A DNA stretch of 32,000 nt from the NCBI RefSeq assembly GCF_900289195.1, contig NZ_OMOH01000002.1, positions 1,206 to 33,205 on the forward strand, given 5' to 3'. The position numbers were made by a program, and so were the translations under genes. Positions 1 to 32,000 of this stretch are shown in pieces. The stretch is from Propionibacterium ruminifibrarum. Lineage in GTDB: Bacteria; Actinomycetota; Actinomycetes; Propionibacteriales; Propionibacteriaceae. The notes beneath the pieces are model-generated. The model saw only the letters and a program-made list of their open reading frames with translations. It was not told the origin of the DNA and did not search any database. Numbering within the stretch: position 1 is the stretch's first letter; every line of letters starts with the position of its first letter.

Positions 1-2
1 TG

Positions 3-218
3 CCCTACCAGAACCCGACAGGGGTGGACGCCCCGTCCCCGTACTGCGGACACGCCTGGGACACCCCCGGCGAGTACACCGTGACCGCGACCCGCACCTG
101 GAACATCACCTGGACCGCCGCCGCACACACCGGCACCGACACCACCACCCGACCCGCAGGCACCCGCCACGTCACCGTCATCGAACTATCCTCACTCCTC
201 ACCAACCCCAACCGGTAA
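3..218 (+). CDS. 3' end of a conserved hypothetical protein (5' end outside window). It resembles C-termini of proteins encoded on actinomycete conjugative/integrative elements, which are often annotated 'ATP/GTP-binding protein'.
   Basis: The frame is open from the window edge (PYQNPTGVDAPSPYCGHAWDTPGEYTVTATRTWNITWTAAAHTG...HVTVIELSSLL) and ends at TAA 216-218. Third codon positions are strongly G/C biased. The family assignment rests only on remembered motifs (C-x-H ... YTVTAT..W.ITW). Confidence 0.4.
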   Translation, partial: PYQNPTGVDAPSPYCGHAWDTPGEYTVTATRTWNITWTAAAHTGTDTTTRPAGTRHVTVIELSSLLTNPNR

Positions 219-266
219 CCAGGAGGCTCAAGCAGGACCATTTCATGGCTTCTCCGATAAGGACTG

Positions 267-641
267 TCACATGGCAGTGTCACGCTCGGGATCCCATTGA
301 ACACGCACCGGCGACGCACTCCTGCGCGCCTCCCACTCCTCGCGGCTGCCGTGCGGCGGGTTCTGGTAATGCGACAGGCACGAGTGGGCGAGAGCCCACT
401 CGAAACCGGCACGGGTGACCCGAATGGCCAGTACGCGCTCCTGGCCCGGTTTGGTCGCCCAACCGCAGCGATACATCATCCAACAGAACGATGGCTTGAT
501 CCAGGTCATCCGCCCCATGCGGAACGGCGGGACGAATCTTCAGGACGCCACGGCAGGCCCCGCGATCTGGGCGCCGTAGGCTTGATGGATGGTGATCGTT
601 TCCTTATCAAAACACGCCCTGATCTGACGCAACGGAGTCAC
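267..641 (-). pseudogene. DUF4291-family gene remnant with an internal in-frame stop and a 3' truncation
   Basis: GTG at 641 follows the RBS-like GGGGAGGGGAGG. Translation gives VTPLRQIRACFDKETITIHQAYGAQIAGPAVAS-TGA(540-542)-RFVPPFRMGRMTWIKPSFCWMMYRCGWATKPGQERVLAIRVTRAGFEWAL...VRVQWDPERD, which matches the DUF4291 signature (RMTWIKPSF.WMMYRSGW). The reading frame ends about 70 codons short of a normal family member. Confidence 0.7.
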
Positions 642-707
642 GGATCGCCTCCCCTCCCCACCGATACCATTCCTGACAGCTGCAGCCCCTTGTTGAAGGC
701 GCTCGCG

Positions 708-1172
708 TCAACTTCGCCGCAGCTCCGCCTCGGCCAGCCCGGTGACGGTGAACCCGTTGATGCCGATGAGTCCGAGGAAGACGGTGTCGCAGTCGGCGGT
801 GGTACGCACCCGCACCCGCCGGTCGGGGCCGATGGAAACGCTGACATCGACGATGTCATACTCACGCGCCACTGCATCGGCGGCTGCGATCGCCTGGGCA
901 TCACCGGCTGCGCCCTGCAGACGCGCGGCCGCGGCGCTGTCGGTCGCGGCCCGCGCCGCCGCTGCGGCGGCCGCCTGGGCCTCCCGCTGGGCGGTCAGGC
1001 GGGCGGCTCCGTCGACGGCCAGACCGGCCGCGAGGATGAAGGCGGGCATGACGGCCGCGAAGAGCGTGCTGACGCTCATTCCGCGCTCGTCCCCAGCCGG
1101 GCGGGGCAGGGCCGGCACGGGGACGGCTGGTGAACCGTGCCGGGGGTACCCGGCGTGAAGATCTGGCCTCAT
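708..1172 (-). CDS. TadE/TadG-like (Flp-pilus assembly, pseudopilin-like) protein, not part of a tad operon in this window
   Basis: The N-terminus ...GDERGMSVSTLFAAVMPAFILAAGLAVDGAARLTAQREAQAAA... is typical of TadE/G-like proteins (ERGS + hydrophobic helix + VDG). The C-terminus ...TVFLGLIGINGFTVTGLAEAE is also family-like. The start at ATG 1172 is a guess; the ORF is open to 1220. Confidence 0.55.
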   Translation of the reverse strand: MRPDLHAGYPRHGSPAVPVPALPRPAGDERGMSVSTLFAAVMPAFILAAGLAVDGAARLTAQREAQAAAAAAARAATDSAAAARLQGAAGDAQAIAAADAVAREYDIVDVSVSIGPDRRVRVRTTADCDTVFLGLIGINGFTVTGLAEAELRRS

Positions 1173-1340
1173 CACGTGCTCCCAGGGGTGGGGTGCGTCC
1201 AGTGTGGCATGCACAATCATCCGGGGAACAGGGCTGTGGACATCCCCCGAAGACGGGTCCCCTTTCGTCGCCCTCGTGGCCTAGGCTTGGGGCAATGGAC
1301 CCGCACAAGGGCGGGCCCTGCTCAATGGAAAGGCTTCCAC

Positions 1341-2555
<1,215 letters not shown>

Positions 2556-2567
2556 TCCCCTGATCAT

Positions 2568-2599
2568 CTGGTGGGGCGCCCTCAGGGGCGCCCCACCAG
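2568..2599 (+). terminator. stem-loop terminator candidate downstream of pfp
   Basis: A perfect 14-bp stem, CTGGTGGGGCGCCC (2568-2581) / GGGCGCCCCACCAG (2586-2599), with a 4-nt loop, lies 13 nt after the pfp stop. There is no U-tract, as is common in actinobacteria. Confidence 0.6.
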
Positions 2600-2627
2600 C
2601 GTTCCATCCACCCGAGGTTCCTGCCCG

Positions 2628-3653
2628 GTGAGCACCTTGCCCCAGCACATCCAGTGGCGCAGCCGGTGGGCTGCCTGCTGGGGGCACTCGCTGCTGCGCG
2701 CGCTGGCAACACCCATGCCCTGGGCCCCGTCCTCCGGACCGTCCACGGTGAGCAGGTCCAGCCCCGATGCCGGAAGCCTTCGCCCGCGCACGCCCGACGA
2801 CTGGCACTCCTCCGCGCACATGCTGTGGGCGGCGCTCGTGCTGCTGCGGACCGCTCCCGCCGAGCTCGGCGGGCAGCTGTGCCAGGCCCTGACCGAGGCG
2901 CTGCGGCGTCGCTGGCGAGGCGGAGCCATCGGCGTGGAGGCGGATCATCTGCGCACCGAGCCCGGGGCCGGACGGCCCTTCGGCTGGGCGTGGACGGTCA
3001 TGCTCGCAGCCGAGGCCCGCCGTCACCAGATCGCCGCCGAGCAGGGCTGGGCCACCCAACTGGGCGAGCTGGCCGATGCGGTTCGGGTCAACCTGCTGAA
3101 TGCGCTGCCGCGGATGGGCTCCCCCGTACGGCTGGGCACGGAGCAGAACACTGCGTTCAGCATGGGACTGCTGCTGGACGCCTTCTGGACGCTCGGGGAC
3201 TCCCGGACGGCCAATGCCCTGAGCGACCGGGCCCGCTCATTGTTCGGTGGCCAGGAGCGTTCCTCCTCCGCGGTCGATCCCGGCACCGCCGACATCTGCT
3301 CCCCCGCCCTGGCACAGGCCGACCTGGTCCGTCGGGTACTGCCGCCCAGTGTCTTCAGCCAGTGGCTCGCAGGTTTCCTCCCACGGCTGGGATCACCCAG
3401 GGACGCCACCCTGCAGGTCCCCGTTCTGCGCAGGGGCGCGGGCGGCGGGACCAGCCCGCTGCCCGCCCTGTCCCTCACCCGCGCCCTGCACCTGCGGCGG
3501 CTCGCACCGCACCTGCAACGGGCCCGTACAGAGTTGATGATCCGGTCGGCGGACCGGCTTCTCGAAGACTCCGCACCGCTCATCGCCACCGCACCGGTGA
3601 CGGCCGCGCACCTGCTGGTGCCGTTGGCGGTGCTGACGGTGACCGATTGCTGA
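2628..3653 (+). CDS. DUF2891 family protein
   Basis: Motifs DDWHSSAHMLW, RPFGWAWTVMLAAE, GTEQNTAFSMGLLLDAF and DICSPALAQADLVRRVL match the DUF2891 pattern (DWHSSVH, RPYGWAW, H.NTAF, DFLSP). The ORF is open from 2571, but that start lies inside the pfp terminator stem, so GTG 2628 (GAGG 10 nt upstream) is preferred. Confidence 0.65.
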   Translation: MSTLPQHIQWRSRWAACWGHSLLRALATPMPWAPSSGPSTVSRSSPDAGSLRPRTPDDWHSSAHMLWAALVLLRTAPAELGGQLCQALTEALRRRWRGGAIGVEADHLRTEPGAGRPFGWAWTVMLAAEARRHQIAAEQGWATQLGELADAVRVNLLNALPRMGSPVRLGTEQNTAFSMGLLLDAFWTLGDSRTANALSDRARSLFGGQERSSSAVDPGTADICSPALAQADLVRRVLPPSVFSQWLAGFLPRLGSPRDATLQVPVLRRGAGGGTSPLPALSLTRALHLRRLAPHLQRARTELMIRSADRLLEDSAPLIATAPVTAAHLLVPLAVLTVTDC

Positions 3654-3781
3654 TCAACGGGCACCTGGTGATCCGGGAGGGCCGCATGATCGTCTCCGAT
3701 CGCCCCGGATCCGGCGTGACATTGCCGGACCAGTTGCGCGCCTGGACCGTCGACAGCTTTGAACTCGGCTCGCACCAGTGA
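3650..3781 (+). pseudogene. 3'-terminal fragment (about 43 codons) of an enolase-superfamily (mandelate racemase/muconate lactonizing type) sugar-acid dehydratase
   Basis: LINGHLVIREGRMIVSDRPGSGVTLPDQLRAWTVDSFELG-stop resembles the usual C-terminus of this superfamily (...dG.l.vpd.PGLGveld.d.l..y.v). No upstream part exists because DUF2891 occupies that space. Confidence 0.4.
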
Positions 3782-4022
3782 CGACCGGAAGCCGAGTCGT
3801 GCAGTGACTTCACCGTGTCGCGGACAGTCGTCAGGGAGGCGATCGGCCTCCTGCAAGCCGAGGGACTGGTGGAGAACCTCCAGGGGCGCGGCACCTTCGT
3901 CACCAAGCCCGGAGGCCACCCAAGAACCCGCCGTGGCCACAAGGGCCGCGATGCGAACACACCTCTCCCGGTCGCTCGCCGCCCTCGACGCTGCGGCAGT
4001 GCCGCACCGCGGCAGCAGGTAG
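3782..4022 (+). pseudogene. GntR-family (FadR-like) transcriptional regulator remnant: a partial wHTH followed by a large internal deletion/frameshift
   Basis: The frame starting right after TGA 3779-3781 reads RPEAESCSDFTVSRTVVREAIGLLQAEGLVENLQGRGTFVTKPGG, which is the GntR HTH recognition helix and wing. The N-terminal helix is missing and the effector domain is absent. A different frame ends ...AMRTHLSRSLAALDAA...-TAG (4020-4022), weakly reminiscent of an FCD-domain C-terminus. Only about 80 codons of space exist, against about 230 expected. Confidence 0.5.
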
Positions 4023-4033
4023 CCAGGAGAACG

Positions 4034-5167
4034 CTACTTCTCGCGTCCGCGGCCGGCCATGATGAGACGGACGGCTCGCTCAGCGGCATCGGCAAGGGCC
4101 TGCCGGCCGTTGCGCAGGGAGTCCCCGAGGGTCGTGATGGAGGCGACGATCGGGACGAGACCGACGAAACCGTGGTCGTACAGTTCCTCGACGCCCTCAC
4201 CGAACTTCCCGGCGAAGGCGACGATGGGCACACCGGCGGGCCGGGCGACGCGGGCGATCCCCGAGAGTGTCTTGCCCATGAGCGTCTGACGGTCCATGGC
4301 GCCCTCGCCGGTGAAGACGAAATCGGCGCCCTCGATGATCCGGGCGAGACCGACGGCCTCGACGACCAGGTCGACACCGGACTGGAGCCTGCCATCGAGG
4401 AAGGCGCGGAAGGCATAGCCCAGACCGCCGGCGGCGCCGACCCCTTCCTCGGTTGCGACGGAGTCCAGATGCCCGGACACCGTTGCGAGGCGTCGCAGGG
4501 CGTCGTCGAGGAATCTGACGTCCTCGGGGGAGGCACCTTTCTGCGGGCCGTAGACGGCGGAGGCGCCGCGGTCGCCGAGCAGGGGGTTGTCGACGTCGCA
4601 GGCGATCCTGAAGACCGCGTCCCGGGCCCGCGGATCGAGGCCGGAGACGTCCACTTCGGCGAGCCGGGTGAGGGAGGCCGGGCCGCCGTCCAGCTCAGCG
4701 CCATGCTCGTCGGTGAACCGCACGCCGAGGGCACGCAGCATGCCCGCGCCGCCGTCGTTCGTGGCCGAGCCCCCGATGCCGATGAGGAACTCGTGGGCGC
4801 CCCGGTCGAGCGCGGCGAGGATCATCTGCCCGACACCGGCGGTGGTCGCCTCGCGGATGCGGCGGCGTTCAGGGGGGATCATGCCAAGCCCGATCGCCTG
4901 CGCGCACTCCATGACGGCCACGCCGTCGGCGAGCGCGAACCGCGCCGATGCGGGCCCGCCGTACGCATCGGTGACGGGCACCTCGATCATCTCCAGGCCC
5001 AGCGCGTCGGCGAGGGACTCGGTGAAACCCTCACCCCCATCGGCCATGGGGACCTGGGGGCAATCGGCGTCGGGGAGCACCCGACGCACGCCCTCAGCAA
5101 GTGCCGCCGCGGCCTCGGCCGCACTCATGGATTCCTTGAAACTGTCGGGCGCGCAGACGATCTTCAT
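4034..5167 (-). CDS. glxK: glycerate kinase
   Basis: 377 aa: MKIVCAPDSFKESMSAAEAA..., MADGGEGF, IGIGGSATNDGGAGMLRALG, VYGPQKGASPE, DFVFTGEGAMDRQTLMGK. This is a full-length class-I glycerate kinase. The strong SD GAAGGAGG precedes the ATG. Confidence 0.92.
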   Translation of the reverse strand: MKIVCAPDSFKESMSAAEAAAALAEGVRRVLPDADCPQVPMADGGEGFTESLADALGLEMIEVPVTDAYGGPASARFALADGVAVMECAQAIGLGMIPPERRRIREATTAGVGQMILAALDRGAHEFLIGIGGSATNDGGAGMLRALGVRFTDEHGAELDGGPASLTRLAEVDVSGLDPRARDAVFRIACDVDNPLLGDRGASAVYGPQKGASPEDVRFLDDALRRLATVSGHLDSVATEEGVGAAGGLGYAFRAFLDGRLQSGVDLVVEAVGLARIIEGADFVFTGEGAMDRQTLMGKTLSGIARVARPAGVPIVAFAGKFGEGVEELYDHGFVGLVPIVASITTLGDSLRNGRQALADAAERAVRLIMAGRGREK

Positions 5168-5195
5168 GACGGCTCCTCCTTCACCGGGTACACCC

Positions 5196-5209
5196 TGTCT
5201 TAATAGACA
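5196..5209. promoter_or_regulatory. perfect 14-bp palindrome TGTCTTAATAGACA upstream of glxK (candidate GntR-type operator within an AT-rich promoter patch)
   Basis: The palindrome is read directly from the sequence. It lies 29-42 nt upstream of the glxK ATG and fits the general GntR-family operator shape (GT-N-AC palindrome). It is the most AT-rich spot for kilobases. Confidence 0.3.
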
Positions 5210-5230
5210 ACATCATGTGCCCAGCGCGAA

Positions 5231-5455
5231 TCAATCCTGCGTGGCACCGGGCCTCAGCTCGATGCCGGCCAGTTTCTCGTACACCTTGACCAGCGAGGAG
5301 TGGTCCTCGGAGGCGAACCCGTCGCCGGCCAGGACGCTCATCATCTCGCGCACCAGTGACGTCAGCGGAAGGGGCGCTTCGACGCCGTGCCCGGTGTCCA
5401 AGACGTTCGCCAGATCCTTGATGTGAAGATTGGGGGCGAAACCTACACCGAGCAC
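5231..5455 (-). pseudogene. C-terminal fragment (about 70 codons) of a tartronate-semialdehyde (2-hydroxy-3-oxopropionate) reductase / 3-hydroxyisobutyrate dehydrogenase family gene
   Basis: GVGFAPNLHIKDLANVLDTGHGVEAPLPLTSLVREMMSVLAGDGFASEDHSSLVKVYEKLAG matches the C-terminal domain of this family (pGF...L..KDL......g..lPlt......y......G.g..DhSal). The about 215 N-terminal residues, including the Rossmann fold, are absent, and the upstream in-frame sequence hits a stop after 12 codons. Confidence 0.6.
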
Positions 5456-5675
5456 GTGACCGATGCGATCTCGTGCTCGATCCCCGCATCACGCTGGACC
5501 CAGCAGAAGGAGGACGAGATCGTCGCTGCGCTGCGGCTCGCCGTCGAGCGGGCGGTCATCCAGGCTCCCCTGCGTTCCTGACCCTCCGCGCAAACCTTCC
5601 CGCCCTGCTGCACCGTCTTCTTCTCCAAGACGACGACGGGCGCGGTCAATCGCGGGCAGGGTGGTGAACAGAACT

Positions 5676-5700
5676 GAAAAGCCCCCGTCAACAACGAGGG
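5676..5700 (-). terminator. rho-independent terminator candidate after tRNA-Asn
   Basis: The minus strand reads CCCUCG-UUGUUGA-CGGGGG followed by CUUUUC, beginning 11 nt after the tRNA 3' end. Confidence 0.5.
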
Positions 5701-5710
5701 CCTTGATCTG

Positions 5711-5783
5711 CTCCCCCGACTGGACTCGAACCAGTAACCCTCTGATTAACAGTCAGATGCTCTGCCAATTGAGCTACAGGGGA
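5711..5783 (-). tRNA. tRNA-Asn (anticodon GTT)
   Basis: I folded the cloverleaf by hand. Acceptor TCCCCTG/CGGGGGA; D arm GCTC-AATTGGCA-GAGC; anticodon arm TCTGA-CTGTTAA-TCAGA; T arm ACTGG-TTCGAGT-CCAGT; discriminator G. It is 73 nt and CCA is not encoded. Confidence 0.95.
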
Positions 5784-5880
5784 TCGTAGCCGCCTCGCAC
5801 CGTTGTGCTCAGCGCGTGAAGGAACGTTACCAGCCTCCACCCGGAAACAAAAATCGGGGTTGCCGCCAGGCCCCGGGCCC

Positions 5881-6387
5881 TCACAGACCGTACTCGTCGG
5901 CCAGCCGCTCGCTCTGGTTGACGATGAACTCCTGCACCACCGGGTCGTCCATGGTCGCCCTGCCCGACGGCTGGGCCATCCAGGTGACATCGCCCTGCCC
6001 GGCCGGGTTCCGCCGCCCGCTGAGCACCACCGATCCCCCGCCGGGCACCTGGAGTTTCTCCTGAACGAGGATTGACGCCTGCACGCGCTCCTGGAAGGCC
6101 CCGGGCACCTGACCGGCCTCGGTCAGGACCGCCGAGTGCTCGGTGCCGTCGATGAGTGTCCAGGTCAGGAGGTCGTTGTCACGGTCCCAGGTGCCGTGCT
6201 GGATCTCCTGCCAGCCGACCTGACTCCACAGTCCCTCGTGTCGGACGGCGAGGCCGTCACTGAGGACGGCGACGAGAACGCCGTCGCCCCGGCCGGCCGC
6301 GATGACCTGCGGGGCGCTGCCCCGTAACGCGCGCAGTTCCCTCAGCTCATCGCGGCCGGTCGAGCGGGTGCGTCGTGTCGTTCGCAT
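5881..6387 (-). CDS. hypothetical protein (168 aa), co-directional with and downstream of the sigma factor gene
   Basis: Third-position GC bias is good and no better competing ORF exists. I recognise no domain (…GLWSQVGWQEIQHGTWDRDNDLLTWTLIDG…). Confidence 0.5.
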   Translation of the reverse strand: MRTTRRTRSTGRDELRELRALRGSAPQVIAAGRGDGVLVAVLSDGLAVRHEGLWSQVGWQEIQHGTWDRDNDLLTWTLIDGTEHSAVLTEAGQVPGAFQERVQASILVQEKLQVPGGGSVVLSGRRNPAGQGDVTWMAQPSGRATMDDPVVQEFIVNQSERLADEYGL

Positions 6388-6431
6388 GTCTCCATTGTCG
6401 CCTCCGCCTGTGGCCGGTCGTCACCGGCAGG

Positions 6432-7184
6432 TCATGCGATCATCGCCTGCGCGGCCAAGTGGCGTCCCCGCTCCAGGGCTCGTCGCTTGGTGCGGGCCAC
6501 GCTGGCCACGCTGACGCCCAGGCAACAGCTCATCTGGGCGAGCGTCATGGGTGCGCGTCCATCGAGGCCGAAGGCCATGGTGAGGACCCGCCGCTCGTCG
6601 CCGGGCAGCGACCAGACCCATTCGATGTCGATGTCCTGCTCGTCGTGGCGGCCCGTACCGAGCGTCTCGCCGAGGTCTGGTCTGCTGGTCCACAGGGAAC
6701 TCAACCGCACCGGCTCGTCGCCCCCGTCCTCGTGCGCGGCGCTGGTCAGTCTTCTCATGAGCGAACGGCCGCACATGCCGGCGCTGTGCTGCTGGGCGCC
6801 GATGGCGCCGATCCGCTGGGAGATGATGAGCCAGGCCAGCGTGCTGAATCGGGTGCCTCGTCGCCAGTCCCACCGGTGGATGGCCTCGACCAGGGCGGCG
6901 GTGCCCTCCGCGATGAGCTCGTCGAGTTCCGCCACTCCCGGCTTGTCCCACTTGCGGGCGATGCGCCGCACCATGGCCGCGTTGGCCCGGCAGAAGACGA
7001 GGAAGGCCTGCTCGCCCTGCTCGGCGACCAGCCTCAGCTCGGTGGCGTCGGCACCGGCGGCCCACAGGCCCCGGTCCAGGCAGTGGCGGGCGTACTGGCC
7101 GGCCTCGATGGCCTTCGCCAGGGCGACTTCCTGCTCCGCGCTGAGCCGGTTCGGTTCGTTCCTGATGACGTCGATGGCATCCAT
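6432..7184 (-). CDS. sigma-70 family RNA polymerase sigma factor (divergent; regions 1.2/2 and 4 recognisable)
   Basis: From ATG 7184: MDAIDVIRNEPNRLSAEQEVALAKAIEAG.... The region-2-like stretch is AAMVRRIARKW..ELDELIAEGTAALVEAIHRWDWRRGTRFSTLAWLIISQRI. The region-4 HTH is LPGDERRVLTMAFGLDGRAPMTLAQMSCCLGVSVASVARTKRRALER. The ORF is open to 7361, but its first 59 codons are low-complexity. Confidence 0.75.
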   Translation of the reverse strand: MDAIDVIRNEPNRLSAEQEVALAKAIEAGQYARHCLDRGLWAAGADATELRLVAEQGEQAFLVFCRANAAMVRRIARKWDKPGVAELDELIAEGTAALVEAIHRWDWRRGTRFSTLAWLIISQRIGAIGAQQHSAGMCGRSLMRRLTSAAHEDGGDEPVRLSSLWTSRPDLGETLGTGRHDEQDIDIEWVWSLPGDERRVLTMAFGLDGRAPMTLAQMSCCLGVSVASVARTKRRALERGRHLAAQAMIA

Positions 7185-7308
7185 GCCCACAGCCTCACGG
7201 CTGCACGGGGCCGGCGCCAGCGCTGTGGATGCCGAACAACGGACAACACGAGTTTCTGTGGAGAACCCGCCGAACCCCTGGTGTGCTGTCCCGAACCCCG
7301 CTGGAAGG

Positions 7309-9186
7309 TCACTCCAGGAAGCCGATGCTTTCCTGGGCGAGCTGCTTGCGCTCGACCTCAAGAGCCAGCAGCGTGGTGAACATCTCGGCGTGGTCGGCCT
7401 GGTCGGTCACCGGGTTGGTGCGCTGCAGACGTGACTTCAGGTCGTCGATGCGCCGCATCACCGTGAGCATGCGAAGCTTCGCGGTGTAGGCGGCGGCGTA
7501 GCGCTCGGTCGGTTCCTCGCTGAGCAGCGGTTCCACGAGCAGGGCCACCTCGAGCTGGCGGGCCGTGGGGTCGGCCGTGGTGGTCTGGAGCTGCTCCGCC
7601 CAGCCCTGCGGCTGGTAGCCGGTCTCGGCGATGGCCTCGAAGACGGCGCGGAACGCCGGGTGGGTGAAGTCGTCGGCACTCACACCGTTCCAGGCGGTGT
7701 CGAACAGGGTCGGCCGCTGCAGCATGAGCTTCAGGGTGCCGCGCTCGACGTCCAGCCGATGGTCCCGCGAGTCCGGCCAGGGCAGGCCGACCCGCTGGTG
7801 CGACGGGGCCGGTCCCGGCTCGACGATGTGGTCCGGCGCCCGTTCGGGTTCGGGGCGGCGGGGCCTGCGGCGGCGTTCGTCGCTGATGATTCTGCGCACC
7901 TCGCCCGGGTCCATGCCGACCAGGCGGGCCAGTTCGCGGACGTACTCGTTGACCAGCGAGGAATCCCGGATCGAGGCGATCATGCCGGAGGCGGCGCGCA
8001 CCGCCTCGACCCGGCCGTCGGCCCGGTCGAGATCGTAGCCCGCGACCGTGTGGCCCATGACGTACAGGTACAGGGGTTCACGGCGGCCGATGAGTTCGCG
8101 GACGGCGGCGTCGCCCTGGGCCATGCGAAGATCGCAGGGATCCAGTCCGCTCGGCTCGACTGCCACGTAGGTCTGTGAGGTGAAGGAACGGTCGAGCTTG
8201 TAGACCTTCAGCGCAGCGGCCTGGCCGGCCCGGTCGCCGTCGAAGGTGAAGACGATCTCGCCGCGGGTCGCATCCGAACTGCCCATGAGCCGCTGCAGCA
8301 GGCGGGCGTGGTCCTCCCCGAACGCCGTGCCGCAGACGGCCACCGCCGTGTCGACGCCGGCCAGGTGAGCGCTCATGACGTCGGTGTAGCCCTCCATGAC
8401 GACGGCCTGCTGCTTCTTGCCGATGTTCTGGCGTGCCAGGTCGAGCCCGTACAGGACGTGCGACTTCTTGTAGACGGGTGTCTCGGGCGTGTTGATGTAC
8501 TTGGCGGGCAGGCGGTCATCGTCGTAGAGGCGACGGGCGCCGAAACCGAGTACGGACCGTCCCGAGTCCTTGATGGGCCAGATGACCCGGCCCTGGAAGT
8601 AGTCCCAGCCGCCGCGCTCTCGGATGAGGCCGGCGCGGACGAGTTCGTCGTCGCTGAAACCCGCCTTGTTCAGGTGGCGGTGCAGGGCCCGCCCGTCCTT
8701 GGGCGCGTAGCCGACCCCGAAGCGCTCGGCCGCGGCCCGGTCGAAGCCGCGGCCGTCGAGCATGCGCCGGGCCTCGATGGCCTCGGGGCCGGCCAGCTGG
8801 TTGGCGTAGAAGTCGGCGGCGAGCTTGTTGGCCTCCATGATGCGCACGCGCTGCCCGGGAGGCATCGAGGGGCGGCCGTCGTCGACGATGCGCAGCTGCA
8901 CCCCGGTCCTGTCCGCCAGGGCCTGGACGGCCTCGGTGAAGGAGAGATTGTCGATCTTCTGCATGAAGGTGATGACGTCGCCGCCCTCGCCGCACCCGAA
9001 GCAGTAGAACAGGCCACGGGCCGGCGTCACCTGGAAGCTCGGGGTCTTCTCGTCGTGGAAGGGGCACAGGCCCTTGAGCGAGCCCCCGCCGGCGTTGCGC
9101 AACGTCACATAGGATCCGACGACGTCATCGATCCGGACGCGCTCCCTGACCAGGGCGATGTCCTCGTCGTTGATGCGTCCGGCCAT
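7309..9186 (-). CDS. dnaG: DNA primase
   Basis: 625 aa, with the zinc finger CPFHDEKTPSFQVTPARGLFYCFGCGEGGDVITF and TOPRIM motifs (VVMEGYTDVM, FDGDRAGQAAA). Confidence 0.95.
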   Translation of the reverse strand: MAGRINDEDIALVRERVRIDDVVGSYVTLRNAGGGSLKGLCPFHDEKTPSFQVTPARGLFYCFGCGEGGDVITFMQKIDNLSFTEAVQALADRTGVQLRIVDDGRPSMPPGQRVRIMEANKLAADFYANQLAGPEAIEARRMLDGRGFDRAAAERFGVGYAPKDGRALHRHLNKAGFSDDELVRAGLIRERGGWDYFQGRVIWPIKDSGRSVLGFGARRLYDDDRLPAKYINTPETPVYKKSHVLYGLDLARQNIGKKQQAVVMEGYTDVMSAHLAGVDTAVAVCGTAFGEDHARLLQRLMGSSDATRGEIVFTFDGDRAGQAAALKVYKLDRSFTSQTYVAVEPSGLDPCDLRMAQGDAAVRELIGRREPLYLYVMGHTVAGYDLDRADGRVEAVRAASGMIASIRDSSLVNEYVRELARLVGMDPGEVRRIISDERRRRPRRPEPERAPDHIVEPGPAPSHQRVGLPWPDSRDHRLDVERGTLKLMLQRPTLFDTAWNGVSADDFTHPAFRAVFEAIAETGYQPQGWAEQLQTTTADPTARQLEVALLVEPLLSEEPTERYAAAYTAKLRMLTVMRRIDDLKSRLQRTNPVTDQADHAEMFTTLLALEVERKQLAQESIGFLE

Positions 9187-9220
9187 GCCCGAATTCTATG
9201 CGCCCGGAGGGCGGCCCGGC

Positions 9221-9727
9221 TCAGCCACGGCCGTCGGTGACGGCCACCATGCGCAGGGCTGCGACGGTCGCCTCATAGCCGTGGTCCTTCGCCGACCCGG
9301 GAAGCCCCGCGCGGTCTCGCGCCTGCTCGATGTTCTCGCAGGTCAGCAGGCCGAAGCCGATGGGCTTGCCGCTGTCCAGGCTGACCCTGGTGAGTCCCGC
9401 CGTGGCGGCGTCGCAGACGTAGTCGAAGTGGGGTGTGCCGCCGCGCACGACGACACCGAGGGCGATGACGGCGTCATGGTCGCGTAGGGCGGTCTGCGCG
9501 CCGAGCGGCAGCTCGAAGCTGCCGGGAACCCGGATGATGTCGGGGATGATGGCGGCGTCGGCGCAGGCATGGTTCGCACCCGCCATGAGCCCCTCCATGA
9601 TCTCGGGGTACCAGCTGGCGGCGACGACGGCGACGCTCACCGGGCTGCCGTCGCCGTGGCGGCCCGCGTCCGGGGTGAGAACAGGCAGTTCGATGGCGTT
9701 GGCGGGGCTCTCGTTGGTCTCGGCCAT
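9221..9727 (-). CDS. ribH: 6,7-dimethyl-8-ribityllumazine synthase
   Basis: VAVVAASWYPEIMEGL..., VPGSFELP, ALGVVVRGGTPHFDYV, GLLTCENIEQA. The strong SD AAGGAGAGG precedes the start. Confidence 0.93.
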   Translation of the reverse strand: MAETNESPANAIELPVLTPDAGRHGDGSPVSVAVVAASWYPEIMEGLMAGANHACADAAIIPDIIRVPGSFELPLGAQTALRDHDAVIALGVVVRGGTPHFDYVCDAATAGLTRVSLDSGKPIGFGLLTCENIEQARDRAGLPGSAKDHGYEATVAALRMVAVTDGRG

Positions 9728-9738
9728 GGTCCTCTCCT

Positions 9739-10365
9739 TCAGTCCAGGTCCAGCAGATGGTTCATGCGGTCGCGTTTGGTCCGCAGGTAGGTGATGTTCT
9801 CGGGCCGGGCGCGCACCTGGTCCGGTTCTAGGCCTGCCACCTCGACGCCGGCGGCGCGCAGGCCGACGGCCTTGAGCGGGTTGTTGGTGAGAAGGCGGAT
9901 GCGTGTCATGCCGATCTCCCGCAGGATCAGGGCGGCGGACGCGTAGCTGCGGGCCTCGACGGGCAGCCCGAGCTTCTCGTTGGCCGCCACGGTGTCGAGA
10001 CCCTGCTCCTGCAGGTGGTAGGCGCGGAGTTTGTTGAACAGGCCGATGCCCCGCCCCTCCTGGTCACGCAGGTAGACGATGGCGCCCCCGGACTCGGCGA
10101 CCATGGCCATGGCGGCGTGGAGCTGTTCGCCGCAGTCGCAGCGGTGCGAGCCGAGTACGTCACCGGTGAGGCATTCCGAGTGCACCCGCACGAGCGGGAT
10201 GGTCTCCTCGGGTACCGGGACGACCAGGCTCATGTGCTCGATACCGTCGATGCGCCAGCACTGGGCGGTGAAGAGCCCCCACTCGGTCGGCAGGGCGACG
10301 GGGTCGGTGCGTTCCACGTCCGGCGCGGACCCGCCGGGGGCCCGCCCTGCAGGATGGACGCTCAC
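9739..10365 (-). CDS. ribA: GTP cyclohydrolase II (monofunctional, no DHBP-synthase domain)
   Basis: 208 aa aligning end to end with E. coli-type RibA: LPTEWGLF..., VRVHSECLTGDVLGSHRCDCGEQL, QEGRGIGLFNKLRAYHLQEQGLDTV, RLLTNNP. The GTG start overlaps the ribE stop (GTGA). Confidence 0.9.
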   Translation of the reverse strand: MSVHPAGRAPGGSAPDVERTDPVALPTEWGLFTAQCWRIDGIEHMSLVVPVPEETIPLVRVHSECLTGDVLGSHRCDCGEQLHAAMAMVAESGGAIVYLRDQEGRGIGLFNKLRAYHLQEQGLDTVAANEKLGLPVEARSYASAALILREIGMTRIRLLTNNPLKAVGLRAAGVEVAGLEPDQVRARPENITYLRTKRDRMNHLLDLD

Positions 10366-10997
10366 TCGCGGGCCTCGGCCGGGGCGAAGGCCATGAACCG
10401 GCTCAGGTACTTGGCGAGGACATCGGTCTCGATGTTCACCATGTCACCCGCGGCGAGGCGGCCGAGGCGGGTTCCGGTGAGTGTGGCGGGGATGAGGCCG
10501 ACCTCGAACCAGCTGTCCACGGCGTCGGGGTCGCTGACCGCGGTGACGGTGAGCGAGACGCCGTCGACGGCGATGGCGCCCTTCTCGGCGATCTGCGGAG
10601 CCAGCCGGTTCGGCACGCCGACCCGCAGCGTCGTCCAGCTGCCCTGCTCGGTGATCGACAGGACCCGCCCGGCGCCGTCCACGTGTCCCTGCACGATGTG
10701 GCCGTCGAGGCGTCCGTCGGCGGGCACGCAGCGTTCGAGGTTGACGACGTCCCCCGGCGCGACCTGCCCGAGGCTGGTGCGGTCCATGGTCTCGCCCATG
10801 AGTTCGGCGACGAACACGCCCTGGCGCTCGGGATCGGCGACCGATGTCAGGCAGACGCCGTTGACGGCCAGCGATCCCCCGACGGGGAGGTCGTCTGCGA
10901 CGCCGTGGGTGTCGACGACCAGACGTGTGATGCCCGGGGCCGCTCCGGGCAGGAGTTCGACGACGGTTCCCAGCCCATCAACGATTCCGGTGAACAT
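10362..10997 (-). CDS. ribE: riboflavin synthase (alpha chain)
   Basis: MFTGIVDGLGTVVEL... and the duplicated lumazine-binding repeats (GSLAVNGVCLTS / GAIAVDGVSLTV). The start overlaps the ribD 3' end by 20 nt. Confidence 0.9.
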   Translation of the reverse strand: MFTGIVDGLGTVVELLPGAAPGITRLVVDTHGVADDLPVGGSLAVNGVCLTSVADPERQGVFVAELMGETMDRTSLGQVAPGDVVNLERCVPADGRLDGHIVQGHVDGAGRVLSITEQGSWTTLRVGVPNRLAPQIAEKGAIAVDGVSLTVTAVSDPDAVDSWFEVGLIPATLTGTRLGRLAAGDMVNIETDVLAKYLSRFMAFAPAEARE

Positions 10998-12087
10998 GCT
11001 TCTCCTCACGGGTAGGTGTCTTCTCAGGCCGGCGCGGGGACGGCCGGAGGATGATCTCGAGGTTGTCGTCGAGGGTGCGAACGGGTTCATCCAGTCGCCA
11101 TTGGATGGCTCGGCCGAGCGTGTCGACGTTCAGCGCCCCGGTCGAGCGGATGCCGGGTCCGAGCATGAGCGGTGCCTGCTGGACGACGAGGGTGTCCACC
11201 AGGTCGGCGTCGATGAACGCACCGGTGATGGTGGGGCCGCCCTCGACGAGGACGTGCCCGACGCCGGCGGCCGCCAGTTCGGCGAGTACCTGCACCGGAT
11301 CGTGGCTGGCGATCTGCAGCCACGGGCCATCGCGCAGCGCCGCGCCGTCGGGCACCGGACGCAGCCCCATCGCGACGTGCAGGGGCTGGTTGCCGAGCGG
11401 TTCCCCGTTCCTGTCACGGGCGGTGAGCCTGGGGTCGTCGGCGAGGACCGTTCCGGTGCCGACGAGGACGGCGTCCGCCCGGGCGCGGAGGGCGTGCGCC
11501 GACCGGCGCGCCCGGTCGCCGGTGATCCACTGGCTCGTGCCATCGGCTGCCGCGACGCACCCGTCGAGGCTCTGCGCGATCTTGGCCGTCACGTATGGCC
11601 GGCCCTGCCTGGCGGCGAGCAGCCAGCGGTCGTTCAGTTCACGGGCCTGCTCCGCCATGAGCCCCTCGACGGTCTCCACCCCGGCGGCACGAAGCCTGGC
11701 TGCGCCTCCCGAGGCGATGGTGTGCGGGTCGGCCGTGGCGTAGACGACCCGGGAGATCCCGGCGTCGATGAGCGCCCGCGAACAGGGACCGGTGCGGCCG
11801 GTGTGGTCACAGGGTTCGAGGGTGACGACCATGGTGGCGCCGCGCACGTCCTGTCCGCTCTCGCTGGCCGCGCGCAGGGCGTCGACCTCGGCGTGAGGGG
11901 TGCCCGCGCCCCTGTGATGGCCGACGGCGATGATGCGGTTCTGATCAACGATGGTGGCCCCGACGAGCGGGTTCGCGCCCCGGGCGCCCTGCCTGGCGAC
12001 GTCGAGCGCCACGGCCATGGCCTGCGCCTCGAGTGGCGTGGTGGGCGCGTGCGGCTGTCCGTCGCCCCGACCCGACTGTGAACTCAT
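10978..12087 (-). CDS. ribD: bifunctional diaminohydroxyphosphoribosylaminopyrimidine deaminase / 5-amino-6-(5-phosphoribosylamino)uracil reductase
   Basis: The deaminase zinc motifs are HAEVDAL and TLEPCDHTGRTGPC. The reductase domain follows (YVTAKIAQSLDG...TGDRARR...LVGTGTVLADDPRLT...VLVEGGPT). The start ATG 12087 is preceded by GGAGGGGG. Confidence 0.9.
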   Translation of the reverse strand: MSSQSGRGDGQPHAPTTPLEAQAMAVALDVARQGARGANPLVGATIVDQNRIIAVGHHRGAGTPHAEVDALRAASESGQDVRGATMVVTLEPCDHTGRTGPCSRALIDAGISRVVYATADPHTIASGGAARLRAAGVETVEGLMAEQARELNDRWLLAARQGRPYVTAKIAQSLDGCVAAADGTSQWITGDRARRSAHALRARADAVLVGTGTVLADDPRLTARDRNGEPLGNQPLHVAMGLRPVPDGAALRDGPWLQIASHDPVQVLAELAAAGVGHVLVEGGPTITGAFIDADLVDTLVVQQAPLMLGPGIRSTGALNVDTLGRAIQWRLDEPVRTLDDNLEIILRPSPRRPEKTPTREEKHVHRNR

Positions 12088-12207
12088 CGGCCCCCTCCGG
12101 CATCCTCGCCCGGGGCCCATGAGTGAACGGTCCGGGATGGCCGGCCGGTTCCACGGTCGGCCCCGTCCGGCGATCGTGCGCCGCGACGGGTGGCCGTCCA
12201 CTCATGC

Positions 12208-12325
12208 CATGCGCCTCCCATCCAGACTGTGACTGTCGGTTCTGGAATTCCACCAGATCAGCCGGCCGTTGGCCGGGTCGCGGACTCTCACCGCCGGTAC
12301 GGATTTTCACCGTCCCCGGGACATG
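12208..12325 (-). promoter_or_regulatory. FMN riboswitch (RFN element) in the ribD leader
   Basis: The minus strand reads CCGGGGACGGTGAAAATCCGTACCGGCGGTGAGAGTCCGCGACCCGGCCAACGGCCGGCTGATCTGGTGGAATTCCAGAACCGACAGTCACAGTCTGGATGGGAGG. This is nearly collinear with the B. subtilis ribD RFN consensus (GGGG.GGGTGAAATTCC..ACCGGCGGT...GCCCGCGA....GGTG.GATTCC.GAGCCGACAGT..AGTCTGGATGGGAG). Confidence 0.9.
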
Positions 12326-12398
12326 ACAGGGTCAGTATGCCACGCCCGGGTCCATCCCGGTGGTTCTTTCACCCGGGTTGTACCGGCCGGGCGGCGGT

Positions 12399-13172
12399 TC
12401 AGGCGGCGGGGCGATCCTGGTGGACGCGGTGACCGGCCCGGAACATCGCCTTCATGTTGACTCCGCCGAGTGCCCGGTCGAGCAGCTGCGGGTCGGTGGC
12501 GACGAAGCCGGTGACGGTGTCGGCCCCGTAGTCGAAGAGCATCGGGTGCAGCGGGGTGGAGGGTCCGACGAGCACGGTGTGGGCGTCCCGGGACAGCTCC
12601 AGCAGGCGCGGCGCCGTCTTGTTGACGAAACTCGACCCGGAGATGAACACGTAATCGCACTCGGGCAGGATGTACTCGCAGGCGGTGTCCGGGTAGTCGC
12701 CGGGCTGCGGGTGGCGTTCCAGGCAGTAGAACTCGCCGGCCCGGTCCAGGGCGTCCCGGGCGAACCCGAAGTGCCCGATGACGGCGACCCGCTTGCCCTC
12801 AACCGCCCGGGCGTAGGGATCGAAGACCTGCTGCCAGGTCGTGCCCTCGCCGGTCGCCACGAAGCCCTTCTCGGCGGCCGAGTCCGGACGGGCGTACCAG
12901 GAGTTGATGGCCGCCTGGCCGATGGAGGCCTCGGCGAGATTCCAGCTGTGGATCAGGTCGGCGGCGGTACGCAGCGCCAGTCCTTCGAGCAGGACGCCCT
13001 CGAAGCTGTCCGGGCGCGACTTCACGTTCATGGTCCAGGCCATCCCGGCTCCCCCGGCCGAGTTGAGCACGCGGGTCCACTGCGCACCCACGTTCACTGC
13101 GTGAACCGTCACGTCCTCGGGTATCTCGGCGAGGAGATCCTCGTAGATCTGCCATGCCCCTGCCATCATCAC
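12399..13172 (-). CDS. DUF4213/DUF364 domain protein (Rossmann-like 'putative heavy-metal chelation' family)
   Basis: GKRVAVIGHFGFA..., LERHPQPGDYPDTACEYILPECDYVFISGSSFVNKTAPRLLEL..., VLVGPSTPLHPMLFDYGADTVTG match the DUF364 pattern. The N-terminal part is DUF4213-like. The start is one of the GTG-ATG-ATG codons at 13164-13172. Confidence 0.65.
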   Translation of the reverse strand: MMMAGAWQIYEDLLAEIPEDVTVHAVNVGAQWTRVLNSAGGAGMAWTMNVKSRPDSFEGVLLEGLALRTAADLIHSWNLAEASIGQAAINSWYARPDSAAEKGFVATGEGTTWQQVFDPYARAVEGKRVAVIGHFGFARDALDRAGEFYCLERHPQPGDYPDTACEYILPECDYVFISGSSFVNKTAPRLLELSRDAHTVLVGPSTPLHPMLFDYGADTVTGFVATDPQLLDRALGGVNMKAMFRAGHRVHQDRPAA

Positions 13173-13200
13173 CTCACGTTCCCCTAGGACAACGATTTAC

Positions 13201-13219
13201 TTAGGTTAGCCTGTGAATA
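13201..13219. promoter_or_regulatory. candidate DtxR/IdeR-type iron box (perfect left half only) in the divergent DUF364/fetB control region
   Basis: TTAGGTTAGCCTGTGAATA against the consensus TTAGGTTAGCCTAACCTAA: the first 12 positions are identical and the right half is poor (about 13/19 overall). It overlaps a -10-like AATAAT within the only AT-rich patch of this intergenic region. Confidence 0.3.
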
Positions 13220-13288
13220 ATGGCGAGTCCAGGACTCAGGTCGTGCCCCGGCACGACGAAGCACCCCGTCCTGGGGAAGAATGCTGGC

Positions 13289-14272
13289 GTGTCCATCGAT
13301 CCGAGCCTGCGGCTGGCCGGTGCGCTGGCGCTGCTCGTCGCACTGGCGATGCTCGCCGCGTGGGCCGGCCGCTTCGCCTTCCTGAGATCGGTTCCGTGGG
13401 CGGCGGCGCGAGCCGTCGTCCAGTTGTTCGCCGTCTCGTTCATCGTCGTGGCGGCCGTCACGAGGCTCTGGGCCGCCGCGCTGTTCGTCGCCGCCATGTT
13501 CGCGGTCGCCGTGTGGACGACGACGGGACGGATCGGCGCCCGCCGGGCCTGGGCGTGGTCGGCGCTGGCGGTCGCCGCCGGCGTACTGCCGGTCCTGACG
13601 ATCATCTTCGCAACCGGTGCGGCGCCGCTCAACGGCGCCTCGCTCGTACCGATCGGCTCGATCATCGTCGGCAACGCGATGAGCGCCCACACCTTGAACG
13701 GGCGGCGGCTCTTCGCGGCCCTGCGTGAGGGACGGGATGTCTTCGAGGCGGCGTTGTCCCTCGGGTTCGCGCGGCCCGATGCGATCGGGATCATCGTGCG
13801 CCCCATCGCCGGCGAGTCCCTCATCCCGACGCTCGACAGGACACGGACCGTGGGGCTCGTGACGTTGCCGGGCGCCTTCATCGGTGTTCTGCTCGGCGGC
13901 GGTACGCCGCTCCAGGCGGGGGCCGCCCAGGTACTCGTCATCATCGGGATTCTCGCGGCAGAATCGGTGACGGTGCTCGTCATGACCCTGCTGATCACCG
14001 GCGCACGGCTACTGCCCGCCGACGACCGCCGCCGCATCCGCCAGGGTTCCCCACGCCCGGGGCGGGGCCGGCCCCGGCGGGTGGCCCGGCACAGAGCCCG
14101 GTCCGGATCCTGGGCCCGCGCCGGGCGGGGCCGGGCGAAGTTTCGGGGCCGAATGGGCCGCGGACGTCGTCAGGCCCCGTGCCCCACGCCCCGCGGCAGC
14201 CGCGCCGGATCCCAGCCGAGCAGGCGCTCGGCACAGTCGAAGGCGAAACGGTCGGTCATGCCCGCGACATAG
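13289..14272 (+). CDS. FetB/YbbM (UPF0014) family ABC-type iron-export permease, with an atypical Arg-rich C-terminal tail
   Basis: The multi-TM body runs ...AARAVVQLFAVSFIVVAA..., LVPIGSIIVGNAMSAHTLNGRRL, DVFEAALSLGFARPDA, ESLIPTLDRTRTVGLVTLPGAFIGVLLGG, as in the family. I prefer the GTG 13289 start; the ORF is open from 13220. No partner ATPase gene is adjacent. Confidence 0.6.
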   Translation: MSIDPSLRLAGALALLVALAMLAAWAGRFAFLRSVPWAAARAVVQLFAVSFIVVAAVTRLWAAALFVAAMFAVAVWTTTGRIGARRAWAWSALAVAAGVLPVLTIIFATGAAPLNGASLVPIGSIIVGNAMSAHTLNGRRLFAALREGRDVFEAALSLGFARPDAIGIIVRPIAGESLIPTLDRTRTVGLVTLPGAFIGVLLGGGTPLQAGAAQVLVIIGILAAESVTVLVMTLLITGARLLPADDRRRIRQGSPRPGRGRPRRVARHRARSGSWARAGRGRAKFRGRMGRGRRQAPCPTPRGSRAGSQPSRRSAQSKAKRSVMPAT

Positions 14273-15336
14273 GTGACGGCGCTGCGCGTCAGGTCGTCGA
14301 GGTCGCGGTACTCGGACGGCAGGTCACCCGGATGGCCGATGTAGTACGAGACGAGCTGCTGCAGCACCTCGATCATCGCGTGCGACTGCGCCAGCGACTC
14401 CGGGCGGGTGTAGATGCGTTCGTAGTTGAACCGGCGCAGGGCGGCCAGTGCGCCAGCCGTGCGGGCGTCCATGCCGACGGCACCGGTGCGGGTGGTGGTG
14501 GTGACGACGGCCCCGATGAGCGTCGCCAGCTGCTCCCGCAGGGACAGGCCGATGACGTCGACGACCCCGCCCGGCACGTCGCCGGGCTCGACGATGCCGG
14601 CGCGGATGGCGTCCTCGAGGTCGTGGGCGCAGTACCCGATGCGATCGGCCCAGCTGACGATCTCACCCTCGATGGTGCACGGCGCCGGGCTCGACCACGA
14701 GTGGTTTGCGATGCCGTCACGCGTCTCGGCGCACAGGTTCAGGCCGGCCAGGGCGACCTCGGCCCCCCAGGGTCCGTGGTCGAAACCCTCGGGCAGGAAC
14801 GCGTCGAAGGCCTCCTCGGAGGCGTGGCCGCCGGGCCCGTGCCCGCAGTCGTGGCCGAGCGCGATGGCCTCGGTCAGCGCCACGTTGGCGCCGATGCCGC
14901 GGGCGATGGAGGTGGCCACCTGGTAGACCTCGATGGCGTGGGTCAGGCGGGTGCGCTGGTGGTCGGTCGGGTAGACGACGACCTGGGTCTTTCCGGCCAG
15001 GCGCCGAAAACTCGTGGAGTGGACGATGCGGTCGTGGTCGCGTTCGAAGCAGGTGCGTTCGGTGTCGGGCTCCTCCTCGCGCATCCTGGAGCCGGCCCCG
15101 TGGGATCGCGCGGCGCCCTCGCGGAGGGTGAGGGCCTCGAGTTCCTCCCGGGCCAGGCGCCCGACGGGCTCCCCCCTGCCGATGAGCAGGTGCGAGTCCC
15201 GGTGCGGGCGCACGATGTCGTCGCCGTCCACCTCGTGCTCGTGGCCGCTCATGGTGCGCGCCCAGGCCCTGGAACGCGCGGTGGCAACCAACCCGTGGCC
15301 CGCATCCCGCCGGCCGCCACCACTGCTGCTCGTCAT
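14170..15336 (-). CDS. dgt: deoxyguanosinetriphosphate triphosphohydrolase-like HD-domain protein
   Basis: FERDHDRIVHSTSFRRLAGKTQV, RTRLTHAIEVYQVA, GHDCGHGPGGHASE, ANHSW, SWADRIGYCAHDLEDA, VAGMTDRFA. The start is ATG 15336 or ATG 15252. The upstream part of the 841-aa track ORF is a shadow of dus. Confidence 0.85.
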   Translation of the reverse strand: MTSSSGGGRRDAGHGLVATARSRAWARTMSGHEHEVDGDDIVRPHRDSHLLIGRGEPVGRLAREELEALTLREGAARSHGAGSRMREEEPDTERTCFERDHDRIVHSTSFRRLAGKTQVVVYPTDHQRTRLTHAIEVYQVATSIARGIGANVALTEAIALGHDCGHGPGGHASEEAFDAFLPEGFDHGPWGAEVALAGLNLCAETRDGIANHSWSSPAPCTIEGEIVSWADRIGYCAHDLEDAIRAGIVEPGDVPGGVVDVIGLSLREQLATLIGAVVTTTTRTGAVGMDARTAGALAALRRFNYERIYTRPESLAQSHAMIEVLQQLVSYYIGHPGDLPSEYRDLDDLTRSAVTYVAGMTDRFAFDCAERLLGWDPARLPRGVGHGA

Positions 15337-15380
15337 GGTCACCAGTATGGCCGGGAGCGCCGACACCGGGGCCGGCCGGT

Positions 15381-16550
15381 TCAGGCGACCTTCCCGGAGT
15401 AGCCCAGTTCCGCGTCGGACAGGTCCAGGTCGCGTCCGTCGCGGTCGTCCAGCCAGCCGGTCGGCATGACCACCCTGCGGCGCAGCGCGCCCTGACGGCC
15501 GCGCGGCCTGCCCAGGACGCCGGCGGGGTAGGGGCAGTCGGCTCCGGCCTTGGCGACGAGGACGGCGAGCAGTTCGTCGAGACGTTCGAAGGAGTCGATC
15601 ATGCCGAGCGCCTGGCGCAGCTCGCCGCCGACCGGGAAACCCTTGAAGTACCAAGCCATGTGCTTGCGCAGGTCCGTCAGGCCGTGCCGCTCGCCCATCT
15701 GGCGGGCCAGCAGTTCGCCGTGACGGCGCACGGTCCGGCATATCTCGCCGAGCGTGGGCAGGGTCAGGCGCTCGCCGCCGGACATCGCCGCCGCCAGGTC
15801 GGCGAACAGCCAGGGGCGGCCCAGGCAGCCGCGACCGACCTCGACACCGGCGCAGCCGGTGCGCTCCATCATGGCCAGTGCATCGCCTGCCTCCCAGATG
15901 TCGCCGTTGCCGAGCACCGGGATGTCGACCTCGCTCACGAGGTCGGCGATGACATCCCAGTGGGCATGGCCGGAGTAGGCCTCCTCGACGGTGCGGGCGT
16001 GCAGGCAGATCGCCGCCGCCCCCGCCTCCTGGGCTATCCGGGCGACGTCGCGCCATGTGGTGTGGTCGTCGTCGATGCCGATCCGGGTCTTGACGGTCAC
16101 GGGCACGCCGTGACGGTCCCCGGCCCGGACCGCCGCGGTGATGATCTCGCGCACGAGCCCGGTCTTCCAGGGCAGGACTCCCCCACCGCCCTTGCGCGTG
16201 ACCTTGGGCACCGGGCACCCGAAGTTCAGGTCGACGTGGTCTGCGCCGTGCCGGGTGCACAGCAGTTCGACGGCCCTGGCCACGACGGGAGGGTTCGTGC
16301 CATAGGTCTGGACACTGCGGATGCGTTCGTCGTCGAAGAAGGTGAGCATGGCCCCCGCGCGCCGGTCCGCGCAGACCAGGCCGCGGCTGGTGACCATCTC
16401 GCAGATGCACAGCCCGGCCCCCTGTTCCTGGCAGAGCGTGCGGAAGGCGGCGTTGGTGACCCCGGCCATCGGGGCCAGGACGACCGGGGTCTCGATCTCG
16501 ACGCGACCGCCCGAGGGCGAGGTGAGAACGAGGGGTTCGACGCGTGGCAC
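15381..16550 (-). CDS. dus: tRNA-dihydrouridine synthase
   Basis: VVLAPMAGVTNAAFRTL, VDLNFGCPVPKVTRKGGG, VTVKTRIG, ICLHARTVEEAYSGHAHW, GNGDIW, VGRGCLGRPWLF. The start codon is GTG. Confidence 0.9.
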   Translation of the reverse strand: MPRVEPLVLTSPSGGRVEIETPVVLAPMAGVTNAAFRTLCQEQGAGLCICEMVTSRGLVCADRRAGAMLTFFDDERIRSVQTYGTNPPVVARAVELLCTRHGADHVDLNFGCPVPKVTRKGGGGVLPWKTGLVREIITAAVRAGDRHGVPVTVKTRIGIDDDHTTWRDVARIAQEAGAAAICLHARTVEEAYSGHAHWDVIADLVSEVDIPVLGNGDIWEAGDALAMMERTGCAGVEVGRGCLGRPWLFADLAAAMSGGERLTLPTLGEICRTVRRHGELLARQMGERHGLTDLRKHMAWYFKGFPVGGELRQALGMIDSFERLDELLAVLVAKAGADCPYPAGVLGRPRGRQGALRRRVVMPTGWLDDRDGRDLDLSDAELGYSGKVA

Positions 16551-16559
16551 CCGTCAAGC

Positions 16560-16775
16560 TTAGGCGGTGGGGAACGCCACGGGTTCGGCGCGGAACGCCC
16601 GATGACCGGTACCGCGGCCGGAATCCGCCCAGACCACTGCGGGCACCCCGGTCCGGCGGTCGTCGCGCAGGGCGAACACGCGCGGCACGGACCACTGGTG
16701 AACCGTGCCGGGCGGGGGCGGTTCCGGCTCGGCGGCCGCCCCGCCCGTCTCCGCGAGCGGGGCGGCCGCCGGCAC
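16560..16775 (-). CDS. possible small protein (up to 71 aa), function unknown
   Basis: This ORF fills the adh-dus gap and has about 85-90% G/C at third positions. Its TAA stop lies 9 nt before the dus GTG. I recognise no motif. Confidence 0.3.
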   Translation of the reverse strand: MPAAAPLAETGGAAAEPEPPPPGTVHQWSVPRVFALRDDRRTGVPAVVWADSGRGTGHRAFRAEPVAFPTA

Positions 16776-16778
16776 GGT

Positions 16779-17834
16779 TCAGACGGTGATGACCGGTTTG
16801 ATCAGGTCCCGCGGCTTCTGCCGCATCAGTTCGACCCCGTCCTCGACATGCTCCAGACCCGTGAACCGGTGGGTGATCATCTTCTCCGGGTGGATCCGGC
16901 CGGCCAGCACCAGCTCGGTCATGCGCTCCATCCGGCGCCTGCCACCAGGGGTCAGGCCACCGACGAGGTGCTTGTGGCCCATGCCCACCAGGAACGACTC
17001 GCGGCTGATCCGCAGCGCATCGCCCTCACCCAGGTAGTTGACGTTGCCGATCCGCCCGCCTGGCTTCAGGACGTCGAAGGCCTGCTGGAAGGTCCCGAGG
17101 TCGCCGCCGGCGACGACGACCCGGTCGACGCCCCGGCCCCCGGTCGCCTCCATGATCTGCTCGACGATGTCGCCCTCGCGATAGTTGACGATGTCGGTGG
17201 CGCCGAACTGCTTCGCCACCTCGATGCACGTGGGACGCGAGCCCACTGCGAACAACCTGCCCGCACCGAGGATCGCCGCCCCGGCGACCGACATGAGCCC
17301 CACCGGCCCGATGCCGATCACCACCGTCGTATCGCCCGGCCGGATCTGGGCCAGCTCGGCTCCGTGCAGACCCGTCGTCGCCATGTCCGACAGCATCGCA
17401 CCGGTCTCGGCGGGAATGCCCTCGGGCAGCACGGCGAGATTGGCGTCCGCGTCATTGACATGAATGAACTCTGCGAACACGCCGTCCTTGGTGTTCGAGA
17501 ACTTCCAGCCGCCCAGCGCGCCGCCCGAGTGCATCGGGTAGCCGTCCTGCGCAGCGATCGAGGACCAGTCCGGGGTGATCGCCGGGATGATCACCCGGTC
17601 ACCCACCTTGATGTCGCGCACCGACGTGCCGACCTCGACGACTTCGCCGACCGCCTCGTGGCCGAGCACCATGTCATGGCGCTCACCGACCCCGCCCTCG
17701 TACACGGTGTGAATGTCGGACGAGCACGGCGCCAACGCCACCGGACGGCACACCGCGTCCAATGGCCCGCACACCGGCTCGGCCTTCTCGATCCAACCGG
17801 CCTCACCGATCCTCAACATGGCGTAACCCTTCAC
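16779..17834 (-). CDS. adh: NADP-dependent zinc-type secondary alcohol dehydrogenase (Thermoanaerobacter brockii / Clostridium beijerinckii ADH type)
   Basis: 351 aa, collinear with TbSADH as remembered: MKGYAMLRIGEAGWIEK...APCSSDIHTV...ERHDMVLGHEAVGEVVEVG...GWKFSN.KDGVFAEFIHVNDAD.NLA.LP...GIGPVGLM.VAGA...GGRRRMERM...KPRDLIKPVI. The GTG start is preceded by GAGGAGG. Confidence 0.9.
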   Translation of the reverse strand: MKGYAMLRIGEAGWIEKAEPVCGPLDAVCRPVALAPCSSDIHTVYEGGVGERHDMVLGHEAVGEVVEVGTSVRDIKVGDRVIIPAITPDWSSIAAQDGYPMHSGGALGGWKFSNTKDGVFAEFIHVNDADANLAVLPEGIPAETGAMLSDMATTGLHGAELAQIRPGDTTVVIGIGPVGLMSVAGAAILGAGRLFAVGSRPTCIEVAKQFGATDIVNYREGDIVEQIMEATGGRGVDRVVVAGGDLGTFQQAFDVLKPGGRIGNVNYLGEGDALRISRESFLVGMGHKHLVGGLTPGGRRRMERMTELVLAGRIHPEKMITHRFTGLEHVEDGVELMRQKPRDLIKPVITV

Positions 17835-18179
17835 GATGCCTCCTCACGCAACAGAACTCGAAGGGGTTGGGTGTTGACCCGTGTCAGAGCCGGCGGTGTT
17901 CGTAACCCGCGGGCTCCGCCGCGGTCGGTACGGCGGCAACGTCGCCACCGGACATGAGCTGAGCCTAATGGATCAACCCCGGCCAGAGCCATGGGCGGCT
18001 GCGGGTCGTCGCCTGCCCCGCCGCGCCGAAACCCCCTTGCCGGGGCACGAACGGCGGGCACCGAGGGGGCTGGGGCTCAGACAGCCGATGCCGTGCCGAA
18101 GGAGGAACCGATCAGGCAGGGTTTGTCGCCTGCCCGGTGGCGTGCGACGGCCGGCAGGGTACGGCCCCGACCGGCCTCC

Positions 18180-19928
18180 TCACTGTTCCTCGCGGTACAT
18201 CTGCATGCGCAGCTCAAGGCTCGTCTGGTCGGCGTCGAGCAGACGCAGCATGGCGGTGAGTCCGGCCGGGCTGTACTTGCCCGTCTGGTTCACCCTCAGC
18301 AGGGTCTCGCGCTGGGCCTTCACGGCCCGCAGGGCGTGTTCGCCGGCCACGCCGGCCAGGTGCCTGTCCTGGGAGCTCAGCCGGCCCGTACGGGCCCTGC
18401 CGAGCAGGTTCTCCGCCCGAGTCACGAGCGCGGACTCGTCGTTCTCGTCGGCGTCGAGGATCGTCGCGCCCCGGCCAGCACCGGCCTCGCGCAGTTCGGC
18501 GGGCGGGGGCACGCGGGCCGCCGCCTCGTGCATGATCTCCCGCAGCTCGGCCCTCTCCTGGGCCGATGCCCGCGCGGCCTGCGCAGGACGCACGAGCCGA
18601 ACGAAGGCGCCCAGCGAACCGCCCTGCGCGACCAGTGAGATCGAGGCGACGAAGAAGGCGATGAGGATCATCACCGGCCGCCCGGGCAGATCAGTCGGCA
18701 GGGTCTGGGCCGCGGCGACGGTCACGGCACCGCGCATGCCGGCCCAGACGATGGTCGCCCCCTCGCGGGCGCCTAGACGTTCCTGGGTGTAGTAGTCGAT
18801 GTCTGCCAGCGCCCGTTCCATGCGCAGGGCGAGCCACGCCGCCCTGCGCCGCTGCCGCCGCGTGACCGGGCGTTCGGGCCGGTCACGGTGGTGGGCGCCC
18901 ATCAGGGTCCTGACGGTCGACGTGCGCCGGGCACGCCGGGCCGCGTGGCGGCGGGCCACGACGAGCATGAGGGCGACGACGCAGGCCCGGGCGGCCAGGA
19001 CCACCGCGATGACGATCACCGACAGCACGAGAATCCTCCCCAGTGGCGCCTGCTCGTCATCGGCCAGTGCGGCCGGCAGCTGGAGCCCCATGAGCAGGAA
19101 GACGCTCGATTCGAGCACGAGCGAGATCTCGGCCCAGGTCGTCCGGTTCGCCGACCGCTGGGATGGTGTCAGCAGCGAGGTCGAGCGGTATCCCTCGACG
19201 AGTCCGCAGACGACAGCCGCGATGAGGCCTGATCCCCCGATGTGCTCGACCAGGAGAAAGGCCGCGTACGGCGTGGCCAGTGACATGAGCATGTCGGTCG
19301 TCACCGACGAGCTGCGGGCCCGGAGCCAGAGCACCTCGTTGCCGACGATCAGGCCGACCACGACGGCGGATATCACTGCCCAGAAGAACGAGCCCACCAC
19401 CTGCCCGGCCGTGACCTGCCCCGTCGTGGCCACGAGGGCGGAGGACATCACGACGAGCGCCGAGGCGTCATTGACCAGGCCCTCGCCCTCGAGAACAGAG
19501 ATGACGCGCTGGCTGACGCCGGCCTTGCGGGTGATCGACGTGGCCACGGCATCGGTCGGGCTGACGATGGCTCCCAGGGCGATGGCCGCCGCCAGCCCCA
19601 GGCCGGGCACGATCGCGTGCAGAACCAGCCCGACGGCGACTGCCGTAGCGATGACGAGCAGCACCGACAATGCCGCGATGGGACCGAGATTGCGCCGGAA
19701 CTCCAGCAGCGGCATCCTCACCGCCGAGGCGTACAGGAATCCCGGCAGGATCAGTTGAAGGATGATGTCGGGGTCGGCGTGCAGAGCCGGCACGGCGGGG
19801 ATCGTCGCAACCCCCGTGCCCAGAACGAGCAGCACCACGGGGGCGACCAGCCCGGCCCACTCGGCCAGCCGGTCGCTCAGCGCGATGACGAACAGTGCGG
19901 CGACACCGATGAGCAGGACGACATCCAC
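18180..19928 (-). CDS. Na+/H+ antiporter (CPA1/NhaP-type) with a C-terminal cytoplasmic domain
   Basis: 582 aa with 10-12 predicted TM helices. Motifs: LGAIVSPTDAVA, VLEGEGLVNDASALV, WAGMRGAVTVAAA. Confidence 0.88.
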   Translation of the reverse strand: MDVVLLIGVAALFVIALSDRLAEWAGLVAPVVLLVLGTGVATIPAVPALHADPDIILQLILPGFLYASAVRMPLLEFRRNLGPIAALSVLLVIATAVAVGLVLHAIVPGLGLAAAIALGAIVSPTDAVATSITRKAGVSQRVISVLEGEGLVNDASALVVMSSALVATTGQVTAGQVVGSFFWAVISAVVVGLIVGNEVLWLRARSSSVTTDMLMSLATPYAAFLLVEHIGGSGLIAAVVCGLVEGYRSTSLLTPSQRSANRTTWAEISLVLESSVFLLMGLQLPAALADDEQAPLGRILVLSVIVIAVVLAARACVVALMLVVARRHAARRARRTSTVRTLMGAHHRDRPERPVTRRQRRRAAWLALRMERALADIDYYTQERLGAREGATIVWAGMRGAVTVAAAQTLPTDLPGRPVMILIAFFVASISLVAQGGSLGAFVRLVRPAQAARASAQERAELREIMHEAAARVPPPAELREAGAGRGATILDADENDESALVTRAENLLGRARTGRLSSQDRHLAGVAGEHALRAVKAQRETLLRVNQTGKYSPAGLTAMLRLLDADQTSLELRMQMYREEQ

Positions 19929-19982
19929 GCCGAACGATTATCCACTCCGCGGCAAGGGCAGCGGCGCACCGAGCCGGGGACG

Positions 19983-20020
19983 CTCGTGGGGCCCGGCGCC
20001 GAAGCACCGAGCCCCACGAG
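19983..20020 (-). terminator. stem-loop terminator candidate downstream of sdhB
   Basis: CTCGTGGGGC (19983-19992) and GCCCCACGAG (20011-20020) form a 10-bp perfect stem with a partly paired interior, 24 nt after the sdhB stop. Confidence 0.45.
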
Positions 20021-20043
20021 TCTCAATCGATCGGACAGACGGA

Positions 20044-20802
20044 TCAGGTCTCACGCGAGTGACGGCCGCGCAGCACCGAGCGCCAGCGCTCCTTGTTCAC
20101 CGTGGCAATGGCGGTCAGCGAGATGCCTGCCGGGCAGGACACCGCGCACTCGCCGTACAGCGAGCACGGGCCGAAGTTCTCGTCGAGCATGGAGACCATC
20201 TTGCGGGCCCGGCGGCTGCGCTCCTGCTTGCCCTGCGGCATCTTGGCCAGGTGGGCGAGCTTGGCGCCGGCGAACAGCATGGCCGCGCCGTTCGGGCAGG
20301 CCGCGACGCAGGCGCCGCAGCCGATGCAGATGGCGTAGTCCATGGCCTGCTCGGCCGTCAGGTGATCCTGCGGCACGGTGTCGGCGTCCGGGGCGGTACC
20401 GGTCATGACGTTGACGTGACCGGCGGCCTCGACGAGCTCGTCGAGAGCCGCCCGGTCGATCGCGAGGTCGCGGATGACCGGGAAGGCCGCCGAGCGGAAG
20501 GGCTCGATCGTGAAGTGCGTGACCTCGGGGAACGAGCGCAGGTGCTGGCGACAGGCCGGCGTGTTGGCCAGCGGGCCGTGCGGTTTGCCGTTGACGAGGA
20601 AACCGCAGCAGCCACAGACGCCCTCGCGGCAGTCCGACTCGAAGACGATCGGCTCACCGCCGGCCTCAACGATCTCGTCGTTGAGCTGGTCGAGCATCTC
20701 GAGGAGGCTGAGCTCGGGCTCGACGTCCTCCATGACGTGGGTCTCGAAGTAACCCTCGGCGTCGGGTCCGTCCTGGCGCCAGATATCGAGTGTGACCTTC
20801 AT
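20044..20802 (-). CDS. sdhB: succinate dehydrogenase/fumarate reductase iron-sulfur subunit
   Basis: From ATG 20802: MKVTLDIWRQDGPD.... The 2Fe-2S motif is CREGVCGCCG, and the 4Fe-4S/3Fe-4S motifs are CIGCGACVAACP and CSLYGECAVSCP. There is an ATGA start/stop overlap with sdhA. Confidence 0.92.
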   Translation of the reverse strand: MKVTLDIWRQDGPDAEGYFETHVMEDVEPELSLLEMLDQLNDEIVEAGGEPIVFESDCREGVCGCCGFLVNGKPHGPLANTPACRQHLRSFPEVTHFTIEPFRSAAFPVIRDLAIDRAALDELVEAAGHVNVMTGTAPDADTVPQDHLTAEQAMDYAICIGCGACVAACPNGAAMLFAGAKLAHLAKMPQGKQERSRRARKMVSMLDENFGPCSLYGECAVSCPAGISLTAIATVNKERWRSVLRGRHSRET

Positions 20803-22913
20803 CGGTAATCCCTCACCTGCAGATCGATCAGCGAGAAGTTGAGCGGCTCGCTGTGGCGGACATGGGTGCCATCGGGACGAGTCTCCCATGCGGAGACGGC
20901 GCACCAGTCGTCGTCGTTCCGCTTGGCCTCGCCTTCGGGGGTGGCGTACTCGGTGCGGAAGTGCGCACCGGAGGACTCGCGGCGGTCCAGGGCGTCGAGG
21001 ACCATGACCTCTGCCAGCTCCAGGAAGTCGGCCACCCGGCCGGCCTTCTCGAGCTCCTGGTTGAGACGGTTGTCGGAGCCGACGACCTTCACGTCGCGCC
21101 AGAACTCCTCACGCAGCTCGCGGATCTCGCCGAGGGCCTTGACGAGGCCCGCCTCGTCACGGCTCACGCCACAGCCCTCGTAGAGGATGTCACCCAGGCG
21201 GCGGTGGAACCACTCGGGACGGCGGGTGCCGTTGTTGTTCGTCAGCTTGTTGATGCGTTCCTCGACGTAGGCGATCGACTCGCGCACCTCGGGGGCCTCG
21301 GTGGACAGGACGGGCTTGCCGACGAAACCGGCGAGGTAGTTCGGCACCGAGAGCGGCAGGGTGAACCAGCCGTCGACGCTGGCCGACAGGAGCGAGTTGG
21401 CGCCCAGACGGTTCGCGCCGTGGTAGTTGTTCGACGCCTCACCGCCGACGAACAGGCCGGGGATGTTGCTCATCTGGTCGAAGTCGACCCACAGGCCACC
21501 CATGGCGAAGTGGGCGCCGGGGGCGATGCGCATCGGCACCTCGTACGGGTCCTCGCCCGTGCAGTCGAGGTACATGTCGAACAGGTTGCCGTAGCGCTCC
21601 TTGATCGTCGCCTTGCCCAGTCGGTTGATGGCGTCCTTGAAGTCCAGGTACACCGAGTTGTGCAGCGGGCCGACACCGTGACCGGACTCGATCTGGGTGC
21701 GGGCGTTGCGGGAGGCCACGTCACGCGGGGTGAGGTTGCCGAACGAGGGGTACTTGCGCTCCAGGTAGTAGTCGCGCTCGTCCTCGGGGATCTCATTGGC
21801 GGGCCGGTCGTCGCCGGCCTTCTTCGGCACCCAGATGCGCCCGTCGTTGCGCAGCGACTCCGACATCAGCGTCGTCTTGGACTGCCAGTGCTGGCTGACC
21901 GGGAGAGCTGTCGGGTGGAACTGCAGGAAGCAGGGGCTGGCGAAGTAGGCGCCGTGACGATGCGCCCGCCACGTCGCCGTGGCGTTCGATCCCTTGGCCA
22001 GCGTCGACCAGTGGTAGACCGAGCCGTAGCCGCCGGTGCAGAGCACGACCACGTGCGCCGTCCAGCCACGGATCTCACCGGTGAGCAGGTCACGGGTGAT
22101 GATGCCCTGCGCACGACCGTCGGCCACGACCAGGTCGAGCATCTCCATGCGGTTGTGCATCTTCACGGTGCCGGCGTCGATCTGCTCCTCGAGCGCCTGG
22201 TAACAGGCGACCTCGAGCTGCTGACCGGTCTCGCCACGGGTGTAGTAGGTGCGCGAGACCTGCACGCCGCCGAACGAGCGGGTGGCCAGCTGGCCGCCGT
22301 ACTCGCGGGCGAACGGGGCACCGATGGCGTACATGTGGTCGATGACCTTGACCGACTCGATACCCAGGCGGACGGCGTCGGCCTCGCGGCCGCGGTAGTC
22401 GCCGCCCTTGACGGTGTCCTTGACGAAGCGCTTGAGCGAGTCGCCGTCGATCTTTCGGGCGCGGGCCGAGTTGATGCCGCCCTGGGCGGCCACCGAGTGG
22501 GCGCGGCGCGGCGAGTCGTGGAAGGAGAAGCAGTCGACGTCGTAGCCGAGCTGGCCGAGCGTCGCCGCGGCGCCGGAGCCGGACAGGCCGGTGCCGACGA
22601 CGATGACCTTCATCTTGCGGCGGTTGGCCGGGTTGACCAGCTTGTACTCGTCCTGGCGGCGCGCCCAGGCGGTCAGCGGATCGCCCTCGGGGACGTTGGC
22701 GTCGAGCTCGGGCCCGACCTCGTAACCGGCGGCCTTCTGTGCCGGGCCGAGGATGTCACGGTTGCGCGGGGCGTCATTGGGGCGGACGAAGGGACGTCCG
22801 GAACCGTGATCGCCGGAGGCGGCTGCTGGCGGGGCCGCCGGGGCCGCAGCTGGCGTCGTGACGTCGAGCTTGTCCGCCACGGCACCGATGACGTTCTTGA
22901 TGATGTTGGTCAT
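20799..22913 (-). CDS. sdhA: succinate dehydrogenase/fumarate reductase flavoprotein subunit (Bacteroides/Bacillus QFR type) with an N-terminal extension
   Basis: KLVNPANRRKMKVIVVGTGLSGSGAAA, SPRRAHSVAAQGGIN, VKGGDYRGRE, HPTAL, GLFVGGEASNNYHGANRLGANSLL, ESSGAHFR. The start ATG 22913 overlaps the sdhC stop (ATGA). Confidence 0.92.
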   Translation of the reverse strand: MTNIIKNVIGAVADKLDVTTPAAAPAAPPAAASGDHGSGRPFVRPNDAPRNRDILGPAQKAAGYEVGPELDANVPEGDPLTAWARRQDEYKLVNPANRRKMKVIVVGTGLSGSGAAATLGQLGYDVDCFSFHDSPRRAHSVAAQGGINSARARKIDGDSLKRFVKDTVKGGDYRGREADAVRLGIESVKVIDHMYAIGAPFAREYGGQLATRSFGGVQVSRTYYTRGETGQQLEVACYQALEEQIDAGTVKMHNRMEMLDLVVADGRAQGIITRDLLTGEIRGWTAHVVVLCTGGYGSVYHWSTLAKGSNATATWRAHRHGAYFASPCFLQFHPTALPVSQHWQSKTTLMSESLRNDGRIWVPKKAGDDRPANEIPEDERDYYLERKYPSFGNLTPRDVASRNARTQIESGHGVGPLHNSVYLDFKDAINRLGKATIKERYGNLFDMYLDCTGEDPYEVPMRIAPGAHFAMGGLWVDFDQMSNIPGLFVGGEASNNYHGANRLGANSLLSASVDGWFTLPLSVPNYLAGFVGKPVLSTEAPEVRESIAYVEERINKLTNNNGTRRPEWFHRRLGDILYEGCGVSRDEAGLVKALGEIRELREEFWRDVKVVGSDNRLNQELEKAGRVADFLELAEVMVLDALDRRESSGAHFRTEYATPEGEAKRNDDDWCAVSAWETRPDGTHVRHSEPLNFSLIDLQVRDYR

Positions 22914-23671
22914 GAGATCACCCCAAACAGGACGAGCATGGGCAGGGCCCCGTTGCAAACCATGATGATCAGAGCAATGAGCAGGAAGGCGATCAGCCAG
23001 ATCTTGCGCAGGCGCGGCCCGGTGCCGCCGAAGTCATTGATGGCGTTCCAGCCGCCCTGACCGATGTGCAGGGCGACGACGACCATGAGAAGCGTGTAGA
23101 AGGCGGCCATCCACGGACGGGAGAAGCTCGCGACGAGGTTCTCGTACGCGTGGGCATGGACGACCATCTGGTTGCCCACCATCTCGTACGTGGCCTCCTC
23201 GAACTCCGAACTGGCGACGCCGCGGCCGATCGTGAGGTCGAGCAGGTGGACGATGATGAACACGAAGAGCAGGACGCCCTCGACGACCATGTACTTGGCG
23301 AACCACGCCTTCTTCTTCATGCCCTTGCGGGAGAACTTGCCGCGCGCCTTGCGTCCACGGGCGTGGATCGTCAGGCCGGCCCACACGTGCAGGATGAGGC
23401 TGACACCCAGCGCCAGGCGCATGACCCACAGCAGGCCCTCGTAGGGCAGGAACGGGAAGAGGAAGGTGCGCAGGAAGGCCGCGTACGCGTTGTAGTCCTC
23501 AGCGCCAAGGAACAGCTTGAGGTTACCGACCATGTGGACAAAGACGAAGAGAACGAAGATCGTGCCCGTGGCGGCCATGATCAGCTTCAGGGTCACGTTC
23601 GACGGATGCTGGTTCAGCTTCGGCCGGACGACCGTGTCCCCCTGTCCCCGCGCCTTCTCGATGACGCTCAT
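22910..23671 (-). CDS. sdhC: succinate dehydrogenase/fumarate reductase cytochrome b subunit (five-helix b558 type)
   Basis: A 253-aa membrane protein upstream of sdhA/B, with His residues in the helices (FVHMVGNL, LILHVWAG, IIVHLLD, VALHIGQG). GGAG lies upstream of the ATG. Confidence 0.85.
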   Translation of the reverse strand: MSVIEKARGQGDTVVRPKLNQHPSNVTLKLIMAATGTIFVLFVFVHMVGNLKLFLGAEDYNAYAAFLRTFLFPFLPYEGLLWVMRLALGVSLILHVWAGLTIHARGRKARGKFSRKGMKKKAWFAKYMVVEGVLLFVFIIVHLLDLTIGRGVASSEFEEATYEMVGNQMVVHAHAYENLVASFSRPWMAAFYTLLMVVVALHIGQGGWNAINDFGGTGPRLRKIWLIAFLLIALIIMVCNGALPMLVLFGVIS

Positions 23672-23766
23672 GAGTTACTCCAATCGGGTGATGAATTGGT
23701 CATACCATATGCCCTTCACCGGGGGCTCGCAGCACTGGGGCGCACCTTTTGGGACGATTTGCAGAC

Positions 23767-24495
23767 CTATTTTGTCGAGTTGGCCGGGTTAACGGGTCTG
23801 AGAACCGCAAACGGGTCCGTCACGCAGTACCTCGATGACCTAAATCTATAGGTCCGCGCGGGACGTCCACCACCGACCCCCGGCGTGGTGAGACGGCCTG
23901 TCGCGATGATCTGTCCGCGCCGGCTCAGGACGCGCCCCAGGTTGGTCGCGTCGACCTCGTAGCCGAGCACGTCGATGTACAGGTCGCGCAGCTGGGCGAG
24001 GGTGAACTCGACAGGGGCCAGGGCATAGGCGATGTTGGTGTACGACATCTTCGCCCGCACCCGGTCGAGCGCCTCGTCGACGATCCGGCGGTGGTCGAAG
24101 GCCATCTGGCCGAGCCGGGCCAGCGGCACCCACTGCCCCGCCGAGCCGGCGCCCGGCTCCACGTCGGGACCGACCAGCCCCACATAGGCCGTGGCGATGG
24201 TGCGCTCGAAGGGATCGCGCTCGGGGTCGGACAGTGTCACGAGCTGCTCGCAGTGACCGAGATCGGTCAGGTCGAGCTTGGTCGCCAGATGCCGCTCCAA
24301 GGCCGCGTCCATCGTCTCGCCGGCGTCGACCGGCCCGCTGGGCAACGCCAACTCGCCCGTGAAGGGCTCCCTGGTGCGGCGCCAGGTCAGCACCTGCAGC
24401 CGCTCCCGGCCCGGCGCCACGCGCAGGACCGCGGCGATGACCTCGTGGCGGAACTTGGCCACGCCACGACCATCCCGGAACGGCTCACTCGACAC
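23767..24495 (-). CDS. NrtR-like regulator: a Nudix domain with a degenerate Nudix box plus a C-terminal winged-helix domain
   Basis: The Nudix-box region GPVDAGETMDAALERHLATKLDL keeps G-x5-E-x7-R but lacks the catalytic REUxEE glutamates. The C-terminus YTNIAYALAPVEFTLAQLRDLYIDVLGYEVDATNLGRVL...GGRPARTYRF is the NrtR-type wHTH pattern. The start codon is GTG. Confidence 0.7.
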   Translation of the reverse strand: MSSEPFRDGRGVAKFRHEVIAAVLRVAPGRERLQVLTWRRTREPFTGELALPSGPVDAGETMDAALERHLATKLDLTDLGHCEQLVTLSDPERDPFERTIATAYVGLVGPDVEPGAGSAGQWVPLARLGQMAFDHRRIVDEALDRVRAKMSYTNIAYALAPVEFTLAQLRDLYIDVLGYEVDATNLGRVLSRRGQIIATGRLTTPGVGGGRPARTYRFRSSRYCVTDPFAVLRPVNPANSTK

Positions 24496-24604
24496 AGCAC
24501 GATGCTATCGCCCGCGCCGCCCGCTTCCACAGGGCCGCGTCGGCGCGGGCGAACGGCACCGAACCGCAGATCCCGACCGGAGGGACCGGGCGGCGGAGCC
24601 GGAC

Positions 24605-25993
24605 TCAGCAGCCGACCAGGCGGGTGGCCAGGTAGTCCCTCACCTGGGAGATCGCGATGCGCTCCTGCGTCATGCCGTCCCGTTCGCGCACCGTCACGGC
24701 GTCATCGTCGAGGCTGTCGAAGTCGACGGTCACGCAGTAGGGCGTGCCGATCTCGTCCTGGCGGCGGTAGCGCTTGCCGATGGCCTGGGCGTCGTCGAAG
24801 TCGATGTTCCAGTACCCACGCAGCTCATCGGCCAGCGAGCGGGCCTTGGGCGAGAGCCGCTCGTTGCGGCTCAGCGGAAGCACGGCCGCCTTGACCGGTG
24901 CCAGGCGCGGATCGAGCCGCAGGACGGTGCGCTTGTCGACCCCGCCCTTCGTGTTCGGCGCCTCGTCCTCCGTGTAGGCGTCGACGAGGAATGCCATGAG
25001 GGAGCGGGTCAGGCCGGCCGAGGGCTCGATGACATAGGGCAGGTAGTGCTCGTTCCTGGCCTGGTCGAAGTAGGTCAGGTCGGCGCCCGAGTGCTTGGCG
25101 TGCGTCCCCAGGTCGAAATCGGTGCGGTTGGCGATGCCCTCGAGCTCGCCCCAGTCACCGCCTGCGAAGCCGAACCTGTACTCGATGTCGACGGTCCGCT
25201 TGGAGTAGTGCGAGAGCTTCTCGGCGGGGTGCTCGTAGAACCGCAGGTTCTCGTCGGCGATCCCCAGGCCGGTGTACCACGCCCTGCGATGATCGATCCA
25301 GTACTGGTGCCACTCCTCGTCGGTGCCCGGCTCGACGAAGAACTCCAGCTCCATCTGCTCGAACTCGCGGGTGCGGAAGATGAAGTTCCCGGGCGTGATC
25401 TCGTTGCGGAAGCTCTTCCCGGTCTGCGCGACACCGAACGGGGGCTTCATGCGCGTGGTGTTGAGGATGTTCTTGAAGTTGATGAAGATGCCCTGGGCCG
25501 TCTCCGGGCGAAGGTAGTGCAGCCCGGACTCGTCCTGGACCGGCCCCAGATAGGTCTTGAGCATCATGTTGAAGTCACGCGGCTCGGTGTACTGGCCCCT
25601 CGTCCCGCAGTTGGGGCAGGGCACCTCGGCGAGATCGACCGAGTCCGGGTCGGCGATGTCCTTGCGGTTCGCGTACTCCTCCTGAAGCTGGTCCGCGCGG
25701 AACCGCTTGTGACAGCTGAGACACTCGACGAGGGGATCGTTGAAGACGGCGACATGACCAGAGGCGACCCACGCCTGCGAGGGCAGGATGACGGAGGAGT
25801 CCAGACCCACCACGTCGCCGCGGCTGGTGACCGTGGAGCGCCACCACTGACGCTTGATGTTCTCCTTGAGCTCGACGCCCAGGGGGCCGTAGTCCCATGC
25901 CGCGCGGGTACCGCCGTAGATCTCACCGCACGGGAAGACGAATCCACGCCGCTTGCACAGGCCGATGACCTTGTCGAGTTTGCTCTCTGCCAC
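24605..25993 (-). CDS. glyQS: glycine--tRNA ligase (dimeric class II)
   Basis: From GTG 25993 (AGGAG 6 nt upstream): [48 protein letters not shown]. Also [25 protein letters not shown] and [10 protein letters not shown]. 462 aa. Confidence 0.95.
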
Positions 25994-26185
25994 TGATGGC
26001 TCCTTCGTCACGCCGGATGTCCCGGCTACGGGCCGATACCTGGCTGGCACCGGCTGCGGGCCCACGGGCCCCGACCCATCATGCCCGAAGCATGCCCGCC
26101 ACCATGTCGGCGCGCCGCTGCGCGGACATCCGAGTCACGGGCCGCGGGCGGTGCGAGGCGCGAAGCTGAGGACAACCTCAGTTTT

Positions 26186-26200
26186 TGCGAATCATTTGCA
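26186..26200. promoter_or_regulatory. Zur-box-like palindrome upstream of znuA
   Basis: TGCGAATCATTTGCA is a 7-1-7 palindrome with one mismatched pair. It shares the AATCATT core with actinobacterial Zur boxes (TGAAAATCATTTTCA type). It lies 32-46 nt upstream of the znuA ATG, in an operon that ends with a Fur-family gene. Confidence 0.55.
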
Positions 26201-26231
26201 TTTCTGTGACCATCGTCTCAGAATGGTTCTC

Positions 26232-27194
26232 ATGAAAGACCGACTCCTGCGTGCTCCCCGCCATGCCGTCGCCGCCGCCCTGGCCTGTGCCCTTGCCCTG
26301 ACCGGCTGTTCCTCGGGCTCGTCGGGGGCGGACACCGACACGGTGGACGTGGTCGCGGCCTTCTACCCGTTCCAGTTCGTCGCAGAGCGGGTCGGCGGCG
26401 AGCACGTGCACGTCTCCAACCTGACCCAGCCCGGCGCCGAGCCGCACGAGCTGGAACTCACCGCCCAGCAGATCGCCTCGATCGGCCAGGCCGACCTCGT
26501 GCTCTACCAGACCGGGTTCCAGGCCGCGGTCGACGAGGCCATTGCGCAGAACACGCCGAGGGGCGCGATCGACGTGGCGTCGATCGTCACCCTCCAGGAC
26601 CCGGCCGGGTCCATCGACCTGACCGACGGCGAGGAGGACTCCGAGGGTGAGCACGACGAGGACGGGGACGAGTTCACCAAGGATCCCCATGAGTGGCTCG
26701 ACCCGCAGAACATGATCACGATCACGAACGCGGTGCGTGACAGGCTCAGCGAGCTGGACGCCGACCATGCCGACCAGTACGCGTCGAACGCCGAGACGCT
26801 CGTCGAGCAGCTCCAGCAGCTCGACTCCGACTACTCGACGCTCAGCAGCTGCCAGCAGAAGAGCTTCGTGACGACGCATGCGGCCTTCGGCTACCTCGCC
26901 ACTCGCTACGGCCTCAACCAGATCAGCATCGCCGGGCTGTCCCCCGACGAGGAGCCGTCGCCCGCACGTATCGCAGCAGTGCAGCAGCTGGCCAGGGAGA
27001 ACGGCGTGACGACGATCTTCTACGAGACCCTCGTCTCGGACAAGGTGGCCAGTTCCATCGCGGGTGATCTCGGATTGACCACCGACGTCCTCGACCCCCT
27101 CGAGGGCATTACCGACGAGTCGAGGGGCAGTGATTACATCGAGGTCATGCGGTCGAATCTGGCCGCCCTCGAGACGGCCAACCAGTGCGGCTGA
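26232..27194 (+). CDS. znuA: zinc (metal) ABC transporter substrate-binding lipoprotein
   Basis: The signal peptide has the lipobox LALTGC. Cluster-9 SBP motifs are present (AEPHELELT, DPHEWLDP, FVTTHAAFGYL), along with an acidic/His loop, DGEEDSEGEHDEDGDE, typical of ZnuA. An alternative start is ATG 26224. Confidence 0.85.
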   Translation: MKDRLLRAPRHAVAAALACALALTGCSSGSSGADTDTVDVVAAFYPFQFVAERVGGEHVHVSNLTQPGAEPHELELTAQQIASIGQADLVLYQTGFQAAVDEAIAQNTPRGAIDVASIVTLQDPAGSIDLTDGEEDSEGEHDEDGDEFTKDPHEWLDPQNMITITNAVRDRLSELDADHADQYASNAETLVEQLQQLDSDYSTLSSCQQKSFVTTHAAFGYLATRYGLNQISIAGLSPDEEPSPARIAAVQQLARENGVTTIFYETLVSDKVASSIAGDLGLTTDVLDPLEGITDESRGSDYIEVMRSNLAALETANQCG

Positions 27195-27215
27195 CGTTTC
27201 CCGCGTCGCCCGCTC

Positions 27216-27260
27216 CGTCGTGCGTTGGCGCCCGCCCCTGGCGGGCGCCAACGCACGACG
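27216..27260 (+). other. intercistronic perfect 21-bp stem-loop between znuA and znuC (attenuator or mRNA-stabilising hairpin candidate)
   Basis: CGTCGTGCGTTGGCGCCCGCC (27216-27236), loop CCT, GGCGGGCGCCAACGCACGACG (27240-27260). There are no mismatches. Confidence 0.6.
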
Positions 27261-27317
27261 CGCATCCAGCCGACCGGCCGGCACCGGACCCACGGCAACA
27301 GCAGGAAGAAGAGCACC

Positions 27318-28109
27318 ATGACCATCGGAAGCGAGGACGTCCTGGCCTGTCGTGACCTGTGCGTCAGCCTGGGCGGGCACCAGATTCTCGTCGACATCGA
27401 CATGCAGGTGCGCCGGGCCGAGGCGGTCGCCCTGCTCGGCGCCAACGGCTCGGGCAAGTCGACCCTGGTCAAGGCGTTGCTCGGGCTCGTACCCATCAGT
27501 GCCGGTACCGTCTGGCTGTTCGGCGAGCCGTTGTCCCGGTTCACTCAGTGGCAGCGCATCGGTTACGTGCCGCAACGGGGGCAGTCCTCGGTGGCGAACG
27601 CGACCGTCCGCGAGATCGTGTCCACCGGCCGCCTCGCCCATCGCCGAGCATTCCGCCGGCTGAGCGCGACTGACCGGGCAGTCATCGACGAGTCCCTGGA
27701 ACGCGTCGGCCTGTCGGCGCGGGCCAAGGACCCGATCGGCATCCTCTCCGGCGGTCAGCAGCAGCGGGCGCTCCTCGCGCGAGCCCTGGCCAGCCAGGCC
27801 GAGCTCCTGGTGATGGACGAGCCCCTGGCCGCCCTCGATCTCGACACCCAGAAGAGCCTCACGGAATTGTTCGGCACCCTCACATCGGACGGCCTGTCGA
27901 TCCTGGTCGTCCTGCACGGACTGGGGCCGATGGCCCAGATCATCGACCGCTGCGTCATGCTCCGCACCGGTCACAAGGTCTACGACGGCCCGCTCGAGCC
28001 GAGTGATGCCAATGGAACCGGCGGTCACCACCGCGCCGCGCCCGGGCCCGAACCCTATCTGCCCGATCCAGGGCTCGTGAGACCACTCGACACCGGAGAG
28101 GGACACTGA
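27318..28109 (+). CDS. znuC: zinc/metal ABC transporter ATP-binding protein
   Basis: Walker A GANGSGKST, signature LSGGQQQR, Walker B LLVMDEP. Confidence 0.9.
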   Translation: MTIGSEDVLACRDLCVSLGGHQILVDIDMQVRRAEAVALLGANGSGKSTLVKALLGLVPISAGTVWLFGEPLSRFTQWQRIGYVPQRGQSSVANATVREIVSTGRLAHRRAFRRLSATDRAVIDESLERVGLSARAKDPIGILSGGQQQRALLARALASQAELLVMDEPLAALDLDTQKSLTELFGTLTSDGLSILVVLHGLGPMAQIIDRCVMLRTGHKVYDGPLEPSDANGTGGHHRAAPGPEPYLPDPGLVRPLDTGEGH

Positions 28110-28110
28110 C

Positions 28111-29067
28111 ATGTCGATCTTCGCCCTCGCGTTCATGCAGCGGGCACTCGTCGCAGCGCTGCTCTCCGGCATCATGAGCCCGGCCGTCGGCACGTACATC
28201 GTCCAACGGCGCCTGTCACTGCTCGGTGACGGTCTCGGCCACGTCGCCATCGCCGGCGTCGGCCTGGCACTGATCACCGGCTGGGCCCCCACCCCCGTGG
28301 CCATCGTCGTCTGCGTCATCGGCGCCGTGGCGATCGAGCTGGCTCGTCAGAGCGGCCGGGCCCCAGCCGATGTGGGCCTGGCGATCCTGTTCTACGGCGG
28401 GCTCGCCGCCGGCGTCCTCATGGCCGGGATCTCGGGCAAGGGCTCCGGTGTGCTCTCGCAGTACCTCTTCGGTTCGCTGACGACGGTGAGCGCCTCGGAT
28501 GTCATCGTCGTGGCTGCCATGACACTCGTCATCGTGACGCTCTGCCTCGGTCTGGCGCCTCAGCTCTTCGCCGTCTGCGCCGACGAGGAGTACGCCCGGA
28601 GCCAGGGGCTACCGGTGCGAGCGCTGGAACTGTGCATCGTCGTCATGGCGTCGGTGGCCGTCGCAGTGTCGATGCGCACCGTCGGGCTCCTCCTGGTGAG
28701 TGCCATGATGGTCGTTCCGGTCGCGGCCGCGAACAACCTGGTGACCGGCTTCAGACGCTCATTGACGGTGGCTATGGGCATCGGTCTGGCGGTCAGCGCG
28801 GTCGGCGTCATCGGCTCCTTCTACTGGAACACGGCGCCCGGCGCGACGATCGTCGTGAGCGCCATCGTCGTCTTCATGGTCAGCACGCCGATCGGGACGC
28901 TGTTGCGTCGCAGGAGGTCGCTGACGAGCGAGGATGACCCTATAGTGAGAGCTGCAGGTGGGCACGTCCGCACCGAAGGCACCACCCCCGCCACCGACCG
29001 CGGTTCCTCGGAGCAGCTGCCCGACTTCCCGATATCGCAGATGGAGAGAAAGGCCGATGAGCGCTGA
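28111..29067 (+). CDS. znuB: zinc/metal ABC transporter permease
   Basis: MSIFALAFMQRALVAALLSGIMSPAVGTYIVQRRLSLLGDGLGHVAIAGV... is the typical ZnuB/MntB family N-terminus, with 8-9 TM helices. It carries about 45 extra hydrophilic C-terminal residues. Confidence 0.9.
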   Translation: MSIFALAFMQRALVAALLSGIMSPAVGTYIVQRRLSLLGDGLGHVAIAGVGLALITGWAPTPVAIVVCVIGAVAIELARQSGRAPADVGLAILFYGGLAAGVLMAGISGKGSGVLSQYLFGSLTTVSASDVIVVAAMTLVIVTLCLGLAPQLFAVCADEEYARSQGLPVRALELCIVVMASVAVAVSMRTVGLLLVSAMMVVPVAAANNLVTGFRRSLTVAMGIGLAVSAVGVIGSFYWNTAPGATIVVSAIVVFMVSTPIGTLLRRRRSLTSEDDPIVRAAGGHVRTEGTTPATDRGSSEQLPDFPISQMERKADER

Positions 29068-29497
29068 GAAGTCCACGTCGCAGGACACCAAGACGCCCCC
29101 GCGCAACACGCGTCAGCGCCGGCTCATCAAGCAGACCCTCGGCGAAGGACGGGATTTCAGGACCGCCCAGCAGCTGCACGCCGAGCTGGTCATGGCAGGC
29201 GAGCACGCCTCCCTGGCCACCGTCTACCGCGTCCTGAACTCGCTGGCCGACAACGGCGAGGCCGACACATGGCGCACGCCGGAGGGCGAGATGGCCTACC
29301 GGCGCTGCCTGACGATCCGCCACCACCACCACCTGATCTGCCGCACCTGCGGGCGCACCGTCGAGATCAGCGGCGGCCCGGCCGAGAAATGGGCCGAGGC
29401 GATCGCCGCCGAGCACGGTTTCACCAGCCCCGAGCACCATGTCGAGATCTTCGGCACCTGCCCCGACTGCACCGCCCAGGATCCCGAGAACACCTGA
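29057..29497 (+). CDS. zur: Fur-family zinc uptake regulator
   Basis: 146 aa: NTRQRRLIKQTL..., SLATVYRVLNSLADNG, HHHHLICRTCGRTVEI, FGTCPDC (two CxxC pairs). The start overlaps the znuB 3' end by 11 nt. Confidence 0.85.
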   Translation: MSAEKSTSQDTKTPPRNTRQRRLIKQTLGEGRDFRTAQQLHAELVMAGEHASLATVYRVLNSLADNGEADTWRTPEGEMAYRRCLTIRHHHHLICRTCGRTVEISGGPAEKWAEAIAAEHGFTSPEHHVEIFGTCPDCTAQDPENT

Positions 29498-29511
29498 CCC
29501 GCTGACCGCCC

Positions 29512-29543
29512 CCGCACGGGGCAGGGAGCCCCTCGCGGTGCGG
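29512..29543 (+). terminator. compound stem-loop terminator candidate after zur
   Basis: CCGCAC-GGGGC-AGGGA-GCCCC-(TCGCG)-GTGCGG, starting 15 nt after the zur stop. Confidence 0.5.
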
Positions 29544-29630
29544 ATCACCCCATGACCGAGCGCCTTCGCCGGGCCCGAGCGTTCCCGGCCCGGCGGGCAG
29601 GCGATATGATTTGCACAACAGAACACATCA

Positions 29631-29715
29631 CCTTTGCGAGGGAAGCCGGTGAGAAACCGGCACTGACGCGCAGCCGTGAGCCAGCTCAACGCTGGCGAGT
29701 CGGAATGCTCGCTCT
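29631..29715 (+). promoter_or_regulatory. compact cobalamin (B12) riboswitch-like aptamer
   Basis: GCGAG-GGAAGCCGGTGAGAAACCGGCACTGACGCGCAGCCGTGAGCC-AGCTCAACGCTGG-CGAGTCGGAATG-CTCGC. The core matches the E. coli btuB leader (AGGGAATCCAGTGCGAATCTGGAGCTGACGCGCAGCGGTAAGG). A B12-box-like AGTCGGAATGCTCGC has a 3' end (CTCGC) that pairs with the 5' GCGAG, covarying relative to the usual CCTGCC/GGCAGG. A -10-like TATGAT lies at 29605-29610. Confidence 0.65.
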
Positions 29716-29795
29716 GGTGATCAAACCTTCTACCGCTGTCGCGAATGCACCGGTGACCGTGATGTCACCGTGCTCTGCAGCGAAAGGATGACATC

Positions 29796-30695
29796 ATGAG
29801 CGCCACGAGCTGGCACATTGAACAGCCCCGTGGGGGCGAATCGGGTTCGACACCCCTCCTTCATCTTCTGCCCTCCACCCAGATGACCCCCCGCCTGGAC
29901 ACCTACCTCCACGTATGGCTCGCCACACGCGCCGGCTCCGTCGCCGACAAGACCCTCCGCACCGATCAGGACCTGCTCCGCCTCATCCCGCAGTCCTACC
30001 TGAGTCAGGACCCCCGCGCCCTCACCCAGCCGGCCGTGAGCAGGCTGCTCGCGCGGTTCCGCTCGCGGGGACTCAGTGAACTCTCGGTTCGTCGTTACCG
30101 CGCCAGCCTGTCGTCGTTCTTCAGCTGGCTGCGGGCTCAGGGAGTCATCGACGACTCCCCCATGCCCCAGCAGCCGACGCGCCAGCCGGTCAAGCAGGCC
30201 ACCTCCGCGATGCCGTTCACGGCGCCCGAGTTGCACGCCGCGTTCCGGCTGTGGCAGGCAAGGGATCGCCGGCTGGCACTGGTCATGCTCGTCCTGGCCC
30301 ACACCGGCCTGCGCTGGGCCGAGGCTCGCGCCCTGCTCGTCTCGGACGTGCACCTGCGCGAGGGCTGTCTGGTCGTCCGCCGGTCCATGCCCGAGGGCGT
30401 GAGCACTCGGGAGTTCGGTCCCGAGCTGATCCGCCGCGTGCCGCTGTCGAAGTGCGCGACTCGTGCGCTGGCCGAGCTCGTTGCCGGCTCCCGCCCGGAC
30501 CAGCTGGCCATGACCACCGACCGCGGCTGCCAGCTGCACCGCACCTCGGTGCTTCGCGCGCTCGACTGGCCGCACACCGGGCAGGGCCGCCGCCTCGTCG
30601 ACCTGCGCCACACCGCCGCACAGCTGTGGCTCGATTGCGGCCACTCCCCCGCTCAGGTCCGCACCTGGATGGGGCACAGCCTCATCACCGGGTAA
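29796..30695 (+). CDS. tyrosine-recombinase/integrase-like protein, C-terminally truncated (no catalytic Tyr); possibly a pseudogene
   Basis: There is a SAM-like N-domain (LDTYLHVWLATRAGSVADKTLRTDQDLLRL; SVRRYRASLSSFFSWLRAQGVI). Box I is LAHTGLRWAEARAL. Box II is VDLRHTAAQLWLDCGHSPAQVRTWMGHSLITG-stop. The usual HxLRH first His is Val. The ORF ends 5 codons after GHS, and no Tyr codon exists in any + frame before the convergent MFS gene. An alternative start is ATG 29883 (MTPRLD), since the first 29 codons have weaker GC3. Confidence 0.7.
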   Translation: MSATSWHIEQPRGGESGSTPLLHLLPSTQMTPRLDTYLHVWLATRAGSVADKTLRTDQDLLRLIPQSYLSQDPRALTQPAVSRLLARFRSRGLSELSVRRYRASLSSFFSWLRAQGVIDDSPMPQQPTRQPVKQATSAMPFTAPELHAAFRLWQARDRRLALVMLVLAHTGLRWAEARALLVSDVHLREGCLVVRRSMPEGVSTREFGPELIRRVPLSKCATRALAELVAGSRPDQLAMTTDRGCQLHRTSVLRALDWPHTGQGRRLVDLRHTAAQLWLDCGHSPAQVRTWMGHSLITG

Positions 30696-30740
30696 TCGCC
30701 TCGGCACGGGTGCCGGCGCGCCGAGCGGGTCGGCGCCCGG

Positions 30741-32000
30741 TCACTCGATCATGTCCTGGCTCTTGAGTTCGGGCAGGAACAGGGCGGAGACGGCCGCGAT
30801 GACGAAGCTCACCGCGAAGACGGTGAAGACGAGGGCGTACCCGCCGCGCAGGATGAGCGGCACGACGAGCGGGGCGATGATACCGGCCACCCGCCCCACG
30901 GCAGAGGCCGCGCCGGTGCCCGCCCCGCGCAGGGCAGTCGGGTAGATCTCGGGTCCGATCGCGTACAACGCCCCCCACGCCCCCAGGTTGAAGAAGCTGA
31001 GCGCACAACCGGCGATCATGATGCCCGCCGCACCGGATTGCAGGCCGAACACCATTGCCGAGACCCCCGAGGCCAACAGGAAGCTCGCCAGCGTCGGACG
31101 CCTGCCCCAGCGCTCGATCAGCCAGGAGGCGACCGCATAGCCAGGAAGCTGGGCCAGGGTGATGACCAGCGTGTACCCCATGGAGTGCACCAGCGAGTGC
31201 CCCTGACGGTAGAGCAGGGTCGGCATCCAGGTGAAGGCACCGTAGTAACTCAGGTTGACGAAGAACCAGACCAGCCACAGGGCGGTCGTCGAACGGCGGT
31301 GCGCCGGGGCGAACAGGGAGCGGGTGCCCCTCCCCTTCGGCGACGCGCTCAGCGGCGTGGCGGAGACCGCCGTCGCCTCGTCGACCTCGGGTTCGACACC
31401 GGCCGATCGTTCGAAGACACGGACGGAGGCCTCCGCCTGCTCAAGACGCCCGGCCGACTCGAGGAAACGGACCGATTCGGGTAGGCCGTGCCGGACGACG
31501 AGTGCGTAGACGGTCGGGACGATGCCCACCAGCAGGGCCCACCGCCAGCCGGGCCACCCGCCAATGGTCCGGGGAACGAGGAAGTACCCGAGCAGGGCGG
31601 CGAGGATCCACCCCAGGGCCCAGAAGCTCTCCAGCCAGACGACCATGCGCCCTCTGATGCGTTGCGGTGCGAACTCGCTGACGAGCGTCGAGGCGACGGG
31701 CAGCTCGGCCCCCAACCCGAGGCCCACGATCAGCCGCAGGCAGATGAGCATGGCCACACCCGTGGAGAAGGCGGCCGCGCCAGTGGCGATGCCGTAGACG
31801 AGCAGTGTCAGGGCGAAGACGTTCCGTCGGCCCAGCCGGTCGGCGAGCAGGCCGCCGACCGATGCGCCGATCATCATGCCGACGAAACCGATCGAGCCGA
31901 TCCAGCTGAGCTGCCCGTTCGAGAGCCCCCACTGGGCCGCCAGTGCCGTCATGACGTAGCTGATGAGGCCAACGTCCATGGCATCGAGCGCCCAGCCGAC
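30741..32000 (-). CDS. MFS transporter (sugar-porter/metabolite:H+ symporter-like), with the 5' end outside the window
   Basis: 12-TM-type sequence with the MFS signature GGLLADRLGRRNVF and the PESVRFL motif. The frame stays open to the window edge upstream of MDVGLISYV. Confidence 0.85.
   Translation of the reverse strand, partial: VGWALDAMDVGLISYVMTALAAQWGLSNGQLSWIGSIGFVGMMIGASVGGLLADRLGRRNVFALTLLVYGIATGAAAFSTGVAMLICLRLIVGLGLGAELPVASTLVSEFAPQRIRGRMVVWLESFWALGWILAALLGYFLVPRTIGGWPGWRWALLVGIVPTVYALVVRHGLPESVRFLESAGRLEQAEASVRVFERSAGVEPEVDEATAVSATPLSASPKGRGTRSLFAPAHRRSTTALWLVWFFVNLSYYGAFTWMPTLLYRQGHSLVHSMGYTLVITLAQLPGYAVASWLIERWGRRPTLASFLLASGVSAMVFGLQSGAAGIMIAGCALSFFNLGAWGALYAIGPEIYPTALRGAGTGAASAVGRVAGIIAPLVVPLILRGGYALVFTVFAVSFVIAAVSALFLPELKSQDMIE

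Follow-up and report, generated by a model that had tools for sequence, protein, structure and literature searches.

Introduction

To our knowledge, nearly all cobalamin riboswitches known so far act on genes that serve the transport or synthesis of B12 or that encode B12-independent isozymes. Members of the clan CL00101 (RF00174 and RF01482) have the core GGGAAGCCGGUG..AA.CCGGC.CUGACGCGCA.CCGUGAG ... AGUCGG, and translational platforms among them, such as that of E. coli btuB, combine covarying helices with a terminal P13-like hairpin and sequestration of the Shine-Dalgarno (SD) sequence. A B12 riboswitch of Listeria reportedly controls an antisense RNA, AspocR, which is convergent on pocR, and a B12 riboswitch RNA of Enterococcus and Listeria, EutX/Rli55, is said to sequester EutV. 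These Listeria and Enterococcus riboswitches end or extend non-coding RNAs via transcription termination.

An inactivated tyrosine-recombinase domain serves as a sequence-specific DNA target selector in TnsF of the Tn6022-like Tn7 transposons; TnsF acts within the transposon and has zinc fingers at its N-terminus as well as core-binding-like domains in tandem (Faure et al. 2023, PMC10293859). Actinobacterial phage and ICE integrases with the domains PF26003 and PF00589 (~360 aa), which occur, for example, in Cutibacterium avidum, Acidipropionibacterium jensenii, Nocardioides and Cellulomonas, keep an N-terminal domain of ~60 aa and the segment ESIATTNRYLH... with the Tyr.

The locus analysed here lies in the window, a stretch of 32,000 nucleotides from Propionibacterium ruminifibrarum, and consists of a predicted cobalamin riboswitch and a gene for an integrase-like protein without the nucleophilic Tyr. 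The leader shares the core, the covarying helices, the P13-like hairpin and the SD sequestration with CL00101. It is very compact, with ~10 nt in place of the 62-nt P6 extension of RF00174, and it differs from the clan in that the SD is not inside P13 and is reached by a relay of two competing helices, and in that the regulated gene is not one for B12 transport, biosynthesis or an isozyme. As in AspocR and EutX/Rli55, the riboswitch lies in or beside a B12-dependent microcompartment locus and its target would be a regulator, not an enzyme; as in AspocR, the riboswitch unit is convergent with a gene of the pdu locus. In contrast to both, the translation of a recombinase-derived protein would be gated here, and this protein is neither an AraC/PocR-type nor an ANTAR regulator. 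Like TnsF (PMC10293859), the protein has a tyrosine-recombinase fold without the Tyr pocket that appears to be retained non-catalytically; unlike TnsF, it is chromosomal, syntenic, encoded by a single riboswitch-controlled gene and unrelated to Tn7. It is 41-47% identical to the PF26003 and PF00589 integrases over residues ~30-295, and the motifs TGLRWxEA, DLRHTAA and WMGH are common to both. The AraC-family pdu activator PocR belongs to the same pdu loci and to the same pathway as that proposed for the integrase-like protein, whereas its fold is unrelated, its gene is at the 5' end of the locus and it has no riboswitch.

Results

Cobalamin Riboswitch Aptamer

The aptamer, with its short P6 hairpin, is located at 29625-29724 on the + strand, with its 3' end 72 nt before the ATG, that is, in the 5' leader of the regulated gene. 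The match of RF00174 to 29603-29731 has a score of 31.3 bits (E 2.4e-6 in a 421-nt search), which is 0.2 bits under the gathering score of 31.5, so that a scan of the whole window at the gathering level returns no riboswitch. This sub-threshold match is, as judged by comparison among the leaders, not a chance one, because orthologous leaders reach the gathering score and the aptamer covaries in 12 leaders. The L005 leader scores 50.8 bits against RF01482 (gathering score 50), and the L007 and L003 leaders score 38.7 and 31.5 bits against RF00174, which is at or above the gathering score in each case; the leaders L008 (49.2 bits), L009 (38.6 bits) and L001 (33.8 bits) are below the RF01482 gathering score of 50. 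The covariance model R1, built in this work, gives 109.3 bits for the window aptamer.

The aptamer helices are formed by 29628-29632/29716-29720, 29636-29640/29708-29712, 29645-29649/29657-29661 and 29674-29685/29691-29703. When the 25 aptamer pairs were followed over 12 leaders, 95% of the cells were paired, compared to 28-48% in slid controls; 12 of the pairs were changed on both sides, and the observed values were reached by none of 500 shuffles. The same helices (P1, P2/P3, the P5 hairpin and the P4/P6 stack) were obtained independently using RNAalifold. The short P6 is similar to that of RF01482-type as well as class-II aptamers. Taken with these scores and pair changes, 29625-29724 is predicted to be a real, B12-sensing cobalamin riboswitch. 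The initial annotation had proposed a cobalamin riboswitch from the letters of the sequence, and the proposal is borne out by the RF00174 match, the orthologous leaders and the covariation. The elements that it had listed are all found where it placed them, namely TATGAT, the closing helix GCGAG/CTCGC (29636-29640/29708-29712), the hairpin at 29751-29770, AAAGGA and the ATG at 29796; the outer P1 helix (29628-29632/29716-29720) makes the aptamer longer than the 29636-29712 given there.

The hexamer TATGAT at 29605-29610 (+ strand) is -10-like, of the actinobacterial TAnnnT type, and is probably the module's own promoter. As read by eye, a TAnnnT hexamer stands ~14-20 nt 5' of P1 in 11 sequence-distinct leaders. 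A sigma-70 consensus scan of 29450-30800 found no full -35/-10 match, and a consensus terminator scan of the same region found no terminator and no T-run. Because these scans were empty, the promoter and terminator calls use the conserved TAnnnT hexamer and hairpin folds; empty scans for sigma-70 promoters and U-tract terminators are expected in a high-GC actinobacterium.

Expression Platform

The expression platform extends over 29733-29798 (+ strand), where a hairpin competes with a covarying helix that lies over the SD and the AUG. Its first element, at 29733-29755 (+ strand; stem 29734-29738/29751-29755), appears from the platform folds and the RF01482 alignment to be a P13-like hairpin. 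Its loop carries a near-invariant CUGUCGCG..GCA element in 13 leaders, and in the L005 leader this loop element falls on the terminal hairpin when the leader is aligned with RF01482. The stem never varies and therefore has no covariation, which makes the P13 assignment a presumptive one. Inspection by eye showed neither covariation of L5 with the P13-like loop nor base pairs between the invariant CCGCUGUCGCG element and the aptamer core.

The 3' strand of the P13-like hairpin overlaps the 5' arm of a second hairpin, CGGTGAC/GTCACCG at 29751-29770 (+ strand), which from its sequence is proposed to pair an anti-anti-SD strand with an anti-SD strand. In the other clade the same hairpin is formed by a different sequence, GGGAGGCGG/CCGUCGUCC, and RNAalifold partly keeps the hairpin, with one pair changed on both sides in 4 sequences. 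The anti-SD strand can instead form a sequestering helix (29758-29798, + strand), in which 29758-29769 (CGUGAUGUCACC) pairs with 29786-29798 (GGAUGACAUCAUG) and which hides the AUG at 29796-29798 together with the spacer and the 3' half of the SD (GGA of AAAGGA, 29783-29788). In the window, the energy of this duplex is -16.5 kcal/mol, compared to -6.5 +/- 2.1 kcal/mol for shuffles (z -4.7), and 10 of the 13 leaders have a z below -2.3, with -5.9 at the extreme. Between the clades, the helix shows a compensatory change, with GAUGUC:GACAUC in one and GUCGUC:GACGAC in the other.

The terminator scan found no U-tract in the platform. Because of this, and because the helix that hides the SD and the AUG covaries and is in competition with the hairpin, the architecture points to translational control. 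The folded ensembles of whole leaders are bistable, with P(unpaired) over SD..AUG between 0.22 and 0.72, and thermodynamic folding of whole leaders alone does not tell ON from OFF.

Tyrosine-Recombinase-Fold Protein

The only gene downstream of the riboswitch is the ORF at 29796-30695 (+ strand), which encodes a tyrosine-recombinase-fold protein of 299 aa. It is matched by PF00589 (33.3 bits against a cut-off of 27.1, over positions 19-158 of the 172 in the profile), by PF02899 (23.3 bits, cut-off 22.3) and by the integrase family phrog_1 (5e-33), and its scores against the XerC, XerD and XerA equivalogs of NCBIfam (37-46 bits) are below the cut-offs of 220-335. The AF2 model has a pLDDT of 83, and its best Foldseek hits are the Tn1549 integrase (6en2, E 2e-12), XerA, lambda Int, XerD and Cre, with a probability of 1.00. 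The protein consists of a core-binding SAM-like domain and a remnant of the catalytic domain, from which the Tyr-bearing C-terminal helices are gone.

In the alignment, the C-terminus reads WMGHSLITG*, where the full-length relatives go on with ...ESIATTNRYLH, and no other reading frame at the locus supplies the Tyr-containing ATTNRYLH segment. The His of the HxxR motif is replaced by Val (VDLRH in the window protein, HDLRH in the full-length relatives), while Arg I (R173, TGLRW) and Arg II (R271) are retained. Within the family, the His I position is Val in the window protein, Asn in P0006-9 and His in the others, His III is Pro in P0010-26, and the P. freudenreichii protein (L107, 17980-18654) is without Arg II (DLPATAA); at the Lys-beta position the alignment was unreliable. 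The protein is thus predicted to be catalytically dead and unable to recombine DNA. No PADLOC family matched any of three family members at E <= 0.001, and a role as a defence system was rejected for this reason.

The best-conserved part of the family is the catalytic-domain remnant and not the core-binding domain, which has been deleted in several lineages. These deletions and the loss of Arg II in P. freudenreichii weaken the picture of a simple sequence-specific DNA clamp. The same conservation pattern would fit a protein that binds an active Xer, a prophage or ICE integrase, or their core sites, and that blocks or redirects recombination when B12 is scarce. Tyrosine recombinases give their C-terminal segment to the adjacent protomer, as seen in the structures of Cre and lambda Int, and the segment missing here is the donated part; moreover, the closest full-length relatives, with 41-47% identity, are integrases of the same bacterial group. 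Against such a modulator of recombination, no physiological reason for placing recombination under B12 control is apparent, no partner recombinase gene is conserved next to the module, and the gene is not associated with mobile elements, being syntenic on the chromosome, absent from viral contigs and without a PADLOC match. We regard this explanation as improbable.

Conservation of the Riboswitch and the Tyr-Less Gene

Propionibacterium, Propionicimonas and Micropruina have Tyr-less forms, 170-299 aa long, and each of these is located directly behind the riboswitch; the aptamer was found directly 5' of the Tyr-less gene at every locus examined (window, L001, L003, L005/L012, L007, L008, L009, L039, L092-L103, L104 and L107). 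A covariance-model search of 1.39 Mb, comprising 78 related loci and the window, found the riboswitch at none of the 77 loci with Tyr-containing full-length relatives, and microcompartment genes were likewise absent from these control loci. When contigs were searched with the alignment of the short clade, the matches listed were mostly full-length integrases, which were reused as negative controls, and the known Propionibacterium orthologues were not among the matches listed. In an unbiased scan of metagenomes with the leader pattern, an integrase-like ORF follows all 12 of the 12 matches. Viral contigs searched for the leader and for the protein contained neither, and a phage-borne origin of the module was rejected on these grounds. 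The riboswitch and the Tyr-less ORF are found together in several genera, and what lies upstream of them differs between at least four contexts; on this comparative basis they are a conserved two-part module of the Propionibacteriaceae.

The values of dN/dS are 0.15-0.27 in the clade of the window and 0.26-0.45 in the shorter forms, which shows, as far as codon comparison can, purifying selection on the amino-acid sequence of the Tyr-less protein. All 20 members of the short clade stop at the same place and are 45-89% identical, and the start codon and an N-terminal MSxxxW are conserved among the orthologues. Codons 1-29 have a GC3 of 0.69, compared to 0.85-0.93 for the remaining codons.

The initial annotation had described the ORF as an integrase-fold protein without the Tyr and with Val for the HxxR His, as the only possible target, since the following gene is convergent, and as having weaker GC3 in its first 29 codons; the domain matches, the alignment with full-length relatives, the gene arrangement and the GC3 values agree with it on each point. 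It had further considered that a sequencing error might conceal a Tyr-containing C-terminus. Such an error or frameshift is excluded, as the same stop is present in other species and in independent assemblies.

Two readings had been offered for this arrangement. According to the first, a mobile element or a deletion replaced the original B12-regulated gene and codons 1-29 may be a leftover; the truncated integrase would then be decaying junk. The lost catalytic residues, the truncated C-terminus and the low GC3 of codons 1-29 would fit a scar or pseudogene, and integrases adjoining microcompartment loci are commonly read as marks of horizontal transfer (PMC8217296). However, a single truncation point and start codon are kept across genera at 45-89% identity, the MSxxxW start is conserved, dN/dS is well under 1, and riboswitch and ORF remain together in the several upstream contexts. 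Furthermore, no related locus had the leader in front of a classical B12 gene or of any other gene. We therefore reject the scar as very improbable. The evidence from sequence, as far as it reaches, supports the second reading, in which B12 controls an integrase-like protein that has been domesticated and is dead for recombination.

Genomic Context

The gene 5' of the riboswitch promoter encodes a Fur-family regulator (29057-29497, + strand; PF01475 FUR, 86.4 bits), probably zur, the last gene of a znuA-C-B-zur operon, with ZnuA, ABC and ABC-3 genes upstream of it; it lies outside the regulated unit. In other lineages, the upstream neighbour of the module is nrdDG, glgX with pemK, or a tRNA. 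The L007 locus had been taken for a glycyl-radical (GRM) microcompartment, which is wrong, since its upstream genes are nrdD and nrdG.

On the 3' side, the ORF is followed by a convergent MFS transporter gene (30741-32000, - strand; PF00083, PF07690), whose stop codon is at 30741-30743 and which is cut by the end of the window. The 45-nt spacer between the convergent stop codons holds a GC-rich hairpin (30703-30742, assigned to neither strand) with a fold energy of -35.8 kcal/mol (z -2.5), which likely terminates transcription in both directions, as actinobacterial terminators lacking a U-tract do; the equivalent spacer of L039 has a z of -5.3. With the MFS gene ends a pdu+eut microcompartment super-operon, whose genes are co-oriented and extend past the window. 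In L010 and L104/L106 this super-operon, on the opposite strand, starts with pduA,B,C,D,E,G,H, shell genes, EutJ, PduS, EutN, PduO and PduP, which are followed by EutA, EutB, EutC, shell, aldehyde dehydrogenase, shell, EutQ, EutH and MFS. The start of the pdu/eut locus just past the window, which goes beyond the initial annotation, gives the arrangement a plausible physiological logic.

In most contexts, the 3' end of an AdoCbl-dependent pdu operon, here fused pdu+eut, converges on the integrase-like gene. This is the case in the window genome, P. australiense, P. acidifaciens, P. freudenreichii, two Propionicimonas loci, L009, L094, L097 and L098, among which the upstream flank varies. In the pdu+eut locus of P. 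australiense (two overlapping stretches of ~21 kb, ~31 kb together), the aptamer of the module is the sole cobalamin riboswitch found. In Micropruina and P. cyclohexanicum the module is kept, and flanks of 6 kb on each side (10 kb in L012, the P. cyclohexanicum locus fetched with 10-kb flanks) contain no microcompartment genes. The pdu locus of Propionimicrobium and the eut locus of Tessaracoccus have no module within 10 kb. The published study of pdu in P. freudenreichii found no annotated regulator adjoining the main pdu locus of this species (PMC8149966).

The canonical pdu activator PocR is encoded in the same pdu loci as the module and is also present at L108, where the module is absent. 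The presence of PocR in these loci speaks against the proposed pdu/eut regulator, as does the position of the gene, which is convergent with the 3' end of the operon and not at its promoter. The Propionimicrobium and Tessaracoccus loci without the module, and the P. cyclohexanicum and Micropruina modules without microcompartment genes in the flanks, speak against it as well.

The conserved convergence with a pdu or eut 3' end could also indicate antisense control or transcriptional interference of the AspocR type, in which the riboswitch-gated transcript running toward pdu/eut is the relevant output. At low B12, translation of the ORF would shield the transcript from Rho, and read-through or collision would lower expression of the operon, the protein being secondary or additional. 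A fast-evolving protein that tolerates domain deletions fits such a scheme. However, the dN/dS values of 0.15-0.45 in all clades indicate selection on amino acids, the platform hides the SD and the AUG and has no terminator, strong GC-rich hairpins separate the convergent genes, and the module persists without an opposing microcompartment operon in P. cyclohexanicum and Micropruina. We consider transcription as the relevant output unlikely, and we take the same view of shielding from Rho as the way in which the operon would be lowered.

No binding site could be assigned to the protein. Several repeat copies containing GGTTCG are found upstream of eutA in L104 and are absent from the promoter of the integrase-like gene itself, and for the pduU-pduA promoter regions, compared in three species, the alignment was too poor for a motif to be derived.

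Discussion

The platform suggests the following mechanism for the module, whose transcription would start at a TAnnnT promoter of its own. With B12 bound, the P13-like hairpin would be held, probably via the usual L5-L13 contact. P13 would then remove one strand from the hairpin at 29751-29770, and the released anti-SD strand would pair with the SD and the AUG and turn translation OFF. When B12 is absent, the hairpin at 29751-29770 would form, and the free ribosome site would give the ON state. The OFF direction with B12 is inferred.

The protein would be a vertically inherited exaptation of an actinobacterial phage or ICE integrase. It has kept Arg I and the fold of a recombinase, in most lineages also Arg II, and has lost the N-terminal arm-type domain (PF26003), the helix with the Tyr nucleophile and, depending on the lineage, one or both histidines. 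It would be made only under B12 scarcity and would regulate without catalysis, in the simplest case by binding DNA as a repressor or modulator, so that the B12-dependent microcompartment pathway stays off until the cofactor is available. In Listeria and Enterococcus, RNAs under the control of B12 riboswitches follow the same logic. The protein may bind DNA; as the regulatory target, the microcompartment locus is suggested because the module lies at the 3' boundary of the AdoCbl-dependent pdu operon in most lineages.

Since propionibacteria have conserved the pair, which in most cases sits where a microcompartment operon ends, it is probably an undescribed B12-linked regulator and not a scar. 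On balance, we lean towards the reading in which B12 shuts off the synthesis of a recombinase-fold protein that was exapted for a non-catalytic role and ties the pdu/eut locus to B12 status. The sharper proposal, in which the dead recombinase is a new regulator and the riboswitch an inverter, such that pdu/eut is held down without B12 and permitted with it, is possible, and we offer it tentatively.

In the literature searched, outside which most subscription-journal papers lie, no cobalamin riboswitch linked to an integrase or recombinase gene was found. A riboswitch dedicated to a dead integrase homologue, with a pairing that is family-wide, would add a new class of riboswitch-controlled genes and would be a clear bacterial case of the repurposing of a tyrosine recombinase; if the interpretation is true, this would be the first known case of a riboswitch that controls a protein derived from a recombinase. 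The current annotation of such genes as "site-specific integrase" or "hypothetical protein" can mislead calls of mobile elements and of horizontal transfer near microcompartment loci.

Propionibacteria are industrial producers of B12 and propionate and members of the gut and oral flora. If the proposed link is true, the module would be the missing B12 input to microcompartment control in these bacteria, and it provides a testable candidate for the coupling of their propanediol and ethanolamine microcompartments to the supply of the cofactor.

Riboswitch Leader in the Window

All listed features were read from the sequence where the initial annotation had put them: a TATGAT element (29605–29610), the closing helix GCGAG/CTCGC (29636–29640 and 29708–29712), the hairpin CGGTGAC/GTCACCG (29751–29770), AAAGGA (29783–29788), ATG 29796, the ORF end at 30695, and the convergent MFS gene with its stop codon at 30741–30743. 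This −10 element belongs to the module itself and follows a stretch of GC-rich hairpins (~29510–29594). Since zur starts (29057) within the last codons of an ABC-3 (znuB-like) ORF (stop 29065–29067), translational coupling is probable for zur, which closes znuA-C-B-zur.

The whole-window scan at Rfam gathering thresholds returned no cobalamin riboswitch, just an FMN riboswitch and a tRNA. The FMN riboswitch (12206–12327, minus strand, RF00050, 94.4 bits), located upstream of ribD (10981–12201) and the GTP cyclohydrolase II gene (9742–10365), is an ordinary riboflavin operon leader, and the tRNA gene (5711–5783, minus strand, 70.2 bits) is ordinary and unrelated to the module. A focused search gave an RF00174 match at 29603–29731; the proposed cobalamin riboswitch was thus detected with an E-value of 2.4e-6, but its 31.3 bits lie under the gathering score of 31.5. 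In the window aptamer, ~10 nt replace the 62-nt P6 extension of the RF00174 model. Since this match taken alone is borderline, the riboswitch call was put to the test using related sequences.

Conservation of the Leader

A cobalamin-clan match is located directly 5′ of every gene for the short, Tyr-less protein among the fetched loci. RF00174 scored 31.5 bits at L003, equal to the gathering score, and 38.7 bits at L007 (Propionicimonas); RF01482, with a gathering score of 50, scored 50.8 bits at L005 (P. cyclohexanicum) and, below that score, 49.2 at L008 (Micropruina), 38.6 at L009 and 33.8 at L001. When metagenome contigs were scanned with a pattern derived from the leader alone, 12 loci were obtained, and the next ORF was integrase-like in 12/12. 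RNAalifold applied to 13 aligned leaders gave 12 compensatory pairs in the predicted structure. For the aptamer alone, a structure count over 12 leaders showed 95% paired cells compared to 28–48% in slid controls, and the observed values were matched by 0 of 500 shuffles.

A covariance model, R1, was built from the leader alignment and run on the window and 80 genome-scan loci among the matches listed (78 distinct relative-bearing loci; 1.39 Mb). Besides the window, only P. cyclohexanicum and one Propionicimonas locus with a 170-aa form matched among the matches listed; the nearest non-matches, L013 and L032, encode Tyr-containing full-length integrases. A search of viral contigs found neither the leader nor the protein.

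In P. freudenreichii (L107, GCA_030235225.1; region 17980–18833), R1 gave an aptamer of 88.2 bits on the minus strand (18732–18833), which would bring the cobalamin riboswitches of this species to four, the published list naming three, cbiL, cbiB and mutA (PMC5644110). The ORF behind it, between pduP and zur, has 224 aa and no Pfam match on record; it belongs to the family but has diverged strongly, with Arg II missing as well (DLPATAA).

Expression Platform

No U-tract terminator was found in the window leader region. The near-invariant element CCGCUGUCGCG..GCA folds into a P13-like hairpin (29733–29755), and its counterpart in L005 aligns with the terminal hairpin of RF01482. The 3′ strand of the P13-like hairpin doubles as the 5′ arm of the 29751–29770 hairpin, whose 3′ arm and loop (29758–29769) are complementary to GGAUGACAUCAUG (29786–29798), which spans the SD, spacer and start codon. 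The other clade has equivalent pairings with different sequence, GGGAGGCGG/CCGUCGUCC and CGUCGUC:GACGACG, and these differences between clades are compensatory changes. The sequestering duplex far exceeds its shuffled controls in stability (z < −2.3 in 10/13 leaders, reaching −5.9), and whole-leader folding ensembles are bistable. With B12 bound, P13 would be held and the anti-SD freed, so that initiation would be blocked; the usual mode of action of cobalamin riboswitches fits this reading.

Tyr-Less Protein

The window ORF matches PF00589 (profile positions 19–158 of 172) and PF02899 and falls far under the Xer equivalog cut-offs. In the protein search, short forms were obtained from P. australiense (89% identical, 299 aa), an uncultured Propionibacterium (81%), P. 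acidifaciens (78%), P. cyclohexanicum (55%), and Propionicimonas and Micropruina (about 49%), while full-length relatives of ~360 aa (41–47% identical) have an additional N-terminal PF26003 domain. In the alignment, the short proteins all end 5–10 residues past WMG(H/P)(S/T), and the full-length relatives extend with ...ESIATTNRYLHFLGT, tyrosine included. The claimed absence of the nucleophilic Tyr was confirmed: the window stop precedes the Tyr-bearing segment, and no alternative frame of the locus supplies one. The HxxR histidine is indeed Val in the window protein; one clade has Asn at this position and others have His, and in a third clade of short forms Pro replaces the second histidine. 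Arg I and Arg II do not vary among 20 aligned short sequences. A one-off truncation is ruled out by the same short form in several taxa and the identical window protein on 24 independent contigs.

The AlphaFold model of the window protein (pLDDT 83) matches Tn1549 Int, XerA, lambda Int, XerD and Cre. Comparison with P. australiense gives a dN/dS of 0.15, and comparison with P. acidifaciens one of 0.27. The weak GC3 noted at the N-terminus was also recovered (0.69 in 29814–29885, codons 7–30, versus 0.85–0.93); this segment holds a 14-residue insertion particular to the window/P. australiense/P. acidifaciens clade, and residues 1–20 have pLDDT below 50.

The 12 metagenome loci include shorter forms of 170–257 aa with the core-binding (SAM-like) domain deleted or replaced. 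Several lineages have lost or exchanged this domain (L095, L097 and L099, 190 aa; L039, 170; L098, 186; L094, 257; L100, 223); their dN/dS is 0.26–0.45, and they retain the riboswitch, the MSxxxW start and the remnant of the catalytic domain. What is conserved throughout the family is thus the catalytic-domain remnant without the Tyr.

Genomic Context

The window stops inside the MFS gene, and the rest was read from longer contigs of the same genome and from P. australiense. A co-oriented block on the opposite strand carries pocR, pduQ, (pduV, pduU), pduA, B, C, D, E, G, H, shell genes, EutJ, PduS, EutN, PduO and PduP, and then eutA, eutB, eutC, shell, aldehyde dehydrogenase, shell, EutQ, EutH and MFS. 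It converges on the 3′ end of the integrase-like gene, and recO and zur flank the whole block. In P. freudenreichii the layout is the same except that eut is missing, and PduP is convergent on the integrase-like gene also in P. acidifaciens, two Propionicimonas loci, L009, L094, L097 and L098. The upstream neighbour differs by lineage (zur, nrdDG, glgX+pemK or tRNA). No microcompartment genes were found at control loci of full-length integrases among the matches listed. Two overlapping ~21-kb stretches (~31 kb together) of the pdu+eut locus of P. australiense contain no cobalamin riboswitch other than the integrase-like leader. PocR is present in 3/3 pdu loci examined; the P. freudenreichii pdu study describes its main pdu locus as having no annotated regulator beside it (PMC8149966).

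There are exceptions. In P. cyclohexanicum (L005/L012), the order is zur, module, recO, with the module where the pdu block of relatives sits and that block absent; in Micropruina (L008), the module lies among three tRNA genes beside an IS element/DDE transposase. PduG is present in another Micropruina species (P0294). Neither the pdu locus of Propionimicrobium nor the eut locus of Tessaracoccus has the module within 10 kb.

At L007 (82–2075), the riboswitch is directly preceded, in the same orientation, by nrdD and nrdG, the genes for a B12-independent anaerobic ribonucleotide reductase and its activase. As the riboswitch follows nrdDG, their adjacency is probably a coincidence. Between pduP and eutA of P. 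australiense (L104, 7996–8430), with a perfect 15-bp terminator hairpin ahead (7910–7942), the 600 nt upstream of eutA contain several GGTTCG-containing repeats in both orientations (8222, 8247, 8284, 8367, 8407), which could be a candidate operator array for a eut regulator. The promoter of the integrase-like gene itself shows no such repeats.

Interpretation

The initial annotation had offered two readings. The first, a scar in which a mobile element or deletion replaced the original B12-regulated gene, is excluded by the conservation of the module under selection. The second, a dead integrase-like DNA-binding protein under B12 control, stands in its Tyr-less recombinase fold and conserved pairing, and the comparative sequence evidence indicates that selection has kept a B12 riboswitch together with a protein of recombinase fold that is dead for recombination. 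Confidence in DNA binding is only moderate, because the core-binding domain is deleted in some lineages and no binding site was assigned upstream of eutA in L104 or in the pduU-pduA promoter regions of three species.

The main rival is that the convergent transcript itself acts, by antisense or interference; against it, the protein sequence is under selection, the platform is translational, and strong hairpins separate the convergent genes.

Integrases adjoining microcompartment loci have been interpreted as marks of horizontal transfer (PMC8217296), and TnsF resembles the present protein as an inactivated tyrosine-recombinase domain in non-catalytic use, there as a DNA target selector (PMC10293859). 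In the literature searched, no link between a cobalamin riboswitch and a recombinase-like gene was found. We rate as new the combination of a known riboswitch class with a new target class, together with what would be a fresh exaptation of a tyrosine recombinase.

In Firmicutes, pdu/eut loci are tied to cofactor supply through riboswitch-controlled RNAs (AspocR, EutX). The most economical function for the integrase-like protein would be that of a regulator with the same outcome: made only at low B12, it may link the AdoCbl-dependent pdu/eut locus to the supply of its cofactor.
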